Source: Escherichia phage vB_EcoM_ESCO56
Sequence record: OM386665.1
Length of the DNA: 64,000 nucleotides
Direction: 5' to 3' (one strand)
Numbering within the stretch: the first letter of the stretch is position 1; every line of letters begins with the position of its first letter. The notes below the pieces were generated by a model, which made no database searches, was not told the origin of the DNA, and saw nothing but the letters and a program-made list of their open reading frames with translations. Both the position numbers and the translations under genes were made by a program. Shown piece by piece: positions 1 through 64,000 of the stretch.

Positions 1-390
1 TTGTGAAAAAATGTATTCAAGTCTGTTTGTTTCTTTATTAACTGTCATTGGAGATTGAAATGCAGTGTCGAGGGTAATGAAAGCGGCTTCAATGCTATTA
101 ACATTGATACGTTTATTCTCACAGTTATATAACTTTACACCCAAAAGGCATGAACTGTCAAATGGAATTTTAACAATTTCACTACAATTTCCTGAAATAA
201 ACGGTTTTCCACTCATTGGAGCATCAAGTAACCTGCAAATAGTGAAAACGTCAGAGGTTCCACCATCACTTACATAACCTGAAAGGCTGACCCTTGAGCC
301 AGCCTCTACAGATAACTCGTCAGTAATGATAAGAATACCTCTATACGAATGCACTCGTGTAGCATTTGAAATAGAGATAACTTCAGCCAT
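1..390 (-). CDS. hypothetical protein, partial (C-terminus beyond window start); downstream of portal, possibly head morphogenesis
   Basis: Minus-strand ORF starting ATG at 390-388 (MAEVISISNATRVHSYRG...) open to position 1; start overlaps portal stop (TAATG coupling). Absent from ORF track because it runs off the edge. Confidence 0.5.
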   Translation of the reverse strand, partial: MAEVISISNATRVHSYRGILIITDELSVEAGSRVSLSGYVSDGGTSDVFTICRLLDAPMSGKPFISGNCSEIVKIPFDSSCLLGVKLYNCENKRINVNSIEAAFITLDTAFQSPMTVNKETNRLEYIFSQ

Positions 391-1865
391 TATTTATTTG
401 CCTTATTTGCTGTGCTTGGGTCTTTCGCTGAAGGTGTCTTTGCAGTACCTTCTCCAGCGGTCTTATAACCGTCTCCTGAACGGCTTTGGGTATTTGGAGA
501 AAGCTTTTCAGATACTGGCTGAGACTCATCAGCAGGAGGAAGACCAATATGCTCTCTAAGCTTGTTAGATAGCTCTTTGTCAACTTCCAAAGCACCTACT
601 GCAACAGTCTTCTGGATATAAGAACCAATTGTTTCAAGGTCTGGAGTTTCGATATCATCATATGTGATTTGCACATGTTCTTCATCGTCCCACATATTAA
701 GAGCATAAGTCTGTGCAACTAAATCACGGTTAATTACGTTCTTAATTTGCTTCAGCAGAATACCTACTGACATTGCTAGTAAGCTTGTCTTAGAATCTGC
801 AAGAGAGAATGAACCATATTTTGACTGACCCATAGCAAGAACATCTGACATAAATGCCATCATAATCTGCTTGGAATATCTGTCAATAATAGAACCCGTA
901 TCATATGCTTTAGCACCCTGTCTAGAAACTAATGAGAACTCGAAAATATCCTCTTTAGTCTCTGGGTCGATATATCTAGGCCAGATTAAACCTGCTCTAT
1001 CATTAGCAATCATATCATTAACGACAGTTTTGCAGTATTGTACGAAAGCTTTCTTTTCAGGTTCTGCATTTTCATCCAGATAATCTGGTGGTAAACCAAT
1101 CTTTGGCATACCTACCAAGTCTCTTGAAACACCAACAGCTTCGTACTCTTCAATCTGGACTTTATACTTCCACGGTACATAGGCATTAAGTAATGGTGAA
1201 CGACCTTCTGGGTTTCCATATTCATCGTCATACTTAAACAGCATGAATTTAGCTCGTGGGAGTTTTCTTGTTAGTGGTCTTTCTCCGAGATTAATTGCTC
1301 CAGCAATATGTGAAACATTTCTCAGATTCTGTCTAACACCAGTAACTTTTCTAAAGTCTTCATCAAAATACCACTTATCAAGTGTTGATTGGTTTCTGAT
1401 TGGTAATTTAGCCCATCCAATTAGACCATCATCAAATTTTGACTGGTACTTTCCTTTTTTACCCTGTCGCTTCTTATAAACTTTCTCATTAACACAGAAC
1501 CCATAAGTGCAGAATGACATTACAGAATTAATAAAATCTGCCCAATCATGCTCCATGTCATCCATTAAAGAATTAAAGAAGTCTGCTCTTTCAAGCATTT
1601 TAGGGTCTTGCTCTTTTCCCTTTGGAGGTACGAATCTCCAGTTGACTTTTCTGACAAACATCTTAATAATATTTACAGATGCTGCTACAGCAGGGTCACG
1701 CATCATTAATTGGAAAGTTTTAATACTTTCAGGGAACCTTAGTGCCTGACGAGGTTCTTCATAGATTCTTCCATTCTTAACCTTCAGACCCAAAGAACCT
1801 ACTTCACCCATCCTAAATGGTGGTAAGCTTTCTTGTGTTTCTGTAATATCTGCCATTCTTCTCAC
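390..1865 (-). CDS. portal protein
   Basis: 491 aa ORF directly downstream of large terminase on same strand; size and acidic/basic C-terminal tail typical of portal proteins. Assignment by position and general features, not a verified motif. Confidence 0.7.
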   Translation of the reverse strand: MRRMADITETQESLPPFRMGEVGSLGLKVKNGRIYEEPRQALRFPESIKTFQLMMRDPAVAASVNIIKMFVRKVNWRFVPPKGKEQDPKMLERADFFNSLMDDMEHDWADFINSVMSFCTYGFCVNEKVYKKRQGKKGKYQSKFDDGLIGWAKLPIRNQSTLDKWYFDEDFRKVTGVRQNLRNVSHIAGAINLGERPLTRKLPRAKFMLFKYDDEYGNPEGRSPLLNAYVPWKYKVQIEEYEAVGVSRDLVGMPKIGLPPDYLDENAEPEKKAFVQYCKTVVNDMIANDRAGLIWPRYIDPETKEDIFEFSLVSRQGAKAYDTGSIIDRYSKQIMMAFMSDVLAMGQSKYGSFSLADSKTSLLAMSVGILLKQIKNVINRDLVAQTYALNMWDDEEHVQITYDDIETPDLETIGSYIQKTVAVGALEVDKELSNKLREHIGLPPADESQPVSEKLSPNTQSRSGDGYKTAGEGTAKTPSAKDPSTANKANK

Positions 1866-1872
1866 CTAGCTA

Positions 1873-3489
1873 TCAACGCCTAAGCCCCTCATATGGGTTT
1901 CCTCTCACTAAGTCTGTGTGAGCACCCATTGATGGTGGCTTGAATAATTTAACTTCGTTAAGACTGTTGAAAGCATCACTGGTAGCATCCACTTGGTCAT
2001 CTTTAGTTTTGCCATCACCACAAAAGCCTTCAAGCTCTTGAAAATAAGCTTCGTTCCAACTACCTCTCAAAACTTTTACAAGTCCAGCTTCAGAAGCAGC
2101 AGAAAACCCCGCAAATCGGGTAACTTTATCTTTATTTGTTGGTTTAGCTCTTGCACGATAGCCTTTCTCGGCAAGTTTCCTGATGAGGGATGTTGCGTAG
2201 GATTTACCAGCAGCGCCTGGGTCTTGAGGGATAAAAATACCAGTTCGCTTACCGTCACTTTCAGCAGTCAAATTAATTTGTGTTTCGACTCCAGAGGGTC
2301 TATCTCTAAATCTTACTACATCAATGATATAATAGCAACCGTCTTTTTTAGATTTACCCATCTTAACACCTGCTGTCCAGTCTGGATTAGGGTTAACCTC
2401 AGATGGTAAAGTTGCTGCTAAGTCCCATGCTCTAACATCAAATACATCTTCTGGGAGTGAATCAACAATCTCACACCATTGTCTTTGCCAGTAGTTTGAA
2501 CCTTCTGCACGAGCCTTCCAGTTACCAAAACGAAGTCTTGCAACGTTTACAGGAGTGTTGTTTTCCAACTTACCACGATACTTAGGTTCTAAGAAGTCAA
2601 GAATTGGGTTATCATCAATCGTACCAGAGATAAAGGTGTATGTTTGAGGAATCTCAAGAGGGAACATTTCAAGAATCTTGTCTCTCTCCCAATCAGAAAC
2701 CATCACACCATCATTCATTACATACCAACGAATACGACCACACTTTTCAGGGTCTGGATAACCTTCTTCATCTAAGAATGGTTCTACCCAATCGTAAATA
2801 AAGTGGTCTCTATCTGGGTTCATGGAAATCTTCATGTATGAATCACCATCAGCACCAGAACGTAGACGGGTTTGTAGGTATGAAATCTGTGAAGCAGAGA
2901 AGTGTGTACCTTCATCAAAGTAAATAGCTGAGTATTCAATACCCTGATGACCTTCAGCGTGCTTTTCAAGTTCTAGGTAGGTAAACTTGATAGTTGCCCC
3001 AGAAGGGAATGTGATAGTCATTTTCTGCTCGTGAGGAATCCCACCAAACTTACCAAATAGTTTCTTTGCAGCAGGCCATAAACCACCTTGTAACTGTGTT
3101 GTATTTCGACGGAAATACACAGCATTATAGTTAGGGTCTTCAATAAATCTTAAAGAGTCCATTAACAACGCGGCAGTCTTACCAGCACCAGCAGCACCAC
3201 CATAAAGAACCAAGTCAGCATTAGTGTTTAAAAAGACCTCTTGAGAACCCGGCTGAGGGGCTACATAGTTCTTATCAGTCATCAATTTAAAGATGAGGCG
3301 AACTTGGTCTGGTGTGTATCTTAATAAAGTCAGAATTTGAGTTGGAAGGAATTTAGAGGGGTCTTTACCGAATGATTTAATAATTTCTTTTACTTCATCA
3401 GAAAGCCCCAACTCTCCAGCTAGGACTTTCCTAACATCTTCCACTCGCTTCTGCTTAACAGTATTTAAGTCCATTAAGCGCCTCCGCAA
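1873..3489 (-). CDS. terminase large subunit
   Basis: 538 aa; Walker A P-loop YGGAAGAGKTAALL in N-terminal ATPase region followed by a nuclease-sized C-terminal domain; precedes portal gene. Confidence 0.85.
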   Translation of the reverse strand: MRRRLMDLNTVKQKRVEDVRKVLAGELGLSDEVKEIIKSFGKDPSKFLPTQILTLLRYTPDQVRLIFKLMTDKNYVAPQPGSQEVFLNTNADLVLYGGAAGAGKTAALLMDSLRFIEDPNYNAVYFRRNTTQLQGGLWPAAKKLFGKFGGIPHEQKMTITFPSGATIKFTYLELEKHAEGHQGIEYSAIYFDEGTHFSASQISYLQTRLRSGADGDSYMKISMNPDRDHFIYDWVEPFLDEEGYPDPEKCGRIRWYVMNDGVMVSDWERDKILEMFPLEIPQTYTFISGTIDDNPILDFLEPKYRGKLENNTPVNVARLRFGNWKARAEGSNYWQRQWCEIVDSLPEDVFDVRAWDLAATLPSEVNPNPDWTAGVKMGKSKKDGCYYIIDVVRFRDRPSGVETQINLTAESDGKRTGIFIPQDPGAAGKSYATSLIRKLAEKGYRARAKPTNKDKVTRFAGFSAASEAGLVKVLRGSWNEAYFQELEGFCGDGKTKDDQVDATSDAFNSLNEVKLFKPPSMGAHTDLVRGNPYEGLRR

Positions 3490-3495
3490 ATAGAA

Positions 3496-3696
3496 TTATT
3501 CAGAGTCTGTCGCAGTCTCTTCTTTCTTAACTTCGAACTTTGCATCAACAGCATCAAGAAGTGCATCCATAGATGCTTCTTTAATATCAATACCTGTTGC
3601 TACAGATAATCTATCTGCAATTGCCATGATAGTGTTCTGCATAAATTCTAGCTTTTTATTAGCTTCATAAAGTTCTTTATAAACGTTCTCGCTCAT
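3496..3696 (-). CDS. hypothetical small protein (66 aa)
   Basis: Track ORF 3496..3771 trimmed to internal ATG (MSENVYKELYE...) preceded by GGAGA 7 nt upstream; immediately upstream of terminase. Confidence 0.5.
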   Translation of the reverse strand: MSENVYKELYEANKKLEFMQNTIMAIADRLSVATGIDIKEASMDALLDAVDAKFEVKKEETATDSE

Positions 3697-3918
3697 TATG
3701 TTTTCTCCAAATGATAAATCTTGTTTCCCCTTAAAAAAGACGGCACGGAGACCGTCAAGGAGAAACCACAATGTACGTCAGAGACATACTGTATAAGTCT
3801 TCCTATAAAGTATAACTCTGTAAAAAAGCCCTGTCTAAAAATACTCTTCGGTAGCGAAAGGAAGAATACTTATAGCAGGGCATTATTATTATTTTAATTG
3901 AGAGAGAGTAAAATAACT

Positions 3919-3994
3919 TGGAGAATCCGAAGGGACTTGAACCCTTATAAACCTGTTTTGCAGACAGGCACATATCCATTTCTGTCACGGATTC
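3919..3994 (-). tRNA. tRNA-Cys (anticodon GCA)
   Basis: Hand-folded: acceptor GAATCCG/CGGATTC, anticodon loop CTGCAAA, T-arm AAGGG-TTCAAGT-CCCTT, discriminator U, encoded CCA. Confidence 0.8.
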
Positions 3995-3999
3995 AAAAT

Positions 4000-4092
4000 T
4001 GGAGGAAGATACCAGACTTGAACTGGTACACCGATTTCTCAGCTACTGGCAGTTTAGCAAACTGCTCCCTTACCTTTTAGGGTTAATCTTCC
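4000..4092 (-). tRNA. tRNA-Ser (anticodon GCU), class II with long variable arm
   Basis: Acceptor GGAAGAT/ATCTTCC, 3-bp D-stem, anticodon stem GCAGT/ACTGC with loop TTGCTAA, about 21-nt variable arm, T-loop TTCAAGT, encoded CCA. Confidence 0.7.
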
Positions 4093-4093
4093 A

Positions 4094-4828
4094 TTATCTT
4101 TGTAATGCGCTCTTCATTTCTGGTGTTGCAATAGTATCAATCACACCAGTTTTACAAGCATCATCAAACCAGTCTGGTAAGATACCTGCTAAGAACCCAT
4201 TGATATTCGTTTTAAGGTACTCTGCAATAAGGGCAGCTTCTTCTTCAATCATCTGCACAACTTCATCTGCATAAGCTGTAATCTTTGAGATACCTTCATT
4301 AATCTTACTAACAGCCTGATTAGCTAAATCAGAAATAGTCTCAAGACCCTCATCAATAGCGTCTTGTAAGTCACTTAACACACCGTTAACACTGTCTAGT
4401 GTGCTGTTAATCATGTCAATAGCTTGCTGACCATACTCTGTAGCAACACCCATAATACCACTAAATGGTGTACAACCAACTTGTTCTCCTGCTGCACCCA
4501 TAACATTGGAGTATCCCTTTGCTACCTGCATACGTGATGAAAACTCATCAATAGACTTTTGACCGTAGTCTGTTAGGGTCTTAGTAGTTGCTGTAGTGCT
4601 TGTAAGGCTTGTTGTAAAACTGTTTAGAAGGACTGTTGTAAGTCCAGCAGCAACAAGCTTCTCCTTCATTGTAGGGTCTGTTACAGAGCTAATAGAGCTT
4701 ACAAGTGATGTAGAGGCAGCTACGGTTCCACCGAGAACTGCTGCACCAGTAATAAGTGGGTTAGAAAACCCTCTACCGGTTTTTAAGAGATTAAAAATCT
4801 CCTTACCTTGTTCTGTCATCTCTTTCAT
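4094..4828 (-). CDS. hypothetical protein (Ser/Thr-rich, coiled-coil C-terminus)
   Basis: Track ORF 4094..4876 overlaps the tRNA at 4845-4923; trimmed to ATG at 4828 (MKEMTEQ...) with AAAGGTG RBS. Confidence 0.55.
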   Translation of the reverse strand: MKEMTEQGKEIFNLLKTGRGFSNPLITGAAVLGGTVAASTSLVSSISSVTDPTMKEKLVAAGLTTVLLNSFTTSLTSTTATTKTLTDYGQKSIDEFSSRMQVAKGYSNVMGAAGEQVGCTPFSGIMGVATEYGQQAIDMINSTLDSVNGVLSDLQDAIDEGLETISDLANQAVSKINEGISKITAYADEVVQMIEEEAALIAEYLKTNINGFLAGILPDWFDDACKTGVIDTIATPEMKSALQR

Positions 4829-4844
4829 TAAGCACCTTTGAAAT

Positions 4845-4923
4845 TGGTACTCCATATCGGATTCGAACCGATACATAACACAGATTTTAAGTCTGGCCTC
4901 TCTGCCAATTGGAGTAATGGAGC
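4845..4923 (-). tRNA. tRNA with anticodon UAA (Leu-decoding) but class-I length
   Basis: Acceptor GCTCCAT/ATGGAGT, Leu-like D-arm (3-bp stem, loop CAATTGGCAGA), anticodon loop CTTAAAA, short variable loop, T-arm ATCGG-TTCGAAT-CCGAT, A73, CCA. Confidence 0.65.
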
Positions 4924-4925
4924 AT

Positions 4926-5001
4926 TGGCGGGGGATGTTGGAATTGAACCAACTTCTTCGATTTCAAAGACCGAGGTTTTAACCTTGTAAACTAATCCCC
5001 T
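4926..5001 (-). tRNA. tRNA-Gln (anticodon UUG)
   Basis: Anticodon stem TCGGT/ATCGA with loop CTTTGAA, T-arm GTTGG-TTCAATT-CCAAC, discriminator G; 1:72 apparently unpaired. Confidence 0.75.
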
Positions 5002-5009
5002 TTAAATCT

Positions 5010-5567
5010 TTACTTTCTCAGTGGATGAATAAAGAATGCCAACATAACTCTTTCCCTTGAGAATGCTCTTTCTTCTGGGACAACGCTTTTTAGTTTCCAT
5101 CCAATATAAATTCTCCAGTAAAACTGTTTACCAAAGATTTTAATTGATGGGATAAAAGCGAATAATCCCCAAGCATTGCTATTCCACATTAGGAGATAAC
5201 CAGTCTGATTATCTTCAGGGTCAGAACTTACGTTGATATTACCTTTCCACTTAGTAACATCTTTTACATCTCTTCCTAATACATGGTAAGAGAAGTTATA
5301 AGCTTTGTTTCTCCAGAGCCATCCAACTCTCTGCATGTAGACACCCAGCTTACCAATCTCTCTAATCTTAGCCCAGCGTTTGACGTGGCCTTCATCACCA
5401 TCAATCGGGTTGTCATAGGTCTCCATCCATCTGAATCCAAAAGGTAGATGTCCTTTCTTCTCGCTGTAGAATGGAACCACGAAAGGTGCTAAGATGACTG
5501 CTAGGGTTGCTGCAAATGGTTCTAGTAAAGCTAGGAAAATCCATGAAGCATACTTCAAATATCTCAT
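5010..5567 (-). CDS. hypothetical protein (hydrophobic N-terminus, probable membrane protein)
   Basis: 185 aa ORF with AAGAGG RBS 9 nt upstream of ATG at 5567; N-terminal hydrophobic stretch WIFLALLEPFAATLAVILAPFVVPF. Confidence 0.6.
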   Translation of the reverse strand: MRYLKYASWIFLALLEPFAATLAVILAPFVVPFYSEKKGHLPFGFRWMETYDNPIDGDEGHVKRWAKIREIGKLGVYMQRVGWLWRNKAYNFSYHVLGRDVKDVTKWKGNINVSSDPEDNQTGYLLMWNSNAWGLFAFIPSIKIFGKQFYWRIYIGWKLKSVVPEERAFSRERVMLAFFIHPLRK

Positions 5568-5586
5568 CTAAATAGCCTCTTAAGAT

Positions 5587-5664
5587 TGGTGTTCCAAGAC
5601 GGATTCGAACCGTCACTAATACAAGGTTTGAGCTTGCATCCTCTGCCAATTGGGATACTGGAAC
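5587..5664 (-). tRNA. tRNA with anticodon CAA (Leu-decoding) but class-I length
   Basis: Acceptor GTTCCAG/TTGGAAC, D-arm TCC-CAATTGGCAGA-GGA, anticodon stem GCAAG/CTTGT with loop CTCAAAC, T-arm GACGG-TTCGAAT-CCGTC, A73, CCA. Confidence 0.65.
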
Positions 5665-5665
5665 A

Positions 5666-5740
5666 TGGTACTCACTAAAGGACTTGAACCTTTTTCTTCA
5701 TCTTGTAAGGGTGATGTTTTACCATATAAACTAAGCGAGT
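5666..5740 (-). tRNA. tRNA-Val (anticodon UAC)
   Basis: Acceptor ACTCGCT/AGTGAGT, D-stem GTTT/AAAC, anticodon loop CTTACAA, T-arm AAAGG-TTCAAGT-CCTTT, A73, CCA. Confidence 0.75.
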
Positions 5741-5835
5741 GTAGAAGAGGTCTGAAGTTGTGCCGCTAACTCAACTCCGTGGAATTTGTTACGGTCTTCA
5801 GTTGACACCAGCGGTCTTTCACTTGACCTCTGAAT

Positions 5836-5912
5836 TGGTGCTGCTCACAGGACTTGAACCTGCATTTCCATCCTTACAAGGGATGTGTAATAGCCAATTA
5901 TACGAAAGCAGC
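5836..5912 (-). tRNA. tRNA-Thr (anticodon UGU)
   Basis: Acceptor GCTGCTT/GAGCAGC, anticodon stem CATCC/GGATG with loop CTTGTAA, T-loop TTCAAGT, A73, CCA. Confidence 0.75.
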
Positions 5913-5919
5913 ATTAATT

Positions 5920-5996
5920 TGGTACACCTAGAGAGATTCGAACTCACACTGAGCAGATTCTAAGTCTGCTGCCTCTACCAGTTGGGCTATAGGTGC
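5920..5996 (-). tRNA. tRNA with anticodon UAG (Leu-decoding) but class-I length
   Basis: Acceptor GCACCTA/TAGGTGT, D-arm GCC-CAACTGGTAGA-GGC, anticodon stem GCAGA/TCTGC with loop CTTAGAA, T-loop TTCGAAT, A73, CCA. Confidence 0.65.
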
Positions 5997-6074
5997 ATTA
6001 AATCTTTTTAGAGAACTTCTAAGAACCTAAGCAACAAGGTTCCACAACAAGCTGTAATAACCTTAGAAGCCCTC

Positions 6075-6250
6075 TAAAAAGACCTAAAAAGGTCTTTGCA
6101 TAGTCTTGTTTAATCCGGTGACTAGAACCTTTGGAGAGCTTGATATTATCTCTTCTCCGTGACACCTGCTAGGTGCTTTATGAGTGTGTACGACAATACA
6201 CGCGGGATACCAAAGCAACACCCTAATGAAGCTTGGCTTTAAATCTTATT
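6075..6250 (-). ncRNA. candidate small structured RNA between tRNA genes, ending in an intrinsic terminator
   Basis: No tRNA fold found. Minus-sense sequence carries hairpins GTGTA-TTGTCG-TACAC, CACC-TAGCA-GGTG, GGAGA..TCTCC, then AGACC-TTTTT-AGGTCT followed by TTTT (6075-6096). 5' end not defined. Confidence 0.3.
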
Positions 6251-6253
6251 AGG

Positions 6254-6341
6254 CGGTAAGTAAAGGAGTCGAACCCTCACCGTATCTCTACAGTGGCAAC
6301 TGTTTTCAAGACAGTTTGGCTACCATTAGCCGCTACCTACC
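6254..6341 (-). tRNA. tRNA-Ser (anticodon UGA), class II
   Basis: Acceptor GGTAGGT/ACTTACC, anticodon stem ACTGT/ACAGT with loop CTTGAAA, about 20-nt variable arm, T-loop TTCGACT, G73; CCA not fully encoded. Confidence 0.7.
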
Positions 6342-6354
6342 CCTAATAAGACTT

Positions 6355-6437
6355 TGGCATGGGACGGAGGAGTTGAACCCCTTTGAAACGGTGTTGGAAG
6401 CCGTTGCTCATGCCTTAGAGTCTTAACATCGTCCCAT
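6355..6437 (-). tRNA. tRNA candidate, anticodon probably CCA (Trp); D region about 7 nt longer than canonical
   Basis: Acceptor ATGGGAC/GTCCCAT, T-loop TTCAACT, G73, CCA; anticodon register inferred from distance to T-loop (loop TTCCAAC); D-arm could not be folded canonically. Confidence 0.4.
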
Positions 6438-6580
6438 ACTATAATTCGAAGCTTACCGTATTATCTCAACACTGTAAAGCCCCTTCTCAGATTATTTACA
6501 TGTTCTGGAAAACATGAGATACAGACCACCTCCCTACAGGAAGACCCGCTTAGGTCGTCTAAGTAATCTGCTAACTAAAT

Positions 6581-6662
6581 TGGTCGAGGCGGCAGGACTC
6601 GAACCCGCATACTCCACTTACTCGGTTAACGTCTGTTTAGAAGACAGATGAGATACGCCCCG
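6581..6662 (-). tRNA. tRNA-like element (acceptor and T-arm present, anticodon-like loop CUUCUAA; no D-arm resolved)
   Basis: Acceptor CGGGGCG/CGCCTCG with one G-U, T-arm GCGGG-TTCGAGT-CCTGC, A73, CCA; only internal hairpin is TCTGT-CTTCTAA-ACAGA placed too far 5' for a canonical tRNA. Confidence 0.3.
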
Positions 6663-6910
6663 TAATTATCTTTAAAGACTCTCTTAGAAAGCCCTTAAAG
6701 ATGCCCACCTTATTAATCATACCGTGGGCTAGTACGCCAAATTCTTTGATGAGGGATTGGAAGACCTCACTGGTGTTTAGCCTATCAAGCTACTGCCAGA
6801 AAAACATTGTCGTTTGCATTTATTTTAAATTTGCAAAATAGACGCTACGCAACGAAAACTAAGGGTACTATAAAGTGGTCACATCACTATTCTGCTACAC
6901 TTCCATTAAA

Positions 6911-7050
6911 TTATCTTTGTAGATAAGCTACCCAGACTTGCTTAAGGTCTGTAGCGATGTGACTTTTTGGGTTTAAATCTAGAATTTACCCTTTCACCCT
7001 TTGTGGTCGCATACTCACAGGTAAGCTTAATAACTTATCTACAAAGATAA
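6911..7050. repeat. long inverted repeat (17-bp perfect arms, about 106-bp spacer) in tRNA-array spacer
   Basis: TTATCTTTGTAGATAAG at 6911-6927 is the exact reverse complement of CTTATCTACAAAGATAA at 7034-7050. Confidence 0.8.
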
Positions 7051-7098
7051 TTACCAGACCGTTGTTTATCATCTTAACTAGATATCTCATAAAGTGTT

Positions 7099-7186
7099 TG
7101 GTGTGCCGTGTAGGAGTCGAACCTACCGAGTCTCAATGACAAGGGATTTACAGTCCCCACCGCTACCATCTACGGGATAACGACAC
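7099..7186 (-). tRNA. tRNA-Tyr (anticodon GUA), class II
   Basis: Acceptor GTGTCGT/ACGGCAC, anticodon stem GGGGA/TCCCT with loop CTGTAAA, about 14-nt variable arm, T-arm GTAGG-TTCGACT-CCTAC, A73, CCA. Confidence 0.8.
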
Positions 7187-7255
7187 ATTTAATTTCTATT
7201 CAGGCTAAGGACTTGCACCTTACAAATCGGTGAGCAATCGCTTCTCTCCTGAATT

Positions 7256-7332
7256 TGGCGGTTAGTCAGGGATTCGAACCCTGTGCCATTCGCTTAACAG
7301 GCGACCGCACATACCTTATGTGCTTCCTAACC
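7256..7332 (-). tRNA. tRNA-Asn (anticodon GUU)
   Basis: D-stem GCAC/GTGC, anticodon loop CTGTTAA, T-arm CAGGG-TTCGAAT-CCCTG, G73, CCA. Confidence 0.8.
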
Positions 7333-7416
7333 ATGTTTAGTATTACCAGACCGTATCTTTCAATTTTTCCGCTAAAAATTTAATAAACATTGCTGTAAAC
7401 GGTCTTCTGTAAAATT

Positions 7417-7493
7417 TGGAGGCGGGTGCAGGAGTCGAACCTGCCGATACCATGCTAATGAGACATGTGAGACGCCCTTTCTCTATACCCGCA
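7417..7493 (-). tRNA. tRNA with anticodon CAU (Met, fMet or Ile2)
   Basis: Anticodon stem CATGT/GCATG with loop CTCATTA (position 37 is U, unusual), T-arm GCAGG-TTCGACT-CCTGC, CCA. Confidence 0.65.
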
Positions 7494-7623
7494 ATTCTTA
7501 ATGACCAGACCAAATCTCTTCTTTGTCCGATTTACCTTCAGATGAATAAGATTAAGTTTGCTGTAATTGGTCTTCTGTCAAAACTGGCGTTCCAGAAGGG
7601 ATTTGTCTACTGGAACATTAATT

Positions 7624-7700
7624 TGGTCTCTGTTGGAGGACTTGAACCTCCGGCCTTACCGCCCCAAACGGAACGCTCTACCAAGCTGAGCTAAACAGAG
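7624..7700 (-). tRNA. tRNA-Pro (anticodon UGG)
   Basis: Acceptor CTCTGTT/AACAGAG, D-stem GCTC/GAGC, anticodon loop TTTGGGG (G37), T-arm GGAGG-TTCAAGT-CCTCC, A73, CCA. Confidence 0.8.
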
Positions 7701-7817
7701 ATAAACTTTTTAAACTCTATGTAACCACTTTAACACTATTTTTTAGTGATTGTCAAGAACTTTTTTAAAATATTTTCAGTATCTTAGAAAAGCTCTCGTT
7801 TCGTTTCTATGTAGAAC

Positions 7818-7846
7818 ATATTAAAGGGTATCAAACACATTGTCAA
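7818..7846 (-). promoter_or_regulatory. sigma70-type promoter for the tRNA array, embedded in a palindromic operator-like element
   Basis: Minus strand reads TTGACA-N17-TAATAT; the -35 and spacer are flanked by inverted repeat AAGGGTAT (7824-7831) / ATACCCTT (7846-7853). Confidence 0.55.
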
Positions 7847-7864
7847 TACCCTTTTTAAAACTTT

Positions 7865-9280
7865 TTACCAGATATAACGGTCAACCATTACTGCTTTGAG
7901 CATTACGCTGATTGGGTCAAACTTCTCACCACCAAGTAGAGCTTTTAAAGTGGCTGGAGAGAAACCAGATACCATTGCTACACCGTTATCCTTAACAGAC
8001 ACTTCGCAAGTACCATTACGGTTTGCTAAGTACCAGAATACCAGTTGTGGCATCTCATATCCAGCTTTTTTGTACTTACTCTGAATTTCTTCAAAGTTTG
8101 TACGACCGTTAGCTCCATCAACCTGATTGAACTCCATATCGGAGAAGATGATAAGCTTACTTGGCATATCTTTCTGAGTCAAGTTATTTCTTTTACCTGT
8201 CTCAAGAATGCGGTCAAAAGCTGCTTGTAAGTTAGTTGAGCCATATTCAACGTGTCGCATCACCTGACGATGACGGTTTCGTAAATCACCACTCAGTTCG
8301 ATGAAGTGAGGGTTTGTTGAATAAACCATTAACTCATTCTTAAAGCAACCTGTATTGCGTTCTGCTACATACAATGCAAGTGAAACACCAATATCAAGAG
8401 CAGTAATTGAACCAAAATTCACCCAAGACATTGAGCATGAAACATCAGACATACATAGGATGTTTTCACCTTCTGCCATCCAGTTTGGTAGTGCCTTCCA
8501 CTGCTCATTAGCAACATCTGCATTACCATACTTAACAGATTTAATCACATCGTATGGGTAAACAGCACCAGCATTAATCTTAGCCTCACCCTTTGATAAG
8601 GACTCGATGTAGGCTTTGTAGCGCTCTCCATCTTTACGGTTAAACAGCTTTTGGTAACGTGCAGCAGCAAGTGAAGGAACCTTACTGTAGTCAATCTTAC
8701 CAAACTCGTTAGCAGAGATTTTTTGCTCAACTGTATCAGATAATGCAGACAACAGTGCGCGGTACTCTTTCTCACTCAAGTTGGCAAACTTGCAGAAACG
8801 TTTTACAAACTGCTTATGACGTGGTTTGACTCGTGGTAACCACTTGGCTGCCAAACCTGCTGTTGCAGGGTCTAGTAATGCTGCTTCTAAATGCTTGAAG
8901 GCATCTGTCTCAAAACGAGTGCCTACGAAGATTTTGAAGTCATCAAAACGACCAAGTTCTGCAATCTTATCCATAATGCGAAGAACCTGTGTAGGCTCTA
9001 AAACTTTGTCTTCAATCGCTTGAAGCAAAACAGTTCTGAAGGCTTTACGCTCACCCATACCTTCTCGTACATCTCGCATGTGCAGTAAAATACGAACTGC
9101 AACATCAACATCCTCACGCAAAGCTTTGTAGAACAGGTCTGGTAAGATTTCTACGTTGCTACGGCTTGAACCAGCAGCTTTGTAAAAGTCTACAAGGGCA
9201 GACATTGATGAAGTATGGTTTACAGCACCATTTTCAGTTCGACCTGCATGAAGGTGCGCATGTTTAAATAACTCGCTCAT
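7865..9280 (-). CDS. vWA-domain protein with MIDAS motif; N-terminal region possibly TROVE-like (Ro60-like)
   Basis: 471 aa; C-terminal hydrophobic strand then DVSCS (DxSxS MIDAS) within ILCMSDVSCSMSW; N-terminal alpha-rich region with TENGA...ALVDFY. Ro60-like call is from recalled family features, not a search. Confidence 0.5.
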   Translation of the reverse strand: MSELFKHAHLHAGRTENGAVNHTSSMSALVDFYKAAGSSRSNVEILPDLFYKALREDVDVAVRILLHMRDVREGMGERKAFRTVLLQAIEDKVLEPTQVLRIMDKIAELGRFDDFKIFVGTRFETDAFKHLEAALLDPATAGLAAKWLPRVKPRHKQFVKRFCKFANLSEKEYRALLSALSDTVEQKISANEFGKIDYSKVPSLAAARYQKLFNRKDGERYKAYIESLSKGEAKINAGAVYPYDVIKSVKYGNADVANEQWKALPNWMAEGENILCMSDVSCSMSWVNFGSITALDIGVSLALYVAERNTGCFKNELMVYSTNPHFIELSGDLRNRHRQVMRHVEYGSTNLQAAFDRILETGKRNNLTQKDMPSKLIIFSDMEFNQVDGANGRTNFEEIQSKYKKAGYEMPQLVFWYLANRNGTCEVSVKDNGVAMVSGFSPATLKALLGGEKFDPISVMLKAVMVDRYIW

Positions 9281-9361
9281 ATTTTACTCTCTTCTCTTAT
9301 TTGTTGTTTGATGTGACAGACTTTAGAGTTACTTTGTAGAGTCTGTCAACATCTTTTAAAA

Positions 9362-9733
9362 TTATTTTTTGAGAGTTGCAACAGCAGAGAACGTTGGTTT
9401 GTTATCTGTCTGAGACTGACCAGCATTATCAGGAGCCTTCTTAGTGTCTGCTGCAAGTGCTTTCATCTCACCTGCTGAGTGAGTAAAGATAGTTTTACCG
9501 ACCTCAATCATACTCTTGATGGTTACGTCGTCTGTGTTTAACCCGAACTCTGCAAGCTTAGCAGCATCCCTTGTAACAATCGCTTCAAACAACTTTGCAG
9601 CAAACTCAGCAGAATTATCAATGGTCAGTTGAGCTTTTACGAGAGAGCTTTTGTTACGGGAGCCTTTTGGTCTTCCAGATGGGTTTCCAGATTGGCCTTT
9701 TTTAAACTGGCCTTTGTTTGTTCTGTTTTTCAT
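9362..9733 (-). CDS. hypothetical basic protein with N-terminal GNPSGRPKG motif (possible DNA-binding, terminase-small-subunit-like N-terminus)
   Basis: 123 aa; N-terminus KGQFKKGQSGNPSGRPKGSRN resembles a motif I recall from phage small terminase / DUF5681 proteins. Confidence 0.4.
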   Translation of the reverse strand: MKNRTNKGQFKKGQSGNPSGRPKGSRNKSSLVKAQLTIDNSAEFAAKLFEAIVTRDAAKLAEFGLNTDDVTIKSMIEVGKTIFTHSAGEMKALAADTKKAPDNAGQSQTDNKPTFSAVATLKK

Positions 9734-9982
9734 TGGTATGCCTCTTATAAGACCTCTTAAAAGGCTTTTAAGATAAAAGATAGATATCCAGAAAGAAATC
9801 TATTTAAATAGCCTTTTTAGAGGAACCTTTTAAGTTATCTTCTAAGTATTTATAAGCCTATACCTTGTCAAGTGCTTTGTCAACAACTTTTTTAACTTGC
9901 AATAGTTCTTGACTTGTTGTATGGATTACTGTACCATCTTAATTAAAGCTGTAGGTCTGCCTTGTTCTACAAAGGAGACTTA

Positions 9983-10144
9983 ATGAGAAAATCAAATAAA
10001 CCGAAGAAAGGTAAGAATACCAATCACTGTAAGGAATCAAAAAGGGTAGAATTAATCTACTATTCATCCTCTGAAATTGGTCTGTACCTGTTCTTTCAAA
10101 ATTACAGAAGACAAGAGGATTATCTATGTGTAGTTCCCAATTAG
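9983..10144 (+). CDS. hypothetical small basic protein
   Basis: Track ORF 9962..10144 trimmed to ATG at 9983 with AAGGAGA RBS 6 nt upstream; first gene of plus-strand operon. Confidence 0.4.
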   Translation: MRKSNKPKKGKNTNHCKESKRVELIYYSSSEIGLYLFFQNYRRQEDYLCVVPN

Positions 10145-10359
10145 AAATCGCAGATATTATAGACTTATATCAAACTGCAAAGAGTCATGGCTATATAACC
10201 TCAATTGGAAAGAATAGTCACTATGATGCTTTGACTGGAATGTATTTCAGGGCAATGGCTCAATCTAGTGAACAACACTTAATGGTTTCTTCCAGTGAGT
10301 TTACTTCGTTTCTCTATTGCAGCAAAATTATAAACCGCAGGAGAACTGAAAAATGTTAA
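10126..10359 (+). CDS. hypothetical protein
   Basis: 77 aa ORF with AGAGGA RBS; start overlaps preceding ORF. Confidence 0.45.
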   Translation: MCSSQLEIADIIDLYQTAKSHGYITSIGKNSHYDALTGMYFRAMAQSSEQHLMVSSSEFTSFLYCSKIINRRRTEKC

Positions 10360-10943
10360 CAGTAAGTTTTAATTACAATAGTGATGGCTCTGTATCAATT
10401 AATTCACCGTATGCAAATGACCTATTGAAAGAGTTAGTTAATCAGTGCTGTAGAGGTCTTCACTATGTTCCAACTTCTTTTAAACAGAAGACTATTGCTA
10501 ATAACTTGATGCGTATAACAGTGACGACATCGAATCCAAATTATAACTTTGATAGTGAAAGTCCGTATTCATTAGTTGCGCTTGGAGAGAGCAGCCAATT
10601 CAAACTTGTTTGCCACGACTCAGAAACATTTCTTAAGGTATTTTCCAGCCTTATCCATAATAATAAGTACAGCTACGTTGATGGTAGTGTAAACTTCTAT
10701 CCAGCAAACTATACATGTTTGTTGGTTGATAATATGCGAAAAAGTAAGCAAGAGCCTACAAAAATTTCATTTGATGTGAACTCTAGTCCAGATGCAGAAA
10801 CAAGTAAGAACTTTGATATGAGTTACGCATTGTCACTCAGTAAGAAATCCGAGTTCATTGATTATGTCAATGGATTTGGTTTTAAGTTTGATGAGAGTAT
10901 GAATCTTAAAAAACTTAAGAACCTACTTAAGACCAAAACTTAA
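10353..10943 (+). CDS. hypothetical protein
   Basis: 196 aa ORF, GGAGA RBS, start overlaps upstream stop. Confidence 0.6.
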   Translation: MLTVSFNYNSDGSVSINSPYANDLLKELVNQCCRGLHYVPTSFKQKTIANNLMRITVTTSNPNYNFDSESPYSLVALGESSQFKLVCHDSETFLKVFSSLIHNNKYSYVDGSVNFYPANYTCLLVDNMRKSKQEPTKISFDVNSSPDAETSKNFDMSYALSLSKKSEFIDYVNGFGFKFDESMNLKKLKNLLKTKT

Positions 10944-10990
10944 GTGTGAATAGGGGCTAATGCCCCTTTAACTATTTATAAGGGTATTTA

Positions 10991-11365
10991 ATGCAAGCTA
11001 AGAGTGCAAAAGACTTTTATTGCTTCCTGCAAACCTATATCAATTCCGTGCAAAATGGTGAAAGGTACAACCTTAATGATGTTATCCCAACACCTTTGAC
11101 ATGGAGGCTCGATAAATGGCCTGAAGAAGATATTACACCAACAAGCGAACAGTGTACCTACAATCCTGAAATCAATCTTCCAGACTCTGAGAATCTATTA
11201 TATCCAATGTTCCATATTGTTGGTCTTGGAAGATTTCTTATGGATATCCAGTATGTAATTGGTAAAGATTATAAGGTTAAAGGTATTGTTGTTGGTGATG
11301 TATCTCCGCATCACAAAGGTTATTTTAGACTAAACGCACATTTAGAGGCTAAAAGAAATGATTAA
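10991..11365 (+). CDS. hypothetical protein; paralogous to the N-terminal domain of the downstream Ig-repeat protein
   Basis: 124 aa; shares motifs (FxxFVxxV..GxRY, ..LLY..G...F.MD.QY.I) with residues 1-115 of ORF 11358..12491. Confidence 0.6.
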   Translation: MQAKSAKDFYCFLQTYINSVQNGERYNLNDVIPTPLTWRLDKWPEEDITPTSEQCTYNPEINLPDSENLLYPMFHIVGLGRFLMDIQYVIGKDYKVKGIVVGDVSPHHKGYFRLNAHLEAKRND

Positions 11366-12491
11366 AGCAAAGACTTACCCAGACTTCAAAGAGTTTGTGA
11401 ATGGCTTCGTTGCAAATGTAAAGGCTGGTAAGAGATATGATTTTAGAACATATCAGGAGGCTATTTTACCGCTTACCTATAGTTCATATTGGCCTGAAGC
11501 TGATATTGCAGAAGTTGAGGAGTTTGACTACGAGCCAGACTACAAAGTTCCATTTAGTGATGAGTTGCTTTACAGCATCGGTGCTCAAATGAGGACTTCT
11601 GACTTCTTCATGGACTTACAATATGCAATTATCAATGATAAAGATGTTGATACGGTTTATTGTGAATGGTTGGCAAGAGTTAAACCATTCTCAATGCTGA
11701 ATGCTAAGTTGAAGGATGCTATCAAGCCACCAGTAATCACTCAACATCCAACCAATCAAACAGTAAATGAGGGTGGTACACTTACTCTAAGTGTTGTTGC
11801 AACGAATGCTACTGGATATCAATGGAAAAAGGATGGTGAGGATATCACTAGTGCCACATCTGCAACCTACACCAAAGAAAGTGCAACCACTGCTGATGCT
11901 GGTTCTTATACTTGTGTTGTGTCTGGAGAGGCTGGTACAAGTGTTACCTCAGATGCGGCAACAGTTACTATCAACGCACTGCCTGTGATTACACAGCAAC
12001 CTTCTAGCCAGACCATCAATGAGGGTGGAAACATTAACTTGGAAGTGACTGCAACAGGTGCAACAGGCTATCAGTGGAAGAAAGATGGCTCTGACATTCC
12101 TTCGGCTACAGAGGCTACCTATAGCAAGTCTGGTGCGCTTCCAGCAGATGCAGGTTCATACACTTGCGTTGTAACAGGTGCAGGTGGTTCTGTGGAATCT
12201 GATGCTGCAACAGTTACTGTGAATGCACTTCCGGTAATCACTCAACATCCAACCAGTCAAGAAATCACTGAAGGTGATACCTTAACGCTGAATGTTGTGG
12301 CAACTGGTGCAACAGGCTACCAGTGGAAGAAAGGTGAGGAGGACATCCTCGATGCAACTACTGCAACTTACACCAAAGAAGGTGCAACCGCTGCTGATGC
12401 AGGAGGCTACACTTGTGTAGTTACTGGTGCAGGTGGCTCTGTAATATCTCATACAGCAACAGTTACAGTTAACCCAGAAGGGGAGGCATAA
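11358..12491 (+). CDS. protein with three tandem Ig-like repeats
   Basis: 377 aa; after a 115-aa N-terminal domain, three 83-aa repeats each beginning PVITQ(H/Q)P..Q.(I/V)NEGG and containing GYQWKK and AGSYTCVV (I-set Ig-like signature). Confidence 0.7.
   Translation: MIKAKTYPDFKEFVNGFVANVKAGKRYDFRTYQEAILPLTYSSYWPEADIAEVEEFDYEPDYKVPFSDELLYSIGAQMRTSDFFMDLQYAIINDKDVDTVYCEWLARVKPFSMLNAKLKDAIKPPVITQHPTNQTVNEGGTLTLSVVATNATGYQWKKDGEDITSATSATYTKESATTADAGSYTCVVSGEAGTSVTSDAATVTINALPVITQQPSSQTINEGGNINLEVTATGATGYQWKKDGSDIPSATEATYSKSGALPADAGSYTCVVTGAGGSVESDAATVTVNALPVITQHPTSQEITEGDTLTLNVVATGATGYQWKKGEEDILDATTATYTKEGATAADAGGYTCVVTGAGGSVISHTATVTVNPEGEA
11730..12470 (+). repeat. three tandem coding repeats of about 249 bp (Ig-like domains)
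   Basis: Repeat starts near 11730, 11979 and 12228; nucleotide-level similarity visible (ccagtaatcactcaacatcca / ctgcctgtgattacacagcaac / cttccggtaatcactcaacatcca). Confidence 0.7.
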
Positions 12492-12955
12492 TGCAACTCT
12501 CAAGAAAAGGTTTAGAAGCTATTAAGTTCTTTGAAGGTCTTAAGCTAGAGGCTTACGAAGATTCTGCTGGAATCCCCACAATTGGGTATGGGACTATCCG
12601 TATTGCTGGTAAACCTGTTAAGATGGGTATGAAGATTACCGCTGAACAAGCTGAACAGTATCTTCTTGCAGATGTTGAAAAGTTCGTTGCAGCAGTGAAC
12701 AAAGCCATCAAGGTTCCAACTTCCCAGAATGAGTTTGACGCACTTGTAAGTGAAACATACAACATTGGCATCACAGCTATGCAGGATTCCACATTTATCA
12801 AGCGCCACAATGCTGGTAATAAGGTCGGTTGTGCAGAAGCTATGCAGTGGTGGAACAAGGTTACAGTCAAAGGTAAGAAGGTCACTTCAAACGGTCTTAA
12901 AAACAGACGTAGAATGGAAGCTGCCATTTATCTTGACAATCTATACCCAAAGTAA
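12491..12955 (+). CDS. endolysin, GH24 lysozyme (T4/lambda lysozyme fold)
   Basis: 154 aa; FEGLKLEAYEDSAGIPTIGYGT catalytic-Glu region typical of GH24 lysozymes; ATG overlaps upstream stop (TAATG). Confidence 0.85.
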   Translation: MQLSRKGLEAIKFFEGLKLEAYEDSAGIPTIGYGTIRIAGKPVKMGMKITAEQAEQYLLADVEKFVAAVNKAIKVPTSQNEFDALVSETYNIGITAMQDSTFIKRHNAGNKVGCAEAMQWWNKVTVKGKKVTSNGLKNRRRMEAAIYLDNLYPK

Positions 12956-12965
12956 TATCTTCATA

Positions 12966-12991
12966 GGCTCCTTCGGGAGCCTTTTTATTTT
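12966..12991 (+). terminator. intrinsic terminator
   Basis: GGCTCC-TTCG-GGAGCC hairpin followed by TTTTTATTTT, directly after the endolysin stop. Confidence 0.75.
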
Positions 12992-13005
12992 CTAAGGAGA
13001 AAACT

Positions 13006-13404
13006 ATGAAACTTTGGGCTAGTGACTTTGGAACTTTTAAGTACACTCGTGATGGTTCAATGGTGAGGATTATTGGCAGCCAGATTGTAGTAAGTGGTGA
13101 TGAGGTTTGTACAAAGTTCACTGTAGAGTTAGCTGAACTATCACCTATTACCCGTGCTAAGAATGGGTTTTTCAGGTTCGAGATTTACAAAGTAGATGAG
13201 TACGGTCGGTTCAACCCTCTTGGAGAGAGTGGATTAGATATTATTTCTGAACACCCATTGACAGCAGAGCAATTGTCAGGTTATTATAAAACTCTACTTG
13301 AAAGAGAGTTAGCAACACACGAGTGTGAAGCAAAATATCACATAGAGCGTTGTGAAACACTCAAAGAAAAGATAAAACTAGCAGAGAGAGGTTTTTATGA
13401 ATAA
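13006..13404 (+). CDS. hypothetical protein
   Basis: 132 aa ORF with AAGGAGA RBS. Confidence 0.6.
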   Translation: MKLWASDFGTFKYTRDGSMVRIIGSQIVVSGDEVCTKFTVELAELSPITRAKNGFFRFEIYKVDEYGRFNPLGESGLDIISEHPLTAEQLSGYYKTLLERELATHECEAKYHIERCETLKEKIKLAERGFYE

Positions 13405-13792
13405 TAACAGTCATATTCACGTTAAAGTTGATGTCAGCCGTTACAGCGAAAATGAGGAACTAGACCTGCAAGATGCTATTCTATTTGAGAAGAATGGTAA
13501 TCTCCATCTGCACTTCGAAGGTACAAACACATATCTCCACAGATGTCGAGATGATGCAGATGGTTGCCCTGTTTTTGCTTGGTATAATTTAGAGTTCCCT
13601 CTTTACGCAATCCACTACCCAGATGGTGGAGAAGACTGGACAACTCAGTCAATTTTTGATGAGCTTAACGGTGTTCCGGTTGAGCAAGAAGAGCAAGAGC
13701 CTGTCGAACTGACCTTCACCTTCGTCAAAGAAGAAACGGTTGGTGATTTGTCAGTAACTGAAGCTATTCAGGTAACACAGGTTATTCGTTAA
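13397..13792 (+). CDS. hypothetical protein
   Basis: 131 aa ORF, overlapping start/stop with neighbours. Confidence 0.55.
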   Translation: MNNNSHIHVKVDVSRYSENEELDLQDAILFEKNGNLHLHFEGTNTYLHRCRDDADGCPVFAWYNLEFPLYAIHYPDGGEDWTTQSIFDELNGVPVEQEEQEPVELTFTFVKEETVGDLSVTEAIQVTQVIR

Positions 13793-14085
13793 TGAGTAAA
13801 GTACAGGTTATTTTCCCTATTTGTGACTTCTCACTAGAGCGTGAACTTGACCTGTACGAAGAAATTACTGACGAAATTATCTGGTCTGTTGTAGAAGAGG
13901 CTATCAAGAAACTATATGGTGGCCTCTTAAACCCATCAAGTAAGAAGTTAAGCACTAAGCAAGTAGCTGACCCATATGTTTCATACGATGCCTACAACAA
14001 ACCTTTTGAGAATACCTGCTTTGACCTTATGGTAGGTAATAACAAAGTCAACTATTTCTTCGTCAGAGAGTTTAACGATGAGTAA
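13792..14085 (+). CDS. hypothetical protein
   Basis: 97 aa ORF, ATGA start/stop overlap with upstream gene. Confidence 0.5.
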   Translation: MSKVQVIFPICDFSLERELDLYEEITDEIIWSVVEEAIKKLYGGLLNPSSKKLSTKQVADPYVSYDAYNKPFENTCFDLMVGNNKVNYFFVREFNDE

Positions 14086-14422
14086 GCTCCATGTCACAGT
14101 GTACAAAAACTTCTCAGATATTAAAGAGTCTTTAACAAATAAGCTTGACTTACAACGTAAAAGGCTCTTTTTAATGTACGATATCGACAACTACGACCAT
14201 CCTAAAGAGTTTAACTACAAAGGTGGTACAAAGGTTGTTGAATTTGAAGACTCTGTGACGGTATATGTCAAGCATGACTTACCAGCAAAGGACATAGGGA
14301 TGTTAGAGTATTACATATTCAAACATACTGGTATGCGTGGTGAATCTGTCAAGATATCCTCTGTAGAAGTTTTTGAGAAACCTAACACACAACTTAAAAA
14401 GTATTTAATGAGGAAACTGTAA
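14078..14422 (+). CDS. hypothetical protein
   Basis: 114 aa ORF in same operon. Confidence 0.5.
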   Translation: MSKLHVTVYKNFSDIKESLTNKLDLQRKRLFLMYDIDNYDHPKEFNYKGGTKVVEFEDSVTVYVKHDLPAKDIGMLEYYIFKHTGMRGESVKISSVEVFEKPNTQLKKYLMRKL

Positions 14423-15003
14423 TGTCCGAAGAGCAACAGGATATCATTCCACAAGTAACACTGGTACAACATTTTGGAAATATTGAAGGGTGTATTGCAC
14501 TTTTTCAACCAAGTATCAACTCTCCTGCAAAAGTTTGCAAGTTGACTATGAATGTTAACAATATCAGTGTTTGCCTTGTGGAAGAAGTTCAATATTTCAA
14601 GTTTAACGACAGAGAGGTTGACGCTGCACTATTGAAGTATCGAGCAAGCCTCGAAAAAGATATTGACCACAAAGAACTTGTAACACTATTTGGTGACCTT
14701 CACAAGCTTCTTGAAAAGGTTATGAAACGCACATATTACATGAATAATGGTTCAATCATCACCACTTTGATTTCACCATGTATTTCAGAGCCAATTTTAA
14801 CTGATGACGGTGGATACTACGTGGTAGCATCAGCAGATTCTGATTGGTGGATGAAGAACACAGCACTTAAAACAGTGATTGAGGCTATCCGCGAACATAT
14901 CCCTACATTTAGTCCGTGGAAAGGTAAAAGTGATGATTTTATCGCACTATTGAGTGAAGAGAGCAACAAGCGCAGTGCATTACTGCCTAAAAAATACTCT
15001 TGA
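14422..15003 (+). CDS. hypothetical protein
   Basis: 193 aa ORF, start overlaps upstream stop. Confidence 0.55.
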   Translation: MSEEQQDIIPQVTLVQHFGNIEGCIALFQPSINSPAKVCKLTMNVNNISVCLVEEVQYFKFNDREVDAALLKYRASLEKDIDHKELVTLFGDLHKLLEKVMKRTYYMNNGSIITTLISPCISEPILTDDGGYYVVASADSDWWMKNTALKTVIEAIREHIPTFSPWKGKSDDFIALLSEESNKRSALLPKKYS

Positions 15004-15075
15004 CCGAGTATACAATATTGACTATGATGGGAGCTATTGAGAGATAGTTCCCTTTTTAGTTTCTGGAGAATAGAC

Positions 15076-15621
15076 ATGGCTAAAGTGAAAGAACACGATA
15101 AAATTATTTTGTATGTTAAACAGAATCCTTCAAAGAGTGTTGAGGCTGTTGTAACACACATCTCACACAATGGAACAGTTTATTTCCGACCACTGAAGAA
15201 CTTAGACTTTGACACAACACCAAACCACACATTCAGTTCTCCTGCAAGACTGTGTGCAGGGATTGTATACTCAACCGCTGAGATTGAGTCCTTATCTTTC
15301 ACAGGTGCTTACAAAAACTTTATAGGGATTGCTTTAAAGGACTCTGAGGAATCTTTTAAATTCTTCATGGAGACCAATAAAGGTTGTTACGCACATGTTA
15401 TGCCCGTCTATAAGAAAGTTGACACAGAACTTACAAGCAAGTGCGAAGAGCTTAGTAGTGACCTGAAGGAGCGTAAAACAGCTATTCAGAATGCCATTTA
15501 CATCATTGAGAGGGACCACTTAGAAGTTCTTTTCAGAGATATGCTAAAAGCAGGGTTTACCCCAAACGAAATTACAAGAGAAACACAACGCCAGTTCAGA
15601 AATGCTATGGTGAAAGAATGA
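15076..15621 (+). CDS. hypothetical protein
   Basis: Track ORF 15037..15621 trimmed to ATG at 15076 (MAKVKEHDK...) preceded by GGAGA. Confidence 0.55.
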   Translation: MAKVKEHDKIILYVKQNPSKSVEAVVTHISHNGTVYFRPLKNLDFDTTPNHTFSSPARLCAGIVYSTAEIESLSFTGAYKNFIGIALKDSEESFKFFMETNKGCYAHVMPVYKKVDTELTSKCEELSSDLKERKTAIQNAIYIIERDHLEVLFRDMLKAGFTPNEITRETQRQFRNAMVKE

Positions 15622-15836
15622 AAAAATTAACTACAGTTGAAGATTACTACAAACTATCCTTGTTAGAACAGTATCGCAGAAGCCAGAATATCAGAAAATG
15701 CTATGGTAGACACGCTGAATGTGACTTTTACCATTGCTATGATGCAGATTTAAAAGGTGTAACACCTAGAGGTAAAGTCCTACATAGGCTTGTTGACCTT
15801 GAATGGGACAAACGATTGAGAGAGGTTGGAAAATGA
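15618..15836 (+). CDS. hypothetical protein
   Basis: 72 aa ORF; ATGA overlap with upstream stop. Confidence 0.45.
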   Translation: MKKLTTVEDYYKLSLLEQYRRSQNIRKCYGRHAECDFYHCYDADLKGVTPRGKVLHRLVDLEWDKRLREVGK

Positions 15837-16336
15837 TTTACGAAGAAAGATACAAAATAGATTACCAGAAGACTGGTCATCATGTCTCCCTAAGAGTAAC
15901 CAAACCGAATGGAGATACCGGTATCATAGCACATTTTGGTGGTGATTATTGGTACGGCACAGGTTGCTTTGAAGGCTACAGTCAAGAATACTTGAAAGCT
16001 TTCTACAGAGACTTTACAAATGACTACAACAGGCTTGTTGACGAAAAGAATAAGTGCATTAAGCATGAACACCGTGCCAGAGGTTGCCTAAGTATTGTTA
16101 TGGTACTGGCGTTCTTCTTAGCAATGTTACTGACAGTATCAGTAATCAGTTGTATAGCTCAAGACTTGACCATTACACAGATTACTGCAAAGCTGCATGA
16201 TATCTGGTACTTGTATACTGTTCCTTTAGCTGGTATTATCATCTCACTAATGAGGTTCAGAGTTCATAAGAAACGACTTAAGGACTCTGAAGTTAAACTT
16301 GAAGAGGTAAGTAAAGAATGCAACCTACAATTATAG
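15833..16336 (+). CDS. hypothetical membrane protein
   Basis: Track ORF 15803..16336 trimmed to ATG at 15833; contains transmembrane stretch CLSIVMVLAFFLAMLLTVSVISCIA. Confidence 0.5.
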   Translation: MIYEERYKIDYQKTGHHVSLRVTKPNGDTGIIAHFGGDYWYGTGCFEGYSQEYLKAFYRDFTNDYNRLVDEKNKCIKHEHRARGCLSIVMVLAFFLAMLLTVSVISCIAQDLTITQITAKLHDIWYLYTVPLAGIIISLMRFRVHKKRLKDSEVKLEEVSKECNLQL

Positions 16337-16412
16337 CTTTATGTGTTCGTTTTGCAATCGCTGAAATGATTAACAAGGCAATCTTAAAAGACGCCTATGG
16401 AGAGACTAAGTA

Positions 16413-16637
16413 ATGATTAAGACACCTGTACCAATTTTTGGATTTCCTTCTATAGAAGAGTTTAAAGTTTATCTTGACAAAAACTTCTACAATGAGCAGC
16501 CTGTAACGCTTCTGAAGAGTGACTTATCAGAGCTTCTTGATATGATTATCAAGGCAACTTCTGAGAAGGAACCTGAACAGAAAGCTGAGAAGAAGACTAG
16601 TAAGAAATCCGATAAGAAGACTGAAAAGTCTGAGTAA
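16413..16637 (+). CDS. hypothetical protein with lysine-rich C-terminus
   Basis: 74 aa ORF; C-terminus KAEKKTSKKSDKKTEKSE. Confidence 0.45.
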   Translation: MIKTPVPIFGFPSIEEFKVYLDKNFYNEQPVTLLKSDLSELLDMIIKATSEKEPEQKAEKKTSKKSDKKTEKSE

Positions 16638-16689
16638 TAACTTAGGGGTTACTTGATAGCCCCTTTGTAGAAACTTAGAAGGTAGCGAA

Positions 16690-17100
16690 ATGAAAATTAA
16701 AGAAGTCGTTCAAAAAGCAATGCTTGACAACTCGACTAAAGATGAAATGTACAATGACATTTGTGATAAGTTGAATTGCTCAAGACATGCTGCTAAGGTT
16801 CTTGTACATTGTTTTATCTGGGAATGCTCAGAAGCTGGTGAGAATCTAAAAGAACCTGAAGTGAAAACAGTCCCTAAAGTTGGTAATGTTTACCGTCTTA
16901 AAGACTTCAAGACTGGAAAGATTGTTGCAAAAGGTGTAGTAGAGTCTGTCTATCATGATGGTAAATACTTACTTAAAATATTTGAGTATGATAGCCGCTA
17001 TACACACTTGTGTGGTCTTACATTTTTAGTAACAGAAGAAGACCTCATTAAAAACAATGACAACAAGTTTGCAGTACCAGACTTCCAAGTTTTACGATAA
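16690..17100 (+). CDS. hypothetical protein
   Basis: 136 aa ORF with GAAGGTAGCG..ATG context. Confidence 0.5.
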   Translation: MKIKEVVQKAMLDNSTKDEMYNDICDKLNCSRHAAKVLVHCFIWECSEAGENLKEPEVKTVPKVGNVYRLKDFKTGKIVAKGVVESVYHDGKYLLKIFEYDSRYTHLCGLTFLVTEEDLIKNNDNKFAVPDFQVLR

Positions 17101-17662
17101 TGGTGTGATAGCTATGGAAAAAGATAACTTAAAAGAAGTTGAAGGTAACTACCTAGTCCTTGACTGGAGTGATATTCGAGAAGCATTATCCAAAGAAAGC
17201 CTTGACATACTGGAGCAGCTTGTCTTTTCAGTACGACATATCAGAGAAGTTGAAAATGGTAAAGAGCCACTTGAAGGAATCTTTGTAGAGAAGTCTTATC
17301 CGTTCTATGAAGACACTTTGCAGAAAGTTAAAATGTACTTTAAACAGAAGAACCGTAAAGTGGTCACTATGGTATCTCTTGGTGGACAGAGTATGTCTGT
17401 GATGGAAGATATCAATCCTAAGAGACCGAGCAAAGGTGTCTGTATAAAAATCACAGGGCATGAAGAGTATATCTCAATTGATGATTTTAGTGCACTCTGT
17501 AATGGTTCTGCTGTCTTTAATGGGTTTCACTATGATATCCGAGTGTATCCAATCAAGGGGGATGCTGTTATGATGCAGATATTCGATATCAATGGTGGAT
17601 TTACTCATTTTTATCAGACAACCAAGTCATCATTGAAGACAGTTTTAGAAAGTCTGATTTAA
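17057..17662 (+). CDS. hypothetical protein
   Basis: 201 aa ORF; start uncertain (alternative ATG at 17114). Confidence 0.5.
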   Translation: MTTSLQYQTSKFYDNGVIAMEKDNLKEVEGNYLVLDWSDIREALSKESLDILEQLVFSVRHIREVENGKEPLEGIFVEKSYPFYEDTLQKVKMYFKQKNRKVVTMVSLGGQSMSVMEDINPKRPSKGVCIKITGHEEYISIDDFSALCNGSAVFNGFHYDIRVYPIKGDAVMMQIFDINGGFTHFYQTTKSSLKTVLESLI

Positions 17663-17674
17663 AATATCTTAAGA

Positions 17675-17700
17675 GCCTCCTTAATTGGGGGCTTTTTATT
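17675..17700 (+). terminator. intrinsic terminator ending the plus-strand operon
   Basis: GCCTCC-TTAATT-GGGGGC hairpin followed by TTTTTATT. Confidence 0.7.
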
Positions 17701-17890
17701 GAGTAAAATTTACGAAATTTATATTTTTTATAAAATTTATCGGTTGTACCAACCTCTGGGTCACCATCATATGTGAATAAAATATCTATCCTTCTTAACA
17801 ACCTTCTTAATCTTACTCTCTATATAGTTATATAGTATTATATAGTATCTTAGTAACTATCTAGTGGTCTTAATAGCCCATCTGTATAAC

Positions 17891-17962
17891 CCTTCTAACA
17901 AGCCTTCTAACAAGCCTTCTAACAAGCCCTCTAACAAGCCCTCTAACAAGCCTTCTTAACAG
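17891..17962. repeat. tandem 12-bp repeat, six units (CCTTCTAACAAG and variants)
   Basis: Direct inspection: ccttctaacaag x3, ccctctaacaag x2, ccttcttaacag x1. Confidence 0.9.
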
Positions 17963-18318
17963 CCTATACAATCACCTTAACCATCCCTCTACACCCTCTT
18001 AGAAGCTCCTATACACCTCTTAATCTCTAGGTAAGCTATGACACTCTCTATAGGTGTTCACTAGGCACTACTAAGCCTCTATATAGACTGTTTTAACAAA
18101 CTTAACAGGAATATCTTTACAGACCTTATCTCACAAGGTCTAACACGGTACTAACAAGGTATCTTATAAGCCTGTTTCTACCTGTATTTTAGAAAGACTG
18201 TATAGGTAATTATTCAGAATTTTAATTTTTTTATAAAATAAGACTGTCAAGCCATTTTTTAGGGTCTTTGAAGGAACTGAAAAATATCTGTAGAGGATGT
18301 ATATCTGTTTGGTAGCCC

Positions 18319-18594
18319 TTAACAGCTCTGTAACATCCCCTTTGCAAAATTTTAAAATATCATTAACAATCTCTTAACAACTCTCTCAAGTTCTTAACAT
18401 CTCTTCAGAGGTCTTAACAGTTTCTTAACAGTTTTAACAAGAGGGTAACAATTTCTTAACAGTTGATACATAGGCTTTACAGAATCTTAACAGATGATTA
18501 ACAAGAGCTAACAAGTTAATTTTTAAGGGTTATTTTGTTAAGATAATTAACAAGTTCCTAACAAGTATTTAATCTTTTTAACAAACTATTAACA
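18319..18594. repeat. array of at least 16 (C/T)TAACA(A/G) sites, mostly spaced 11 or 20 bp (helically phased)
   Basis: Site starts at about 18319, 18330, 18363, 18374, 18394, 18414, 18425, 18434, 18445, 18456, 18487, 18498, 18508, 18547, 18558, 18578, 18589. Confidence 0.85.
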
Positions 18595-18660
18595 TGGTCA
18601 CTACTCTTTTCTTATCGTTCCCTTTCCTTTCTTAGTGATACCTTAAAAATGCCTTTTAAA

Positions 18661-18682
18661 AGCTCTCTATAGCTCTCTATAG
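18661..18682. repeat. tandem 10-bp repeat AGCTCTCTAT x2 plus partial
   Basis: agctctctat agctctctat agactc. Confidence 0.8.
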
Positions 18683-18796
18683 ACTCTTTTTAGTCTCTCC
18701 CTAGTATTTACCCCTCAACTGTATGAATAGCCCTTTATAGGGCTTTACAGGGCTTTTAAGGCTATGCCAAAGGCTTTTACAAGGCTTTTACGTGGT

Positions 18797-18895
18797 CTTA
18801 ACAGAGATTTAACAAGGGGCTAACAAGTTGTTAACAAGTGTCTTAAAAGTATAACTATGTAGGATTTGTTAAGAAATTGTTAAGAAAATGTTAAG
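18797..18895. repeat. convergent set of TTAACA sites (four direct, then three inverted as TGTTAAG)
   Basis: cttaacag, tttaacaag, gctaacaag, gttaacaag, then ttgttaag, ttgttaag, atgttaag at 10-12 bp spacing. Confidence 0.8.
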
Positions 18896-18910
18896 GGGGC
18901 TAGCATTTAC

Positions 18911-18940
18911 GTAACTTTTGAGTAACTTTTGAGTAACTTT
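18911..18940. repeat. tandem 11-bp repeat GTAACTTTTGA x2.7
   Basis: gtaacttttga gtaacttttga gtaacttt. Confidence 0.8.
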
Positions 18941-19114
18941 ATAGCCCCTATAACATACTTTTTAGTGACTATCAAGCCCTTTTTAGTAGTTCACGAGATA
19001 CTAATCAGCCTATAAGCTTATACCCTTAAAAGATTCTTTTAAGGCTCTGTAAAGCCTTATAAAGGGCTTTTTAAGGTTAGTTAATGCAATCCCTTAAGTT
19101 ATATTGATAATGCT

Positions 19115-19134
19115 GTTATAGAGCGTTATAGAGC
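19115..19134. repeat. tandem 10-bp repeat GTTATAGAGC x2
   Basis: gttatagagc gttatagagc. Confidence 0.8.
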
Positions 19135-19312
19135 GTTTAAAGGTTTGCCCTTCCCTCTCGGGCTATGGGCTTGTATTTAAGTTGATTTGATAAAAGGCTA
19201 TAGGGTAGACTATAGAGTTATTGCTTTTTAAGGTATGAGATAAACTCTATCGAATCAGTGGGGAGATTCTAGAAAGGTGAGGAAAGGGATTGCATAAGGA
19301 TTTGATAGACGT

Positions 19313-19335
19313 AAAAAAGCCCCCATTTAAGGGGC
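19313..19335 (-). terminator. intrinsic terminator for the minus-strand early region
   Basis: Minus strand: GCCCC-TTAAATG-GGGGC hairpin followed by TTTTTT (plus-strand A-run 19313-19318). Confidence 0.65.
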
Positions 19336-19379
19336 TTTATAAAGGTATCTGGGGCTATTTAGCCCCGTTGATTGACAAT

Positions 19380-19910
19380 TTACAGATTTTTGATTGTATC
19401 ATCGATATCTTTTTCAATATCTTTTAAAGTTTTTTCTAAATTCTTGATATTGAAAGATAAGCCCTCTCCCAATGTCTTAGTGTAACCTTCAGGACGTGAG
19501 TTATATAGTTCAATTTCTTCCACTTCAAAGAGACTCACCGCCTCACCGTTTACATTGTAAGCCATTGAAACAGTATTTACAGGGGCTTTATAAAACTTGT
19601 TCAATGACTTGATTGAACGCTCATAAGTCATTTTATAACTGTTTAACAGGTTTTTAACGTGATTGTAAATGTTTTTACACTCATCTAAGTAAATCTCTAA
19701 GAATAACGGTAATAATTTTGCGACAGCTTGCATGAAATGAGAGACTACAACGGTTGCAACATTACGACGATGGACATAATAAGCCCCTTTTCCTGATTTA
19801 GTGATAGTTGCAAAATGTACACCATTGCAGCGAAATTCATATGTATCTTTGACAGGTTTAGACATTACAGCGCTTGAACGAATGAAGTTGATAGCTTGAA
19901 ATTTGTTCAT
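19380..19910 (-). CDS. hypothetical protein
   Basis: 176 aa ORF; GGAGA RBS; preceded by a family-1 promoter/leader cassette. Confidence 0.6.
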   Translation of the reverse strand: MNKFQAINFIRSSAVMSKPVKDTYEFRCNGVHFATITKSGKGAYYVHRRNVATVVVSHFMQAVAKLLPLFLEIYLDECKNIYNHVKNLLNSYKMTYERSIKSLNKFYKAPVNTVSMAYNVNGEAVSLFEVEEIELYNSRPEGYTKTLGEGLSFNIKNLEKTLKDIEKDIDDTIKNL

Positions 19911-19942
19911 TTTAGAATCTCCAGTTTAGGACTTTATTTAGT

Positions 19943-19962
19943 GGGGAGGTCATACCCTCCCC
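19943..19962 (-). repeat. leader hairpin, family 1 (GGGGAGG-loop-CCTCCCC), copy 1
   Basis: Lies between putative promoter and RBS of gene 19380..19910; repeated upstream of three other genes. Confidence 0.7.
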
Positions 19963-19972
19963 GTTGATTAGT

Positions 19973-20001
19973 AATTTACTTGGTTTGATATCTGATTGCA
20001 A
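19973..20001 (-). promoter_or_regulatory. sigma70-like early promoter (TTGCAA-N17-TAAATT)
   Basis: Minus-strand reading; followed by conserved hairpin leader and GGAGA RBS. Confidence 0.45.
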
Positions 20002-20136
20002 GCATTTTTTTTTTTTAAGTTTAGCTATAAAGAAATCTTTTAAGTGAATCCCTTTTAGATAAGCCCCCTCGAACAACATTATCAATGTCAAGGGGCGTTG
20101 TCAATACTTTTTTAAAAGTTTTTTGTAAGTTATTGA

Positions 20137-20478
20137 TTAACTGATGAATATTTTTTCAGGTTTTACATAGCTGATACGCTGATTTTTTAGAAGGTCATCC
20201 CAGATTAGCGCGGCAATATGAGAATAGCCGGATTCACGTAGAATCTTCATCGTTTTACATCTCGTTTCAAATCTGGTTGCATAGTACTCACTATTTAAAA
20301 CCGTTTTATTGCCTTCATTGTCCACATGTATAATTTGCATCACTTGAAAGGGGCTTACATCCTCGCCCTTGTTCCATTGTTCAAAGTATTTTAGGCACTG
20401 TATAGGTGTCATCTTGTCACTTACTTGAGTTGACCAAGATGAATCCTCTTTATCGGTAATTACGGTTACATAAGCCAT
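20137..20478 (-). CDS. hypothetical protein
   Basis: 113 aa ORF behind family-1 cassette. Confidence 0.55.
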   Translation of the reverse strand: MAYVTVITDKEDSSWSTQVSDKMTPIQCLKYFEQWNKGEDVSPFQVMQIIHVDNEGNKTVLNSEYYATRFETRCKTMKILRESGYSHIAALIWDDLLKNQRISYVKPEKIFIS

Positions 20479-20511
20479 ATTTTGAATCTCCAGTTTAGGA
20501 CTTTATTTAGT

Positions 20512-20531
20512 GGGGAGGTCATACCCTCCCC
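20512..20531 (-). repeat. leader hairpin, family 1, copy 2
   Basis: ggggaggtcataccctcccc; same context as copy 1. Confidence 0.7.
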
Positions 20532-20567
20532 GTTGATTAGTAATTTACAGATTTTTATCTGGCTTGT

Positions 20568-20801
20568 CTAGTCTTTTTCAATGATAATTTCATCTTGCCC
20601 GTCAACACTGTCAAAATAGATTCCGTCGTTATCTTCTGTCTTAAAGTAGCATTTAATATCATCACTGGCGGGGTAGTCTTGTCTTGCTATCTGGCAAACC
20701 TGAATAGCATTTTCTTTACTCCCTGTAAACTCCTCAAGCCCTTTAAAATCGCATGAATACCCATTACAGGTGGAAAGGATGAGATAAACGGTTGTAAGCA
20801 T
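20568..20801 (-). CDS. hypothetical protein
   Basis: 77 aa ORF. Confidence 0.45.
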   Translation of the reverse strand: MLTTVYLILSTCNGYSCDFKGLEEFTGSKENAIQVCQIARQDYPASDDIKCYFKTEDNDGIYFDSVDGQDEIIIEKD

Positions 20802-20867
20802 GATTAAAGCCCTCTAAAAGCCCCTACAAGGGGCTGAATAGTGTTTATAAGGTGATTGTATAGGTTA

Positions 20868-21410
20868 TTAGAAAAAGCTCCTTAAATCCTCTTCTGCGAT
20901 GTTTCCTGTTAGTGTATCCATGATGTCACAAAAAACCTGAATGCTGTCCACCTGTTGCACACTTTTAGCGAGAAGTTCTAGAGGCTCCTCAATATAGTTT
21001 AAATTCGGATTATCCAATGAAGGGAGACAGAAAGGTGAGTACATCGCATTAAATTCAGTGATGTAAACTTTTTTAATCCAGCTTATATCAAAATACTCTG
21101 TAAAACTTGCTACGCTAGACATATTATCGCAAGAATAATCATCATTTAGGTCATCTTCTGGAATATCAAGTTCTAAGATAACAATATTTTGAGTTTTCAT
21201 TTGAAAGGCCGCTGATATAGTGGCATTTCCTAGCGCTTGTTGAATTCCTTCCGATGTTATCTCTTGCTCATCGTCGCCATAGATTTTATTTTCTGGGTAC
21301 ACGTAGAAATTGCCGTCCATGTCCGAACAATTCCATGCACCTGATGGCTTATCACCGTTATTAATCAGGTTGATAAAATTTTCTTGAGTAGTGCCGTGAA
21401 AACATTTCAT
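20868..21410 (-). CDS. hypothetical acidic protein
   Basis: 180 aa ORF behind family-2 cassette. Confidence 0.55.
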   Translation of the reverse strand: MKCFHGTTQENFINLINNGDKPSGAWNCSDMDGNFYVYPENKIYGDDEQEITSEGIQQALGNATISAAFQMKTQNIVILELDIPEDDLNDDYSCDNMSSVASFTEYFDISWIKKVYITEFNAMYSPFCLPSLDNPNLNYIEEPLELLAKSVQQVDSIQVFCDIMDTLTGNIAEEDLRSFF

Positions 21411-21456
21411 TTTAGAATCTCCTAGTTTAAGGATTAAGTGATAAAGCTCTTTATCT

Positions 21457-21485
21457 GGGGCTTACTATATCGAACTATAAGCCCC
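21457..21485 (-). repeat. leader hairpin, family 2 (GGGGCTTA-loop-TAAGCCCC), copy 1
   Basis: ggggcttactatatcgaactataagcccc upstream of gene 20868..21410. Confidence 0.7.
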
Positions 21486-21500
21486 TTGTAAAGTACTTTA

Positions 21501-21701
21501 TCAATTATTTTTTACAACTTTTAAAACAGCAAGATAGCCTAAGCAATAGGAATCACCAAAGAGAGTCCGGCCCATGAATGAATCCTCCTTGATATCCTTT
21601 TCAGTGACGGTTTTTTCTACGCCGTGGGAGAGGACTACATCACCAACTTTAATATCTTTGATGTGAGTAGTCTCAATGTTTAAACCGTTAATAATAGCCA
21701 T
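21501..21701 (-). CDS. hypothetical protein
   Basis: 66 aa ORF behind family-1 cassette. Confidence 0.45.
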   Translation of the reverse strand: MAIINGLNIETTHIKDIKVGDVVLSHGVEKTVTEKDIKEDSFMGRTLFGDSYCLGYLAVLKVVKNN

Positions 21702-21736
21702 ATTTTGAATCTCCTAGTTTAAGGACTTTACTTAGT

Positions 21737-21757
21737 GGGGAAGGTCATTCCCTCCCC
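21737..21757 (-). repeat. leader hairpin, family 1, copy 3
   Basis: ggggaaggtcattccctcccc. Confidence 0.7.
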
Positions 21758-21805
21758 GTTGATGTGTAATTTAGTCTATCTAAAAACCAGTGTCAATAAA
21801 AATTT

Positions 21806-22210
21806 TTAGATTTCTGCATAAATTGAATCGCAGATATCGCGGAAGTCGTGGTTTGTCAAATTACGTTGCAACCAAGTAGCAAAGAAATCAGCGATTGCAA
21901 AATTCGCGCCATACTCGACGGATAGCCATACTTTCACGGCGAATCTGAACATTTTTAAATCAAGTTCTTTACTCATTACCTTAGATTTGCCCAACATGTC
22001 AGACATTTCATATTGTGCGCCGTCTAGCGTGATACCCGCTGCAACGTCAATCAGTGATTTTTTTACGCTTTCAACGTCTAAGATAACACTTTGAATCTTC
22101 CCGATAATGTTTTGCAGTGTTTCATCTGGCGCTGATGATGTCAGAGCATTAATCCGGTTAACGGTCAAACGTGCTTTTAAGATTAATAACTCACGGCTAT
22201 TAATAGTCAT
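21806..22210 (-). CDS. hypothetical protein
   Basis: 134 aa ORF behind family-2 cassette. Confidence 0.55.
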   Translation of the reverse strand: MTINSRELLILKARLTVNRINALTSSAPDETLQNIIGKIQSVILDVESVKKSLIDVAAGITLDGAQYEMSDMLGKSKVMSKELDLKMFRFAVKVWLSVEYGANFAIADFFATWLQRNLTNHDFRDICDSIYAEI

Positions 22211-22254
22211 TTTAGAATCTCCAATTTAGGATTTAGCGGTAAAGTTCTTTATCT

Positions 22255-22283
22255 GGGGCTTACTATATCGAACTATAAGCCCC
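22255..22283 (-). repeat. leader hairpin, family 2, copy 2
   Basis: ggggcttactatatcgaactataagcccc. Confidence 0.7.
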
Positions 22284-22295
22284 TTGTAAATTACT

Positions 22296-22568
22296 TTATA
22301 CTAAATGCAGCTTTTTGCCTTTTACCATGATGTAACTTGATGCGCTATTACTATATACATCCTGATAAATTCTGCGCAAACGTCCTTCATAGTGAACTTT
22401 CCAGCTCGTTGGTATCTTTTTCCCATATCCGGTAGCAGTTTTTTGAAGTCCAGCAATTTGCCAATCCAAAATATGTTGTTCCGCTTGTAAATCCTCAAAA
22501 TTCATCACGCCGTCTACATAGTGGCGTAGAGTGACATTTAGAGTACGGCCATTGTTAGTAGTATACAT
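22296..22568 (-). CDS. hypothetical protein
   Basis: 90 aa ORF behind family-1 cassette. Confidence 0.5.
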   Translation of the reverse strand: MYTTNNGRTLNVTLRHYVDGVMNFEDLQAEQHILDWQIAGLQKTATGYGKKIPTSWKVHYEGRLRRIYQDVYSNSASSYIMVKGKKLHLV

Positions 22569-22603
22569 CTTTTGAATCTCCTAGTTTAAGGACTTTACTT
22601 AGT

Positions 22604-22624
22604 GGGGAAGGTCATACCCTTCCC
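22604..22624 (-). repeat. leader hairpin, family 1, copy 4
   Basis: ggggaaggtcatacccttccc. Confidence 0.7.
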
Positions 22625-22634
22625 GTTGATGTGT

Positions 22635-22663
22635 AATTTAATATATCTAAAAATCAGTGTCAA
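22635..22663 (-). promoter_or_regulatory. sigma70-like early promoter (TTGACA-N17-TAAATT)
   Basis: Minus-strand reading, same architecture as promoter at 19973-20001. Confidence 0.5.
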
Positions 22664-22992
22664 CTGTTTTGTTTTCGTTTGCTCATTTCTTGAGCAATTA
22701 CAGCGTAGTAGTCTTTTAAGTTACTGATATTTAAAGCATTTAGTAGAGAGTTATAATCATCAACTAACTGGAAATCCTCTTTAAGGATGTCACTTATCTG
22801 ATAGGTTTCCGCTTTAAATCTAAAGCTCATCTCTAGCCGTTTTATTTGCTCATCGCTTAAACGCTCTAAAAAGCTCTCTACGAGGCTATTGCTAACCTGT
22901 TGTGTGATAGCCTTATCTGCTAAATTATAGGCGCTGTAAGCCTTATAAAGCGCTATAATGGCGATGATTGCAGTGATTCCCATCATTAACAT
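22660..22992 (-). CDS. hypothetical membrane protein
   Basis: 110 aa; N-terminal transmembrane helix MLMMGITAIIAIIALYKAY. Confidence 0.55.
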   Translation of the reverse strand: MLMMGITAIIAIIALYKAYSAYNLADKAITQQVSNSLVESFLERLSDEQIKRLEMSFRFKAETYQISDILKEDFQLVDDYNSLLNALNISNLKDYYAVIAQEMSKRKQNS

Positions 22993-23008
22993 GGTGTTTC
23001 CTCTTAAT

Positions 23009-23521
23009 TTAATTTTTAAAGATATTCATCACTGAATCTTTTAAGGCTTCTAGTTGTTCCATAACTTCAGATTCTGCGCCTGAATTGCTCACTTCCTCTT
23101 TTAGTCTATCTTCTAAATCAACGCCGTCGCTATAGCTCCAATCGAAAGCGTAACCAATAGAAAAACTATCTAAAACCGTTTTTCCGTTTGCGTCTACAAC
23201 TTTTGCAGATAGGTAATATTCTGAAGCCTCTAAATCCCTTTCTAGTTCTCTTTGTAAGCTCATGTAAGCCTCACGGGATGGATTTTCCCGGCCTTGTTTT
23301 GCATAGTCGCTTGAAATCTGTTTAAGGCTGTAATGTAAAGGGATTGCATATTTAAATTCATTGCGTTGATAGTTAGGATTTTTAATAGTCACACCGCCTT
23401 GATGGTCATCTGTAAACTCCCAATTTTCAAGGGCATGACTTGGTTCATACCAAGTAACAGCTTCATAAATGATTGAAAATTTTTCTTTTACAACTTCAAA
23501 GGTTGCGTCTACAGTTTTCAT
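23009..23521 (-). CDS. hypothetical protein
   Basis: 170 aa ORF behind family-2 cassette. Confidence 0.55.
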   Translation of the reverse strand: MKTVDATFEVVKEKFSIIYEAVTWYEPSHALENWEFTDDHQGGVTIKNPNYQRNEFKYAIPLHYSLKQISSDYAKQGRENPSREAYMSLQRELERDLEASEYYLSAKVVDANGKTVLDSFSIGYAFDWSYSDGVDLEDRLKEEVSNSGAESEVMEQLEALKDSVMNIFKN

Positions 23522-23565
23522 TTTTAAGTTCTCCAGTTTAGGTTTAGTGATAAAGCTCTTTATCT

Positions 23566-23594
23566 GGGGCTTACTATATCGAACTATAAGCCCC
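23566..23594 (-). repeat. leader hairpin, family 2, copy 3
   Basis: ggggcttactatatcgaactataagcccc. Confidence 0.7.
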
Positions 23595-23609
23595 TTGTAA
23601 AGTACTTTA

Positions 23610-24005
23610 TCAGTTAATTTTGAAGATAGTCACATATCCATCGCTCCCGATGATTTGAGAGACTCCAGCTTTTTCTACTGAATAGCCCATATTCTCAAGA
23701 TGATAAACAGCATCACCATAACCATATGCGCCGCCCTGATAGCGTCTCTTATTGCATTTTATCAGGTTTTTACCACGTCCAGCAAGTGCATTTAATACGG
23801 CTTTTTCACTTGAAAGCGTACCGTCTAACATTGTTGCCGTGTAATGATTGATTTTATTCCCGTTGATATCATACTTGAAATTGTATGCGTGAACAACAAT
23901 TATTTTATCGTTAAATTTTTCATCAAGCGCCTTCTCTAATACATTACGGAAATTTTCTTTATTGATGAATTTAGGTGCACGATATGTCATTTTTAAGTTC
24001 TCCAA
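23610..24005 (-). CDS. hypothetical protein
   Basis: 131 aa ORF behind family-2 cassette. Confidence 0.55.
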   Translation of the reverse strand: MENLKMTYRAPKFINKENFRNVLEKALDEKFNDKIIVVHAYNFKYDINGNKINHYTATMLDGTLSSEKAVLNALAGRGKNLIKCNKRRYQGGAYGYGDAVYHLENMGYSVEKAGVSQIIGSDGYVTIFKIN

Positions 24006-24035
24006 TTTAGGATTTAGCGGTAAAGCTCTTTATCT

Positions 24036-24064
24036 GGGGCTTACTATATCGAACTATAAGCCCC
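24036..24064 (-). repeat. leader hairpin, family 2, copy 4
   Basis: ggggcttactatatcgaactataagcccc. Confidence 0.7.
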
Positions 24065-24079
24065 TTGTAAAGTACTTTT

Positions 24080-24286
24080 TTAGATTTCGTAGTAGTAAAC
24101 TGCTGTCTGTCTTATGTGCTTTCTTGTGTTTCTTGTAAGATAGCAATTAGAGTCTATAGCCGTTTCTACATAATTGCAATAATCAGACTCTGAAATTCTG
24201 GACCATGCACCGCAAATTTGCATGTAAAAACGCTTTACATTTGTGTTAACGTTAGTTGTGACCATCAATTCACGACCGTATAGCAT
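24080..24286 (-). CDS. hypothetical protein
   Basis: 68 aa ORF, first gene after the 24.3-24.8 kb repeat region. Confidence 0.45.
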   Translation of the reverse strand: MLYGRELMVTTNVNTNVKRFYMQICGAWSRISESDYCNYVETAIDSNCYLTRNTRKHIRQTAVYYYEI

Positions 24287-24339
24287 TTTTAGATTCTCCT
24301 AGTTTAAGGCTATTGGGCTTGTTTGCCTGTCTGATGAAA

Positions 24340-24368
24340 ATACTAAATGACCATATCCAGAGAGTCAA
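24340..24368 (-). promoter_or_regulatory. sigma70-like promoter (TTGACT-N17-TAGTAT) with A-rich UP-like region
   Basis: Minus-strand reading; upstream of gene 24080..24286. Confidence 0.5.
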
Positions 24369-24546
24369 TAAAAAATTTTAAAAATATTTTCAGGAATTGC
24401 CAGAGAGGAACGGGTGCGCGCGAATACCACAAAACAGAACACAAATCAAGAATTATTTTTCAATCCGCTACAAATTTTTCTGTTGACTTTTCTTTTTGGA
24501 TGTGGTAGCCTTGTGAGAAATGGCGACATCCCCGCCTAGACCCGCT

Positions 24547-24726
24547 TACCTGCACAATTCTAAAATGATTTTTCTTGCCCGACCTGATTTTTCTCTGCAC
24601 GTTTTGAAAATGAAAAAGCTCTTTGGAGATTACCTGCACAGTTTGAAAATGAATTTTCTCTTTGGAGTTCAAAATTTTCTCTACAGATTTCTCTATAGAA
24701 ATATACCTGCACAATTCTGAAATGAA
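24547..24726. repeat. three direct repeats of about 22 bp TACCTGCACA(A/G)TT(C/T)T(A/G)AAATGA
   Basis: Copies at 24547-24567, 24631-24652, 24705-24726; also duplicated TTGAAAATGAA..CTCTTTGGAG near 24603 and 24644. Confidence 0.8.
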
Positions 24727-24798
24727 AAAGCCCTCCTTACCTGAAAAATTTACCAGATAAGAAAGGCTTAGTCTATTGTGAATATTCTACAGAGTTTC

Positions 24799-25584
24799 TT
24801 AGTTCTTTGCGTCTAAGAAGGTAACTTCTGGTGAAGAGAAGATTGCCTCGATATCCTCATCAGTTCTTGCATAAATGTAAGCATCGGCATCACTACCAAA
24901 TGTCACAGCAATTCTGTGATTGCTCTTCGACAGGTGGGTAACTAGAGCGTTACTTAGAGACATCTTTTCAACCGGAGGGTTACTTTGATGTATCTTACCT
25001 TTTCTTCGTCTGAAGAGGGTAACTGCGTTATCTGTGAACACAACTACACCTGCAAAGTATTCTGGTTCACAGTAGTTTTTCCAACCTGAGTGTAACTTGT
25101 TGTACATCTCTGTCTCGTAGACATACAGATAAACATCTACGCTCTTCATAACCTGATTGATGATAACTGTGACAGCTTGAGGGTCAAGTCCACCGATACC
25201 TGCACCAATCATAGGTAAACCAACTTTCTTCAACTGGTTAACTTCACAGTATCTGTTAAGTTGCTTCAAAGATGACTCTAAAGCACTGTATCGGGCGTCT
25301 TTACCAGTCTTAAGCTGAGTGTAAAGGTTAGCTATACGACCTTGTTTTAAACGTGCTACAGAGAAATTACCCAGTAAATTTTCACAGGGTTTGTGACCTA
25401 TACCACCTGCATAGATGTAAACTTCTGTATCGGTCTCATATGCTTTTGGGTAAAGTTTAGAAATCTTGTCAGCGATACCTGCACCCATTAAATTCATACA
25501 GTTGCAACCGTGACCAATGATGTCAAACTTACCTTTATCAAAGGCGTCAAAGATATCACCATTGATGATTTTTACAATACCCAT
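24799..25584 (-). CDS. macro-domain protein (ADP-ribose binding/hydrolase fold) with C-terminal domain of unknown function
   Basis: 261 aa; N-terminal IINGDIFD, GHGCNCMNLMGAGIA and GLPMIGAGIGGLDP match macro-domain glycine-rich loops; about 110-aa C-terminal extension unassigned. Confidence 0.65.
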   Translation of the reverse strand: MGIVKIINGDIFDAFDKGKFDIIGHGCNCMNLMGAGIADKISKLYPKAYETDTEVYIYAGGIGHKPCENLLGNFSVARLKQGRIANLYTQLKTGKDARYSALESSLKQLNRYCEVNQLKKVGLPMIGAGIGGLDPQAVTVIINQVMKSVDVYLYVYETEMYNKLHSGWKNYCEPEYFAGVVVFTDNAVTLFRRRKGKIHQSNPPVEKMSLSNALVTHLSKSNHRIAVTFGSDADAYIYARTDEDIEAIFSSPEVTFLDAKN

Positions 25585-25785
25585 TTAACATCTCTCCCAA
25601 GATTCTTTATCTCCTGAAGGCTTTACACGTTGCCCTTCGTGGTCTACCCAGATGCACCCACATCCTTCACAGATTACTGGCATTGCATAACCAGCTTTAA
25701 AGTCATCTTCAGTGATAAGACCTTTTAAGTCACCTGTATCACGTCCAAACATTTCGATAGAACAGTCTTTGCAGAAGTCAGCCAT
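25585..25785 (-). CDS. hypothetical Cys-rich small protein (possible zinc ribbon)
   Basis: 66 aa with CKDC...CEGCGC. Confidence 0.5.
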   Translation of the reverse strand: MADFCKDCSIEMFGRDTGDLKGLITEDDFKAGYAMPVICEGCGCIWVDHEGQRVKPSGDKESWERC

Positions 25786-25797
25786 ATAATATACACC

Positions 25798-26025
25798 TTA
25801 TAGTTCGGTTTCTCGTAATTCTTTACCTTCATCATAGAAGCATTTATAGAATGTGTCTATAGAGATTCTGGCAAAGGTGAGGTCTTCAAAGTATTCCTCT
25901 GGAGTTGTCCCTGTAAAACTAAAACTGTCGAGGCTGTAAAATGGTATCACTGTGTCGTGACTCACGAAAACACATGCTGACGTGACTTCTCCAGTATCTT
26001 TGTCAATTACCTCTAGAGCTTTCAT
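25798..26025 (-). CDS. hypothetical protein
   Basis: 75 aa ORF. Confidence 0.45.
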   Translation of the reverse strand: MKALEVIDKDTGEVTSACVFVSHDTVIPFYSLDSFSFTGTTPEEYFEDLTFARISIDTFYKCFYDEGKELRETEL

Positions 26026-26326
26026 AGCTTACCTTTTCGGTTAGTTCATATAAATCAACATGCTCAATACTGTCAATGTTGATATCAATCTTTTTGAAAC
26101 GTTCTATCACTTCGTTGTCAGTCATCCATATCAGACACCAATGATTCTTGATGGATTCTTCAAGAAGGTCAACACAATCTTTAAAGGTTTTTGTATCACT
26201 CCTTGTTCCAACTACTGCAATTGTCCCATATAGCCACTTACCATTGCCATGAGTTACTTGTGCTACGCCAACCTCTTTATCTTTCTCGTAGTAAACGGCT
26301 ACAAAGTCTCTTCCATTAATCTGCAT
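26003..26326 (-). CDS. hypothetical protein
   Basis: 107 aa ORF. Confidence 0.5.
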   Translation of the reverse strand: MQINGRDFVAVYYEKDKEVGVAQVTHGNGKWLYGTIAVVGTRSDTKTFKDCVDLLEESIKNHWCLIWMTDNEVIERFKKIDINIDSIEHVDLYELTEKVSYESSRGN

Positions 26327-26328
26327 AG

Positions 26329-26598
26329 TTACTTCCTCGTTTTAAGAACTGCTAAGATTTCTTTAGAGTCTGGTAAGAACCATGTGTAGTGATTTTCTTT
26401 GATTTCTGGATGAGTGTCAACCTTTATTTTGCACTCTTTACCAACATACTTAAGTTGTGCTGTGACACCTTGCATAAAGATATGGCACATCACATTATCC
26501 ATAATGGTTGGTGAGAAATCAATTCGCATATAAGTTTCTTTTGGTCGTGGTAACAGTAAGTAACCCTCTACATAGAAAGTATCTTGATTCTCTGTCAT
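26329..26598 (-). CDS. hypothetical protein
   Basis: 89 aa ORF. Confidence 0.5.
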   Translation of the reverse strand: MTENQDTFYVEGYLLLPRPKETYMRIDFSPTIMDNVMCHIFMQGVTAQLKYVGKECKIKVDTHPEIKENHYTWFLPDSKEILAVLKTRK

Positions 26599-26864
26599 TG
26601 CTGCTTATTCCCTAGTAAAATCATGTCAATAAGGTTGTTAGCTTTGATTGTGCACTGGTAAAAGCCGTCACGATAGAACTCAAGTGCTGCTGCTACATCA
26701 CTGCCTGTGTTGCCTTTGATGATATACCGTGACTCTTCTTGAGTGTACTTATCACTCTCACTTACTTGGGAGTTTTTGAATGTACTGCTCACTTTGTTCG
26801 TTGAACACCCTGACATAGTTATCAGTAACACAAACATTATAAAACTCTGGCTTAGTTTTTTCAT
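26595..26864 (-). CDS. o-spanin-like outer-membrane lipoprotein
   Basis: 89 aa; signal peptide with lipobox (LLITMSGC); start lies inside the 3' part of the upstream gene in another frame. Confidence 0.5.
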   Translation of the reverse strand: MKKLSQSFIMFVLLITMSGCSTNKVSSTFKNSQVSESDKYTQEESRYIIKGNTGSDVAAALEFYRDGFYQCTIKANNLIDMILLGNKQQ

Positions 26865-27105
26865 ATGTTAGTACCTCTTTTGTATGCTTATTCTTAGCAA
26901 GCACATCTTTCAAATCATTTTTGTAATTGGTGCTCAGTGTGACTAATCCTTCCTGATAAGCATCTTTAGCAACACTTACGAGCTTCTGATTGTTTAGCTC
27001 AGCTTCAGCAACTTTATAGTCTCTGTAAGAGTATCCTCCCCAGACACCTGCCCCAACTAAGAAAACAATTATGAAAGTAGCTTGACAGAACTCTTTAAAT
27101 GTCAT
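26758..27105 (-). CDS. i-spanin-like protein (N-terminal TM helix plus coiled coil)
   Basis: 115 aa; TM segment FIIVFLVGAGVWGGYSY; 3' end overlaps the lipoprotein gene. Confidence 0.5.
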   Translation of the reverse strand: MTFKEFCQATFIIVFLVGAGVWGGYSYRDYKVAEAELNNQKLVSVAKDAYQEGLVTLSTNYKNDLKDVLAKNKHTKEVLTYEKTKPEFYNVCVTDNYVRVFNEQSEQYIQKLPSK

Positions 27106-27125
27106 TTAACAATCTCCTAAAATGG

Positions 27126-27145
27126 AAAAGGCTCCAGAAGGAGCC
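27126..27145 (-). terminator. hairpin with T-run (terminator or leader element)
   Basis: GGCTCC-AGAA-GGAGCC; minus strand followed by TTTTCC; lies between Dam gene end and spanin RBS. Confidence 0.5.
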
Positions 27146-27148
27146 TGT

Positions 27149-27177
27149 ATATTACTCTTGACTGTAATAGTTGACAA
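27149..27177 (-). promoter_or_regulatory. sigma70-like promoter (TTGTCA-N17-TAATAT)
   Basis: Minus-strand reading, upstream of the spanin pair. Confidence 0.45.
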
Positions 27178-27259
27178 GTGAAATTGTTTGATTCATCAAC
27201 AGCTTATCAGTCTGTGCTCCGCGACCAGCTTGTAATGCTAGTTGGTATAACTTTATACC

Positions 27260-28150
27260 TTAGTTGTGGATAATTACTTCGCTAATACCTTTGCTTCCCT
27301 GTGCATGTATTGTGTATGAATGATTAACCTCTGTCAAGTGAAAATTTTCAGGAATTAGGTTTGACCATCCGTCCCACTGAGAGTTTGACATCAGCACCTT
27401 AGAGCCTAACTCCCCCCAATCAGATATATCTTTGCACAATTTCACAGACATTGAAACGTCAAACTTTGCGCCATATTTCTGGTTGGTGTTTATATATGGT
27501 GGGTCACAGTAAATGACCGTCCCTTCTCCATGCTTTATGTCAACCATGTCATAAGGGTGACTACTGAGGACAACCCTCTCATCAGTGATGAAGTTATAGA
27601 ACTCCTTTAGTGCTTCTTCAGTCTTTGTAAAGAAAACTTCTTCTTCTATCAAATAGCCGCAAGGTGTTGCATAGTGCCCTTTCATCTCTTTAGTTGTCTG
27701 CCATACACCACCAAAACTTAGTTTCTGAAGGAAAAACTGTCTGGCATAGTATCTGTAGTCATAGACACCAGATTCACCAAGTGTGAGAAGCTCATCTCTT
27801 ACACTGTAGTACATCTTATAACGTAATCGGTTATGGCGTTGCCCCTTCATAGCGTACTCTTCCTGCATAGGTAATGCTAAGTACCTTTTTGCCAAGTACC
27901 AAAACTCTTCCATGAATTTGTCGTAATCATCCCTGAAGGTTATGTAAAGTTCTATGATATGTTTGTTTATTTCATTAATAAATATTTTTGCATCTGGGTA
28001 CTTATCATAAGCCCAGATAGCTACTGAGCCGCCACCTGAAAACAGGTCATAGAAGTTTTCACAGTTGTCTGGAAAGACACCTAAACGCTCATATTCTTTC
28101 AGTATTCTTGTTTTACCACCAAGATACTTAAACATTGGTTTCATTAGCAC
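27260..28150 (-). CDS. dam: DNA adenine methyltransferase (Dam-like N6-adenine MTase)
   Basis: 296 aa; FKYLGGK, DLFSGGGSV (SAM-binding FxGxG) and DPPY catalytic motif. Confidence 0.8.
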   Translation of the reverse strand: MLMKPMFKYLGGKTRILKEYERLGVFPDNCENFYDLFSGGGSVAIWAYDKYPDAKIFINEINKHIIELYITFRDDYDKFMEEFWYLAKRYLALPMQEEYAMKGQRHNRLRYKMYYSVRDELLTLGESGVYDYRYYARQFFLQKLSFGGVWQTTKEMKGHYATPCGYLIEEEVFFTKTEEALKEFYNFITDERVVLSSHPYDMVDIKHGEGTVIYCDPPYINTNQKYGAKFDVSMSVKLCKDISDWGELGSKVLMSNSQWDGWSNLIPENFHLTEVNHSYTIHAQGSKGISEVIIHN

Positions 28151-28161
28151 TCCTTGAATTT

Positions 28162-28182
28162 AAAAAGGCTCCCGAAGGAGCC
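28162..28182 (-). terminator. intrinsic terminator
   Basis: Minus strand GGCTCC-TTCG-GGAGCC followed by TTTTT. Confidence 0.7.
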
Positions 28183-28194
28183 TGTATCTTAACC

Positions 28195-28659
28195 TTAACC
28201 GAGGACTTTAGCAAGGATATTTGCAGCCATCGAAGAAGCTTTTGCAGCAGCAACTACGCCAGCTTTGACAGTGCTATCCTTAATAGCAGATACCGTTGCA
28301 GCATCAGTAAAGAGATAAGTGATTGTTTTAGAACCACTTGTAAAGGAAAGCATAAGAGCAGTTTCCAGATTGAAAGAGCGATACGGAGCACCTTCTTTAA
28401 CGATACCTTCAGCACCTAACTCTGAAGCCTTACCCATATCATAGATAGTCATCAGGTTTTCTTTGTGTGCAGTCGTTGAACCATAGCCTTTTACGTGTTT
28501 CTTAACATTTAAGAGAGCACGATACTCCCGGATGTTACCGTCTGCTTTTACATTGACAGCGCGGAAGATTTTACCCTCAAAGTTGTTCTTGATAATGTTA
28601 CGAACCACTTCAGATTTGTTTGCCGTAACGTCCAGTGCTACCGTGATAATGTTGTTCAT
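28195..28659 (-). CDS. hypothetical protein
   Basis: 154 aa ORF. Confidence 0.55.
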   Translation of the reverse strand: MNNIITVALDVTANKSEVVRNIIKNNFEGKIFRAVNVKADGNIREYRALLNVKKHVKGYGSTTAHKENLMTIYDMGKASELGAEGIVKEGAPYRSFNLETALMLSFTSGSKTITYLFTDAATVSAIKDSTVKAGVVAAAKASSMAANILAKVLG

Positions 28660-28669
28660 AAGTTTTCTC

Positions 28670-29365
28670 TCAATGTTTAACTAACATGGTTTTGATGTGT
28701 GGAAGGATTCTGTTCACCTTCTGCACATTCTTCTCTGTATCTTCTATAAAACATACTATATTAAAGTAAGGCAGAATGCAAGACTGAATCATCCTCACTT
28801 TCAAACTTTCTGCACTTATAGAGTTAGTCCCAAAACCACGCATAAAAAGCATGTAGTCATGCTCTATGTTATGCCTTAAAAACATCTCAGTAGGTATTCT
28901 CTGAGACTCACCTCTGGCTGTCAAGAGTCCAACAGCAGCATGATTAGCAATTGCATCAATGATATTGAAAACATACGTTGGTTTTGCTCTTACAGAGTCA
29001 AGAAGATTAGTGTACTGTGAAAATGACCCATCAGTCAACTCCGTTGAACAATCTTCGTGATTAAAATTTGTAAGAACGCCATCAATATCTGCTAAGATGA
29101 GATTCCCTTTTTCTACAAGGTCTTTATTGACTATGACTAAGCTATCACGGCTTACACCTATAGTTTGTCCAGTCTCTTTATCTACAACATTCACAATTGG
29201 CTCTGATGTGTGGAACTCTTCAAGTGAACATACAACTTCTCTTGCTGTGTCTTCAAAATCCCTGCACTGTTCTGGAGTCCATGCAAAGGAATCAATACCT
29301 AACTCATGAGGATGTAAGTCATAAGCATGACACAAGACTTCATCAGACTTTCTTAATTTTTTCAT
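28670..29365 (-). CDS. HAD-superfamily phosphatase (possible 5'-deoxynucleotidase or polynucleotide 3'-phosphatase)
   Basis: 231 aa; LILADIDGVLTNF matches HAD motif I (DxDGx). Confidence 0.5.
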   Translation of the reverse strand: MKKLRKSDEVLCHAYDLHPHELGIDSFAWTPEQCRDFEDTAREVVCSLEEFHTSEPIVNVVDKETGQTIGVSRDSLVIVNKDLVEKGNLILADIDGVLTNFNHEDCSTELTDGSFSQYTNLLDSVRAKPTYVFNIIDAIANHAAVGLLTARGESQRIPTEMFLRHNIEHDYMLFMRGFGTNSISAESLKVRMIQSCILPYFNIVCFIEDTEKNVQKVNRILPHIKTMLVKH

Positions 29366-29891
29366 GATTTACCTTAGAAATGTTTGTTGCAAATTCACAT
29401 TGAGCGATGACTCTCATATTGTTATAGACATCTTGAGAATACTTCTTAGCTTTAGGGATTCTATACGAATAACCAGCATTGTATGATGCTAAAACTTTTT
29501 GTAAAGTCTTCTTTGACTTTGGCTGACCATGTACCTTTGTCCAAAACTCAAGCTCTTTGTGAGTTTCCTTCGCAGCATAGTTAAAGTCTTTTAAAAGTTT
29601 CTTTTTAGCCACATTAGGACTAATTTTGTTACGCTTTACAACAGTCTTCAAGTGATTCTGGAAAATACCATAATCGTGTGTCTTTTTATTCTCTACCTTC
29701 AGACCTAACTCTGACTCTTGTAAGGCTATAGCAGCTAGAGTGATACCCCAACCTTTACCCATGTTATTCTCACCATACTGGTAAGCTTTTAACATGTTTA
29801 CTTTTTGACTAATTGATAGCTCTGGGCAGTCAACTGCATAAGATAAGTGTGCTATAAACATTAAGCACAAACCTAGAATCAATTTCTTCAT
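29343..29891 (-). CDS. secreted SLT-domain lytic transglycosylase-like protein
   Basis: 182 aa; N-terminal signal peptide MKKLILGLCLMFIAHLSYA; ALQESELG ... DYGIFQ resembles SLT catalytic region. Confidence 0.55.
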   Translation of the reverse strand: MKKLILGLCLMFIAHLSYAVDCPELSISQKVNMLKAYQYGENNMGKGWGITLAAIALQESELGLKVENKKTHDYGIFQNHLKTVVKRNKISPNVAKKKLLKDFNYAAKETHKELEFWTKVHGQPKSKKTLQKVLASYNAGYSYRIPKAKKYSQDVYNNMRVIAQCEFATNISKVNHEKIKKV

Positions 29892-29953
29892 TGGTTCTCC
29901 TGTTTAGTTTATCGTAACAACAATTATACAGCACTCTGCACAAAATACAAATA

Positions 29954-29978
29954 AAAAAGGCCGCCGAAGCAGCCTTTT
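29954..29978 (-). terminator. intrinsic terminator (bidirectional shape)
   Basis: A-run, GGCCGC-CGAA-GCAGCC hairpin (one mismatch), T-run. Confidence 0.6.
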
Positions 29979-29980
29979 AG

Positions 29981-30241
29981 TTACATTACGTAGAGATTCC
30001 CAAAACCTGTAGGTTTCCCATTACGAAAGTTACGACGCTTAACAGGTAACTTAGTGATAGTCTTCGTCTTCTCTAAGTCTATAAAGGTCTGTGTAAAATC
30101 CGATGGGAGGTATTTTTTACCAAACTTTGCAGAGAGGTACTCTGCTACTTCGTATTGTGTAGCTGCCCCCAGATACTTGAGAGCAACTCTTACCATCATC
30201 TTTTTAACTTGCATATCAGTCCTTATAAGCTCTAAATGCAA
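29981..30241 (-). CDS. hypothetical protein
   Basis: 86 aa ORF. Confidence 0.5.
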   Translation of the reverse strand: MHLELIRTDMQVKKMMVRVALKYLGAATQYEVAEYLSAKFGKKYLPSDFTQTFIDLEKTKTITKLPVKRRNFRNGKPTGFGNLYVM

Positions 30242-31055
30242 CGTCAGCTTGTGACATTACATAACCTTGAAACACACCACCATTCTGGTCATACTGGGTC
30301 TTCATGGCATCTAAGAAGCTGCTTACAGACCCATCATCATCACGGTAGTCCAACCAGAACTTTGTAGCCTTTTCAGGGTTTTCTTTGAAGCTCTTAAGCA
30401 TTGCTGCCATAATTGGAGCGGAATACTTTTTACGCAGTTCACATTTCTGCTTAACACCGTTTACAGTCTTCTCTTTGTACTTATCCATCTCATCCTTATC
30501 AATGCCAAGTGCATCAATAAGTTTAAGCTCTTCTTGATAGAGTACAAATGCTTCATCAAGGCATCCACGGAGACCTAATAAGGCCCACACACCAGCACCA
30601 GTAAATTTCTTGGTGAACGCTGTCTGTGGCTTATAACCAGAGCGTAGTATTGCAGTTGTAATTTGGTCACCATTCGTAGCTCGTGAGTCCAGTGAGTTTT
30701 CTTGGTCGTAGAGGAAATCTACTTCTTCCTGTGAATTAACAGCAAACAGGGTCACATAGACAAGGCCGTTCTTGGGAGCACCTAATTTACCATTCTTCCA
30801 GTTCTCTACACGAGCATGAGAATCAATGTTGATAACTTCTCCATTGAACAGTACACCCGTAACACGGGAACGTAAATCCACCTCACGAAGTTCTTCATTA
30901 AGGTAAGGTTTAGCAATTCGTCGTTCAATGCTACGGTTTGCTGAGTAAGGCTTTGCACAGTTAGCCCAATCCATGTACCCCATGAAGAAGGAAGCTACAC
31001 CACAAACGAAATCAATCTTGCAAGGTGTTTTGCTCTGGAACTCTTTGAATTTCAT
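30216..31055 (-). CDS. hypothetical protein
   Basis: 279 aa ORF, no motif recognised. Confidence 0.6.
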   Translation of the reverse strand: MKFKEFQSKTPCKIDFVCGVASFFMGYMDWANCAKPYSANRSIERRIAKPYLNEELREVDLRSRVTGVLFNGEVINIDSHARVENWKNGKLGAPKNGLVYVTLFAVNSQEEVDFLYDQENSLDSRATNGDQITTAILRSGYKPQTAFTKKFTGAGVWALLGLRGCLDEAFVLYQEELKLIDALGIDKDEMDKYKEKTVNGVKQKCELRKKYSAPIMAAMLKSFKENPEKATKFWLDYRDDDGSVSSFLDAMKTQYDQNGGVFQGYVMSQADVAFRAYKD

Positions 31056-31116
31056 AGTTGCTCTCTCTCTCTCATCTACTAGGTTTGTTTACAGGTATAC
31101 TATATAAATTCTTTTA

Positions 31117-32016
31117 TTAATGCAAGTGTTTTTCTAAAGTATTTATAATTTCTTGTGAGTTGATAGAGCCTGCATGACTCAGTGCAAAACCATCTCTCAA
31201 ATCACTAAACCATTCTTGTTTGATTGCTGAGTAAAGACCTTCTACGTGTGGTTCGATAAACTGTTTCACTGACACCTTATCTTTATCTGGTTCAAAAACC
31301 TTCACAGTGCCAGCCTTACGACCATGTGTAATAATCGTGAACAAGTCTTTTCCATCCAGTTTACCTAAAACACCTACTGGCTGTTCTTTACCATCAATCT
31401 TGTGGCATGGTGGCCTATATAGTGTGAATTTCTCACGCTTATAGACTCTTACGCCATCAACTATCGCAGGGGCAATCTTACAAATTTTATCTGTCCGTTT
31501 TTGTCTCTTCCAGATTTGGAAGTTACAGCGTAGTGATGATTCTTTTGCTGAGTAGGTAACTCCATCAATCCTTTCAAAATGAAGGTTAGGTAGTTCTACT
31601 TCGGCAATGCAGGTGTACTCCCTGCTAAGTCTGCTAAGATTCTTCTTCCCAAAGTTAATAGGGACTAAGAAGCAAATGTAGTCTGGATTCATTGTAGCAG
31701 CCTTGTTAAAGAACTTTGTAGACAGACTGTTTGCCTTACCGAATGGAGGGTTAGTAACAATCGCAAAAGGCTTATCTGGAATCTCTAAGTCATCTTTCAG
31801 GAAGTCTCTTGTACTAACATCTTCAGAGTCTGGTTCGATGTCGTATAGTACAACATCTTTACAAACCCTCTTAAAAGAGTCTTTCCATCTTCCGTCACCT
31901 GCACAGGGGTCTATAATACACGAAATAGAGCCTTTAAAGACCCTTTGTAGCTCATCTTCACACACTCTTATTACTTCGTCTGGTGTGTAGTATTTATCAA
32001 GTTCTGCTTTAGCCAT
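31117..32016 (-). CDS. DNA methyltransferase (amino-MTase, NPPF catalytic motif)
   Basis: 299 aa; YYTP, DPCAGDG (SAM binding) and NPPF motifs. Confidence 0.7.
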   Translation of the reverse strand: MAKAELDKYYTPDEVIRVCEDELQRVFKGSISCIIDPCAGDGRWKDSFKRVCKDVVLYDIEPDSEDVSTRDFLKDDLEIPDKPFAIVTNPPFGKANSLSTKFFNKAATMNPDYICFLVPINFGKKNLSRLSREYTCIAEVELPNLHFERIDGVTYSAKESSLRCNFQIWKRQKRTDKICKIAPAIVDGVRVYKREKFTLYRPPCHKIDGKEQPVGVLGKLDGKDLFTIITHGRKAGTVKVFEPDKDKVSVKQFIEPHVEGLYSAIKQEWFSDLRDGFALSHAGSINSQEIINTLEKHLH

Positions 32017-32031
32017 TCATCCTCCCATATC

Positions 32032-32053
32032 AAAAAAGGCTACCGAAGTAGCC
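32032..32053 (-). terminator. intrinsic terminator
   Basis: Minus strand GGCTAC-TTCG-GTAGCC followed by TTTTTT. Confidence 0.65.
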
Positions 32054-32065
32054 TATTGTAAACTA

Positions 32066-33172
32066 TTAAACACGTGCTGTCTTGGAGATTAACTCACCGT
32101 GAGAACCAATCACCACACGATACCCACCAGAGCCAGAGTGGGACTTGATAACTTTACGATTGCTGTCAACAATCGCAAAAGACTCATAAGTTGATACACG
32201 CATCTTCATGTCATTGTAATCAACGGGTACGGATACAACATCTCGTGGATGGACACGAACTTTCAGGATGGTATCACCTCCAAAGCAGGATACATACTCC
32301 CATGCACCAACATGTAAACCCTGAGAGCAAGTGCGGTTAGGGTCACTATCAACCATCCAACGGGGCATCTCAACTAAGTTGCCCAAATCGTTAGGTACTT
32401 TGTGTGTGTGGCTGTCTACCAGAGAGCCATCAGCTTTGCTTTGTACCTTTTTCCAACCAATGATGTAACCTTCTTCATCAATTTCAACATCAAGGTGGGA
32501 TACGAAGCCCCAAAGTTGTTCTACGGAGTCTTTAGATGGGTTTTCCATCAGTTTTTCGAAGAACATTACAAGGCGTTCAAAACCTTTATCTCCAGTCTTC
32601 ATCATGTGAAGAATACGGTCAACCAGAGTAGAACGCATCTCAACAGCACCATAGAATAACTTGTCACCTTTGATAGTGATAGTACCCTGAGTGAAGTTTT
32701 CGATAGACTTACGAATGTTCATCAGTTCGAAAGCTTTCTTATATTCACCGGATATAACAGCCATCACGATTTCTTTGTAGTTCGGGTGGGTAGATTCAAC
32801 GATTTCAGAGTCTGCACCGAAAATCATGATAACAGAGTCGCCGGTAATCATGTACTCAATCTGGTTGTCATTCTGCATAGCTTCATGCAGTTTATTTACC
32901 GGAGCTTTCTGTACATCCTCTTTAACAGCCTTTTTAACTGGCTTATCAGCTTTCTTTTTAAAGGTCTTAGCAACTTGCTTTAAAGTCTTCGTAGCTGGTG
33001 TAGAAGTTGCCTTTTTATTCCCTTTTAAGGTTGCTTCATGACGCTCTACAGCACGACCGACTGAACGGGTTGAGGTGTTAAATTTCTGTGCAATAGCTGT
33101 TTTAGTCAGCTTACCCTCTTTAACCAGTTTGTAAATTTCTGCGTCAATCTGTGCTTTAGTTTTAGTAGTCAT
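32066..33172 (-). CDS. rIIB: rIIB-like protein (putative)
   Basis: 368 aa, immediately downstream of the rIIA-like gene; N-terminal HTH-like segment; assignment mainly by synteny. Confidence 0.4.
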   Translation of the reverse strand: MTTKTKAQIDAEIYKLVKEGKLTKTAIAQKFNTSTRSVGRAVERHEATLKGNKKATSTPATKTLKQVAKTFKKKADKPVKKAVKEDVQKAPVNKLHEAMQNDNQIEYMITGDSVIMIFGADSEIVESTHPNYKEIVMAVISGEYKKAFELMNIRKSIENFTQGTITIKGDKLFYGAVEMRSTLVDRILHMMKTGDKGFERLVMFFEKLMENPSKDSVEQLWGFVSHLDVEIDEEGYIIGWKKVQSKADGSLVDSHTHKVPNDLGNLVEMPRWMVDSDPNRTCSQGLHVGAWEYVSCFGGDTILKVRVHPRDVVSVPVDYNDMKMRVSTYESFAIVDSNRKVIKSHSGSGGYRVVIGSHGELISKTARV

Positions 33173-33251
33173 CTTATTACTCTCTCTTGTTAGTTAATAA
33201 ATCATTTTGTGAGGATATTCTAAGGGACTTTGAAGCCCCTTGTCAAGCACT

Positions 33252-35618
33252 TTAATCGTAAAGTGTAGTTCCTTCTGGAACACACTTCACGTCAAAGCCT
33301 AAGAGCTTACTCACTTCAATAGGTGACACTTTATTCCAATCTAAATGGGAAAGCAAGAAGTTTTCTTGTTTTCTTTTTGAAAGGTAGTCTGTCACCTTAA
33401 TAACCATACGGTCACCAGCTTTCCTGATTTTCTTGTAAAGCTTTGTGTTATTGTCAAGACACCCTTTCAGAGTTTGCAAGACACTAGTGGTGTAAGTGTA
33501 TGCAAATGGTGCAGCAACATACTGGATTTTACCGAAAATTGCCTCTACAGCATCCTCATTACCTTCTAGGAAGATAGTTTTGTTAGTATCTCGTGAATAG
33601 CAATAACCACGAGAAATCTTCCTGTTATTGAATGTAAAGTTTCTGGCAATAATCCAACTGCTTGTAAGGTCAAGAACACCATTCATGTAGATGCGTGTCA
33701 TATACCTGTTATGATTAATCCAATGAACATCAGTTAAGCTGTCGTTCAAGAGCTTCTCCTCTACTTCAATCCAGTCTTCTGGTATCTTTTTCCAATTTGC
33801 TTTTCGGAAAACATAGACTGTCTTCCCTATAACATTAGCAACTGACTTAGCTACATCTTCTGGAGATGAGCAAAAACATTCACCATCAACTGTGTCACCG
33901 ACTGCCTTAATGTAAAGCTGAGGTTCTTCAATTGTGCCTAAGTCTTCTGACACCTCTTTGTAGGAGGCTACACCTTCTGCCGGAACTGCTTTCCAGAGTT
34001 TTACAACACTCCTGACAGCTTCTTTACGCTGGTAATGGTGCTCCTTATCAGACATTTTCACAATCTTTAACAAACTTTTATCAAGTTTGTGTAGATTGAT
34101 TAAATCATCTAACTCTTTTTCAGTCGAGAATACAAACACAATACCACTGTATCTGTGAAACAGTCTTGACTCGTTGGCGTAGTCTCGACATGCACCACGC
34201 AAGATTTGATTGCGTCCTACAGTCTTCTCAGTACCGTTTTTATTGCGACGGTCATTAATAACAAACAAAAACTGTTCAACTTGGCTTTTACGCATTGCAC
34301 CAAAGATATTGAACATACTTGCCTCTTGAGTGTAGGAAAGTGCTGTTGCACGAATCTTACTCTCTAAAGAGTTAAACTTAACATAAGCAACTGGGTTATA
34401 AAGATAATCTACTTTAGGGATGTTGTTTCCGTTCTTATCAACCTTAAAATTACCTTTGCCGTCACGTTCATAGATGACTGAGCCGTCTTCTGCGTAGATA
34501 ATTCCACGACGAATGTTTAACAATTCTTCTTCCAGAGAGTCAAGCTTAACACCTCCCCACTCTAGCTTTGGACACACAGCACTAAACATTTCTCGTGAGT
34601 TCAAACGTAACTCTGCATAAGCCTGTGCAGCATCCATGAGTGTAGGTTGGTTATTAACTCCCTTAATAACGTCCCTTGTAATTGCTTCAGTTATCTTTTT
34701 GGTAGCCTCGATAATGACATTTTTTGTCGTATCATTCATCTGCAATGCTTCACGAGAAGCTGCAATAGCAACTGCACCAATAGGCATGTAGATGTTTACA
34801 AGGTCTACACTTCTACGGAAAAACTCTGGCAAGATTTTGAAGAAATCATCGCCAAGTAATGCTTCCATATTAACTGGATAGGCAATATTACCCATCACCA
34901 CATTAAACCCTGTTCTGTTAATACTAGAACGCCAGCTTTGCTTATGAATCATGGCATCATAAACACCTTCTTCACGGGCAATGACGTTCATATCTGCTAA
35001 CACGTCATCATATACAATATTACTTTCTGGTTTTACAGCAAAGTATGAGTATACGTGACCAGCCTCTTCAAAGAACTTTGAAATACGATGGTCAGCAACA
35101 GCCACACGTACAGCTAAGCCGTTAGGTTCATTTGTTTGGTTAGTAGTAAGCTTAGTTACTTGAGGGATATCATTCTCAAGGTAAACAGAGTATTTATTAA
35201 CAACACCATCAACATAGCTAGACACTGTGAATGACTGAGCAATCGCAAACGGTGACTTTGAGCCGATACCCATTGCACCAATGTAGTCATTAGAATCATT
35301 CTTCGTAGAAGCCCCATAGTTCAGATACAAATTCATTACTTTGTCATGGGTTAAACCAGTTCCAAAGTCACGGACTTCAAAGTAAGGCTCAAATCGAGTA
35401 GGTAAATGCACATGGAATGGGATGTTCTCTTTTCCAGCTTCTTTCTGAGCATCTACTGCATTACATGACAGTTCACGAATCACTGCTCTTTCTTTAAAGG
35501 TATATACATCAGAACTCAGGAGGCTGAACATCTCAGGTGTCATTATAATCTGTGCTTGAGATGTCTCCAAAGAAGTTGAACTCTTAATCACTTCTGCGTG
35601 GTCGTTTACCATGCGCAT
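33252..35618 (-). CDS. rIIA: rIIA-like protein with N-terminal GHKL (histidine-kinase-like) ATPase domain
   Basis: 788 aa; N box ELSCNAVDA, G1 box DFGTG, G2 box GAMGIGSKS. Confidence 0.7.
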   Translation of the reverse strand: MRMVNDHAEVIKSSTSLETSQAQIIMTPEMFSLLSSDVYTFKERAVIRELSCNAVDAQKEAGKENIPFHVHLPTRFEPYFEVRDFGTGLTHDKVMNLYLNYGASTKNDSNDYIGAMGIGSKSPFAIAQSFTVSSYVDGVVNKYSVYLENDIPQVTKLTTNQTNEPNGLAVRVAVADHRISKFFEEAGHVYSYFAVKPESNIVYDDVLADMNVIAREEGVYDAMIHKQSWRSSINRTGFNVVMGNIAYPVNMEALLGDDFFKILPEFFRRSVDLVNIYMPIGAVAIAASREALQMNDTTKNVIIEATKKITEAITRDVIKGVNNQPTLMDAAQAYAELRLNSREMFSAVCPKLEWGGVKLDSLEEELLNIRRGIIYAEDGSVIYERDGKGNFKVDKNGNNIPKVDYLYNPVAYVKFNSLESKIRATALSYTQEASMFNIFGAMRKSQVEQFLFVINDRRNKNGTEKTVGRNQILRGACRDYANESRLFHRYSGIVFVFSTEKELDDLINLHKLDKSLLKIVKMSDKEHHYQRKEAVRSVVKLWKAVPAEGVASYKEVSEDLGTIEEPQLYIKAVGDTVDGECFCSSPEDVAKSVANVIGKTVYVFRKANWKKIPEDWIEVEEKLLNDSLTDVHWINHNRYMTRIYMNGVLDLTSSWIIARNFTFNNRKISRGYCYSRDTNKTIFLEGNEDAVEAIFGKIQYVAAPFAYTYTTSVLQTLKGCLDNNTKLYKKIRKAGDRMVIKVTDYLSKRKQENFLLSHLDWNKVSPIEVSKLLGFDVKCVPEGTTLYD

Positions 35619-35646
35619 AATATTCCCCTCTTAGTTTACTGTTAAA

Positions 35647-35823
35647 TTACTTATTAAACATTTTACCAGAGCCGCCACACATAGGGCAACAACCTGCTCT
35701 TGTATAACCTTCTCCATTACAGTAATCACACTTCTTGTGCTCTGCATAGTAATTGCAAAGAAGGTAAACAAAGATTGCTATGCTACCAAGTGACAGTAAA
35801 ATTTCTATCCAATATACTTGCAT
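35647..35823 (-). CDS. small membrane-anchored protein with DnaJ-type zinc finger repeats (CxxCxGxG x2)
   Basis: 58 aa, not in ORF track: MQVYWIEILLSLGSIAIFVYLLCNYYAEHKKCDYCNGEGYTRAGCCPMCGGSGKMFNK. Confidence 0.5.
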   Translation of the reverse strand: MQVYWIEILLSLGSIAIFVYLLCNYYAEHKKCDYCNGEGYTRAGCCPMCGGSGKMFNK

Positions 35824-36140
35824 GACTCACCTCTCATATTTTTGTAAAGGGTAAAGCTTCTGTCATGGACGATACTTGTAGATACTGAAAAGTTACTTTC
35901 AAGCATCTGTTTGTTTGGATTGTAGAAGCTTTCTTTAAACTCATCAAGAGCAAATTGGTGATTGTCTGGGAGACCTTTTACACAAACCTTTATTGTGATT
36001 ACTGCTGCAATCTTGTCAGTCAGTTCTTCTTTAGCTGCTACTAAAAACTTGTTAAGAAACTTTTTACCATCTTCAGGCTTCTTAATGTTTTCCCAACGTT
36101 CTTCTAGGACAACGCTAATGTTCATTTCTTTGATTCTCAT
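35805..36140 (-). CDS. hypothetical protein
   Basis: 111 aa ORF. Confidence 0.5.
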   Translation of the reverse strand: MRIKEMNISVVLEERWENIKKPEDGKKFLNKFLVAAKEELTDKIAAVITIKVCVKGLPDNHQFALDEFKESFYNPNKQMLESNFSVSTSIVHDRSFTLYKNMRGESCKYIG

Positions 36141-36157
36141 AGTCTTCTCCAGAAATT

Positions 36158-36178
36158 AAAAAGGCTCCCATAGGAGCC
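36158..36178 (-). terminator. intrinsic terminator
   Basis: Minus strand GGCTCC-TATG-GGAGCC followed by TTTTT. Confidence 0.7.
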
Positions 36179-36198
36179 TCTTATCATATACTTTTAAA

Positions 36199-36366
36199 GC
36201 TGCTTGTCAATATTGTTTCGAATATCGCCAAGAGTTGTGTAACCGAACTGCTTAGAGTCACTAAAGACTAAACGTAAAGCACAAGCTGGGTGGTCAAGTA
36301 CATCTGCAAAACTCTGGAATCCATAGCCATCTACAGCTTTCAGCTTATCACCATCCCACATAGGTG
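36199..36366 (-). CDS. hypothetical small protein (55 aa)
   Basis: Below ORF-track length cutoff: MWDGDKLKAVDGYGFQSFADVLDHPACALRLVFSDSKQFGYTTLGDIRNNIDKQL. Confidence 0.35.
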
Positions 36367-36405
36367 TACGCCACCAAAGGCAGATTTCTTAACACCACTA
36401 TCTGT

Positions 36406-36726
36406 TTACTGAGCCACTTTCAAGATGCTTGTGAATGAAATCTCACTCTCATCCATAAACTCTTTTGCTTCTCCAGTAACTTTTACAAAGTTATCTAGGC
36501 AGATAATCTTCTTATCTTTCTTGCTATAGGTTAGCTTAACCTTTTCAATATCTTTCTTAGAGCTTTCCTCTTCATTAAAGAGCTTTACAGCTTCTTTGAA
36601 TGGGAGGTATGAGCCATCATCGTCGCTAATAAAACCTGTACCACAATAGTAGAAGTTATATTCTTTAGCCATAAACTGGCACAGTACGAAAATCTGTAAT
36701 TTGCGAGTGTTATAAACTTTGCTCAT
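36406..36726 (-). CDS. hypothetical protein
   Basis: 106 aa ORF. Confidence 0.5.
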   Translation of the reverse strand: MSKVYNTRKLQIFVLCQFMAKEYNFYYCGTGFISDDDGSYLPFKEAVKLFNEEESSKKDIEKVKLTYSKKDKKIICLDNFVKVTGEAKEFMDESEISFTSILKVAQ

Positions 36727-36728
36727 GA

Positions 36729-36986
36729 TTATTTAGCCTTCTTATTACGTTTATGGTTACGAGCTTTCTTAGCTGCTCGTTTAATAGCTGCTGCACCAGA
36801 CGGACGGTGGGCTTGTTTCTTACCACCTTTATCACGGCCTACATAGGTACTTTTCATAAACTCATTAGCCAGCTTCTCCTCCATCTTAAAGTTCTGCATA
36901 AGATGAGTCACATCAACGCCAGTGAGCATACCTAATGAAGCTAGTGCTGCTTTTACTTTTGATTTAAAGCTATTCCAGATTCCCAT
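36729..36986 (-). CDS. hypothetical basic protein
   Basis: 85 aa; Lys/Arg-rich C-terminus. Confidence 0.5.
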   Translation of the reverse strand: MGIWNSFKSKVKAALASLGMLTGVDVTHLMQNFKMEEKLANEFMKSTYVGRDKGGKKQAHRPSGAAAIKRAAKKARNHKRNKKAK

Positions 36987-37109
36987 TTCATATCTCTCTC
37001 AATCTTTTCACAAATGTTTTAAGTTCTCCTTCAGTGACACCAATGGTTAAGTTTGTTCTGTAGAACATTGTAAAGTGGTCTTTACCGATAACCTACTTTA
37101 CAATGAGAT

Positions 37110-37595
37110 TTACTCTGCTCTCCACTGACAATCACCTTGCCACCCATACTCTTTTCTCCAGAGAATTTGGTTATCAGAACCACGATATGGTTTAGTTGTT
37201 GGTTTAGATAAATCATACTTGCCATCAATCACCACGTCAATGTATTTCATCACATCAAGGTGAATTTTTTCGTGTAGTTGAAAACCTGTCCAAAGCCATA
37301 TAGACTTCTCTGGATAAATAGTTTTAATACGTTTACATATATTGGTAACCTCTTGAATATTTCTATCATCCAGAGGTTCTCCACCAAGTATTGACAAACC
37401 ACTGACAGCATTATCACCCATTAGCTGGATGATTCCATAGAGGTTTGCATAAGTAAACTCTTTACCAGCATTAAACTTCCAAGACTCCCTGTTAAAGCAG
37501 CCTTCGCAGTGATGCTTACAACCAGCTACGAAGAGGCTTACACGAACCCCTTCACCATTAGCTGTATCAAATGGTCTAATATCCATGTAATTCAT
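37110..37595 (-). CDS. nrdG: anaerobic ribonucleotide reductase activating protein (radical SAM)
   Basis: 161 aa; CKHHCEGC radical-SAM cysteine cluster; adjacent to nrdD. Confidence 0.85.
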   Translation of the reverse strand: MNYMDIRPFDTANGEGVRVSLFVAGCKHHCEGCFNRESWKFNAGKEFTYANLYGIIQLMGDNAVSGLSILGGEPLDDRNIQEVTNICKRIKTIYPEKSIWLWTGFQLHEKIHLDVMKYIDVVIDGKYDLSKPTTKPYRGSDNQILWRKEYGWQGDCQWRAE

Positions 37596-37659
37596 ATAGT
37601 TACCTCACCAATAAAAAGGTGATGTAAGCCTATCAAAACCCACACCACCTTGTCAAGTT

Positions 37660-38607
37660 TTACATAGAAACCCTATCCTTAATTTCTGCCATCTTAGCGT
37701 CATTCATTCGAGACTGACCTTTAATTTTTGTGAATGACAAGTACCCGCACACCCTGTTAATCACAGAGATATCGTGTGAATGACAAACCTCACATTCTTC
37801 AACATCAGCCTTTGGTCTGTTACCACAATGTTCACAGATTGCTAAGTCAAAGTTAAGTCCCTGATAGAAACCTTTCAACATCCCCCTTGTAATACAACTT
37901 TTAAGTGCTGATAAGTTTTCTGGATTAGCTACCCTTACATACTGGATTCTGCCGCCTCTACAGATATGGAAGAAGGGTTCTTCTAAGTCCTGCTTCTCAA
38001 ATGGTGTAATGTCTGCTGCAACATTCATATGGAAACTGTTTGTAAAGTATTCCTTGTCAGAAACACCTTTGATAACACCAAACATATCTCTGAACTGTTT
38101 TAGCTGAGTCCCACAAAGTGATTCTGCTGGAGTGCCATAGACTGCATATAAGAAGCCATCTTCATTTTTAAACTCTTCAGTTTTCATGTTGATGTATGCC
38201 AGAACATCATATGCAAAACTACAGCTTCCAACTTCATGGAGTCGTTTACCCTCAGCAAGAACAGACAACTCATCAAGAGCAGTAACCCCAAAAGAGGCTG
38301 TGAAAGACTTCACGATATCCCAACCAACCTTATCAGTAGGCTTCTTAGTCCCTTTGTACAGACCACCTTGCGTAAATGCAAGAGGGTTAGAACTTGCTGG
38401 CATATTAGCAATCATTTCGTAACGTTTCTTGTGGAAGCTGCGAATCATCTCTAGGTGCTTATCAAGCTCTTTCCAGAAATCTAAACCATTCTCTTTGGTG
38501 TACTGGTAAATCATTGGTAAGTTCAAAGATACAGCACCAATGTTAGCACGACCTACATAAAACTCTTCACCATGTTCGGTGTGGTATGGTGATAAAAATG
38601 CTCTACA
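37660..38607 (-). CDS. nrdD: anaerobic ribonucleotide reductase NrdD, exon 2
   Basis: C-terminal part with glycyl-radical motif RVCGYL and Cys cluster CEHCG...CEVC; reading frame extends upstream of the track start to the proposed 3' splice site. Confidence 0.75.
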   Translation of the reverse strand, partial: CRAFLSPYHTEHGEEFYVGRANIGAVSLNLPMIYQYTKENGLDFWKELDKHLEMIRSFHKKRYEMIANMPASSNPLAFTQGGLYKGTKKPTDKVGWDIVKSFTASFGVTALDELSVLAEGKRLHEVGSCSFAYDVLAYINMKTEEFKNEDGFLYAVYGTPAESLCGTQLKQFRDMFGVIKGVSDKEYFTNSFHMNVAADITPFEKQDLEEPFFHICRGGRIQYVRVANPENLSALKSCITRGMLKGFYQGLNFDLAICEHCGNRPKADVEECEVCHSHDISVINRVCGYLSFTKIKGQSRMNDAKMAEIKDRVSM

Positions 38608-38923
38608 CTTGTTGTTCAGGTAAGTTCGCTAAGCTTACCCCGCTTTATTCAAGCTGCTTACTGTCGCCAGTAAGTCCAGACTATATCTTCTACTTATTTC
38701 TAAGTAGCGTACCATTTCGAGTCGCTTGACCCTACACCGCTACATTCATCACGGTTAGTCGTTCGGCATTTAGATGTACTCAAACTCATATTCGAAGTTA
38801 TTCGGTATGTAAGACTCCTACGTTGTATATTTTCTTACATCGTACATCATTTAGCACAGGATTGTCTACATCTGTAGAGTTTCCCTGTTTAGGCACGTTT
38901 TAGATGAGCTATAGAGCTTGTTA
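38608..38923 (-). ncRNA. group I self-splicing intron in nrdD (ORF-less)
   Basis: Separates two nrdD halves in different frames; contains P-like AACAGGGAAACTC, Q-like AATCCTGTGC, R-like GAACGACTAA and S-like AAGATATAGTC (R/S form GACUA/UAGUC P7); U before 5' splice site, G before proposed 3' splice site. Splice sites approximate. Confidence 0.7.
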
Positions 38924-40120
38924 ACCCATCGGTGAAATAACCTTACCAGAACGCTCAAAAGCCTCTGCTACAGCACCATGACCAGATACACTTAAGAAAT
39001 CTGGATACATTGCTTTAGAGCAACACTCAATGGCTTTACTGTACAGGTGTCCTTGACAGATATCCTCATCGTGTCTCTTCTGGTCATAAATATAAACCAG
39101 TTTAGGGAATACAACAGGCTTCTTGCTCTTACCTTGTCCATTCATACGAACATCTAGGAGAGTGCTCGCAATCATGTATTGCAGTCGGTTATCTTCATTA
39201 GACATATCTGAGTCAAGTAACCCGAATGTCAAAGTTGTGAATGCAAAATCCCCACGGCTACAAGGTACAGTATTTAGTTTCATTTCAAGTGACTGGAAAC
39301 CTTGAGTCAGTTCAATCTGTAGCTGCTCCATGACATAATTGTGGTAATGTTCTTTAGGAATACCATAAGATGCTGCTTTCTCAGCATGATAGCGTAGAGA
39401 CTTCTTAGCATACGGCACAAGTACCTTATCAATCTCTGCTAAAGTAAAACCACCAAATTGCTGTGCAGTTGCTGAAAGAACTACGTCACCAATAACCTGT
39501 AAGGCCGACAGTACAGACTTCGGTTCACAATATTCAATGCCAGACATTTCAAAGCCACCTTTCAGGACTTTACCAATGTCAAACAGACAACAGTTGATAC
39601 CACCAAAAATTAGGTCTCTTAAATCATGGATATAGATAAACCCTTTTTCAATGGCTTCAAGTTCCTCTGGTGTTAAATGGTACTGTTTAAAGATTTCTTT
39701 AGTCAGATAACCACGAATAATTGAGCCTTTTGTAGAAATTAAACTGCTGTCAAAGTTAGCATTCTCTCTGTCACCTAAGAAGAGTGTATCTTTGGTCTTC
39801 TGGTAAAGTTCATCCCAATTTTGAGCAACTTCTTTACGGTAATTTCTATATGTTGAGTAAGACTCATAAATCTCGTGGTTGACTTCTGCCAAAGCACCCT
39901 CAACAATACTGTGAATATCATTTACTGAAATGAGTAAATTATTCTGCTTAGTGGATTTTACCAGAACCCTCATAAATGCTGACTCAAGAGCTTGGGTAAC
40001 ATCTGGTGGAAGCTCTTTATAACCAACTCTGTTAGCTGACTTTGTGACTGCTGTTAAAACTTTTTTGATATCAGGTTCTTCGAGTGAGCCATTCTTTTTA
40101 ATAATCTGTACTTTGTTCAT
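38924..40120 (-). CDS. nrdD: anaerobic ribonucleotide reductase NrdD, exon 1
   Basis: 399 aa N-terminal part beginning with ATP-cone-like MNKVQIIKKNGSLEEPDIKKV; spliced product predicted about 714 aa. Confidence 0.8.
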
Positions 40121-40139
40121 TATTGCCCCTTTACATTCT

Positions 40140-40160
40140 AAAAAGGTCTCCGAAGAGACC
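40140..40160 (-). terminator. intrinsic terminator
   Basis: Minus strand GGTCTC-TTCG-GAGACC followed by TTTTT. Confidence 0.7.
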
Positions 40161-40168
40161 CTTTCATT

Positions 40169-40375
40169 TTAAATCTTTTTAGAAAACTTCGCAAAGAGTT
40201 CTCTTAGTTTTTCAGTGATACCTAACTGTATCTCTAATATTTCAAAGATAACCCATAGTAACATGGCTCCAAACAACGAACCTTGTTCAAAGTCAGTAAA
40301 TAGGTTAACAATAAGCATACCAATCACAATAGCTGGTGCATCAACAACCAAACCTTCCCAAATGCGTTTAAGCAT
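40169..40375 (-). CDS. hypothetical small membrane protein
   Basis: 68 aa; hydrophobic segment PAIVIGMLIVNLF. Confidence 0.45.
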   Translation of the reverse strand: MLKRIWEGLVVDAPAIVIGMLIVNLFTDFEQGSLFGAMLLWVIFEILEIQLGITEKLRELFAKFSKKI

Positions 40376-40610
40376 TATTCACCTCTGCCATAAAATTCTG
40401 TAGCGTCCCAACAGGTTTTAGGTTTTGTCCATCAGTTTTCATGATGAATGGCATCTGACGAACTGGCATCTGTGCAATATCCATTAGTTCTGATAGCTCA
40501 TAATCCTGCCCTAGCATTCTCACAACATGGTCAATACCACGAGCTTTTGCAAAATTCTTTGCAGTCTCACACTGAGGGCATCCAGTTTTGGAGTAAATTA
40601 CATAAGTCAT
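40368..40610 (-). CDS. glutaredoxin-like protein (CPQC active site)
   Basis: 80 aa; YSKTGCPQCETAK near N-terminus; sits between nrdD and nrdB. Confidence 0.7.
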   Translation of the reverse strand: MTYVIYSKTGCPQCETAKNFAKARGIDHVVRMLGQDYELSELMDIAQMPVRQMPFIMKTDGQNLKPVGTLQNFMAEVNNA

Positions 40611-41683
40611 TAAGGAACCTCTAAAAATCCACTATTCAAATCGTCTACAACAGTATTCAATAGGTACGCACCGTTCTGTTGCTCCTGATTAGCATTCTGC
40701 TCTTTATCAATTTCCATCTTCTTAATCATGTACTTCAAAGGTGGTTCTTTAGGAGCTACAAAATCTCTTTGAATACCAAACATATCATACAGCGGGGCAG
40801 CATTATAGTAAACCCACTCATGAAGAATCTTTGTATTTAAGCCAACTACAGCACGTCCTTCGGAGAAGATATAATACGACCATTTCTCTTCACTTTCAAC
40901 TACTTCATCTAAGATTACTTTAATCTCTGGAAGAATTTGTTGAAAGGCTTTCTGCCACTCATCGTCTCTTAAAGTTTCTTTTAAAACTTCAATATCAATT
41001 TTAGTGTGAAGGATTTCGTCAAGCATAATTTTCTGGACAGCTTGAGCAATACCCTGAAATTTATCTTGAGCATCAAGTGCAAAGGTACATGCAAAGGATG
41101 CCATAAAAGATATACCTTCAAGCGCAGTCACTGCAAACAGCCCTTTCAGAATCACTTTATGGAAGTGTAAAGGGTCTTTGTCCAGAAGTGAGTCACGCAC
41201 ATAACTCAGACGATAGTTTATACCTTCATCCAGTAATTCTTCAAGAACACGATTCACAGTTTTTAATCGGTCTTGCACAGCAACATTCTGGTTAATCTCA
41301 TCTAAGATTGTTTCAGGGTTTTTAATACATTGCCTTACAATCTCTGAGTAAGTAAGAGCATGGAGGTTTTCAATCTCAGACTGCTTCATAATTGCAGTTG
41401 CATAGATGTCATCAGAGATAAATGGTGCAAAGGCAAATGCCAAGCTCTTAGCAACTTGAGTGTCTGCTTCCCATTGCCACTTAAGAATCTCAAGCATTAC
41501 ACCTGACATTGATGCTGGGACACTCTCAAAATCAAGACGTGATTGTTCAAAAGGGAACTCATCTTCTGACCAGTCTTGTGCTTTTTGTTGTTTATAAAGT
41601 TCAAAGATTTTTGGGTAGTGTTTATTAAGTGAGTCAAAAGTTTTTCTCTCACCACCTAAAAAGATTGGGTGCTGGTTAATCAT
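40610..41683 (-). CDS. nrdB: ribonucleotide reductase small subunit (class Ia beta)
   Basis: Track ORF 40610..41743 trimmed to ATG at 41683 (MINQHPIFLGG...) with GGAGA RBS; ferritin-like di-iron protein next to nrdA. Confidence 0.85.
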   Translation of the reverse strand: MINQHPIFLGGERKTFDSLNKHYPKIFELYKQQKAQDWSEDEFPFEQSRLDFESVPASMSGVMLEILKWQWEADTQVAKSLAFAFAPFISDDIYATAIMKQSEIENLHALTYSEIVRQCIKNPETILDEINQNVAVQDRLKTVNRVLEELLDEGINYRLSYVRDSLLDKDPLHFHKVILKGLFAVTALEGISFMASFACTFALDAQDKFQGIAQAVQKIMLDEILHTKIDIEVLKETLRDDEWQKAFQQILPEIKVILDEVVESEEKWSYYIFSEGRAVVGLNTKILHEWVYYNAAPLYDMFGIQRDFVAPKEPPLKYMIKKMEIDKEQNANQEQQNGAYLLNTVVDDLNSGFLEVP

Positions 41684-41937
41684 AGTGTGATTTCTCCTTT
41701 CTTTATCATTTCTGAGGCTTGTTTTCTGTCTAAAACTTCCCAATTTTCTTTGTTGAACATCTCATAAGGTCTTGCGTAGACTTTACCATCTGCTGTAGAG
41801 ATGTAAGAGATACCAGCAACCCATGAGTCATCCTTTTGTTTTATCATCATGTCTGTGCTACTCACATAGTACATCGTTTTCCGAGGCTTGTGGAGCAAGT
41901 ATATAGGCCGCTCATGTTTTTCTATTAAGTCTTTCAT
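41680..41937 (-). CDS. hypothetical protein
   Basis: Track ORF 41680..42021 trimmed to ATG at 41937 (MKDLIEKHERP...) with GGAGAG RBS; between nrdA and nrdB. Confidence 0.45.
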   Translation of the reverse strand: MKDLIEKHERPIYLLHKPRKTMYYVSSTDMMIKQKDDSWVAGISYISTADGKVYARPYEMFNKENWEVLDRKQASEMIKKGEITL

Positions 41938-41992
41938 GGTCTCTCCAAAGTTATTTTTAGAGGGTCTTTTACGACCCTCATAGTTGTTAAAA

Positions 41993-44227
41993 CTAAACAC
42001 CACAACCCTCGCAATAAGCATCTTGCAGTGCAGATTTACCTACACCAATGCGACTGTTAAGGTAGTACATGGTTTTCATACCTACCGAGTTGGCATAAAT
42101 CATGTACTTCAGAGCTTGAGCCAATGATACCTTTTTAGACTTTGCATAGTCAACATAGAAATCTGAAGAGATAGCTTGACCAGTGAACTTTTGAACAATT
42201 GCATAACAATCAATCAGGTCAAAGGTGTCAATACCCCAAGCAATTTCATAAACATACTTCAACTCTTCATAATCTGGAACAATAAACAGCACGTTACCAG
42301 TTGCAGACTTTTTAGTTAAAATAAAGTCACGAATTGGGTACAAGCCATTTGTCGTATTAGTTGCTAGTGAAGAACTCTCATTAGGCATGTAAGCTTCTAA
42401 TACAGAGTTTCGGATTCCACCATTTTCTTTGATACGTTGTGCTAAGTCATCCCAATCATATCGTAGTTTTGCATCATGCTTTTCATCAATCTTCTTGTTA
42501 GCTGTCTTCGGAGGAACCCAGCCTTCAGGATACTTAGTGAACTTCATGTACTCTGGAACGCCACGCTCTTTAGCAAGTCTCAGAGAGGCTTCATGCAGAT
42601 AGTAAGAGTGCATCTCTGCAAGTTCATGAAGTTTCGTCTTACCTGCTCGTGAAGAGTAGTTCACGTAGTTCTTCGCAAGGTAATGAGCCACATTTGTAAG
42701 GCCAATCCCAACAGAACGACGCTTCTGTACATGGTTACGCATCGACGGATACGGATAATCCATAAGGTCAATAACGGAGTCAACCATTGCAAGAGCATAA
42801 TAAGCAACGTCAGCGTATTCATCTTCTGAAATTCTCCCTGCAACCAAACTAGCTAGGAAGCAAAGAGCCACCTCACCATCCTCTTTCACAGCATCATCTC
42901 TGTAAAGGTCTGTCTCTTTCTCAAAACCATACACTGGCAACACAATTTCCATACAAAGATTTGACATCTTCAATGGTTCTTTAAATGGTGTATGTGTGTT
43001 CGCATTGTTAGTGAAGAATGGATACACACGACCTGTAGCATAACGCTGTTGGATAAACAGCTTAGCAATTTCACGAGCCTTTACCCGTCTGTGCTTAACT
43101 CCTGAATGTACTGCGTGACCAACTGCCATAGCAAACTCATCAGCAGATGCTGTGTAGAACATGTCATAGAGTTTTGGTGCATCTTTGTAAGAGAATAGCA
43201 ACCAATCTGTATCATACTGAACACACTGCCAGAAATAATCGTTTGTGCCGAATGAGTAGTCCATCTCATTAATACGTTTAGAAGGAACCGTTGTAGGGTG
43301 CTTCAAACGCAGTAAATCTTCAATCTGCGGGTCTAGAGCAGTGTAGAAGTTATTAGCTGAACCACCACGACTCTTCTGTTTGTTTGCCTCTACAGATGAA
43401 CGTACAAGCTTGTAATAAGGTAGTTTACCCATGTGCTCAATCGTATTTTGACGGATACCATCACCGATAGTACGTGTCTCCATCAGCATACCAATACCAG
43501 CTTGCTTTGTGGTCATATCATAAGCAACCTTTGCAGCAATACCAAGTGATTCAGCAGTATCATTTGCCTTAATCAAACAGCATGACGCATAGCCTGACTT
43601 GGTGGCTCTTAAACCGTTTAAATAAGGTGTAGGAGCGTTAATCTTCAGGTCAGATAGGTAAGTGTACAGCTTGATAACATCTTGCAGTCTACGGTGCTTT
43701 GGTTGCTTCTCAAAGGCTTTCATAGCCATACCTATAAACATAAATTGTGGTGACTCAAAAAGTCTCCCAGTTTTAATATCACGGATACCGTACTTGTCTC
43801 TGAACTGTTTCAATACTGCATAACCGTAAGAGATATCTTTTGAGTGTACGATGTAACCTTGCAGGTATTCAAGCTCTTCCTGTGAATAATCCATCTTCTC
43901 CCAAAGTCCTGCTCTCTCCATATTTTTAACGAAGGTAACCAGCGTAGGAACCTTAGTAAAGCCTCCAAAGGCTTCTTTGTAGATAATACCCAAAAGTAGC
44001 CGTCCAGCCATATCTGAGTATTCTTGAGTTTGTTTATCAACACAAACATCAATCATGGCTTGGTGCATCTCTTTTGTAGTGCAACCTTCATAGACACGTT
44101 TCATAGCTTCCATAGTGACTTCTGACCAGATAATTCCACGTTTATCTGCCCATGATGCCCACTTATTCAGTCTTTCTGGGTCAAAGCTTACTACTGTACC
44201 GTTTGATTTTTTAATTGTCTTAATCAT
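41993..44227 (-). CDS. nrdA: ribonucleotide reductase large subunit (class Ia alpha)
   Basis: 744 aa; N-terminal ATP-cone-like region; C-terminal CEGC(G) redox-tail motif. Confidence 0.9.
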   Translation of the reverse strand: MIKTIKKSNGTVVSFDPERLNKWASWADKRGIIWSEVTMEAMKRVYEGCTTKEMHQAMIDVCVDKQTQEYSDMAGRLLLGIIYKEAFGGFTKVPTLVTFVKNMERAGLWEKMDYSQEELEYLQGYIVHSKDISYGYAVLKQFRDKYGIRDIKTGRLFESPQFMFIGMAMKAFEKQPKHRRLQDVIKLYTYLSDLKINAPTPYLNGLRATKSGYASCCLIKANDTAESLGIAAKVAYDMTTKQAGIGMLMETRTIGDGIRQNTIEHMGKLPYYKLVRSSVEANKQKSRGGSANNFYTALDPQIEDLLRLKHPTTVPSKRINEMDYSFGTNDYFWQCVQYDTDWLLFSYKDAPKLYDMFYTASADEFAMAVGHAVHSGVKHRRVKAREIAKLFIQQRYATGRVYPFFTNNANTHTPFKEPLKMSNLCMEIVLPVYGFEKETDLYRDDAVKEDGEVALCFLASLVAGRISEDEYADVAYYALAMVDSVIDLMDYPYPSMRNHVQKRRSVGIGLTNVAHYLAKNYVNYSSRAGKTKLHELAEMHSYYLHEASLRLAKERGVPEYMKFTKYPEGWVPPKTANKKIDEKHDAKLRYDWDDLAQRIKENGGIRNSVLEAYMPNESSSLATNTTNGLYPIRDFILTKKSATGNVLFIVPDYEELKYVYEIAWGIDTFDLIDCYAIVQKFTGQAISSDFYVDYAKSKKVSLAQALKYMIYANSVGMKTMYYLNSRIGVGKSALQDAYCEGCGV

Positions 44228-44244
44228 TTTCGAATCCTACAGAT

Positions 44245-44267
44245 GAAAAGAGCCTCCGAAGAGGCTC
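44245..44267 (-). terminator. intrinsic terminator
   Basis: Minus strand GAGCCTC-TTCG-GAGGCTC followed by TTTTC. Confidence 0.65.
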
Positions 44268-44273
44268 CCTAGT

Positions 44274-44612
44274 TTAAATCTTGAAAATTTGCTCATTCTG
44301 CCACATATCGTAAAACTTATCGCTTACTTTTGTGACTGAAGAGGTGTGCATACAATTCAGGGAGAACCATGATGGTGTATTATCATCCCTAAGTGTTTCA
44401 AGTTTTTGTGTAGCGTTCACATCCATGTCTGCAACAACGTAATTACCTCGCATCTTGCAAACAATTCTTCCAAACAAGATTGCACTTCTGCCTCTTCGGT
44501 CATCACAGTACATAACTGTGTCTCCGTGCTTGATGTCTTGTCCGATACTGTCAACACCTAACTTAGCACCTGAGATGATGTCATCATAAGATAGCTTTTT
44601 TGTTTTAGACAC
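44274..44612 (-). CDS. hypothetical protein
   Basis: 112 aa ORF. Confidence 0.5.
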   Translation of the reverse strand: MSKTKKLSYDDIISGAKLGVDSIGQDIKHGDTVMYCDDRRGRSAILFGRIVCKMRGNYVVADMDVNATQKLETLRDDNTPSWFSLNCMHTSSVTKVSDKFYDMWQNEQIFKI

Positions 44613-44937
44613 AGTATCTCTCCAAGTTTCTTTTCAGATACAGCCAACCATAGTCAGTCCTTTCTACACCCATAAAGAGCGGAGCCATCACAACTTTACC
44701 AAAAGTATTCCTGTGTTGGCAGATTTCAAAAGAATACTCTTTCTCAATGTCAATCCCGTATTTGTACAGGACTGCTTTTAAAACTTGTTCATTATCCAGA
44801 AGTGTATCTGGAGTCTCACCATACTTTTCAAGTAACGGGTCATTCATAAACACCGTCATAGAAATATTGTAGTTTGAGAAGTGGCTCTTCTGAGCCACAC
44901 CCTCTTTATTAATGTTCTGTGAATCCATTATAACCAA
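44605..44937 (-). CDS. hypothetical protein
   Basis: 110 aa ORF. Confidence 0.5.
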   Translation of the reverse strand: MVIMDSQNINKEGVAQKSHFSNYNISMTVFMNDPLLEKYGETPDTLLDNEQVLKAVLYKYGIDIEKEYSFEICQHRNTFGKVVMAPLFMGVERTDYGWLYLKRNLERYCV

Positions 44938-45664
44938 CCCCTTTTAACCAGCACTTCAGGTTATTAGCATCATAATTCAGTTTCGGGTATGAGGTTACAT
45001 GGAACTGCTCACCATCATAGTAGACAATATCTGCAATCCATAGTCCATTCTCTTTACAGAAATCTTTATCTGCTTTAGAGGTAATTGGATTAACTTCTAC
45101 AAAACCATCTACACCCAAATCCTTTAAGCTACCTACAAGACCTTTGCAGATAACGCATGTCTCAGATACTACCACAAAAAGTTCTTGGCTTTCAAGCTCT
45201 ACAATGTATTCACCAAGCTGTACTTTAGGGAGGTTTGATTGCTTCATAATCTTCCCATCGGCTGCACGAACAATCGCATACCACTCTTTACCATCAACTA
45301 CTGACATTCTGATAATACACTCTTGACCAGTACGCTTTTCAATGTCTGCAAGACGTTTTAAAGCTTCTTCATAGTCATCTGTGTACTTCAGGTCGTTATT
45401 ATGGCAAACAGCTTTCATAGCACCATTATGGTCATGTTGTGACAGGTAAATCAAACCGTCAAGAACATATTGCAAATCTGCCTGAGCATCCAGTGTCTCA
45501 ATGGGGTCTTTCTCTTCAATTGCTTTTACAAGCTCTTTTGCTTCTTCAAGCATACACAGAGATTGAGATTTTAAAGATTCCCAATACTCATCACTATAAG
45601 GTTGCTTTTGAGTGTTTCCACAACGAAGGTTCCAGTTTTTTACTGATTCTCTTGAGTTAAACAT
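44909..45664 (-). CDS. protein with N-terminal MazG-like NTP-pyrophosphohydrolase-like helical domain (putative)
   Basis: 251 aa; LEEAKELVKAIEEKDPIETLDAQADLQYVLDGL resembles MazG/HisE EExxE..D motif region; C-terminal half unassigned. Confidence 0.4.
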   Translation of the reverse strand: MFNSRESVKNWNLRCGNTQKQPYSDEYWESLKSQSLCMLEEAKELVKAIEEKDPIETLDAQADLQYVLDGLIYLSQHDHNGAMKAVCHNNDLKYTDDYEEALKRLADIEKRTGQECIIRMSVVDGKEWYAIVRAADGKIMKQSNLPKVQLGEYIVELESQELFVVVSETCVICKGLVGSLKDLGVDGFVEVNPITSKADKDFCKENGLWIADIVYYDGEQFHVTSYPKLNYDANNLKCWLKGVGYNGFTEH

Positions 45665-45903
45665 TTGGACTCCTTAAAATATTTGTTAACCTTTAGCTCT
45701 CGTGTTTCAATATATTCTAGATGCTCACGTAGCTCTTGACGTTTAAGAATTAGGTGCTGCATTTGAGATTCAACAGCTTCAACTTCTTTAATTATTGACT
45801 CTCTAGCATTTGCAAGGATGCGCTCAAGTTCTTCAATCTTGCTGTCAACTTTTGCTACATGACTCACAGCCTTACTTTTGTTAAACATTTTACTCTCTCT
45901 CAA
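45640..45903 (-). CDS. hypothetical coiled-coil protein
   Basis: 87 aa ORF. Confidence 0.45.
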   Translation of the reverse strand: MRESKMFNKSKAVSHVAKVDSKIEELERILANARESIIKEVEAVESQMQHLILKRQELREHLEYIETRELKVNKYFKESKCLTQENQ

Positions 45904-45909
45904 TAGTTA

Positions 45910-46407
45910 TCAAGCACAATTTGCTTTCATTACCTTGTGGATTCTTTTTTCAGCATCTTCATAAGTTTCTTTAGTAATAAACTTAATTGCTGCAATGTTG
46001 GCATTGTAGAAGAGTCTGAGCTTAGAGTCAATCCTTTTTGTCATTACATCGAATTTATGTTGAAGGTTTGCTTCACCATAGACTAGGCCACCTTTTGTGT
46101 AGTAGGTCTGAATAATGTAAAAGTCAAAAAATTCTTTCCCAAAACTCTCAATATCTTTTTTAATATACTCAGAAGAAGTCTCGTAAGTCATCCAATCACT
46201 TTCCTTAGTGACTATCTTCTTCCGAATCTTCCCAGCAACTTTTCTTTTTGTCACACTGTTAAGGTGTTTCTTTCCGATATAATACTGTCCAGTCTTCTTA
46301 CAGTGTACTAAATAGACAAAACCAAAATGTTTAGTGGGGTCAACTTCCCCACATAAAGATACCCAATGACCATAGGTAGGGCAATTGCCAAATCCTTTAA
46401 TCTTCAT
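45910..46407 (-). CDS. GIY-YIG-like nuclease-domain protein (putative)
   Basis: 165 aa; GFVYLVHCKKTGQYYIGKK resembles the GIY-(10-11)-YIG motif. Confidence 0.45.
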   Translation of the reverse strand: MKIKGFGNCPTYGHWVSLCGEVDPTKHFGFVYLVHCKKTGQYYIGKKHLNSVTKRKVAGKIRKKIVTKESDWMTYETSSEYIKKDIESFGKEFFDFYIIQTYYTKGGLVYGEANLQHKFDVMTKRIDSKLRLFYNANIAAIKFITKETYEDAEKRIHKVMKANCA

Positions 46408-47437
46408 TCATACACGGCTCCCAATTATATTTCTTAAAAGTGAAATCGTCTTTCTTGTTTCTTTCCTGATAAGCTAAGAAAAAGTGTTGCTGCATTAACT
46501 CTAAAGGTGTTCTGGTGATTGTTTGACCATCCCACGAGACATAAGTGTATGACTCTTTCTTAGCATAAAGCTCATAAATTGCATCAAGACACTCTTTGTA
46601 GGTGGTTTTACCTTCAAGTGCTTTCATTACAGTAGCCTTACCAACGCCCTTTAAACCAAAATAATTATCCGCGTTATCACCAGCCACAGCTTGGTAACAA
46701 AGGAATTTAAAACCTACACCAACTGTCTTCTTAGCTTTTGGTGTTGATTTTATTGGGCAATCCCAAATTTCACCAACGTTGTTATCAGCAATGAAAATCA
46801 AAGGTGACTTTTCATAGGTCATATCGATGCAGTAAGTCCCTTCAGCTTGGCGAAGGTCTTTATCAATACTCATTAAGGCAGCCTTTTTACCCATCTTTTC
46901 AGCTTTAGCAATAACGATAGAGTCAGCTTCAAATCCATCAAGAATTAGTTTGAACTCTGGTCTGGATAAAAGATATTCACGACAAGCAACTAGGTGTGTT
47001 GGTGTGACAGCATCTTTGCGGTTACCTTGATATTGGTGCTCAAGACCTTTAATGTCTTTATGCTTATGCACACCTTTCTCTGTTAAATAGCCTACCCAAG
47101 TTCTCTCTTTACCAACAACCTTAAGCCATTCCTGAAGCACCTGTTGAGTAGCCATGATAGCTTCTTTTTCACTCTTAGCTTCTTTCCAAGTCTGTCTTTC
47201 CCATTCATCTTCATCAAATGTCAGGCCAAGCTCTTCCACAAGGATTCTCTGGTCTGCTAACCATCTTGCAGCATCTTTCGCATTATCAAATGGTTCAGAT
47301 TCTTCTGCTGTGAGTTTATTGACGTATTTATATTTTGCTTTCTCAACTACACAAGCGCCTTTATAGGCAATACTGTCAGAGTCAATAAAGACGTGTGTAA
47401 CTGAATCGGGAAGTTTTGTTAATGTGTACTTCTCCAT
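46397..47437 (-). CDS. 5'-3' exonuclease / flap endonuclease (RNase H-like, PIN plus H3TH)
   Basis: 346 aa; N-terminal HVFIDSDSIAYKGA and H3TH motif AVAGDNADNYFGLKGVGKATVMKAL. Confidence 0.8.
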   Translation of the reverse strand: MEKYTLTKLPDSVTHVFIDSDSIAYKGACVVEKAKYKYVNKLTAEESEPFDNAKDAARWLADQRILVEELGLTFDEDEWERQTWKEAKSEKEAIMATQQVLQEWLKVVGKERTWVGYLTEKGVHKHKDIKGLEHQYQGNRKDAVTPTHLVACREYLLSRPEFKLILDGFEADSIVIAKAEKMGKKAALMSIDKDLRQAEGTYCIDMTYEKSPLIFIADNNVGEIWDCPIKSTPKAKKTVGVGFKFLCYQAVAGDNADNYFGLKGVGKATVMKALEGKTTYKECLDAIYELYAKKESYTYVSWDGQTITRTPLELMQQHFFLAYQERNKKDDFTFKKYNWEPCMNED

Positions 47438-47452
47438 TATGGCTCTCCATAT

Positions 47453-47480
47453 GAAAAAGCCCCATACTGAGTACAGGGCT
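47453..47480 (-). terminator. intrinsic terminator (large-loop hairpin)
   Basis: Minus strand AGCCC-13 nt-GGGCT followed by TTTTCAT. Confidence 0.45.
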
Positions 47481-47499
47481 TTAAAGTAACTTTTAGAGA

Positions 47500-48354
47500 T
47501 TAGTCTTCTGTATCGAAGTCTTCATCTTCTTCGTCATCTGGGTCTGGCAAATCTTCTTCATCATCATCAGAATCATTCGAAGGTTTGTGGTCTGTTGCGT
47601 CTTCTTCAGTGACTTCACCGTTATCTTCAACACCATCAAGACCAAGCATAGCCAGTTCATCTTCATCCAGTTCAGGTTCACCATTAGCACCGTTACCGCC
47701 AGCGTAAGGTACAAGAGTATCAATGATAAACTGTTCCTGAATAGGTTTTGTCAGAACATTGTTCTCAAAAGTGTAGAAGTGAGTAGAAAGAATCACACTA
47801 CCGAAAGAACCGTTACCAACTGCAATGTCTGGATGAATTACATCATAGTTCTTGTCATCTTCATGTTTATCAGATGCTTGAGCTTTGATTTTCTTCATCG
47901 GCTGTTTAACAGCTACACGCTTACCATTTACTTCTTCAATCAGCATTACAGGGAATGACTGTTTAGCTGTCCATACAGCACCATCTTTATAAGCTGCTGC
48001 ACGACTTACTTTCAAGATGTGGTAAGTGTCTGCTTCAAAAGGTGGTTTACAACCAAACTTCTCTTCGAAGTCATCTGCATCAACTGCTTCAGTAGTGACT
48101 TTATCCCAACCTTCTGGGTTCTTCTTAGACTTAGTAAACTCTTTAAATAGTTTGTTACCGTCTTCTGCCAGAATTGATACGCTGTAGTTGCAGTCTTTGC
48201 CTGGGAATTTCTTATCAATAGACTTACCTTTCCCCGGACGTGGTGAAGTGTTCAGGTAATAAAACCAGACGTCTTTCAGCAGGTAACGCAGAGTTTGACG
48301 TTCAGTGCCATTGTACTTCTCTACCGGAGCTTTCATTTTAACAACTTTAGACAT
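47500..48354 (-). CDS. single-stranded DNA-binding protein-like (acidic C-terminal tail)
   Basis: 284 aa; C-terminus DSDDDEEDLPDPDDEEDEDFDTED ending near an aromatic residue, reminiscent of T7 gp2.5-type SSB tails. Confidence 0.5.
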   Translation of the reverse strand: MSKVVKMKAPVEKYNGTERQTLRYLLKDVWFYYLNTSPRPGKGKSIDKKFPGKDCNYSVSILAEDGNKLFKEFTKSKKNPEGWDKVTTEAVDADDFEEKFGCKPPFEADTYHILKVSRAAAYKDGAVWTAKQSFPVMLIEEVNGKRVAVKQPMKKIKAQASDKHEDDKNYDVIHPDIAVGNGSFGSVILSTHFYTFENNVLTKPIQEQFIIDTLVPYAGGNGANGEPELDEDELAMLGLDGVEDNGEVTEEDATDHKPSNDSDDDEEDLPDPDDEEDEDFDTED

Positions 48355-48426
48355 AATTTAAACCTCTATCTCAATTTATGAAGAGTACCAATTCTAATTT
48401 GTTGATACTCTATTGTCAAATACTAA

Positions 48427-48576
48427 TTACTTGGAGTTGTGATTCTCTTTAGAAGCTGCTTTACGTGCAGTTTTTCCAGTTCTTACACGTTTTTCTTCAT
48501 AGTATTTTGCTGGTTTTCCAGCAGTGGATTTTAAGGAGTCCCCAAAAACTTTTTCAAATGCTTTAGAGTGTTTCAT
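48427..48576 (-). CDS. hypothetical small basic protein (49 aa)
   Basis: Not in ORF track: MKHSKAFEKVFGDSLKSTAGKPAKYYEEKRVRTGKTARKAASKENHNSK; GGAGA RBS 6 nt upstream; ATGA overlap with upstream ORF stop. Confidence 0.5.
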   Translation of the reverse strand: MKHSKAFEKVFGDSLKSTAGKPAKYYEEKRVRTGKTARKAASKENHNSK

Positions 48577-48866
48577 GATATTCTCCGATATACTTGGTAT
48601 TCAAACACGTTTTCTTTCATTATAAACAGCCAACTAATATTATGCTGAGGTAGCGTAATGACGACTGTAATCATGCTCTGGTGGAAATCTTCTTTTACCT
48701 CAACTTCCCCATCGCATTTCATGAGGAGCATTCTATAGAACCTATCAAGCTTTGTCAAACACTCTTCCTGAAATTTATTTAAACTTTTTTCTTCAAAGAA
48801 GGGTGTGAACCCCTCTCTTTTATAACTATCACTCAGTTTCGAATGGGCAGTCATCTGCATCCTCAC
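48573..48866 (-). CDS. hypothetical protein (start uncertain)
   Basis: 97 aa track ORF overlapping the 3' end of the primase-helicase gene; stop overlaps the start of the small basic gene. Confidence 0.35.
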   Translation of the reverse strand: MRMQMTAHSKLSDSYKREGFTPFFEEKSLNKFQEECLTKLDRFYRMLLMKCDGEVEVKEDFHQSMITVVITLPQHNISWLFIMKENVFEYQVYRRIS

Positions 48867-50820
48867 TTAATACAGGTGGAATCGTTGAGCTTTGACGCTG
48901 CTCTTCAGTATAGACTTCACCAGTATCACGGTCAAACACTTCATCCTCATAATGTGGCAAAGAATCATCGTAATGGTCTTCAGCTTCACCAATACCAAAC
49001 TGTTGGCGAATATTTTCTGCTGCACCATCAATGTCAACTCCACAACCAGATGCTTTGATAAGACGCCCTGTATCTGGATTGTACCAAGTATGACCAGCAA
49101 TACCCGTTGACTTACCGTGACGACGACACTTAGTTAACTTGATTTTTGTCAAGTTTTTCTTAACAGGGTCTGGGTCAACCTTGTTACGCATTAACAGAAT
49201 GTTGTTCATAGAAATCTGGAAATACGCACCAGAGCCTTTAATATCCTCTTCAGAGATATCTCCACCTTCAGAGTTAGCCTTCTGACCACCTGCACTCTTA
49301 CGAACGTGACAGACGTTTACCTGTGCATACTGGTAGCGTTTGCAACGACGCAATAGCTCAGACAAAACTTCCTCTTCATCCGTATCTGAACGTGATAGAG
49401 CCAACGTAATAGGGTCAAGAATAATAATCTTACAGTCTAAACTGTTAACAAGATAGTCAACAAACTCCAGCAAGTTATCTTGGTCAATTGCCCCTTGATG
49501 GTCTACGATGTGGATACGACGACCTTTAGATAGTTCTGCGTGTGCCTCCTTCAATTCATCCCAATCACGTTCGTCATAAGGAATCTCAGAAATCTGCTTG
49601 CTAAGGTGGATTGCACAGAGCATCTCCATCAACTCTTCATAGGTATCTTCTACAGGAATTACACCAATGTTGTAATCGGTATCTTTCCAAGCAGTATAAA
49701 TCATTTCACGAGTGTATGCAGATTTACCCACTGAAGATGGTGCTGCCAGAGTTGTAATCTCACCTAAACCATAACCACCATAAGTCAGCCTGTTCAAATC
49801 TCCGAAAGATTCTGGGAAAGGAATCAATGGAATCTGACCACGATTCTTCATTGCCTCAAACCCATCTGCAAAGTTCTTGATACCAGCAGGGCAGTAACGA
49901 GGTGCATTGTAGATACGCTGCTTAAACCCTTCAAGAACTGTATCTTTCTCTTTATAGAACTTTGTCCACCATTCGTTAAGGTCTTTTACACCCTCTGGAT
50001 ACTGGAATAAACGAACCTTCTCAATAGGTAGGATACCAGCAGCCTCTTTAGTGGCTTTAGCACCTGCTTCATCGTTATCAAAGCACAAGTAAATTTCATC
50101 AAATGATGTGATGTACTGATAGTTATCCTTGATAGACTTAATGTTTGCACCTGATGGAACAGATACGTGACAGTAATTCTTACGACGAGACTTATCTTTA
50201 ATCGCCAAAGAAGTCATATAGATTGCTGTCGCACATTCCATCTCACCTTCCCAGATGAATAGACGGTTACCACCTTCTGGAGCAATCCATGAACCGAACA
50301 TTGCCAGTTCACCTTTAATGTCTCCAACACCACCTGAGAAGTCTTTTAGCTTACCTCGTAGGTGTTCTTTTGGATGGTCTTCTGGGTAACGGTGACGAAC
50401 ACGGTAGCCAACATGCTCTAGCTTGCCATCTTCATTACGTTTGTAAGTTGGATAGAAGTGCGCATCAATTTCACCGTCACTGTCAATGTCAACCTTGATA
50501 CCTAAGCGTTCAAGGACTTTTGCAGGAATCTTCCTGTCCTTTAAGTCCATTGCTTCAAGGTTTTCTTTCACATCGTCTAAATCCATCCCACGGAAAGTAC
50601 GGTTTTTATTGTCTGAACCAGTAGAATAAGTGCTCACGATTTGTCCTTTATCAAAATCCCACTCTGGGAAACCTTTGTTACAACTAAAGCAAGTCATCGA
50701 ATAAGAATCATCGTCATGATGATAGATTGAACCAGCATCTGATGAACCACAACGTGGACATGCACAATGACCAATAAACTGACCAGCCTCTTTCAATTTA
50801 CGACCTTTAGACATTAGCAC
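48829..50820 (-). CDS. bifunctional DNA primase-helicase (T7 gp4-like)
   Basis: 663 aa; N-terminal zinc ribbon CPRCGSSD...CFSCNKGF, central TOPRIM-like region, C-terminal DnaB-type helicase with Walker A APSSVGKSAYT. Confidence 0.85.
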   Translation of the reverse strand: MLMSKGRKLKEAGQFIGHCACPRCGSSDAGSIYHHDDDSYSMTCFSCNKGFPEWDFDKGQIVSTYSTGSDNKNRTFRGMDLDDVKENLEAMDLKDRKIPAKVLERLGIKVDIDSDGEIDAHFYPTYKRNEDGKLEHVGYRVRHRYPEDHPKEHLRGKLKDFSGGVGDIKGELAMFGSWIAPEGGNRLFIWEGEMECATAIYMTSLAIKDKSRRKNYCHVSVPSGANIKSIKDNYQYITSFDEIYLCFDNDEAGAKATKEAAGILPIEKVRLFQYPEGVKDLNEWWTKFYKEKDTVLEGFKQRIYNAPRYCPAGIKNFADGFEAMKNRGQIPLIPFPESFGDLNRLTYGGYGLGEITTLAAPSSVGKSAYTREMIYTAWKDTDYNIGVIPVEDTYEELMEMLCAIHLSKQISEIPYDERDWDELKEAHAELSKGRRIHIVDHQGAIDQDNLLEFVDYLVNSLDCKIIILDPITLALSRSDTDEEEVLSELLRRCKRYQYAQVNVCHVRKSAGGQKANSEGGDISEEDIKGSGAYFQISMNNILLMRNKVDPDPVKKNLTKIKLTKCRRHGKSTGIAGHTWYNPDTGRLIKASGCGVDIDGAAENIRQQFGIGEAEDHYDDSLPHYEDEVFDRDTGEVYTEEQRQSSTIPPVLSEDADDCPFETE

Positions 50821-51007
50821 CTCTCCGTTGTAGTTCTACCTTCAGTCCATTTTCAATCTTGTCCAGTTCATGAATTTCATCTGCAATCTCTTTCCTTCGT
50901 GATTCAACTCTCTTAAGACGTTCAATCATTACCTCATTGGAAAGAGATGAGAGTTCCACTAAACGGTGGTCAATAACTTTAAAATTGTCTTTTACTCTCA
51001 TCTTCAT
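50807..51007 (-). CDS. hypothetical protein
   Basis: 66 aa ORF upstream of primase-helicase. Confidence 0.4.
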   Translation of the reverse strand: MKMRVKDNFKVIDHRLVELSSLSNEVMIERLKRVESRRKEIADEIHELDKIENGLKVELQRRGANV

Positions 51008-51015
51008 TCTCTCTT

Positions 51016-51759
51016 TTAAATCTTCAGGATAGCTCTTAGCTTGCTCTCAAGGTCTTCAATAGTACCATTATTATGAATAATGTCACGCTCATATTTTGTA
51101 GAAATGCCATTTTCTGAAACATGTGATGAAACTTTGCCCACATTGTCTCTTTTTACTTCAATAGTTTGGTGTGCAAGTCTACTCAGCCACTCAGCCTCAG
51201 AGTCAAATCTTAAATCACTGATTAAAACAACACCTTCTTGATTTCTAAGTGAGCAAACGTCAAAGAAATTTACCATTCGTTTTTCGAGGTCTTTAGCCCA
51301 GAACTTGTCACCCATAACTTTACGGATAACTTCAGTGCCCCAAATCTGTTGAATTTGTCTTGATGAGAATTTATACTTTTTACTAAATCCCAGACGTGTT
51401 AATAGAGTCGGTTTAGCAACCTTCTTAAGCTCCATGATTAATCGTCCGGTTAACTCTGACATAAGCTTAAAGTCCATATGGTAACGTTCGCCTTTGAAGG
51501 TGAACTCCGTAGCTTCGGTAACTTTTAACATTAGTTCAGGATATGATAAGTCAAATACCTGTGGAGCCTCTTTAGTTTCACCGTACAGGTCATTCCAAGT
51601 CAAGTCAAATATCTTTGATGCAGATAGTTTAAGGTTGTCTGCAAAGGCCATTACTTCAACATTGTAGCCATACTCATCCTCTAAGATGTTCTTCACAATA
51701 GAACATGAGGTGTCTTTTCCAGAACGTGCCTTTCCAGTAAATGCAATGATTTTACTCAT
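51016..51759 (-). CDS. deoxynucleoside monophosphate kinase
   Basis: 247 aa; P-loop GKARSGKDT at N-terminus, size like T4 gp1-type dNMP kinases. Confidence 0.7.
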   Translation of the reverse strand: MSKIIAFTGKARSGKDTSCSIVKNILEDEYGYNVEVMAFADNLKLSASKIFDLTWNDLYGETKEAPQVFDLSYPELMLKVTEATEFTFKGERYHMDFKLMSELTGRLIMELKKVAKPTLLTRLGFSKKYKFSSRQIQQIWGTEVIRKVMGDKFWAKDLEKRMVNFFDVCSLRNQEGVVLISDLRFDSEAEWLSRLAHQTIEVKRDNVGKVSSHVSENGISTKYERDIIHNNGTIEDLESKLRAILKI

Positions 51760-51820
51760 TTTATCTCCATTAATTACTAAAAAGCCCCCAACTAAGGAGG
51801 CTTGTAAGATTTATAAAGAC

Positions 51821-52621
51821 TTAGTGCAGTTGCTCAGCAGACTCTTTTTCTGCCATAGCTGAGAGTTGCTTCACAAAATCATCACCGAAGTTAATGCGTA
51901 GTTTCTCTTCAATGATTGAAGCACCAATGTTCACCAAAACATCATTGATTGCTTGCATACTAACACCACCAGTCATCTCCTCAATGAACTCCATACTCAC
52001 ACCCATCACCTGTGAAAGTTGGATTAGTGCAACGATATTCATCATTGTAGAGATAGCTGGAATCATCAGTGCAACTTTCACCTGAAGTGGCTCTATATCA
52101 GCTACAAAGTCATTCTCAACAGCTTCTTCCAAAGACTCTTTGGTTTGCTGGATAATCTCTTTGATTCGTGGGTTTAGTTCTTCTACGCCCCAATCAAGCT
52201 TTTCATATCGTGACAGCTTTTCTTCCATACGCTTCTCAAGAACAGCCATAACAGCACTCGTTGATGAGATAAGTGTATCAATAATGAAATCAGTGTCCTT
52301 AGTCAGTAACAGTTCCTTATCTTCGTCTGACATCCTGATATAGTCATTCTTTTGCATTTCATAAAAAATGAACTCAGCAAGTGCATCAACACCAACCGCA
52401 ATAGATGCCAGAGCAAGCGTAGTGTCTGTCAACATCATGTTAACCTGTTCTGCAAAAGCATCGTTATCAGACTTGTCTTTAGGCAGATTGTAGCTTGCAG
52501 GCATAAACTGTTCTGTGTAGTTGTTTCCACGAAGAATCATAGCCATACTTTCTACGGCATTGATTAAGAACGCTTCGTCAATACCCTTTTCTTCAAGCAT
52601 CTTTTCTACATCGATATTCAT
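51821..52621 (-). CDS. hypothetical acidic protein
   Basis: 266 aa ORF. Confidence 0.55.
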   Translation of the reverse strand: MNIDVEKMLEEKGIDEAFLINAVESMAMILRGNNYTEQFMPASYNLPKDKSDNDAFAEQVNMMLTDTTLALASIAVGVDALAEFIFYEMQKNDYIRMSDEDKELLLTKDTDFIIDTLISSTSAVMAVLEKRMEEKLSRYEKLDWGVEELNPRIKEIIQQTKESLEEAVENDFVADIEPLQVKVALMIPAISTMMNIVALIQLSQVMGVSMEFIEEMTGGVSMQAINDVLVNIGASIIEEKLRINFGDDFVKQLSAMAEKESAEQLH

Positions 52622-52622
52622 A

Positions 52623-53045
52623 TTATTTCTCTCTCAGTTGGTTAAGTTTCTTTCTAGAACATTTTAAGTTTTCGGATGAAGAAAAGTCAAGTGTCTTTTC
52701 AGAACGTGGATAATAGTGCCTATCCCAAGAAGTTTCAACATCGTTAATCAGTGACGCTAGATTACACAGGTCTGTACCACTTTGCAACCTCTTTTTAAGA
52801 GAATCTAGTAAAGCAACTGTGTCTTTAGCTTTACGTCTTGCTGTAGCAACATCTTTCATATGCTCAAATACAGAGCATTTTAAGTCATCTTCATAGTTTT
52901 CAGACAACTCTATTTCATGTTGTATATCAACCATTCTCCTGTGATGGTGAGCATATTCCCGTTGAGCAGCAATGTCAAGTTCTTCCAACTTCTGCAAAGC
53001 TCTAACAAAGTCAGCTATGTCTGGGTGAACAAACATTTTCTGCAT
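52623..53045 (-). CDS. hypothetical protein
   Basis: 140 aa ORF. Confidence 0.55.
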   Translation of the reverse strand: MQKMFVHPDIADFVRALQKLEELDIAAQREYAHHHRRMVDIQHEIELSENYEDDLKCSVFEHMKDVATARRKAKDTVALLDSLKKRLQSGTDLCNLASLINDVETSWDRHYYPRSEKTLDFSSSENLKCSRKKLNQLREK

Positions 53046-53302
53046 GTAAGCCTCTTTTAAGTAACTATTAAGTTTTAATCTTTTATCTTAACGTATTCTA
53101 TACGTTATACTTTAAAGCTTTTTAAAAGCTATTAAATAATCTTTTAAGAGTTTTAAAGTATCTGTATAGTTAAACTGTTAAGTAACCTTTTAAGTAAAAA
53201 CCCACTTCGCAAAGATTAACACCTTGTCAAGTACATTGTCAACTTGCTTTTTATAATTTTTTGCAGTAATGTATGAGGTTAATGATTGTAGAGGGAGTAA
53301 AA

Positions 53303-56002
53303 ATGGAAAACGTAGATTTTAAAAACTTACATTTAGTTGGCGATACAGAAACTGATGGTTTGCTCCTTGAGTTCACTAAAGTGCACGTAATGGCTTTCGC
53401 AGACTATAAATCTGACGATGAAGAGCCACCTGTATGGGTCTTTACAGATGAGCCTATCCTCGGTCACAAGTACACTAAGTACCTTAAGGGTGGTTTACGT
53501 GAAGGTGTTGAGTTTGCGTTAAAGGCAAAACGTCTTTGCATCCATAACGGTCTAGGTTATGACTGGTGGGTTTTCAATCACATTGCACCTGATTTATGGA
53601 ACTTTGATAATCCAAAGTGTAAACCGTGGAGTAATTTCTTTCAGGATTCTCTCATCCAGTCTCGTGTTCAGTGGATGGATAGGCCAACTCCAAAGGGTTA
53701 TAAAGGTGCTCATGGCTTGGCTGCATGGGGTGCTCGTGTTGGTGTTCGTAAACCAGAGATTGAACATTGGGGTGTGTGGAATGCAGAAATCTTCACTCGT
53801 GTTGTAGATGATATCCGTATTAACGCCAAAACTAAACGGGCACTTGATAACGAGTATCTCAAGCTTAAGAAGTGTGGCATAGACACTTATGAAACCTACA
53901 TGCGAGCTAAAGAAACATCTTTCTGGATGAGTCAACAAGCTATCAATGGTTGGAAAGCTGATAAAGAGCTTATGGAGTTCCATGTGAAGGAACTTGACAA
54001 GTTGACTAATGAGCTTGCTTCAGAGGTTGAACCACATCTTCCTCCAACTATTAAGACCAAAGGTAAAGTCACTGGAGAAGAGTTTGCAAAAGCTTGGAAT
54101 GAGTATGTTGAAACATTTGGTCATGCAGATGGACTGAAGAGAATTACCAAGTACCCTAAGACAAAGTATCGTCAGCAGGTACGTAATGGTGAGATGCAGA
54201 CTTATGAAATCAAACCATTTGGTAAGCCAACTACAAAGATTTTTAACATTGAAAAGAGAAATTGCTATACACCAACCAACACTGTAACTGGTGAAGAGTA
54301 CAAGGAAGGTTTTGTAGCAATGAAGGATGCTCGTGCAATTTGCAATGAGTTGAATGCAAAGATTGGTAAGAAGTGCAAAGACTGGAAGCCAGTAAAAACA
54401 GTCAAAACTGTGAAGTATTATAACAGCCACGTTGTTAACCACTTTGAACTTGAGTCAAGTCGCTACACAGGTTTGATTGATGCACCATATACACCAATTG
54501 AGTTTGAAGTTTCTCGTATGACTCAGGTAGCAGTTGTTAAAGACTACTTGAAATCAGTTGGTTGGATTCCAGATGACTGGAACTACAAGAAAGACTCAGA
54601 TGGTCGCCCTGTCAAAGTTTGTCGTTTCAAAGACAATAAAAAGATGATTACAAAGCATCCTAAGTGGCAGGAAATGGTTGAGCGGTGTGGTTTGAGTTAT
54701 GTTGAACATGAAGGTGTCCAGTACATTGAGCATAACTGGTCTGTGAAGAAATACACAGATTTGCTTGAGCCTTGCTTAATCCGTACTTCACCAAAACTTA
54801 CTGAATCATCTTATGATACGATTGAAGGTGAACTTGGACAGAAGATTGCTAAATACTATACTTTGATGCACCGACGCAGAACTATTGAGAACTCAAAGGA
54901 TGATGAAAAAGGTTGGTTGAACCAGATTCGTCCTGATGGTCGCCTTAGTGCTGGTGCAATGGTGTTTGGTACTTCAACTGGACGTATGACACAATATGGT
55001 ATTGTAAACGTACCGTCTGGTGCTGCTGTCTATGGAGCGCCTATGAGGGAAGTGTGGACTTGTGAAGATGGTACAGATATCATCTCCGTAGACCAAAACT
55101 CAGCCCAGCTAGTTCTTCTTTGTAACTTTATGGGTGATGAAGACTTCACTAAAGCGGTAACTGAGGGTAAAGAGTCAGTAGAGTTCACTAAGCAAGATGA
55201 TGGCAGATACTACTGTAAGCATCTTGACAAGTATCTTAACCCAGAAACTGACAAGTATCTTCGTTATGATGCTGAGAACGACCTCTATGAAGTCTACACA
55301 GGGACTGATGCGCATACACTGAACAGTATTTACTTTGGTCTGAACAAGGAAGAAGATATTGTTCGTTGTAGGGAGACACAGGATGAGGAACTTCTTCACG
55401 AGATTACAAAAGGTCGTAAGAAGAGCAAAAATGGCATCTACGCCCTGTTATTTGGAGCCGGAGACGAGAAGTTTGCAAAAACTATCAAGGCATCATCTAC
55501 GGAAGAAGGTGCATTGACTAAACAAACTTACTTTGTGCGTCTACCTAAGATTAAAAAGCTGCTCGATAGACTAGAGGAAGACTTCAAAGCAACTAAGAAA
55601 GCACTTGAAGAGGTTTTTGGAAAAACTTCTGCAATTGCCAAAGGTGGTTATATCAAAGTTGCTGGAGCGTGGTTATGGTGTAAATCTCCACATAAGTTAT
55701 TAAATTTCACACTTATGGGCAGTGAGGCGCAGGTGCAGAATGAGGGTATTAACTTGGCTAACAGAGAGTTAACAGAGCGCAAGCTTACAGTCCTAAATGG
55801 TCGGAAACCAGCTATTGGTGCTAGATGGGTCTGTAGTTACCACGACGAAGTTTCTTTAGAGGTTCCAACAAAAGATGTACCAGATGTTAAGGAGATTATT
55901 GATAGAATGTATGGTCAAGCATCAAAAAATCTTGGATTAAAGAGTAAGACGCTTGTTACAGGCACTGGTAAGGTAGGTAAGACATGGTACGCCGTACACT
56001 AA
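53303..56002 (+). CDS. DNA polymerase, family A, with 3'-5' exonuclease domain
   Basis: Track ORF 53273..56002 trimmed to ATG at 53303 (GAGGGAG RBS); Exo I motif LVGDTETDGL; polymerase motif C VCSYHDEVSLEV. Confidence 0.9.
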   Translation: MENVDFKNLHLVGDTETDGLLLEFTKVHVMAFADYKSDDEEPPVWVFTDEPILGHKYTKYLKGGLREGVEFALKAKRLCIHNGLGYDWWVFNHIAPDLWNFDNPKCKPWSNFFQDSLIQSRVQWMDRPTPKGYKGAHGLAAWGARVGVRKPEIEHWGVWNAEIFTRVVDDIRINAKTKRALDNEYLKLKKCGIDTYETYMRAKETSFWMSQQAINGWKADKELMEFHVKELDKLTNELASEVEPHLPPTIKTKGKVTGEEFAKAWNEYVETFGHADGLKRITKYPKTKYRQQVRNGEMQTYEIKPFGKPTTKIFNIEKRNCYTPTNTVTGEEYKEGFVAMKDARAICNELNAKIGKKCKDWKPVKTVKTVKYYNSHVVNHFELESSRYTGLIDAPYTPIEFEVSRMTQVAVVKDYLKSVGWIPDDWNYKKDSDGRPVKVCRFKDNKKMITKHPKWQEMVERCGLSYVEHEGVQYIEHNWSVKKYTDLLEPCLIRTSPKLTESSYDTIEGELGQKIAKYYTLMHRRRTIENSKDDEKGWLNQIRPDGRLSAGAMVFGTSTGRMTQYGIVNVPSGAAVYGAPMREVWTCEDGTDIISVDQNSAQLVLLCNFMGDEDFTKAVTEGKESVEFTKQDDGRYYCKHLDKYLNPETDKYLRYDAENDLYEVYTGTDAHTLNSIYFGLNKEEDIVRCRETQDEELLHEITKGRKKSKNGIYALLFGAGDEKFAKTIKASSTEEGALTKQTYFVRLPKIKKLLDRLEEDFKATKKALEEVFGKTSAIAKGGYIKVAGAWLWCKSPHKLLNFTLMGSEAQVQNEGINLANRELTERKLTVLNGRKPAIGARWVCSYHDEVSLEVPTKDVPDVKEIIDRMYGQASKNLGLKSKTLVTGTGKVGKTWYAVH

Positions 56003-56487
56003 CACTTCAAGATTACAAGGATAATTTTATTTACGACCCCGACAAAGGGGTCTTCTACAACAAGTATGACAGGAATAGGCAAGCTAAAGCTGGTCAGGTT
56101 GCCGGAGGAAGTGATGCTTATGGTTACAGGGTACTTAAATTCAAAGGTGTTGTAATAAAAGTACATCACCTTGTTTGGTGGTTTGAGCATGGTTACAAAC
56201 CTACTAAGATGATAGACCACATTGATGGTAATAGGAGTAATAACCACATTTCTAATCTTAGAGAGGCCGATAAATATGGAAACGCTCAAAACAGAGTAAA
56301 GCAGACGACTAACAAATCAGGTTACAAGGGTGTATATTACTTTAAAGACTGCAATAAGTGGAGGGCAGCTATAACATGCAGAGGTAAAAGGACATCACTT
56401 GGTTTATTTGACACACCTGAAGAAGCCCATAAAGCTTACTGTGAAGCTGCTGTAAAACTCCACGGAGAGTTTGCAAAACTAAGTTGA
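55984..56487 (+). CDS. HNH homing endonuclease with AP2-like DNA-binding domain
   Basis: 167 aa; HHLVWWFEHGY...IDHIDGNRSNNHISNLR (HNH) and YKGVYYFKDCNKWRAAITCRGKRTSLGLFDTPEEAHKAY (AP2-type); overlaps the last 19 nt of the polymerase gene. Confidence 0.8.
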   Translation: MVRRTLTLQDYKDNFIYDPDKGVFYNKYDRNRQAKAGQVAGGSDAYGYRVLKFKGVVIKVHHLVWWFEHGYKPTKMIDHIDGNRSNNHISNLREADKYGNAQNRVKQTTNKSGYKGVYYFKDCNKWRAAITCRGKRTSLGLFDTPEEAHKAYCEAAVKLHGEFAKLS

Positions 56488-56538
56488 CAAGGTGCTCAGG
56501 GAAGAGTACCTTATACTATATCTTATATAGGAGGGCTT

Positions 56539-56757
56539 ATGACACTTTCAGAGATTGAAGTTCAGTTGCAATGTGCTGGTTATTCTCAAAAAGAGATTGA
56601 AGGGATGTTTATTGTTCTTTGCAGTGGTTCCAGAAATTTGAAGGTAAGTCCTGAATTTCTGCGTAGAGTAGATATCTTTATTGCTGGAGGCAAAATTGCA
56701 AAAGACAAGACAGGGTACTTAAAAGGTGAGCGTGTAAATATTGAGAGTTTACTATGA
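56539..56757 (+). CDS. hypothetical protein, paralog A
   Basis: 72 aa; shares C-terminal motif GKIAKDKTGYLKGERVNIESL with ORF 56945..57178. Confidence 0.55.
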   Translation: MTLSEIEVQLQCAGYSQKEIEGMFIVLCSGSRNLKVSPEFLRRVDIFIAGGKIAKDKTGYLKGERVNIESLL

Positions 56758-56963
56758 GCCACCGTGGAAGAACCCATGCAGCGATGATGAAAGGTGCTTC
56801 AAAGGAAACTATCAAGAACCGTAAGCAGAAGTTGTTTGAGAGAATGAACAGGTTAATTGGCAATTCATCTCTTTCAGGTTCTGAGAAGGTTTTCTTGAAA
56901 GGTAATCTGAAAAGCATTGCACAAGAACTTATTGACATTGAGTATTGGAGACATCAAAAATGA
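56754..56963 (+). CDS. hypothetical basic protein
   Basis: 69 aa ORF between the two paralogs. Confidence 0.45.
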   Translation: MSHRGRTHAAMMKGASKETIKNRKQKLFERMNRLIGNSSLSGSEKVFLKGNLKSIAQELIDIEYWRHQK

Positions 56964-57178
56964 CACTTGCAGATGTTATTCAGCAACTTCACGACAATTG
57001 CTATACTCAAGAGATGATTCAGGAGATACCCATTGTAGTGATGCCTAGTAAGTTCGTAAAAACTTTTAATGGTGACTCTTTAAGGGCTGCACATATCCTT
57101 ATTGTTGACGGCAAGATTGCAAGAGACCGTACAGGAGTCCTTAAGGGCGAACGTATTAATATTGACTTATCCTTTTAA
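56945..57178 (+). CDS. hypothetical protein, paralog B
   Basis: 77 aa; C-terminal GKIARDRTGVLKGERINIDLSF. Confidence 0.55.
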   Translation: METSKMTLADVIQQLHDNCYTQEMIQEIPIVVMPSKFVKTFNGDSLRAAHILIVDGKIARDRTGVLKGERINIDLSF

Positions 57179-57187
57179 GGGAAAACG

Positions 57188-57394
57188 ATGGAAGTCCTAG
57201 TAAACTATACCTATCGTTATGATGTTGTTCACTCCACTACAACCGTAGCTCAACGTAATCCAATCGTCCCACGAGAAGGTGAGTTTGTTCGCATTGAGGG
57301 TTGGACTTACACTGTGGAAAGCATCATTCACAAGTTTGATGTTGCTGGTGATGTTCAAGTTATCGACGTAGAGATTGGTGGTAAGAGAAAATGA
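57188..57394 (+). CDS. hypothetical protein
   Basis: 68 aa ORF. Confidence 0.45.
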   Translation: MEVLVNYTYRYDVVHSTTTVAQRNPIVPREGEFVRIEGWTYTVESIIHKFDVAGDVQVIDVEIGGKRK

Positions 57395-58491
57395 CAACAC
57401 TGTACAAACAAAATAAAGATGGCTCTTTCAACGTCTGGTCATGCGTTGCTGTAGGTGACAAAGTTATTACAACCTACGGTAAAGAAAATGGCAAGATGAT
57501 GTTTGAAGAGTACACAGCAGAACCTAAAAACATCGGTAAAAAGAATGAGCGTAACGCTGAACAGCAAGCTCTCTTTGAAGTTGCTGCTAAGTATAAAAAG
57601 CAAGTTGACCGCAAAGGTTACGCTTACACAAAAGAGTCTGCACAGAATACTGAGAAGGTAGGTGTACAGCTTGCTCATGATGCTGCAAAGGTTAGCCATG
57701 CAAAGTATCTGAAGTTCCCTGCTGATGCTCAACCAAAACTTGATGGTGTACGTTGTAGAATTTCAAGAGATGCTGATTCAGTTAGCTTCACAGCTTATTC
57801 TCGTGAGAATACTGTTTACAACGTTCCAGCAGAACTAATCCCAGATTTGCTTTTGTTGCTTAAATTACATCCACAAGTTGAAGACTTTGATGGAGAGATT
57901 TATGCTCATGGTTGGGACTTAGAAGATATTGTGTCTATGATTAAGAATGCTGACAATCCAGACCGTCACCTTCTTAAATTCTACTGGTATGATATCTGTG
58001 ACAATTCAAAATCTTGGCCTGAGCGTCGTGAAGTTATTGATAACTCACCCATTGTTGAACTTGGGGATACCTGTAGAGTTGTTCCTGTACAGACTGTCCG
58101 TGTAAATTCTTGGGAAGAGTTTGATGAAGCTCATGATAAGTGGGTTGAAGCTAAGTTTGAAGGTGCAATGTACCGTTCAATCTCTGAAGACTCCTTCTAT
58201 GAGTGTTGTCACCGTTCATACTTCTTGATTAAGCACAAGAAGATGCACACTGAAGAGTTTAAAGTGACTGGTGTCAAGACCGATAAGCGTGGTCATGGTA
58301 AGTTCGTTGTAGAGACTCTTCCTAACGTCTTTGTAGATGTCTCATGGAAGACTACTCATGAGAAGAAACAGTATCTTGCTGAGCATCCTGAAGAGTTTAT
58401 CGGGAAGCCTTTAACGGTACAGTTTCAGAAGATGACTCGTAAGGGGTCTTTACAGTTCCCTGTTGGGCTAGTTATTCGAGATTATGAATAA
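57391..58491 (+). CDS. ATP-dependent DNA ligase
   Basis: 366 aa; motif I KLDGVRC, motif III FDGEIYAHG, motif IV EGAMYRS, motif V LIKHKK. Confidence 0.8.
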   Translation: MTTLYKQNKDGSFNVWSCVAVGDKVITTYGKENGKMMFEEYTAEPKNIGKKNERNAEQQALFEVAAKYKKQVDRKGYAYTKESAQNTEKVGVQLAHDAAKVSHAKYLKFPADAQPKLDGVRCRISRDADSVSFTAYSRENTVYNVPAELIPDLLLLLKLHPQVEDFDGEIYAHGWDLEDIVSMIKNADNPDRHLLKFYWYDICDNSKSWPERREVIDNSPIVELGDTCRVVPVQTVRVNSWEEFDEAHDKWVEAKFEGAMYRSISEDSFYECCHRSYFLIKHKKMHTEEFKVTGVKTDKRGHGKFVVETLPNVFVDVSWKTTHEKKQYLAEHPEEFIGKPLTVQFQKMTRKGSLQFPVGLVIRDYE

Positions 58492-58498
58492 AAAGTTG

Positions 58499-58526
58499 TT
58501 GACATAGAAAATTTGGTGAGTATACT
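58499..58526 (+). promoter_or_regulatory. sigma70-type promoter (TTGACA-N16-TATACT)
   Basis: -35 at 58499-58504, -10 at 58521-58526; nearly 350 nt of ORF-free sequence follow. Confidence 0.6.
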
Positions 58527-58532
58527 GAGCAG

Positions 58533-58700
58533 CATAAACCAACGGGTACTCACCAGCATCACTTAAGAGTCTTTTAAAAGGGTTTTTAAGTGATGTATGG
58601 TCATGCACGGTTTGGCCTGGTGTGGTAAGGCGCGGCTCGGCGAGGTGCGGTGAAGTATGGGTAGTCAGTCTCAGCTACATTAAAATGAGACTCACCTTTT
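58533..58700 (+). ncRNA. candidate sRNA (module copy A) carrying a period-5 GG tract and ending in a hairpin plus T-run
   Basis: Downstream of promoter 58499-58526; GG tract 58609-58664; GTCTCA-12 nt-TGAGAC hairpin then TCACCTTTTT at 58665-58700. Ends are inferred. Confidence 0.35.
58609..58664 (+). repeat. period-5 GG-phased tract, copy A
   Basis: ggttt ggcct ggtgt ggtaa ggcgc ggctc ggcga ggtgc ggtga agtat gggta. Confidence 0.85.
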
Positions 58701-58728
58701 TAAAAGGTCTTTAAGAGGGTCTTTTAAT

Positions 58729-58793
58729 AAGGTAAGGTAGGGCAAGGTGAGGTCAGGTCAGGTACGGTAAGGTAAAGCATGGGTGGATGGTAG
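58729..58793 (+). repeat. period-5 GG-phased tract, copy B, with flanking conserved module
   Basis: aaggt aaggt agggc aaggt gaggt caggt caggt acggt aaggt...; preceded by AAAAGGTCTTTAAGAGGGTCTTTTAATAAGG and followed by hairpin GGTAG-16 nt-CTACC (58789-58814). Confidence 0.85.
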
Positions 58794-58872
58794 TAGCCAC
58801 ATTAAAAATCTACCAAGTTTCTAAAGAGTCTTCTGTTGAGGGTTCTTTACAAACAACTTAACAATAAACTAA

Positions 58873-59478
<606 letters not shown>

Positions 59479-59480
59479 TT

Positions 59481-59921
59481 ATGAATACAAAAGCATTAGC
59501 AGCAAAGTTTAGTTACGGCGACACTGTATCACATTCTGAGATGGACACCTTCTTAGGTATTGTGAAGCCAACTTATCAAGGCGACATTGTTAAGTACGAA
59601 GATGAAATGAAGGCTTATGCACTTACACGTCTAAACCGACTTGAGAAGTTTATTGAGAAGCTTCTTAAAGAAGAGAAGATTTATCTGGTTGCTTCAATGG
59701 GTGTTGGTTATCGTGTGGTTGAACCTAAACATCAAGCAAATATTGCAAAACGTAAAATGTCTGGTAAGATTGGTCGTGCTTTAAAACAAGCCACTCAAGC
59801 AATTGAGAATGTGAACACTATGGCACTTAGCCATCAAGAACGTTCACGACTGATTGAACAGCAAAACCATTTAGCTGCTATGAAGGCTAACATTAACAAG
59901 CAACGCAGAAAACCTTTCTAA
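59481..59921 (+). CDS. hypothetical protein
   Basis: 146 aa ORF immediately after the preceding gene. Confidence 0.55.
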   Translation: MNTKALAAKFSYGDTVSHSEMDTFLGIVKPTYQGDIVKYEDEMKAYALTRLNRLEKFIEKLLKEEKIYLVASMGVGYRVVEPKHQANIAKRKMSGKIGRALKQATQAIENVNTMALSHQERSRLIEQQNHLAAMKANINKQRRKPF

Positions 59922-59932
59922 GTTGACTAGGT

Positions 59933-59955
59933 AGCCTCTTCGGAGGCTCCTTTTT
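59933..59955 (+). terminator. intrinsic terminator
   Basis: AGCCTC-TTCG-GAGGCT hairpin followed by CCTTTTT. Confidence 0.7.
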
Positions 59956-59983
59956 AAAAGGTCTTTAAACAGGGTCTTTTAGT

Positions 59984-60057
59984 AAGGCATGGCTAGGTGA
60001 GGTCTGGTAGGGTAGGGTGAGGTGGGGTTGGGTTGGGTTTGGTATGGAAGGATGGCA
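59984..60057 (+). repeat. period-5 GG-phased tract, copy C (contains a G-quadruplex-type motif)
   Basis: aaggc atggc taggt gaggt ctggt agggt agggt gaggt ggggt tgggt tgggt ttggt; preceded by AAAAGGTCTTTAAACAGGGTCTTTTAGTAAGG, followed by hairpin GGCAG-16 nt-CTGCC (60054-60079). Confidence 0.85.
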
Positions 60058-60171
60058 GTAGCCTTATAAAAAATCTGCCAAATAAGCTATAAAATCTGTT
60101 GACAAGTCAGGTGTTATAGCTTATTTTTATACTCAACGTAATACAAAATTTAATATAACTTTGAGGTCATT

Positions 60172-60555
60172 ATGAAAAAGATTTTATTAGCTACTGCAAT
60201 GGTTATGGCAATGAATTTACCAGTCAATGCAACAGAACTTCCAAATGTGGACTTATCAGGTGTTCCAGAAGACACTTGCCAGATTGTAAAAGGTGTTGCT
60301 TTATACAAAGGTGAGCTACTTAAACCAATCTCTGAAGAATCTTTAACAGAGATGACTGATAAAGTAACTGACTACCAGTATCGTGTTCTTGCAGAGTATT
60401 TCCTGCAATCTGCAAATATTAAAGAGAAACACCATGATGATATTGATGTACAGGCTATGCTCAACCACCGTATCCAGTTTAAAGAAGATTTGATGCAAAA
60501 AGCTATGTATGGTGTTGAGTATTTCTTAGAAAACAGAAGCTGCACAGGTATTTGA
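60172..60555 (+). CDS. hypothetical secreted/periplasmic protein
   Basis: 127 aa; N-terminal signal peptide MKKILLATAMVMAMNLPVNA. Confidence 0.6.
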   Translation: MKKILLATAMVMAMNLPVNATELPNVDLSGVPEDTCQIVKGVALYKGELLKPISEESLTEMTDKVTDYQYRVLAEYFLQSANIKEKHHDDIDVQAMLNHRIQFKEDLMQKAMYGVEYFLENRSCTGI

Positions 60556-60556
60556 T

Positions 60557-60769
60557 ATGGCTCTTAAAAAGTTACATCCCAGAAGCGGTTATGGTAAGAT
60601 AATTGACGATACAGACGGCGTTACAGTCTTTACAGTTATCTGTCAAGATGATTCACAGATTGAAAAGGTTCTTGACGATTATCTTAACGATGAGCGTGAA
60701 AAGGTTAGGGCTACAAACATAGATTCATTGATTGATACTTCACACAAACGGAAGAAGAAAGATGAATGA
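60557..60769 (+). CDS. hypothetical protein
   Basis: 70 aa ORF. Confidence 0.5.
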   Translation: MALKKLHPRSGYGKIIDDTDGVTVFTVICQDDSQIEKVLDDYLNDEREKVRATNIDSLIDTSHKRKKKDE

Positions 60770-61061
60770 GGTTTTCGACCCTTATGCCCCACAAGATGAT
60801 TGGGAGGCTGATAGAGAGGCTGAAATGGAGAGTTATATTTGTCCAATGGATGTAGACGAAATGAGAGACTTCGTTGCACATCGTTTTAAGAGAGAGATTA
60901 AATCCAGAGGTCTTTCTCAAGAACAAGTTGCTAAAATTTGTGGTATCTCTCAGGCTCGTGTGTCCAACATAATCCATCTCACTGGTAACGTCTCCCTTGA
61001 GTATATGTTGGGAGTGTGTGAAAAATTTGGTGTTAATTTCAATTTAAGGTTGGCAGATTAA
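60762..61061 (+). CDS. helix-turn-helix protein (XRE-like, putative transcriptional regulator)
   Basis: Track ORF 60732..61061 trimmed to ATG at 60762 (ATGAATGA overlap with upstream stop); LSQEQVAKICGISQARVSNIIHL is an HTH signature. Confidence 0.55.
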   Translation: MNEVFDPYAPQDDWEADREAEMESYICPMDVDEMRDFVAHRFKREIKSRGLSQEQVAKICGISQARVSNIIHLTGNVSLEYMLGVCEKFGVNFNLRLAD

Positions 61062-61062
61062 T

Positions 61063-61422
61063 ATGAAACGTGAAAACATTATCTACTCTGAAAACTTCGC
61101 ATTAGGCTTTTACGGTGTACCTACTCACCTTGAAAAGTATTATGGTGTAAAGATTCTTTCCAATCTTATTATGGCTTACAAAGATGGTAAGATTAAGCAT
61201 ACTGAGAAGAAACGTGTCATGGGTTATATGGCTGTAGGTTCAGCAATCTCAAATATTAAGTTGGAAACAACTAGCAGTCAGATTGTGAAAGACCACTTCA
61301 TCAAAGAGCTTTACCAGAATCTTGATGGTGTAGATGTTCAGGCTGTTTGGCTGGATGTTGACGGTCATAACTACACAAGTTTTGTTTTCAAAAACGATGA
61401 CATTAAGTGCCTGTTCCCATAA
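61063..61422 (+). CDS. hypothetical protein
   Basis: 119 aa ORF. Confidence 0.55.
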   Translation: MKRENIIYSENFALGFYGVPTHLEKYYGVKILSNLIMAYKDGKIKHTEKKRVMGYMAVGSAISNIKLETTSSQIVKDHFIKELYQNLDGVDVQAVWLDVDGHNYTSFVFKNDDIKCLFP

Positions 61423-61674
61423 TAGGTGATTAGCTATGATTGATGTCTACTTACAAGATGCTCATGCAGATTTCCTTAAAGAGATGCTTAAAAGTTTATT
61501 GCTTCACAGTATGAGAATGAAGCATCTTTTAAAATAGTTACATGTGGCGACGAAGCTGGTTTTGTTATGAGCTTCTTCGACTTCGTTCCTAAGAACTTTG
61601 ATGGTATTCTGGATGAAGAAGATGACTGTGTAGACTTTATATTGGTTCTTGAGCCAGTTTTTGAGGTTAAGTAA

Positions 61675-61935
61675 ATGAAAATTGAACACTGCTATGAGTC
61701 TGATGGAACACCTATCCGATGTCCACATTGCGGGTGTACAGACTTACAAGGTGAGGTAAGTGAAATAGTCAACGGTCATATTGCTGAAGAGAGTACAAGG
61801 TGTACAAGATGTAATGAAATCATTGCTTTCTGGGCTTATGGTTCATACCAACCTACACCACACTTAGTCTACCATAGCAATAAAGCTGTGAAGAATGTTA
61901 TCAACTGGTTCATTAAGAAAGGATTTACAAAATGA
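61675..61935 (+). CDS. hypothetical zinc-ribbon protein
   Basis: 86 aa; CPHCGC ... CTRCNE. Confidence 0.55.
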   Translation: MKIEHCYESDGTPIRCPHCGCTDLQGEVSEIVNGHIAEESTRCTRCNEIIAFWAYGSYQPTPHLVYHSNKAVKNVINWFIKKGFTK

Positions 61936-62477
61936 TTAAATTAATCTTTGCAAGTGGTGAAAATGGGGAGTTTGGTACTCCAACTGGTATGCCGTGGCCT
62001 CGACATAAGCAAGATATGCAAGAGTTTAAGAGACTCACTAAAGACAACTTAGTAGTTATGGGTAATGAGACTTTTAAGACTCTAGGTAGTAAGCCTTTAC
62101 CAGAACGTGAAAATCTTATCTTAACAAACTCTGTGCCATATTTTGGTATAGACTTTGACAAAGACGATGTAATGTATGCTAAGGCTAGTAAAGAGTCCTT
62201 TGGAGCATTTTTGAAGTATCTTGATAGCTCTATTGATGAAGACGTCTTTGTAATTGGTGGTGCAGGTGTTCTTGTCGATGCTTTGCCGTATGCTGATGTA
62301 GTTTTCCATACAGTTTTCCATAAAGTTACTGAAGAGGCCACTGTGTATTTACCTTTTGAAAACTTCTTCGATAAACTGTATGATAGCCGTGTATTTGCAA
62401 AGGTGCAGTCAAGACCTTCAGATGATGGTAAAGCAACCTTTGAGATTTATGTTCCACAAGTAAAAGGACACTTTTGA
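61932..62477 (+). CDS. folA: dihydrofolate reductase
   Basis: 181 aa; N-terminal LIFASGENGEFGTPTGMPW and VVMGNETFKTLG match DHFR; directly upstream of thymidylate synthase. Confidence 0.85.
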   Translation: MIKLIFASGENGEFGTPTGMPWPRHKQDMQEFKRLTKDNLVVMGNETFKTLGSKPLPERENLILTNSVPYFGIDFDKDDVMYAKASKESFGAFLKYLDSSIDEDVFVIGGAGVLVDALPYADVVFHTVFHKVTEEATVYLPFENFFDKLYDSRVFAKVQSRPSDDGKATFEIYVPQVKGHF

Positions 62478-62478
62478 T

Positions 62479-63378
62479 ATGTCACAAGCTGATTTGAGTT
62501 ACAAAAATATCCTGAACCATGTTTTATCCGTTGGTGAACTGCGTACTACACGAACTGGAGATGTTATCTCTGCATTTGCTCCACCACAATTTCGTTTTGA
62601 TATGAGAACTGGTTTCCCACTCTTAACATCTAAACAGGTGTTTACACGGCAAGTTATTGGGGAAGCTTTATGGTTCCTGAATGGTGAGAATAAACTTGGT
62701 GAACTCCGTTATCGTACTTGGGGTGAAAATGATGGGGAACGCTGGACTATCTGGTCAGATGATTTTAAACGCTGGTTAAGCTCTAACTATTCTTCTGAAC
62801 AAGACTGGCTAGAAGATGCAGGTGGTAGAATCTACGGGGTTCAGTGGAGAAACTTTGAAGGTCATAATGGTTGTGTTGTAGACCAGTTAGAGACCTTAGT
62901 AACGAAGATGAAAGGTGATATCACAGACCGTTACATGCTTGTTAATGCTTGGAATGCAGCAGATATTGCAGCCAACTCGATGGCTTTAGCACCTTGTCAT
63001 GTTCTGTTTCAGATTTATATCACTAACGAAGGTGAAGTTGACTTACAATGGTATCAACGTTCTGTAGACACCTTTTTAGGACTTCCGTTTAACATTGCAT
63101 CTTATGGTTTTATTCTGGAAGTTCTTTGCAAGATGACTGGATACACTCCACGGTACTTGATAGGTGTCTTTGGAGATACTCAGATTTATCAGAACCATAT
63201 GAAGCAGGTTTATGAACTGATGAACAATGAAGATTTTCATGCACCTACTTTTGAGATTGGTGTGCAGCTTAATACTCTAAGTGATTTAAAACATCTTACT
63301 GCAAGTGATTTTATTGGTGGCATTAACAACTACCAACATGCAGGAAAGATTGAAGCACCTTTGTCAGTAGGTAAGTAA
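62479..63378 (+). CDS. thyA: thymidylate synthase
   Basis: 299 aa; ThyA-like regions (e.g. LAPCHVLFQIY with catalytic Cys context); uninterrupted ORF. Confidence 0.9.
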   Translation: MSQADLSYKNILNHVLSVGELRTTRTGDVISAFAPPQFRFDMRTGFPLLTSKQVFTRQVIGEALWFLNGENKLGELRYRTWGENDGERWTIWSDDFKRWLSSNYSSEQDWLEDAGGRIYGVQWRNFEGHNGCVVDQLETLVTKMKGDITDRYMLVNAWNAADIAANSMALAPCHVLFQIYITNEGEVDLQWYQRSVDTFLGLPFNIASYGFILEVLCKMTGYTPRYLIGVFGDTQIYQNHMKQVYELMNNEDFHAPTFEIGVQLNTLSDLKHLTASDFIGGINNYQHAGKIEAPLSVGK

Positions 63379-63381
63379 AAC

Positions 63382-63415
63382 AAAAAAGGCTCCCGTAAAA
63401 AGGAGCCTTAAAATT
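63382..63415. terminator. bidirectional intrinsic terminator between convergent genes
   Basis: CAAAAAA-GGCTCC-8 nt-GGAGCC-TTAAAATTTT. Confidence 0.65.
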
Positions 63416-63421
63416 TTATTT

Positions 63422-63787
63422 TCAGTGTTCTTCTGTATTCTTCTCAGTAATAGCTTGGAGGGCTGATACTGATTGAGCCAGATTATTCACACTGTCAGAG
63501 AATTTATCAAGAGTTTTGGTAAGTTTTGCGTTTTCACCCTTAACATTCTCTAACTGAACTTTCTGGTTCTCCATCCCTAACTGAAGCAGTCTCATGTCAG
63601 ACTGTAAATCACGAATAGCTGAATAGTTATTACTTGTGTAATTATCCAACTGTTGTAACTTTGTTTTGACAGACACCTCTTGTTTACCACTTGACACTTG
63701 CATGGTGGTATACATTCCGATAACACTAAAAATACCAACTACAATTGCACCAATATTGTTTTTAAAAGCTTCCTCTAGCCACTTCAT
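63422..63787 (-). CDS. hypothetical membrane/coiled-coil protein
   Basis: 121 aa; N-terminal TM helix IGAIVVGIFSVIGMYTTM followed by coiled-coil. Confidence 0.55.
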   Translation of the reverse strand: MKWLEEAFKNNIGAIVVGIFSVIGMYTTMQVSSGKQEVSVKTKLQQLDNYTSNNYSAIRDLQSDMRLLQLGMENQKVQLENVKGENAKLTKTLDKFSDSVNNLAQSVSALQAITEKNTEEH

Positions 63788-63982
63788 TTATTTCTCCCCC
63801 TTAAAAGCTTTTTCTAAGTTATCTACGAACTCATCATCAATAGGTGTGTCTGTTTTACTCGCAAGATATCTTGCAAGCTTAAAGAACACTTTCTCAATCA
63901 TGTATTCACTTAGAAGGGATAAAATGAGCTTCCAGAAGAAGCTACCTAGATTTTTTAGGAGAATTGCTAGGATTGTAGGCAT
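63788..63982 (-). CDS. hypothetical small membrane protein
   Basis: 64 aa; hydrophobic N-terminus; adjacent to previous gene. Confidence 0.45.
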   Translation of the reverse strand: MPTILAILLKNLGSFFWKLILSLLSEYMIEKVFFKLARYLASKTDTPIDDEFVDNLEKAFKGEK

Positions 63983-64000
63983 TTAATCACCTCATCAGCC

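Follow-up and report, generated by a model that had tools for sequence, protein, structure and literature searches.

A Ro60-like protein encoded beside the tRNA array of a Felixounavirus and its candidate Y-like RNA partners

The gene that precedes the tRNA array of Escherichia phage vB_EcoM_ESCO56 (sequence record OM386665.1) encodes a protein whose predicted fold is that of Ro60, and the spacers of the array hold two copies of a small RNA motif that recurs, with a covarying helix and on the strand of the gene, beside homologous genes of other phages. We consider it probable that this Ro60-like protein forms a ribonucleoprotein with the adjacent small phage RNAs, which combine a helix with the sequence UACAGCAA, and that it acts in RNA metabolism during infection. 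The analysis covers a stretch of 64,000 nucleotides, called the window here; all window features given below lie on its minus strand.

Results

The gene (7865-9280) encodes a protein of 471 residues that belongs to the DUF2828/DUF7788 family (PHROG 850), as judged from the open reading frame, Pfam and PHROG matches, orthology and fold. Both family models, PF11443 and PF25043, match above their curated cut-offs. DUF7788 covers residues 274-455 (5e-43, 147 bits; cut-off 27.1), and DUF2828, for which the earlier note had proposed a Pfam search, is matched at 1e-29 (104 bits; cut-off 29). PHROG 850, annotated as 'RNA-binding protein', spans the full length (residues 1-471; 7e-184, 613 bits). The α-helical repeat (TROVE-like) domain at the N-terminus, approximately residues 1-265, is encoded by 8486-9280, and the vWA domain, defined by the DUF7788 match and its invariant MIDAS residues, by 7916-8461. 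Within the vWA coding region, positions 8432-8446 specify the motif DVSCS, which appears in the translation as MSDVSCSMSW. The MIDAS (DxSxS...T...D) is complete, its residues D279, S281, S283, T349 and D381 are invariant among 34 family members, and it aligns with the 'DVSASM' of Ro60. The description that had been given from the sequence, an α-rich N-terminus followed by a vWA domain with a DxSxS MIDAS motif, is therefore borne out by the reading frame, the invariant residues and the structural model.

That model, calculated with AlphaFold2 (pLDDT 87, pTM 0.88), contains 16 helices within residues 28-263 and an α/β domain formed by residues 274-455. A Foldseek search returned Ro60, Rsr or TROVE proteins for all of the top 11 hits, with TM-scores ranging from 0.51 to 0.60 except for a value of 0.37 for D. 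radiodurans Rsr, and the predicted arrangement of a helical HEAT-type N-terminal domain and a C-terminal vWA domain superposes as a whole on Ro60. At the level of sequence the relationship is fainter. Pfam TROVE (PF05731) gave no match, a scan at E≤1 returning DUF7788 and DUF2828 only; NCBIfam gave none for the 471-residue protein; and in PDB sequence searches neither the family profile nor the single sequence found anything significant, the best match being a sub-threshold one to the MIDAS stretch of Ro60 (E 1.4). When the family profile was compared by hhalign with a small TROVE alignment, a probability of 84% (E 7e-6) was obtained over residues 217-445 only, corresponding to the last TROVE helices and the vWA domain, and the N-terminal 215 residues had no sequence-level match to TROVE. 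The value of 84% reflects the use of this small alignment, since the single human Ro60 sequence (identical to PDB entry 9nen_A at 537 of 538 residues) aligned with the vWA part alone, at 44.6%. The proposal of a Ro60/TROVE-like N-terminus thus stands for the fold and fails for the Pfam signature. On the predicted structure, the gene product is a divergent protein of the Ro60/Rsr type, in which a vWA/MIDAS domain completes a ring of α-helical repeats.

The source phage is a Felixounavirus (Felix-O1-type). Its Ro60-like protein shares 96.6% identity with bas63_0130, the likewise 471-residue gp130 of phage Bas63. The gene lies between a DUF5681 gene and tRNA-Pro in both phages, and the two proteins are orthologs. 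Bas63, Escherichia phage JohannRWettstein, was studied in the 2024 PhageMaP preprint, which reported that gp130 is structurally similar to Ro60 and located upstream of tRNAs, and suggested that some of the 'tRNAs' beside it may be Y RNAs (PMC11482910). Bas63 becomes sensitive to the Ppl (ATPase + PHP) defence system when gp130 is missing, and gp130 moved alone into T7 protects that phage against Ppl (PMC11482910); the anti-Ppl activity is therefore independent of phage RNAs. Relatives of the DUF2828 family were found in 709 of 50,697 phage records, about 1.4% of the collection searched, and another 358 phage records carry a canonical TROVE Ro60. Databases label the phage proteins of the DUF2828 family 'Ro-like RNA binding protein', and a literature search on DUF2828 returned only incidental mentions in plants and tardigrades. 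The earlier note had expected a phage Ro60-like module to be unusual, which these counts and the published gp130 contradict: a Ro60-like protein in a phage is neither rare nor new, and such proteins are common in large tRNA-carrying phages.

The gene is located directly upstream of the tRNA array, as had been stated. ARAGORN identified 13 tRNAs at 3919-7700, every one on the strand of the gene, and 165 nt separate the end of the gene from the first of them, tRNA-Pro(UGG) at 7624-7700 (Rfam tRNA, 57.7 bits). The array includes tRNA-Met(CAU) at 7417-7493 (ARAGORN) and also holds non-tRNA and aberrant pieces. One of these, at 7585-7616, is a relic of a tRNA-Glu that has kept the acceptor-stem hairpin and GCCA after an internal deletion of ~45 nt, as its sequence and the intact tRNA-Glu present in Bas63 and in locus L020 show. 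Upstream of the gene, a sigma-70-like promoter match (TTGACA-18-TAAAGT, 10/12) occupies 9320-9349, and the gap between gene and array (7727-7854) contains two more such matches (7846-7818 and 7756-7727), all three being consensus matches only, as well as a 12-bp hairpin (7854-7823). From the two matches in the gap, the array with its Y-like RNAs would seem to have promoters of its own. Proximity to tRNAs is not universal in the family; a tRNA lies within 4 kb of the DUF2828 gene in 7/7 cultured lineages and in 15 of 67 metagenomic loci.

Two inter-tRNA spacers contain what we term Y-like elements A and B, identified by a model, R3, that was trained on RNAs adjoining homologous genes, and by their fold. 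Element A (7503-7579; R3 match 7505-7575, 38.5 bits, E 9e-5) consists of an outer helix GAC/GUC, an internal loop AGA/G and an inner helix AGACCAA/UUGGUCU, followed by UUACAGCAA and an AU-rich interior, and it is kept in 16 of 16 Felixounavirus loci. In element B (7344-7411; R3 match 7346-7407, 51.6 bits, E 1.4e-7), the outer helix is UAC/GUA, the loop again AGA/G, and the inner helix ACGGUCU paired with AGACCGU, the latter strand preceding UUACAGCAA; its pattern GAAGACC..GGTCTGG was seen once, with 0 expected. These are exactly the two copies of the motif that R3 finds in the 64-kb window. The folding energies of such short elements are unremarkable (z -1.4 to -1.5). Across the window, the Rfam models for Y_RNA and YrlA gave no match at E≤1, and the architecture of YrlA (RF02553), a long stem round a permuted tRNA-like module, was not found in it. 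The Y-RNA-like RNAs predicted for the spacers are hence represented by two copies of a motif that is related to the known ones yet differs from them, and by none that Rfam recognizes.

Bas63 carries four elements, A to D, at approximate record positions 82066-82145, 82233-82303, 82688-82768 and 82775-82913, and the window phage two, A and B, together with a truncated D. Intact element D (Bas63, locus L004, 10776-10914) scores 31.5 bits with R1, a model of the permuted tRNA-like core, and 99.5% of its pairs are intact; in the Felixounaviruses it combines a T arm and a D arm with a hairpin that shows compensatory changes. Elements of this type, with a YrlA-type permuted tRNA-like module, are present in most Felixounaviruses, and the Rfam YrlA model did not match element D of Bas63. 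Alignment with Bas63 and ESCO50 places the remainder of D in the window at 7050-7097, where the 3' remnant ttaagatgataaacaacggtctggtaatt follows a deletion junction (7078-7097); the 5' strand and the module of T arm, hairpin and D arm have gone through a deletion of ~330 nt. Elements C and D are lost, and the gene is kept, in both the window phage and ESCO50. As R1 cross-matches the junctions of tandem tRNAs with up to 42 bits, its matches were counted only where flanking tRNAs were absent, and in the window it matches tRNA junctions only (≤16 bits). The non-canonical tRNA-like and structured spacers that had been described are thus real as non-tRNA and aberrant pieces, but several are tRNA deletion relics and the tRNA-like member itself is deleted.

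Across phages, the motif (models R2 and R3) is built from a covarying 7-bp helix whose 5' strand is followed by the invariant UACAGCAA and an AU-rich interior and whose return strand precedes an invariant G, all on the strand of the DUF2828 gene; elements A and B have each of these features. R3 returned 68 matches at E≤0.1 in 731 kb, 68 of 68 on the gene strand, and these fall in 43 of 72 DUF2828 loci, leaving 29 of 72 without a match. It found none in five canonical-TROVE loci, in positions 1-50 kb of Bas63 or in the tRNA region of T5. The model is AU-biased and misses GC-rich mycobacteriophage copies that can be seen by eye. In alignments fitted to the model, which lean towards the structure, 99.1% of helix cells are paired compared with 61.5% in shuffles, 192 cells show double changes compared with 54, and the covariation score is 1.01, reached in 0 of 500 shuffles, compared with 0.23, with slid controls at 0.07-0.21. 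The phages in which the motif adjoins a DUF2828 gene are those of Proteobacteria, Campylobacter, Firmicutes and Actinobacteria; the motif is apparently undescribed and has no entry in Rfam 15. The Rfam YrlA model also scores beside homologous genes and on their strand, with 45.2 bits (E 9e-9 locally) in Enterococcus phage EfV12-phi1 and 39.3 bits in Mycobacterium phage Snenia, and both of these matches are enclosed by the helix+ACAGCAA motif. A regular expression with 6-bp stems proved too permissive (315 forward and 189 reverse matches) and was later tightened.

The association was also examined in reverse, by searching IMG/VR for a narrow exact pattern and dividing the matches according to whether the helix forms. 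A same-strand DUF2828 gene was present in the retrieved DNA for 26 of 57 helix-forming elements, mostly 35-600 nt away, and a DUF2828 gene for 4 of 66 that do not form the helix. The other 31 of the 57 had no such gene in the retrieved DNA, and because 20 of these 31 sit inside tRNA arrays, the motif could be a feature of tRNA arrays. This would fit an alternative in which the Ro60-like protein works without dedicated partner RNAs, perhaps by binding misfolded or 3'-tailed RNAs or by inhibiting Ppl directly via its MIDAS face, while the elements serve as array signals for processing, stability or transcription and lie near the gene only because the gene lies near tRNAs. The activity of gp130 alone in T7, the position of both window elements as inter-tRNA spacers and the loss of two of four elements from the window phage agree with it. 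However, many loci carry an element 10-400 nt from the gene with no tRNA within 4 kb (for example L031, L035, L036, L038, L039, L051, L053, L056 and L081), the 25-tRNA array of T5, which lacks a DUF2828 gene, contains no match to the motif, at least one orphan element (L168) has the gene elsewhere on its contig (L080), and some copies are of the YrlA type, YrlA being a known partner of Ro60. We judge this alternative unlikely.

We regard as highly improbable a second alternative, in which the elements are not separate small RNAs but act in cis, as regulatory sites such as autoregulatory operators within the untranslated regions of the Ro-like mRNA. Several copies (L027, L052, L033, L029 and Campylobacter CPX) do precede the start codon by 30-70 nt, and others lie directly past the stop codon. 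Yet elements occur in tandem sets of two to four, on either side of the gene, at distances up to at least 1 kb and between tRNAs; they are also found in arrays with no gene nearby, a TATAAT box stands just upstream of the L033 element, and some carry tRNA-like modules like those of free-standing YrlA.

Discussion

With Ro60 and Rsr (Xenopus Ro60, PDB code 1YVP; D. radiodurans Rsr, 2NVO), the phage protein shares the predicted architecture of a HEAT-type ring and a vWA/MIDAS domain, but it is ~70 residues shorter, only 12% identical and lacks the Pfam TROVE signature. In Ro60/Rsr proteins, ends of single-stranded RNA are threaded through the central cavity, and the helix of the Y RNA is bound by the outer surface. 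That missing signature, the PDB sequence searches and the alignment of a single Ro60 with the vWA part alone would suit a mere vWA/MIDAS protein whose unrelated helical N-terminus resembles Ro60 superficially, a reading that is already disfavoured and that we find barely credible.

Canonical Y RNAs consist of a stem plus a CGAA bulge. The combination of helix, UACAGCAA and 3' G appears to parallel this arrangement by analogy, with UACAGCAA beside the helix in place of GNCGAA/CGAA. As in the Salmonella Rsr-YrlA/YrlB system, partner-like RNAs are found nearby and on the same strand in the phage loci, and a tRNA-like module distinguishes a long form from short ones that lack it, although the Rfam YrlA model misses the versions of E. 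coli phages. In the rsr-yrlBA-rtcBA operon, RtcB is linked to Rsr and Yrl RNAs (PMC4201824, PMC7790460), and some phages similarly have a DUF2828 gene beside genes for RtcB and an RNA ligase. The phiRo60 of Thermus phage phiLo with its RNAs Yrl1 and Yrl2 (PDB codes 9KOP and 9L5Y; PMC12135203) differs in being an annotated TROVE-domain protein, in that its RNAs were chosen by the CGAA motif, and in that no link to a tRNA array was reported.

Mycobacteriophages such as Snenia and Kingsolomon encode a member of the same DUF2828 family (34% identity, E 1e-72) and have a YrlA-type RNA immediately downstream of the gene. The protein of Bixzunavirus (Bxz1-type) phages is, by contrast, of the canonical TROVE type. 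Mycobacteriophage 'Ro-like RNA binding proteins' were reportedly described by Pedulla in 2003, and they have been associated with YrlA RNAs (Chen 2014, PMC4201824). A further likeness is to the small stable RNAs of unknown function, some of them tRNA-like, that occur among the tRNAs of T4 and T5. Stable non-tRNA RNAs of phage tRNA clusters include species 1 and 2 of T4, and the T5 annotation lists RNA I, III, IV, RNA1 and RNA2. The T5 region searched contains no DUF2828 gene and no match to the motif model.

Returning to the reading that we prefer, the protein would most likely form ribonucleoproteins with the small phage RNAs encoded alongside it, as Ro60 does with Y RNAs. These partner RNAs would be transcribed together with the tRNA array and would present a terminal helix, a single-stranded UACAGCAA on its inner 5' side and an invariant G on its outer 3' side, to which some copies would add a YrlA-type permuted tRNA-like module. 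Such a particle may protect the phage tRNA pool or exert quality control over it, or may modulate host RNases. A role in RNA metabolism is suggested by the association of the gene with tRNA arrays and, as seen in Listeria phages, with genes for RtcB and RNA ligase. We would give about even weight to a broader proposal, namely that DUF2828/DUF7788 proteins constitute a second, phage-centred Ro60-like lineage with its own Y-like RNAs (helix, UACAGCAA, invariant 3' G and an optional permuted tRNA-like module), conserved from mycobacteriophages to coliphages and built into tRNA arrays, and that its ribonucleoprotein guards or services the tRNA supply or disarms host nucleases as a counter-defence.

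The work on Bas63 named no RNA (PMC11482910), whereas the present analysis defines specific candidates that could fill the place of the RNA partner still missing for an already-known Ro60-like counter-defence protein. Since the window phage has naturally lost the tRNA-like element D, a comparison with Bas63 is ready to hand. Should the protein bind these RNAs, the paradigm of Ro60 and Y RNA would reach about 1.4% of sequenced phages (709/50,697 records), some of the 'extra' stable RNAs that have long gone unexplained in phage tRNA clusters would be accounted for, and the RNAs would offer a way into the question of how a Ro-like ribonucleoprotein helps a phage against host defence.

A Ro60-like protein beside the tRNA array

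The open reading frame at 7865-9280 (-) encodes 471 amino acids, residues 279-283 of which read DVSCS. Across 34 aligned relatives (41-88% identity), D279, S281, S283, T349 and D381 are invariant, and together these residues form a complete MIDAS motif. ARAGORN places 13 tRNAs at 3919-7700, all on the strand of the gene, the first being a tRNA-Pro 165 nt past the stop codon; two sigma-70-like matches lie between the two. The earlier note's description of a 471-residue MIDAS protein upstream of a tRNA array is thus borne out. Immediately upstream of the gene, a 123-residue basic protein (DUF5681 in RefSeq annotation) is encoded at 9362-9733 (-); the DUF5681 gene holds the same position in the Felixounaviruses inspected (Mushroom, ESCO50, Bas63).

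A Pfam scan assigned DUF7788 to residues 274-455 (5e-43) and also returned DUF2828 (1e-29), with no TROVE match at E<=1. PHROG 850, 'RNA-binding protein', aligns end to end (7e-184), and sequence searches of NCBIfam and the PDB returned nothing. An AlphaFold2 model computed from the 34-sequence alignment (pLDDT 87, pTM 0.88) has 16 helices and, after them, an alpha/beta domain. When this model was compared with the PDB using Foldseek, each of the best 11 matches was to a Ro60, Rsr or 'TROVE domain' entry and ran over the full length, at E-values between 1e-8 and 3e-6 and with TM-scores reaching 0.60; isolated vWA domains came lower down, only at E>1e-3. Aligning the DUF2828 family profile with a TROVE alignment (human Ro60 and five phage TROVE proteins) in hhalign gave 84% probability and E 7e-6, pairing family residues 217-445 with Ro60 296-529, that is, the last TROVE helices ('RIHP' versus 'VYPYD') and the vWA domain. 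The protein is therefore Ro60-like by its modelled fold and in part by profile, and by sequence lies outside Pfam TROVE. The TROVE-like N-terminus proposed earlier is thus supported in part.

Distribution and earlier descriptions

Over the region, identity to many genomes of Felixounavirus, Felix-O1-like myoviruses that infect E. coli and Salmonella, is 95-98%, with ESCO50 at 98.4%; their records call the gene 'vWFA protein', 'RNA-binding protein' or 'hypothetical protein'. At E<=1e-3, matches extend to more than 3,300 protein clusters. The expectation that a phage-encoded Ro60-like module would be unusual does not hold, since relatives are found in 709 of 50,697 phage records and canonical TROVE Ro60 in a further 358, mostly of actinophages, and an ortholog has been published. 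Besides Felixounavirus, relatives occur in KVP40-like Vibrio phages, in Campylobacter, Listeria, Staphylococcus, Enterococcus and Bacillus phages, in jumbo phages and in Mycobacterium phages, where they are annotated 'Ro-like RNA binding protein'. The literature also mentions DUF2828 proteins from potato, wheat, poplar, Casuarina and a tardigrade genome, and the Ro-like DUF2828 lineage therefore extends beyond phages.

The ortholog is gp130 of the Felixounavirus Bas63, which likewise has 471 residues, lies directly upstream of a tRNA-Pro and shares 96.6% identity with the window protein. Bas63 was studied in the PhageMaP preprint, whose authors described gp130 as resembling Ro60 in structure, remarked on its location upstream of tRNA genes and raised the possibility that Y RNAs are among these; deletion of gp130 made Bas63 sensitive to the Ppl defence system (ATPase and PHP domain), complementation rescued it, and gp130 alone, carried on a plasmid or in the T7 genome, protected T7 (PMC11482910). 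In phage phiLo, a Ro60 and the two Y-like RNAs adjacent to it have been characterised structurally (PMC12135203). The protein finding is thus already known.

In all seven cultured lineages inspected, the Ro-like gene adjoins same-strand tRNA arrays; among metagenomic loci, 15/67 have such an array within 4 kb. In Listeria phage List-36 the genes after it encode an HD phosphohydrolase, RtcB and an RNA ligase, an order resembling bacterial rsr-yrlA-rtcBA operons. Between its tRNA array and the Ro-like gene, List-36 has a ROOL RNA match (locus L008, 3426-3977; 91.5 bits, gathering score 99.1, E 4e-17), separated from the gene by three elements of the RNA motif described below. In Gordonia phage Boopy (locus L093, 2959-7529), a canonical TROVE Ro directly precedes tRNA-Asn, a tmRNA and further tRNAs; the layout is that of the window, with a protein of another family.

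Canonical Y RNAs and the permuted tRNA-like core

The Y_RNA and YrlA models, proposed earlier as a check on the spacers, matched nothing at E<=1 in the array or the whole window (Rfam 15), where only tRNAs and a group I intron were returned. The intron, at 38657-38981 (-), scores 53.5 bits against a gathering score of 50; in Bas63, a homing-endonuclease ORF is annotated as interrupting the nrdD gene, which may be the equivalent. In other phages the YrlA model does match beside homologous genes, on the gene strand: in Enterococcus phage EfV12-phi1 (45.2 bits, 240 nt upstream, plus weaker copies) and Mycobacterium phage Snenia (39.3 bits, 130 nt downstream). These scores are below the Rfam gathering score (69 bits), with local E-values of 1e-7 to 1e-9, and in both matches T arm, hairpin and D arm follow one another in the diagnostic order.

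R1, a covariance model of this core, also matches tandem-tRNA junctions, and its matches were therefore counted only without flanking tRNAs. Such non-tRNA matches lie directly beside DUF2828 genes of metagenomic phages (L027, L029, L033, L049, L052, L054), beside the canonical TROVE genes of HyRo and Zooman, and in most Felixounaviruses (Bas63, locus L004, 10824-10897, 31.5 bits).

A family-specific RNA motif

In Bas63, the element has AGACCGUU/AACGGUCU as its closing stem, and this stem and its flanks recur in the inter-tRNA spacers of the window. From RNAs beside DUF2828 genes, compared across phyla, we drew up a motif that runs from (A)A through a 7-bp helix, usually starting A-G-R, to N-U-A-CAGCAA, then through a G-poor, AU-rich interior of 25 to >100 nt, in some cases with a tRNA-like module inside, to the return strand of the helix and a G. 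Two covariance models were built, R2 from 8 seeds and R3 from 29 sequences.

Searching 731 kb on both strands (E<=0.1), R3 gave 68 matches, every one on the gene strand, at 43 of 72 DUF2828 loci and at none of the five canonical-TROVE loci. CAGCAA is 96-100% conserved in the aligned matches and the 3' G 100%. In this alignment, which is fitted to the model and so biased towards the structure, helix cells are paired in 99.1% versus 61.5% in shuffles, double changes number 192 versus 54, and the covariation score is 1.01 versus 0.23, a value reached in 0/500 shuffles; with the partner columns slid, the score is 0.07-0.21. A cruder regular expression found an element within 700 nt of the gene on its strand at 55/74 non-Felix loci, and on the opposite strand at 11/74. 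R3 had no match in Bas63 1-50 kb, Rfam 15 has none at the element sites, and no description of the motif was found in open-access papers or bioRxiv.

Elements and deletions in the window

The 64-kb window holds exactly two R3 elements, B at 7346-7407 (-), between tRNA-Met and tRNA-Asn (51.6 bits, E 1.4e-7), and A at 7505-7575 (-), between tRNA-Pro and tRNA-Met (38.5 bits, E 9e-5). Four classes are typical of Felixounaviruses, the others being C, which follows tRNA-Asp, and D, which spans 130-139 nt with T arm, hairpin and D arm. The outer helix common to the classes covaries (UAC/GUA, GAC/GUC, AGC/GCU) across an AGA/G internal loop. The hairpin of D is swapped wholly between lineages and still pairs (ACUCGGC/GUCGAGU, ACACG/CGUGU, ACCCUUC/GAAGGGU), with double changes at three pairs and 99.5% of cells paired, in only seven sequences.

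The array at 5944-7616 (-) is a copy of the Bas63 array reduced by four deletions. The deletion of ~330 nt after tRNA-Tyr, shared with ESCO50, took tRNA-Asp, element C and all of D but its 3' strand, which survives at about 7050-7077. Other odd pieces are explained by three further deletions: one of ~45 nt inside tRNA-Glu, which left an acceptor-stem-only relic at 7585-7616 (-); one of most of the tRNA-Lys/Met/Ile block; and one of a Lys/Ala/Gly block near 5944-5996. Several of the spacers that had been read as non-canonical and tRNA-like are deletion relics of this kind.

Two further structures were noted in the array. A tRNA-like sequence at 6584-6662 (-), with 33.4 bits in Rfam and no ARAGORN call, is the positional counterpart of Bas63 tRNA-Arg(AGA). 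At 6903-7052 (-), a hairpin of ~150 nt whose terminal stem has 24 bp (MFE -45.9 kcal/mol, z -5.7 versus shuffles) abuts the 3' end of element D and is kept in Felixounaviruses; it has no Rfam match, and in Bas63 a small CDS on the opposite strand is annotated across it.

From motif to gene

In the reverse direction, a scan of IMG/VR for the exact pattern AGGNNNNTTACAGCAAAC gave 123 matches in 120 stretches; 57 of the matches form the helix and G. A DUF2828 gene was present in the fetched DNA for 26 of these 57, always on the strand of the element and mostly 35-600 nt away, and for 4 of the 66 that do not form the helix. The main rival explanation is that the elements belong to the biology of tRNA arrays and not to the protein, and 20 of the 31 well-formed 'orphans' do lie inside large tRNA arrays; for at least one of them (L168), the contig carries the gene elsewhere (L080). 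In the tRNA region of phage T5 (35 kb, 25 tRNAs, several annotated stable RNAs), R3 had no match and no DUF2828 gene was found. The T5 tRNA cluster (locus L217, record 28-42 kb) has eight annotated stable RNAs, some tRNA-like, none matching the motif model. From the counts of the reverse scan, the motif is therefore tied to tRNA arrays as well as to the gene, and is not strictly gene-adjacent.

Discussion

A conserved, covarying RNA motif is genomically linked to the DUF2828 family, with two copies in the window. The RNA motif is what is apparently new here, and the system is a variant of the Ro60-Y RNA system. By analogy with Ro60 and Y RNAs, the protein is predicted to bind the motif RNAs, and UACAGCAA beside the helix would stand in for the CGAA bulge of Y RNAs. 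Anti-Ppl activity has been demonstrated for Bas63 gp130, which protects T7 by itself (PMC11482910). The resulting ribonucleoprotein may serve phage tRNA or RNA homeostasis, or counter-defence.

Follow-up and report, generated by a model that had tools for sequence, protein, structure and literature searches.

The Ig-repeat gene directly upstream of the endolysin in Escherichia phage vB_EcoM_ESCO56 almost certainly encodes Hex-Dec, the Hoc-like decoration found at hexamer centres on the heads of FelixO1-like phages. The small ORF in front of it is an ancient stand-alone duplicate of the capsid anchor of that protein; it has kept the fold and lost both of the arginines that contact the capsid. 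The decoration identity of the larger gene and its placement beside the endolysin, outside the structural module, are already published. This main feature holds no new biology, though it does confirm that the common 'tail protein' annotation is wrong in FelixO1-like genomes. The small stand-alone copy of the capsid-binding domain (CapBD) is the one part of the locus that the searched literature does not mention. We think it very likely that the explanation as a whole is correct, with the role of the small gene as a non-virion accessory a tentative part of it.

The phage and the locus

The window, the whole 64-kb stretch of DNA that we analysed (64,000 nucleotides of record OM386665.1), comes from a Felixounavirus, a FelixO1-like myophage. 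Over positions 10300-13000 it shares 98% identity with Escherichia phage vB_EcoM_ESCO50 and about 94% with wV8 and a large number of other genomes of Felixounavirus. Both ORFs described in the first-pass annotation, at 10991..11365 and 11358..12491, are present on the plus strand. The features of the window that bear on their role are these:

390-1865, minus strand: portal gene, at the left end of the window
1873-3489, minus strand: large terminase gene, at the left end of the window
3919-7700: 13 tRNA genes, between the portal and terminase genes and the region of the Ig-repeat gene
10952..10967, plus strand: G+C-rich hairpin AGGGGC-TAAT-GCCCCT, found by reading the sequence; the equivalent site in wV8 is annotated as a rho-independent terminator
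10991..11365, plus strand: small paralogue, 124 aa, 14.4 kDa (ORF, BLASTP, PHROG, PDB sequence search, AF2/Foldseek, dN/dS)
11358..12491, plus strand: predicted Hex-Dec, 377 aa, 39.9 kDa, pI 4.4 (9ncf_S E=7.9e-290, 9c2d_S E=3.8e-167, phrog_3995 E=9.6e-205)
11358..11726, plus strand: CapBD of predicted Hex-Dec, residues 1-123 (PDB alignment)
11730..11981, plus strand: Ig-like (I-set/Ig_3) repeat 1, 84 aa (Pfam, repeat alignment)
11982..12230, plus strand: Ig-like repeat 2, 83 aa (Pfam, repeat alignment)
12231..12479, plus strand: Ig-like repeat 3, 83 aa (Pfam), orthologous to the fourth and last repeat of Bas63 Hex-Dec
12491-12955, plus strand: GH24 endolysin (Phage_lysozyme 6.8e-41)
12965..12992, plus strand: strong intrinsic-terminator-like hairpin AGGCTCC-TTCG-GGAGCCT (12965-12982) followed by a T-run, at the right end of the three-gene unit; the equivalent wV8 site is annotated as a terminator

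The Ig-repeat gene adjoins the endolysin and lies outside the structural module, with the terminase and portal genes on the opposite strand and the 13 tRNA genes in between. The remainder of the window carries genes for replication and nucleotide metabolism. The minus-strand ORFs within the region of the small ORF and the Ig-repeat gene are short by-products of 40-73 aa.

Identity of the larger gene

A sequence search against all PDB chains showed ORF 11358-12491 to be orthologous to Bas63 Hex-Dec (PDB 9NCF chain S, deposited as "Immunoglobulin-like domain protein"; E=7.9e-290), and matched it to Sf14 gp20 (PDB 9C2D chain S, "putative tail protein") at E=3.8e-167. Both alignments begin at residue 1. 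Residues 1-363 align to residues 1-363 of 9ncf_S, and the two proteins are near-identical over 1-123. FelixO1 gp36 and wV8 gp41 are further orthologues. The N-terminal CapBD is about 95% identical to that of Bas63 and 85% identical to that of Sf14. Both Arg79 (in QMRTSD, residues 77-82) and Arg107 (in LARVKPF, residues 105-111) are kept; their counterparts in Sf14 gp20 are salt-bridged to Asp221 of the major capsid protein (PMC11821841). We looked for the major capsid gene, for the sake of Asp221, and did not find it in the 64-kb window.

Cryo-EM has placed Bas63 Hex-Dec and Sf14 gp20 as monomers at the centres of the pentamer-adjacent (quasi-threefold) hexamers of a T=9 capsid (PMC12609058, PMC11821841). 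The true-threefold hexamers are empty in both phages, and 60 of the 80 hexamers are occupied (PMC12609058, PMC11821841). Attachment is through an N-terminal domain of about 118-123 aa, and the Ig-like domains are flexible and do not appear as resolved features in the maps (PMC12609058, PMC11821841). FelixO1 gp36, which lies next to the lysin gp35, was detected in virions in a mass spectrometry study of 2010, which also remarked on its position away from the morphogenesis genes (PMC3185647); mass spectrometry evidence also exists for gp20 in Sf14 virions (PMC11821841). From these orthologues, by cryo-EM in Bas63 and Sf14 and by mass spectrometry in FelixO1 and Sf14, we infer that Hex-Dec sits at the quasi-threefold hexamer centres of this phage too. 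We found no evidence that contradicts the Hex-Dec assignment.

The first-pass annotation had remarked that Ig-like domains in phages usually decorate virion surfaces, and had set this against the position of the gene beside a lysozyme. The published maps (PMC12609058, PMC11821841) and the FelixO1 virion proteome (PMC3185647) bear out a surface decoration despite the neighbouring lysozyme. The N-terminal module, for which a non-structural enzyme had been considered, is a CapBD, and the orthologue is present in FelixO1 virions, where its absence would have counted against the idea (PMC3185647).

GenBank and PHROG label this family 'tail protein' or 'major tail protein', and the coupling of the Ig gene to the endolysin could suggest a lysis or cell-wall-binding partner of that enzyme instead of a head decoration. 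Published maps already refute both roles: orthologues about 95% (Bas63) and 85% (Sf14) identical in the N-terminal domain have been modelled in capsid-hexamer density (PMC12609058, PMC11821841). The Bas63 paper explicitly calls the 'tail protein' annotation wrong, noting a gene position more than 10 kb away from the structural module and the same mis-annotation in most genomes (PMC12609058). A tail or lysis function seems to us extremely improbable.

Comparison with known decoration proteins

Bas63 Hex-Dec, Sf14 gp20, FelixO1 gp36 and wV8 gp41 belong to the same family as the protein in the window and have in common with it Arg79 and Arg107, a string of I-set domains and a gene position flanked by the small paralogue and the endolysin. 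They differ from it in Ig-domain number only.

The protein resembles T4 Hoc: it is an acidic accessory protein, binds the hexamer centre as a monomer, and combines a small globular anchor with outward Ig-like domains (PMC12609058). However, the anchor is C-terminal in Hoc and N-terminal in Hex-Dec, and the Hex-Dec anchor is larger, topologically distinct and pseudo-twofold symmetric (PMC12609058). Hex-Dec also differs from Hoc in occupying only 60 of 80 hexamers, in a single orientation (PMC11821841). No sequence match connected the anchor to T4 Hoc, and the CapBD model had no Hoc match in the PDB or BFVD. PHROG 'Hoc-like' matches on Hex-Dec are limited to residues 121-290, which is the Ig part.

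The Ig part also matches T5 pb10 (5lxk_A, E=2.7e-12), but pb10 has one Ig domain and its capsid-binding domain has no match to the CapBD model. A closer relative of the anchor is gp38 of the Erwinia phage phiEa104 (Kolesnikvirus), with a homologous CapBD (BLASTP 35% identity, E=2.5e-12; profile E=5.7e-9) encoded directly 5' of the endolysin and 3' of the homologue of wV8 gp43. In gp38, in contrast to Hex-Dec, the CapBD is fused to a single Big_2-type domain and not to I-set repeats, and phiEa104 has no stand-alone paralogue.

The Ig-like repeats

Pfam recognises the Ig part of Hex-Dec as Ig_3 (4.7e-33) and I-set (6.5e-25), in three stretches each. The three 83-aa repeats previously described are thus real, with lengths of 84, 83 and 83 aa, but the proposal that they are similar at the nucleotide level through recent duplication does not hold. 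In pairwise comparison they are 69-74% identical as protein and 64-72% identical as DNA, and codons match at only 32-49% of the identical amino acids. Each is 81-93% identical in nucleotides to its positional orthologue in wV8, Bas63 or FelixO1, which is much more than its similarity to its neighbours. The triplication therefore predates the divergence of wV8, Bas63, FelixO1 and this phage. Tandem Repeats Finder reported no array with the Ig repeat period of about 250 bp in 10500-13000, because the copies are too diverged.

Relatives of Hex-Dec are known to have one to four Ig domains (PMC12609058), and our comparison between related phages gives the same range: three here and in wV8 and Sf14, four in Bas63, two in FelixO1 and one in many metagenomic relatives. 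Repeats 1 and 2 of the window correspond to Bas63 repeats 1 and 2, and repeat 3 to Bas63 repeat 4; Bas63 repeat 3 is extra and equally diverged. In REP5, which has the two-Ig form, the first repeat is chimeric: its first 90 nt or so match window repeat 1 and the rest matches window repeat 2. In FelixO1, repeat 2 falls between window repeats 2 and 3 in its similarity. These patterns are the mark of in-register recombination between old, diverged repeats, by which the Ig copy number changes, and this accounts for the 210-, 294-, 377- and 460-aa forms in the databases. The structural papers left the Ig-domain copy number unexplained; the chimeric repeats of REP5 and FelixO1 make it traceable to such recombination.

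The three-gene unit

The hairpin at 10952..10967 sits 3' of the upstream gene (10353-10943) and marks the left edge of a unit of three genes. Our terminator scan missed it on account of its weak T-run. The small ORF and the Hex-Dec ORF, both on the plus strand, overlap by 8 nt, ATGATTAA, and the start codon of the endolysin overlaps the Hex-Dec stop codon (TAATG). A scan found no sigma-70-like promoter between 10944 and 10991. No shared late-promoter motif emerged from a search: TATTTATAAG is present upstream of the small ORF and at 9847 and is not enriched in the window (8 observed against 9.2 expected). We read the genes as an accessory late unit in which Hex-Dec would be co-transcribed and translationally coupled with the endolysin. 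The operon with the GH24 lysozyme that the first-pass annotation had described is consistent with the TAATG overlap and the flanking hairpins.

A programmed frameshift joining the small ORF to Hex-Dec was considered and rejected. A reading of the junction showed no slippery sequence, and the 8-nt overlap is ordinary stop/start coupling.

The order of the upstream gene (wV8 gp43-like), the small ORF, Hex-Dec and the endolysin is identical in wV8, FelixO1 and Bas63, which are Felixounavirus, and in Sf14, a Mooglevirus. A divergent 87-kb metagenomic phage has the same four genes in the same order, with proteins 44-62% identical to those here. The linkage of decoration gene and endolysin is ancient in the Ounavirinae, since it is present also in Erwinia Kolesnikvirus phages, where phiEa104 carries its CapBD gene between the gp43 homologue and the endolysin.

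The small gene as a free copy of the anchor

The small ORF aligns to residues 2-100 of Hex-Dec with 33% identity (BLASTP E=1e-14). The paralogy proposed by the first-pass annotation is therefore sound, over these residues where the first 115 aa had been claimed. That annotation had not seen that the N-terminal module is a capsid anchor; as it is one, the small upstream ORF is a free copy of the anchor. Each protein matches the PHROG family of the other (phrog_3995 at 5e-12, phrog_4463 at 1.6e-15), and a joint alignment of small paralogues and CapBDs has 29 invariant columns. The small protein has no Ig-like domains and stops after the CapBD. Its orthologues are FelixO1 ORF37, wV8 gp42, Sf14 gp21 and bas63_0125.

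The only PDB sequence matches of the small ORF are 9c2d_S (1.7e-9) and 9ncf_S (3.5e-9). An AF2 model of the protein, built from an input alignment that included CapBD sequences, has a pLDDT of 72.8 (moderate confidence) and a pTM of 0.72. With this model Foldseek found only 9c2d_S and 9ncf_S in the PDB below E=1e-3, at TM 0.66-0.70, and no other PDB match below E=1. A structure search of BFVD with the same model found Ounavirinae proteins only. An exhaustive search with a profile, over 1.84 billion representative proteins, returned only 13 clusters, of which P0102 is a spurious low-complexity repeat. The family is thus very small, and its fold is essentially limited to this group of phages. 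A word-index protein search with the small ORF reached only relatives of at least 68% identity, and a scan of IMG/VR for the divergent small paralogue P0097, whose gene context came from the 87-kb metagenomic contig, gave no match. Pfam, NCBIfam and PHROG gave no function for the small ORF, which has no Pfam match.

In seven aligned small paralogues the position of Arg79 is an invariant glycine and that of Arg107 a histidine, with a one-residue gap next to position 107. The protein is nevertheless under purifying selection. Between divergent pairs, with synonymous divergences of 0.7-2.6, its dN/dS is 0.07-0.18, compared with 0.02-0.11 for the CapBD, and its rate of evolution is about 2-3 times that of the CapBD. 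The ORF is intact in 232 of 252 phage records, at a length of 122-124 aa. The divergent 87-kb metagenomic lineage keeps it at 44% identity, whereas the CapBD there is 58% identical. Most simply, a duplication later than the Kolesnikvirus split gave rise to the small gene, although the gene may instead have been lost in Kolesnikvirus.

In 19 phage isolates (REP5-12, Tf, mio, Z31, P54, SP116 and others) the gene is represented by one shared, decayed remnant, in which the start codon is lost and about 226 bp are deleted. The small gene is therefore dispensable for plaque formation. We read Hex-Dec in two of the carriers: REP5 has an intact two-Ig gene, and that of Z31 is split.

The loss in this one clade and the lack of an assigned function might point to a functionless, decaying duplicate or a mis-called ORF. 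The dN/dS values over such large synonymous divergences, the constant length and the intact state in most records and in a lineage only 44% identical argue strongly against this, and we consider it very improbable.

Possible roles of the small protein

Virion data from relatives do not include the small protein. It is missing from the list of FelixO1 virion proteins identified by mass spectrometry, though a protein of 9.7 kDa was detected (PMC3185647), and is presumably absent from the VpaE1 virion, for which the text names only gp54, gp58 and gp68 as new relative to FelixO1. Neither cryo-EM study reports extra density on the other hexamers, including the 4.5 Å asymmetric map of Sf14 (PMC12609058, PMC11821841). 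The word 'paralog' and the phage 'gp21' are absent from both papers (PMC12609058, PMC11821841), phage gp21 has no entry in the Sf14 supplements, where all 'gp21' matches refer to SPP1, and a wider literature search on the small ORF found nothing.

These reports count against the small protein being a missed virion component, for instance a plug on the 20 true-threefold hexamers or the source of the threefold density that Bas63 shows at its puncture-apparatus tip. Such a role would fit with the kept CapBD fold and the many invariant polar positions in common with the CapBD, and with the threefold hexamers that Hex-Dec leaves empty. The altered contact residues could suit the shifted Asp221 geometry of these hexamers (PMC11821841), mass spectrometry often misses small proteins, and Bas63 has one C3 density without an assigned protein. 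However, the Bas63 authors assign that baseplate density to the baseplate module (PMC12609058), and with neither map nor virion list containing the protein we regard a place in the virion as quite unlikely.

Two features of the methods are worth keeping in mind. Mass spectrometry easily overlooks proteins that are small or low in copy number, so that the non-virion status is based on negative evidence, and a monomer on a threefold axis would blur under icosahedral averaging.

The small ORF lies directly 5' of Hex-Dec and is translationally coupled to it, and the gene pair is conserved in Felixounavirus, Mooglevirus and the divergent lineage. This arrangement could reflect a dedicated chaperone or loading factor required for the folding of Hex-Dec or for its site-selective binding. 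A strict requirement is hard to reconcile with the 19 phages that have the remnant only, of which REP5 keeps an intact two-Ig Hex-Dec (the gene of Z31, the other one read, is split), or with Kolesnikvirus, where a CapBD decoration gene exists in the absence of any small paralogue. We find a dedicated chaperone quite unlikely.

The loss of both capsid-contact arginines, the faster though still constrained evolution and the dispensability in some lineages form a pattern typical of accessory host-interaction genes. The small protein may now serve another target than the capsid, for example a host protein or some component of defence or counter-defence, and have only its scaffold in common with the CapBD. 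On the other side, nothing in Pfam, NCBIfam or PHROG, whether family, domain or motif, points to another partner, and we see such re-purposing as a minor possibility.

Our best guess, a tentative one, is that the small paralogue is a non-virion accessory of head maturation, acting on capsomers, proheads or Hex-Dec itself. The larger gene very probably works as in Bas63 and Sf14: a Hex-Dec monomer would sit at the centre of each of the 60 pentamer-adjacent hexamers of a T=9 capsid. It would be held there by the helical N-terminal domain, some 120 aa long, with salt bridges from Arg79 and Arg107 to Asp221, and from this anchor a flexible, acidic string of Ig domains would reach into the medium. 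The cryo-EM papers propose a role in adhesion or in the control of aggregation, like that of T4 Hoc (PMC12609058, PMC11821841), and by analogy the string may serve the same functions here. The small protein would act inside the cell during head maturation, on capsomers, proheads or Hex-Dec, and would not be needed for plaques.

A more elaborate role, which we think rather improbable, would make the small paralogue an undescribed player in head decoration. It could sit at hexamer centres for a time, either in the prohead or at the 20 threefold hexamers, thereby determining the sites open to Hex-Dec, or it could be a labile second decoration lost in purification. If either is true, Hoc-like decoration would gain a level of regulation not known from T4, from T5 or from the Ounavirinae structures in print.

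The locus thus contains a free copy of the anchor, directly 5' of Hex-Dec, that is conserved, selected, dispensable and previously undiscussed; the REP5 clade provides natural nulls for it, and Bas63 and FelixO1 are tractable models. Its wider relevance is modest; it concerns the use of the Hex-Dec anchor in phage display and engineering, and the question of why only 60 of 80 hexamers are decorated.

Repeat number and loss of the small paralogue

Two forms of Hex-Dec, the Hoc-like capsid decoration protein, carry two Ig-like repeats and were compared with the three repeats of the window (11730-12479):
REP5 locus L006, 2498-3379, two-Ig Hex-Dec
FelixO1 locus L005, 2869-3753, two-Ig Hex-Dec

The first repeat of the REP5 protein is a chimera of window repeats 1 and 2, and the second repeat of the FelixO1 protein is a chimera of window repeats 2 and 3. 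These chimeras show that the Ig copy number of Hex-Dec varies through in-register recombination between old repeats.

Among natural isolates, 19 Felixounavirus phages have in common a single decayed remnant of the small paralogue, the stand-alone copy of the Hex-Dec capsid-binding domain (CapBD). The remnant lacks the ATG and has a deletion of about 226 bp, corresponding to window 11063-11288. Its REP5 copy is placed as follows:
L006 2306-2497, decayed small paralogue, equivalent to window 10944-11357

These 19 isolates are natural knock-outs and remain able to plaque on E. coli, Shigella or Salmonella.

In Shigella phage Z31, Hex-Dec (locus L002, 2998-3570) is in two pieces, a 134-aa CapBD-only CDS and a 55-aa Ig fragment. 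This is either a sequencing frameshift or a genuine truncation, in which case a CapBD-only protein of a second type results.

Ig-like repeats beyond phages

Outside phages, the window Ig repeats (11730-12479) matched best to GhpA, a grappling-hook protein of Aureispira (9flp_A, E=1.8e-81, 11 stretches). This match is far stronger than those to animal Ig proteins and hints that I-set repeats may have been exchanged between phages and bacterial surface proteins.

Neighbouring genes and other observations

Around the decoration operon the window holds:
3919-7700, minus strand, 13 clustered tRNA genes, with the terminase gene on one side and the decoration operon on the other
7865-9280, minus strand, 471-aa DUF2828/DUF7788 protein adjoining the tRNA cluster, labelled 'RNA-binding protein' in annotations elsewhere
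15803-16336, 177-aa ORF with two hydrophobic stretches resembling transmembrane segments

These Felixounavirus-type phages have no holin next to the endolysin, and the 177-aa ORF is thus a candidate that could encode a lysis-related membrane protein.

An exact copy of the 10-mer TATTTATAAG precedes each of the two plus-strand gene blocks (9847-9856 and 10973-10982). As it showed no enrichment with one mismatch permitted (8 found against 9.2 expected), we do not claim a promoter role for it.

In the Bas63 baseplate, the map shows the puncture apparatus tipped by a threefold density with no assigned protein (PMC12609058), conceivably the location of an unassigned small protein.

A FelixO1-type small paralogue was also found, at 92.6% identity, in the 147-kb record of "Staphylococcus phage SA1" (GU169904.1, 143193-143558). 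This record, which holds the Hex-Dec locus alongside it, is probably chimeric or contaminated.

Follow-up and report, generated by a model that had tools for sequence, protein, structure and literature searches.

Little is understood, T7 included, of how the terminases that make short direct terminal repeats (DTRs) recognize the two edges of the repeat and cut there. In the 739-bp non-coding junction of T7, same-strand copies of the heptamer CCTAAAG lie within the 160-bp terminal repeat and to either side of it; we counted 13 copies on one strand and none on the other. These short-repeat arrays were reportedly named SRL and SRR by Dunn and Studier in 1983, and we know of no function assigned to them; the T7 packaging papers covered here do not describe them. 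Other sites recognized by terminases are also built from repeats, namely P1 pac (4+3 hexamers), the R sites of lambda cosB, and pacL and pacR of SPP1. ‘Bracket’ inverted repeats that edge the long terminal repeats of Twort-like staphylococcal phages were reportedly described by Lobocka et al. in 2012, and we know of no internal phased array in those repeats.

The DTR of the Felix O1-like phages is already known. In UAB_Phi87, a DTR of 608 bp was determined by Bal31 digestion, with discrete sensitive fragments, and by run-off sequencing, with drop-offs (Bardina et al. 2016, PMC4837284). For another two relatives, Ro111lw and Pr103Blw, DTR lengths of 613 and 581 bp were obtained with PhageTerm, and these two phages and D4 fall in its DTR class. 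The large terminase (TerL) of the Felix O1 type forms a separate ‘Felixounalikevirus DTR group’ (Bardina et al., PMC4837284), and a TerL homolog without a recognizable small terminase has been reported for the lineage (PMC3185647). The papers on the Felix O1-like DTR that were covered here state that the repeat exists, how long it is, and how it reads, with no comment on TAACA arrays, phasing, or an inverted bracket, and the region is not mentioned in the Felix O1 genome paper, a Danish wastewater phage preprint, or the PhageMaP preprint. The TAACA arrays reported here appear not to have been described before.

Results

The non-coding region is the concatemer junction

The whole 64-kb stretch of DNA analyzed (the window) belongs to a Felixounavirus, i.e., a Felix O1-type myovirus. 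The region 17663–19379 extends from the last rightward gene to the last leftward gene, is non-coding, and has terminators on both sides. The original prediction that it is free of ORFs holds, as the ORF list contains no ORF of at least 60 aa wholly within it; the left edge is overlapped by a mechanical 66-aa TTG ORF on the minus strand (17601–17801). Terminator-like hairpins are present at 17677–17691 (plus strand) and 19333–19320 (minus strand), and transcription from either side stops at the terminators ahead of the junction. An Rfam scan of 17300–19700 found no family, the sole sub-threshold match being a Phe-leader over a terminator, and an RNA gene in the junction was rejected on this basis. 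The 176-aa ORF at 19380–19910 (minus strand) directly adjoins the region and is regarded as context, not as a component of it. This is the only neighboring gene conserved in all genera (tblastn, 31–46% identity in Moogle, Susp, and Erwinia phages). Its AF2 model (pLDDT 89) gave a best structural match of E=0.17 and displayed no recognizable DNA-binding fold.

Because the DTR of relatives and the ends of UAB_Phi87 map at 18311–18900, the region 17663–19379 is the concatemer junction of the Felix O1-type genome, where both genome ends meet. The junction consists of right-end unique DNA (17663–18310), the DTR of ~590 bp (18311–18900, present as a single collapsed copy in the assembly), and left-end unique DNA (18901–19379). 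It is ~85% conserved across three genera.

The ends of the repeat were placed by comparison. D4, SPJ41, and NBEco005 are three independently deposited records with identical terminal bases, in which the prefix and suffix are exactly redundant over 581, 613, and 651 bp, respectively; the ends of these redundancies map to 18311 and 18900 of the window. The published DTR sequence of UAB_Phi87 is the reverse complement of 18309–18892, so that its ends are offset by 2 nt at the left and 8 nt at the right. The DTRs of UAB_Phi87, Ro111lw, and Pr103Blw lie at the same locus, and the repeat measures 590 bp in the window and 581–651 bp in the relatives. An Erwinia phage carries a terminal redundancy of 444 bp at the homologous place. 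The TerL of the window (1876–3474, minus strand) shares 99% identity with the D4 protein and falls in a clade of DTR-generating terminases. The end overlaps of REP10 (77 bp) and PC79-13 (127 bp) were set aside, as they look like assembler k-mer overlaps, and the terminal redundancy of PaP1 was set aside as a comparator, as it contains genes. Because the window holds one copy of the repeat, we infer the terminal redundancy of this isolate from the relatives and from its own conserved boundary sequences; its virion DNA would carry the DTR at both ends.

The TAACA motif is concentrated in the junction

About 30 copies of (C/T)TAACA(A/G) had been predicted for this region. We found 31 copies of YTAACAR at 17795–18883, compared with 102 in the whole 64 kb, which corresponds to 18.1 per kb inside the junction and 1.14 per kb outside (~16-fold); the motif is thus not similarly dense elsewhere in the window. 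Of the TAACA core, 33 copies are on the plus strand and six on the minus strand. In dinucleotide shuffles of the junction (n=2000), TAACA was expected 2.95 ± 1.64 times with a maximum of 10, and plus-strand YTAACAR, observed 27 times, was expected 1.08 times. Neither the counts nor the spacing were reproduced by the shuffled sequence. Outside the junction, the 64-kb window contains four array-like pairs against ~2.3 expected, i.e., the arrays occur nowhere else in it, and a wider regulon of the motif was rejected for the same reason. In an IMG/VR scan for a run of three TTAACA sites spaced 11 bp apart, all dense arrays among the matches listed belonged to Ounavirinae, with the exception of one simple tandem repeat; the listed matches outside the subfamily were mostly chance occurrences (3–8 sites in AT-rich contigs).

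Many phased sites could also make up a partition centromere or act as a protein sink (decoy), and both a centromere-like site and a sink had been suggested on sight of the sequence. Region 4 of sigma-70 would be one DNA-binding protein that such a sink might hold, as TTAACA is one base from the –35 hexamer TTGACA, and the promoter scan picks it as –35-like. The scan did not exceed background in the junction, however (10 hits vs. 7.2 ± 3.1 in shuffles), the sites have no –10 partners, and a sink has no tie to the cut sites; no specific support for a sink was obtained. As for a centromere, the annotated relative D4 has no ParA/ParB-type genes, and the phage is strictly lytic, without a plasmid stage. 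We consider it extremely unlikely that the sites serve either purpose.

Arrays inside and beside the repeat

The main array (18320–18594, plus strand; consensus t-y-T-TAACA-R-g) contains 17 same-strand TAACA cores and one inverted site at 18536. The cores lie at 18320–18590, in agreement with the at least 16 sites claimed for 18319–18594, and most of them are present in 10 of 10 genomes. Their spacing is mostly 11 bp, followed by 20, 9, 10, 31, and 33 bp. Just inside the left DTR boundary, the array includes the conserved block CCTTTGCAAAATTTTAAAATATC (18338–18362, plus strand) with an invariant run at 18352–18361. This segment is the part that can still be aligned in Erwinia and Pectobacterium phages, and the BLAST matches of the Erwinia phages and Arno18 are limited to it. 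The DTR centre (18601–18795) contains two further families of short repeats, AGCTCTCTAT (~3.8 copies) and GGCTTTWCAR (~5 copies), with TRF rows at 18661–18698, 18733–18756, and 18744–18791. It is predicted to be curved, its mean predicted curvature being in the 99.3rd percentile.

A convergent set of sites follows near the right edge of the DTR, as had been predicted. Four direct TAACA sites with 11-bp spacing (18799–18836, plus strand) start at 18799, 18810, 18821, and 18832; the fourth belongs to a GTTAAC palindrome and is kept in three of 10 genomes, compared with 9–10 of 10 for the first three. Three inverted sites, also with 11-bp spacing (18866–18902, minus strand), lie at 18867, 18878, and 18889 and end in the right boundary block TGTTAAGGGGGCTA. 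A nearly perfect inverted copy of the pair at 18412–18430 (19 nt, 95%) is found here.

Further repeats were found outside the DTR. The six tandem 12-bp units of the original prediction are present as CCTTCTAACAAG at 17891–17965 on the plus strand (TRF period 12, 6.2 copies), in the unique DNA that adjoins the right-end copy of the DTR. Their copy number varies among relatives, individual units are kept in 1–3 of 10 genomes, and conservation dips to 0.36–0.39. Two TAACA pairs to the left of the DTR lie at 18094–18157 (plus strand), of which the pair 18141/18152 is invariant; invariant runs on this side cover 18140–18149 and 18152–18160. On the other side, GTAACTTTTGA repeats (18908–18940, plus strand, 2.7 copies; TRF row 18911–18940) start 8 bp outside the right DTR boundary, and their predicted curvature of 24.3 degrees per turn is the maximum of the whole window.

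Same-strand arrays at 11-bp spacing and a converging set resemble initiator arrays, and in the E. coli oriC, low-affinity DnaA sites form arrays of opposite orientation with about 11 bp from one site centre to the next. The TAACA sites could accordingly be read as iterons for a phage initiator that melts a neighboring AT-rich stretch in or beside the repeat, a reading that had also been put forward for them. AT-rich DNA is available nearby (GC 0.28–0.31 at 17600–17900 and 18100–18400, in a phage genome that is AT-rich as a whole), and there is no transcription through the junction. On the other hand, an initiator gene is neither annotated nor detectable, as judged from the whole-genome annotation of D4 and from the flanking ORFs, which gave no Pfam match and no functional PHROG match. 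There is no DnaA-box cluster: the single DnaA-box match (17772) is at chance level, and the TAACA site shares three of nine positions with the DnaA 9-mer in a hand alignment. An IHF consensus scan of the junction likewise remained at chance level. The replisome of the phage is T7-like, with a primase-helicase and a family A polymerase, and systems of this kind typically use transcription-primed origins. Finally, a replication origin would leave the coincidence of inverted sites with both cut sites unexplained, and we find this alternative unlikely.

Inverted sites bracket both boundaries

The left boundary block GATGTATATCTGtTTGGTAGCCCTTAACA (18296–18324, plus strand) is the left arm of an inverted bracket, TAGCCC-TTAACA, and the left cut lies at ~18309–18311. 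The boundary is invariant in 10 of 10 genomes over 18296–18307 and 18309–18319, and the flanking TATATCT is also kept in the Erwinia phage MM7. The right arm is the reverse complement, TAGCCCCC-TTAACA, with the cut at ~18892–18900 and an invariant run at 18893–18902. Inverted copies of TAGCCC(CC)TTAACA are thus found 6–8 nt from both mapped ends, and the three inverted and four direct sites all lie no more than 100 bp from the right cut. The boundary sites of Moogle and Susp viruses deviate from the motif by 1 nt (TAAACA, TTTACA), and the exact core is therefore not strictly required at the cut sites.

Phasing, curvature, and conservation of the sites

The sites had been described as helically phased. 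This was borne out for the arrays of the DTR: the 17 sites of the main array gave a best period of 10.3 bp (vector strength R=0.82, p about 0.002), and the 21 DTR sites, which extend over 512 bp, a period of 10.4 bp (R=0.79, p<0.001). It did not hold for the 12-bp tandem array, which had a best period of 12.3 bp and is not helically phased. The long-range period of 10.3–10.4 bp was found in 10 of 10 genomes.

We rejected the idea that intrinsic curvature is what the phasing is for. The main array is predicted to be straight, with a ratio of end-to-end to contour length of 0.96, and straighter than 96% of stretches of the same length; this prediction, made with a wedge model, is approximate. 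The predicted straightness suggests that the phasing presents the sites and creates no bend.

The DTR sites were 95% conserved, compared with 85% for the spacers (p<0.0002; the null, 85%, was taken from random 5-mer positions inside the DTR). In the Erwinia phage, whose DNA is ~67% identical, the spacing pattern 11-20-20-(11+9)-11-11 is retained, and across four genera the sites hold their positions and their spacing even where the spacers between them have diverged. In general terms, a cooperative protein-binding array on one face of the helix is supported by the 10.3–10.4 bp period, by the higher conservation of sites than of spacers, and by a spacing shared between E. coli and Erwinia phages.

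The same data bear on the possibility that the repeats are a by-product of replication slippage that persists in non-coding terminal DNA without a sequence-specific role. This explanation fits the 12-bp array at 17891–17965, with its variable copy number, poor conservation, and lack of phasing. It does not fit the DTR sites, which are conserved above their spacers and kept in position across four genera despite spacer divergence; moreover, slippage yields uniform units, not steps of 9, 10, 11, 20, 31, and 33 bp that sum to a 10.3-bp phase. As an account of the arrays, it is very unlikely.

A possible role in genome-end formation

The densest arrays lie inside the DTR and inverted copies stand at both mapped cuts, which points to genome-end formation and packaging. 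The conserved, phased TTAACA motif probably guides the cutting and packaging of the DNA, and we lean towards the view that the sites form a protein scaffold that positions the terminase cuts for repeat duplication of the T7 type. In such a scheme, T(C/T)T-TAACA-(A/G) would be the putative recognition site of a sequence-specific, phage-encoded protein, which may assemble head-to-tail along one face of the straight repeat DNA. At the right edge, the inverted sites that converge there could, together with the boundary copies of TAGCCC(CC)TTAACA, place the terminase nuclease symmetrically. The nuclease would nick opposite strands at ~18309–18311 and ~18892–18900, and packaging would then be accompanied by strand-displacement synthesis that duplicates the repeat, as in phages of the T7 type. 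The data show where the repeat and its boundaries lie, that the sites are enriched, conserved, and phased, and that the bracket is present; we infer that the sites are bound by a protein, that this binder is part of the packaging machinery, and that the cuts are staggered nicks. A more specific version, in which a DNA-binding protein coats one face of the DTR via ~25 phased TTAACA sites and the inverted boundary sites define both cuts, is offered tentatively and may well not apply.

The original prediction had seen no evident binding protein nearby, and this remained so after our searches. Neither PHROGs nor Pfam nor Pharokka annotation revealed a small terminase. Two candidates, a 66-aa ORF (phrog_4397) that lies upstream of TerL and a 99-aa XRE-type HTH protein, are conserved in Felixouna-, Moogle-, and Suspviruses; both were tblastn-negative in the Erwinia phages that carry the arrays, a test of low power with such short proteins. 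A 244-aa DUF7217 protein, which looks like a virion or tape-measure-type protein, and the 176-aa DTR neighbor, with the structural result given above, did not lead to a binder either. The number of sites, ~40 and far above that of known pac or cos sites, and the 1-nt variants at the boundaries of Moogle and Susp viruses also count against the packaging scheme.

The arrays could instead act at the finished ends, by binding a host protein or a co-injected one that shields the ends from exonucleases or controls ejection or concatemers. Since the sites are in the DTR, they would be present at both physical ends, their one-face phasing fits a coating protein, and, according to the PhageMaP authors, a RecBCD inhibitor is missing from the Felixounavirus Bas63. 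However, we know of no candidate protein, and the restriction of dense arrays to the phage subfamily, among the IMG/VR matches listed, speaks against a general host factor. Nor would this reading account for the bracket at the cut sites or for the 11 additional sites that lie beyond the repeat, all of them on one side. A role of the arrays as an end cap or entry element is therefore quite unlikely, and positioning of the terminase cuts is the reading that we compare with known systems below.

Discussion

The boundary sequences GGTAGCCCTTAACA and TGTTAAGGGGGC make it possible to annotate the true termini in several hundred deposited Felixounavirus genomes. Most of these records have been opened arbitrarily and lack the repeat, and many of the phages are therapeutic or biocontrol candidates. 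If a protein does coat one face of the repeat and define both cuts, the phage would have either a recognition of packaging sites that is organized unlike that at the known sites of the pac, cos, and T7 kinds, or an end complex that resembles a telomere, and the system would be conserved across Ounavirinae that infect Escherichia, Salmonella, Citrobacter, Erwinia, and Pectobacterium.

Compared with the pac and cos sites, the window phage has in common that repeated short elements adjoin the cleavage position. Its four direct plus three inverted sites beside the cut recall the 4+3 layout of P1 pac, and the phasing suits wrapping or coating by an oligomeric protein. The pac and cos sites differ in that they consist of 3–7 elements and have a known small terminase subunit, whereas the window phage has ~40 sites over 1.1 kb, two cuts separated by 590 bp, and no small terminase that could be identified as a cognate subunit (PMC3185647). 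As regards the Twort-like phages, the likeness reportedly lies in short inverted sequences at both edges of the terminal repeat, and the difference in repeats that are said to be several kb long and to contain genes.

The likeness to T7 is a short motif in many copies, mostly on one strand, in and beside the DTR. The DTRs of both phages are short and exact, and packaging would proceed from concatemers in either. T7 differs in several respects: CCTAAAG and TAACA are unrelated motifs of unrelated phages, the T7 spacing is mostly 13 bp and not helical, most T7 copies lie outside the repeat, and there are no inverted copies. The T7 junction also contains the promoters A0, phiOL, and phiOR, and T7 has a known small terminase, gp18. 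No homology to the T7 arrays or packaging genes was found in the window phage, nor any gp18-like small terminase. The T7 arrays are reportedly dispensable for packaging, which counts against a packaging role of the TAACA sites. The same applies to the PhageMaP study, in which most T7 genome-end loci were non-essential.

By analogy, then, the closest known counterpart of the TAACA arrays is the set of CCTAAAG arrays around the T7 terminal repeat, and the relation is one of analogy, not of family membership. The Felix O1 group is the cleaner case of the two, with a large, conserved, and geometrically precise array, experimentally mapped cuts, an inverted bracket, and no known small terminase. 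Because of this combination of array, mapped cuts, bracket, and missing small terminase, simple experiments in the Felix O1 group could reveal a new specificity factor.

The gene-free region as a concatemer junction

Database searches showed that about 255 Felix O1-like phages match the region at 17663–19379 with 85–92% identity, and the window therefore belongs to Felixounavirus. When the repeat core was used as the query, several records were found to have the stretch at their extreme ends, in two copies. Comparison of the record ends revealed an exact prefix-equals-suffix redundancy of 581 bp in D4, 613 bp in SPJ41, and 651 bp in NBEco005, and in all three the boundaries mapped to 18311 and 18900 and the termini were identical (5'-GGTAGCCCTTAACA... 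and ...TGTTAAGGGGGC-3'). Short direct terminal repeats (DTRs) of 613 bp and 581 bp have been determined by PhageTerm in Ro111lw (PMC6454146) and Pr103Blw (PMC8303462), respectively, and D4 has been assigned to the DTR class by the same program (PMC11737134). For UAB_Phi87, Bardina et al. combined Bal31 digestion with run-off sequencing to locate the ends, which gave a DTR of 608 bp (PMC4837284). The DTR sequence printed for this phage (supplementary figure, PMC4837284) is the reverse complement of the window locus; read in the direction of the window, it extends 2 nt leftward beyond 18311 and stops 8 nt before 18900, its right end falling within the last TGTTAA site. The DTR is already known and experimentally mapped in a relative. 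Because the terminal redundancies and the mapped ends of relatives place the DTR there, the 1.7-kb gap is a concatemer junction, consisting of right-end unique DNA, one collapsed DTR copy, and left-end unique DNA.

Two transcription units also converge at the junction (PMC3185647). Terminator-like hairpins flank it on both sides, and promoter-like matches within it showed no excess over the shuffled background. The ends of REP10 (OQ174509.1) and PC79-13 (OR687644.2) overlap by exactly 77 and 127 bp, the latter overlap being annotated as repeat_region. We rejected these overlaps as true terminal repeats; their lengths are typical assembler k-mer sizes, the contig break lies inside the junction, and they are probably assembly artefacts. 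GU169904.1 ('Staphylococcus phage SA1') and MG065664.1 ('Campylobacter phage A132') contain Felix O1-like sequence with approximately 100% protein identity to the window, probably through contamination or mis-assignment of the records.

In this phage, approximately 630 bp are missing from the left-end non-coding stretch. Comparison of 18901–19379 with D4 (877–1455) and Felix O1 (4683–4931) showed that the phage lacks two small genes of 87 aa and 82 aa, the latter being Felix O1 ORF23, which most relatives, Moogle and Susp viruses among them, carry between the DTR and a 176-aa gene. These genes are therefore dispensable.

Enrichment and phasing of the TAACA sites

As originally predicted, the region contains no complete ORF of at least 60 aa, its left edge being clipped by a mechanical 66-aa TTG ORF. 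The motif YTAACAR has 102 matches in the 64 kb, 31 of them between 17795 and 18883. The region has 33 TAACA cores on its plus strand and six on its minus strand, against 2.95 ± 1.64 (maximum 10) in 2000 dinucleotide-preserving shuffles, and the site density is 18.1 per kb inside the region versus 1.14 per kb outside. Neither of the two refutation tests of the original prediction overturned it: the motif is not similarly dense throughout the genome, nor do composition-matched shuffles reproduce its counts or spacing. The three arrays of the original prediction were all recovered: 6.2 copies of the tandem 12-bp unit at 17891–17965, 17 same-strand cores at 18320–18590, and a convergent set at 18799–18893 with four direct sites followed by three inverted ones. 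Only four array-like pairs were found outside the junction (approximately 2.3 expected). The site structure of the junction is real, strongly non-random, and conserved, and the terminal-repeat context explains most of the arrays' apparent mystery. The unique DNA left of the DTR, including the 12-bp array, shows very strong strand asymmetry, with a GC skew down to -0.6 at 17800–18100 and a plus strand rich in C and T.

The sites had been described as helically phased. This held true for the DTR sites (period 10.3–10.4 bp) and failed for the 12-bp array, whose period of 12.3 bp is not helical. Local steps in the DTR are mainly 11 bp, and the long-range period of 10.3–10.4 bp results from their combination with occasional steps of 9, 10, 20, 31, and 33 bp. 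The period was 10.3 bp for 17 sites (vector strength 0.82, p about 0.002) and 10.4 bp for 21 sites across 512 bp (vector strength 0.79, p<0.001), and the 10.3-bp period was identical in 10/10 genomes. According to an approximate wedge-model prediction, the main array (18320–18594) is unusually straight and the strongest bend of the whole 64 kb lies 8–34 bp outside the right DTR boundary, indicating that the phasing exposes the sites on a single DNA face rather than bending the array. Three GTAACTTTTGA units at 18908–18940, beginning 8 bp beyond that boundary, are predicted to be the most intrinsically curved DNA of the whole window, at 24 degrees per turn, and the predicted curvature of the AT-rich 9-bp repeats at 17701–17736 is also in the top 0.5%.

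Conservation of the sites

In an alignment of ten genomes from three genera (Felixounavirus, Mooglevirus, and Suspvirus), column conservation in the DTR was 94.9% at the sites versus 82.9% in other columns (permutation test, 0.950 versus 0.854 ± 0.028, p<0.0002), and most DTR sites were found in 10/10 genomes. Outside the DTR, units of the 12-bp array were kept in just 1–3 of the ten genomes and conservation fell to 0.36–0.39, as expected for a slippage-prone repeat. A non-functional origin would suit this array only, and for the DTR sites we consider it very improbable.

Among more distant relatives, the equivalent gap contains 22–25 plus-strand cores in Citrobacter and Shigella Moogleviruses, 23 in Suspvirus, 20 together with 10 minus-strand cores in Erwinia Kolesnikvirus, and 8 together with 14 minus-strand cores in Pectobacterium phage Arno18; without exception, direct sites lie to the left and inverted ones to the right. 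Erwinia phage MM7 is terminally redundant at the homologous position, over exactly matching ends of 444 bp. Its spacings (11, 20, 20, 20, 9, 11, 11) match those of the window (11, 20, 20, 11+9, 11, 11) despite a DNA identity of just approximately 67% over a short stretch, and it is therefore the geometry that is conserved, not sequence alone.

Among the matches listed in an IMG/VR scan, at least 14 sites per 600 bp occurred in Ounavirinae only, apart from one simple 11-bp tandem repeat. Since pairs are few elsewhere in the genome and dense arrays are listed almost solely in Ounavirinae, the sequence comparison favours a lineage-specific, phage-encoded binder rather than a general host factor. 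A centromere or protein sink, both mentioned in the original prediction, has nothing specific in its favour and is extremely unlikely.

Other repeats were also observed. Erwinia Kolesnikviruses have at least nine copies of a second motif, (C)TTAGAAG (about 3060–3370 in SunLIRen), on the side of the junction where E. coli phages carry other short repeats, which suggests that the junction may contain more than one family of protein-binding elements. The DTR centre (18601–18795) has two further families, AGCTCTCTAT (approximately 3.8 copies) and GGCTTTWCAR (approximately 5 copies), which are partly complementary (27 nt, 78%). CTCTATA shows an approximately 26-fold enrichment in the junction and is found again in Moogle and Susp viruses. 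Four of the five window matches to the IHF consensus WATCAANNNNTTR lie within 850 bp just right of the junction (19295–20138), all on the minus strand; their total is at chance level, and the clustering is odd. An unrelated viral contig (IMGVR_UViG_3300013103_000024, about 6640–7040) has converging GTGTTAA / TTAACAC iterons spaced 9–11 bp apart, a separate system with a longer consensus.

DTR boundaries and a possible role in packaging

The left (GATGTATATCTG.TTGGTAGCCCT) and right (AAGGGGGCTA) boundary blocks are invariant across three genera and together make up an imperfect inverted repeat containing the site: the left arm reads TAGCCC-TTAACA and the right arm, as the reverse complement, TAGCCCCC-TTAACA. 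The boundary cores of Moogle and Susp viruses are the single-base variants TAAACA and TTTACA. Both boundary sites are directed into the repeat and are therefore related by a two-fold axis, so that a nuclease set by protein at each site would act on one strand at the left edge and on the other strand at the right edge. A replication origin at the junction, another original suggestion, would leave this inverted bracket unexplained, and neither an initiator gene nor DnaA-box matches beyond chance level were detected; we regard it as unlikely. A role of the arrays in end protection or entry appears quite unlikely as well.

In phages with short exact DTRs, packaging draws on concatemers that carry a single repeat at each junction; terminase cleavage is at fixed sites, and the other repeat copy is made as packaging proceeds (PMC10438801, PMC6454146). 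We slightly favour the view that the TTAACA sites serve the packaging machinery as its recognition scaffold, most of the weight coming from what the region is, which is well supported, and less from the mechanism. The anatomy of the sites and boundaries was observed directly, whereas protein binding at TTAACA, the nature of the binder, and the geometry of the nicks are what we infer here: the protein would assemble on one face of the repeat, be bounded at the right edge by the converging sites, and fix both cuts, and nuclease action on opposite strands at the two DTR edges would be what the T7-type model of staggered nicks and subsequent strand-displacement synthesis requires.

Only a homolog of TerL, the large terminase, has been described in Felix O1-type phages (PMC3185647), and profile searches found no small terminase. 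That no binding protein is evident, as first remarked, still applies after examination of three candidates. The XRE-type HTH protein (60762–61058) and a 66-aa ORF upstream of TerL were not detected in Erwinia phages in a test of low power. The 176-aa ORF beside the DTR (19380–19910, minus strand) is the sole junction-flanking gene conserved in every genus; it shows 31–34% identity to Erwinia phage proteins, always adjoins the terminal repeat, and its homologs carry the precomputed Pfam label PF26821. Its confident AF2 model (pLDDT 89), a beta sheet with a long helical hairpin, displayed no recognisable DNA-binding fold and no PDB match better than E=0.17.

Comparison with known systems

We found no description of the arrays in the literature searched, the coverage of which was incomplete; the sequence itself was published as early as 2016. 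Their closest analogue is T7, which also has short-repeat arrays at the junction and terminal repeat. By our count, the T7 junction (739 bp) contains 13 copies of CCTAAAG on a single strand only, mostly 13 bp apart, with three copies within the 160-bp repeat and the others on both sides. In contrast with T7, most Felix O1-type sites lie within the repeat and keep to the helical period, inverted copies are present at the cut sites, and the lineage has no known small terminase. A point against a packaging role of the Felix O1-type sites is that the T7 junction arrays are, to our knowledge, dispensable. Most T7 end loci were non-essential in PhageMaP. By analogy with pac or cos arrays, the Felix O1-type array may work similarly, as a recognition array, but it falls outside that class in having no recognisable cognate small subunit. 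The features of the Felix O1-type junction arrays make them a good experimental handle on site-finding by DTR terminases.
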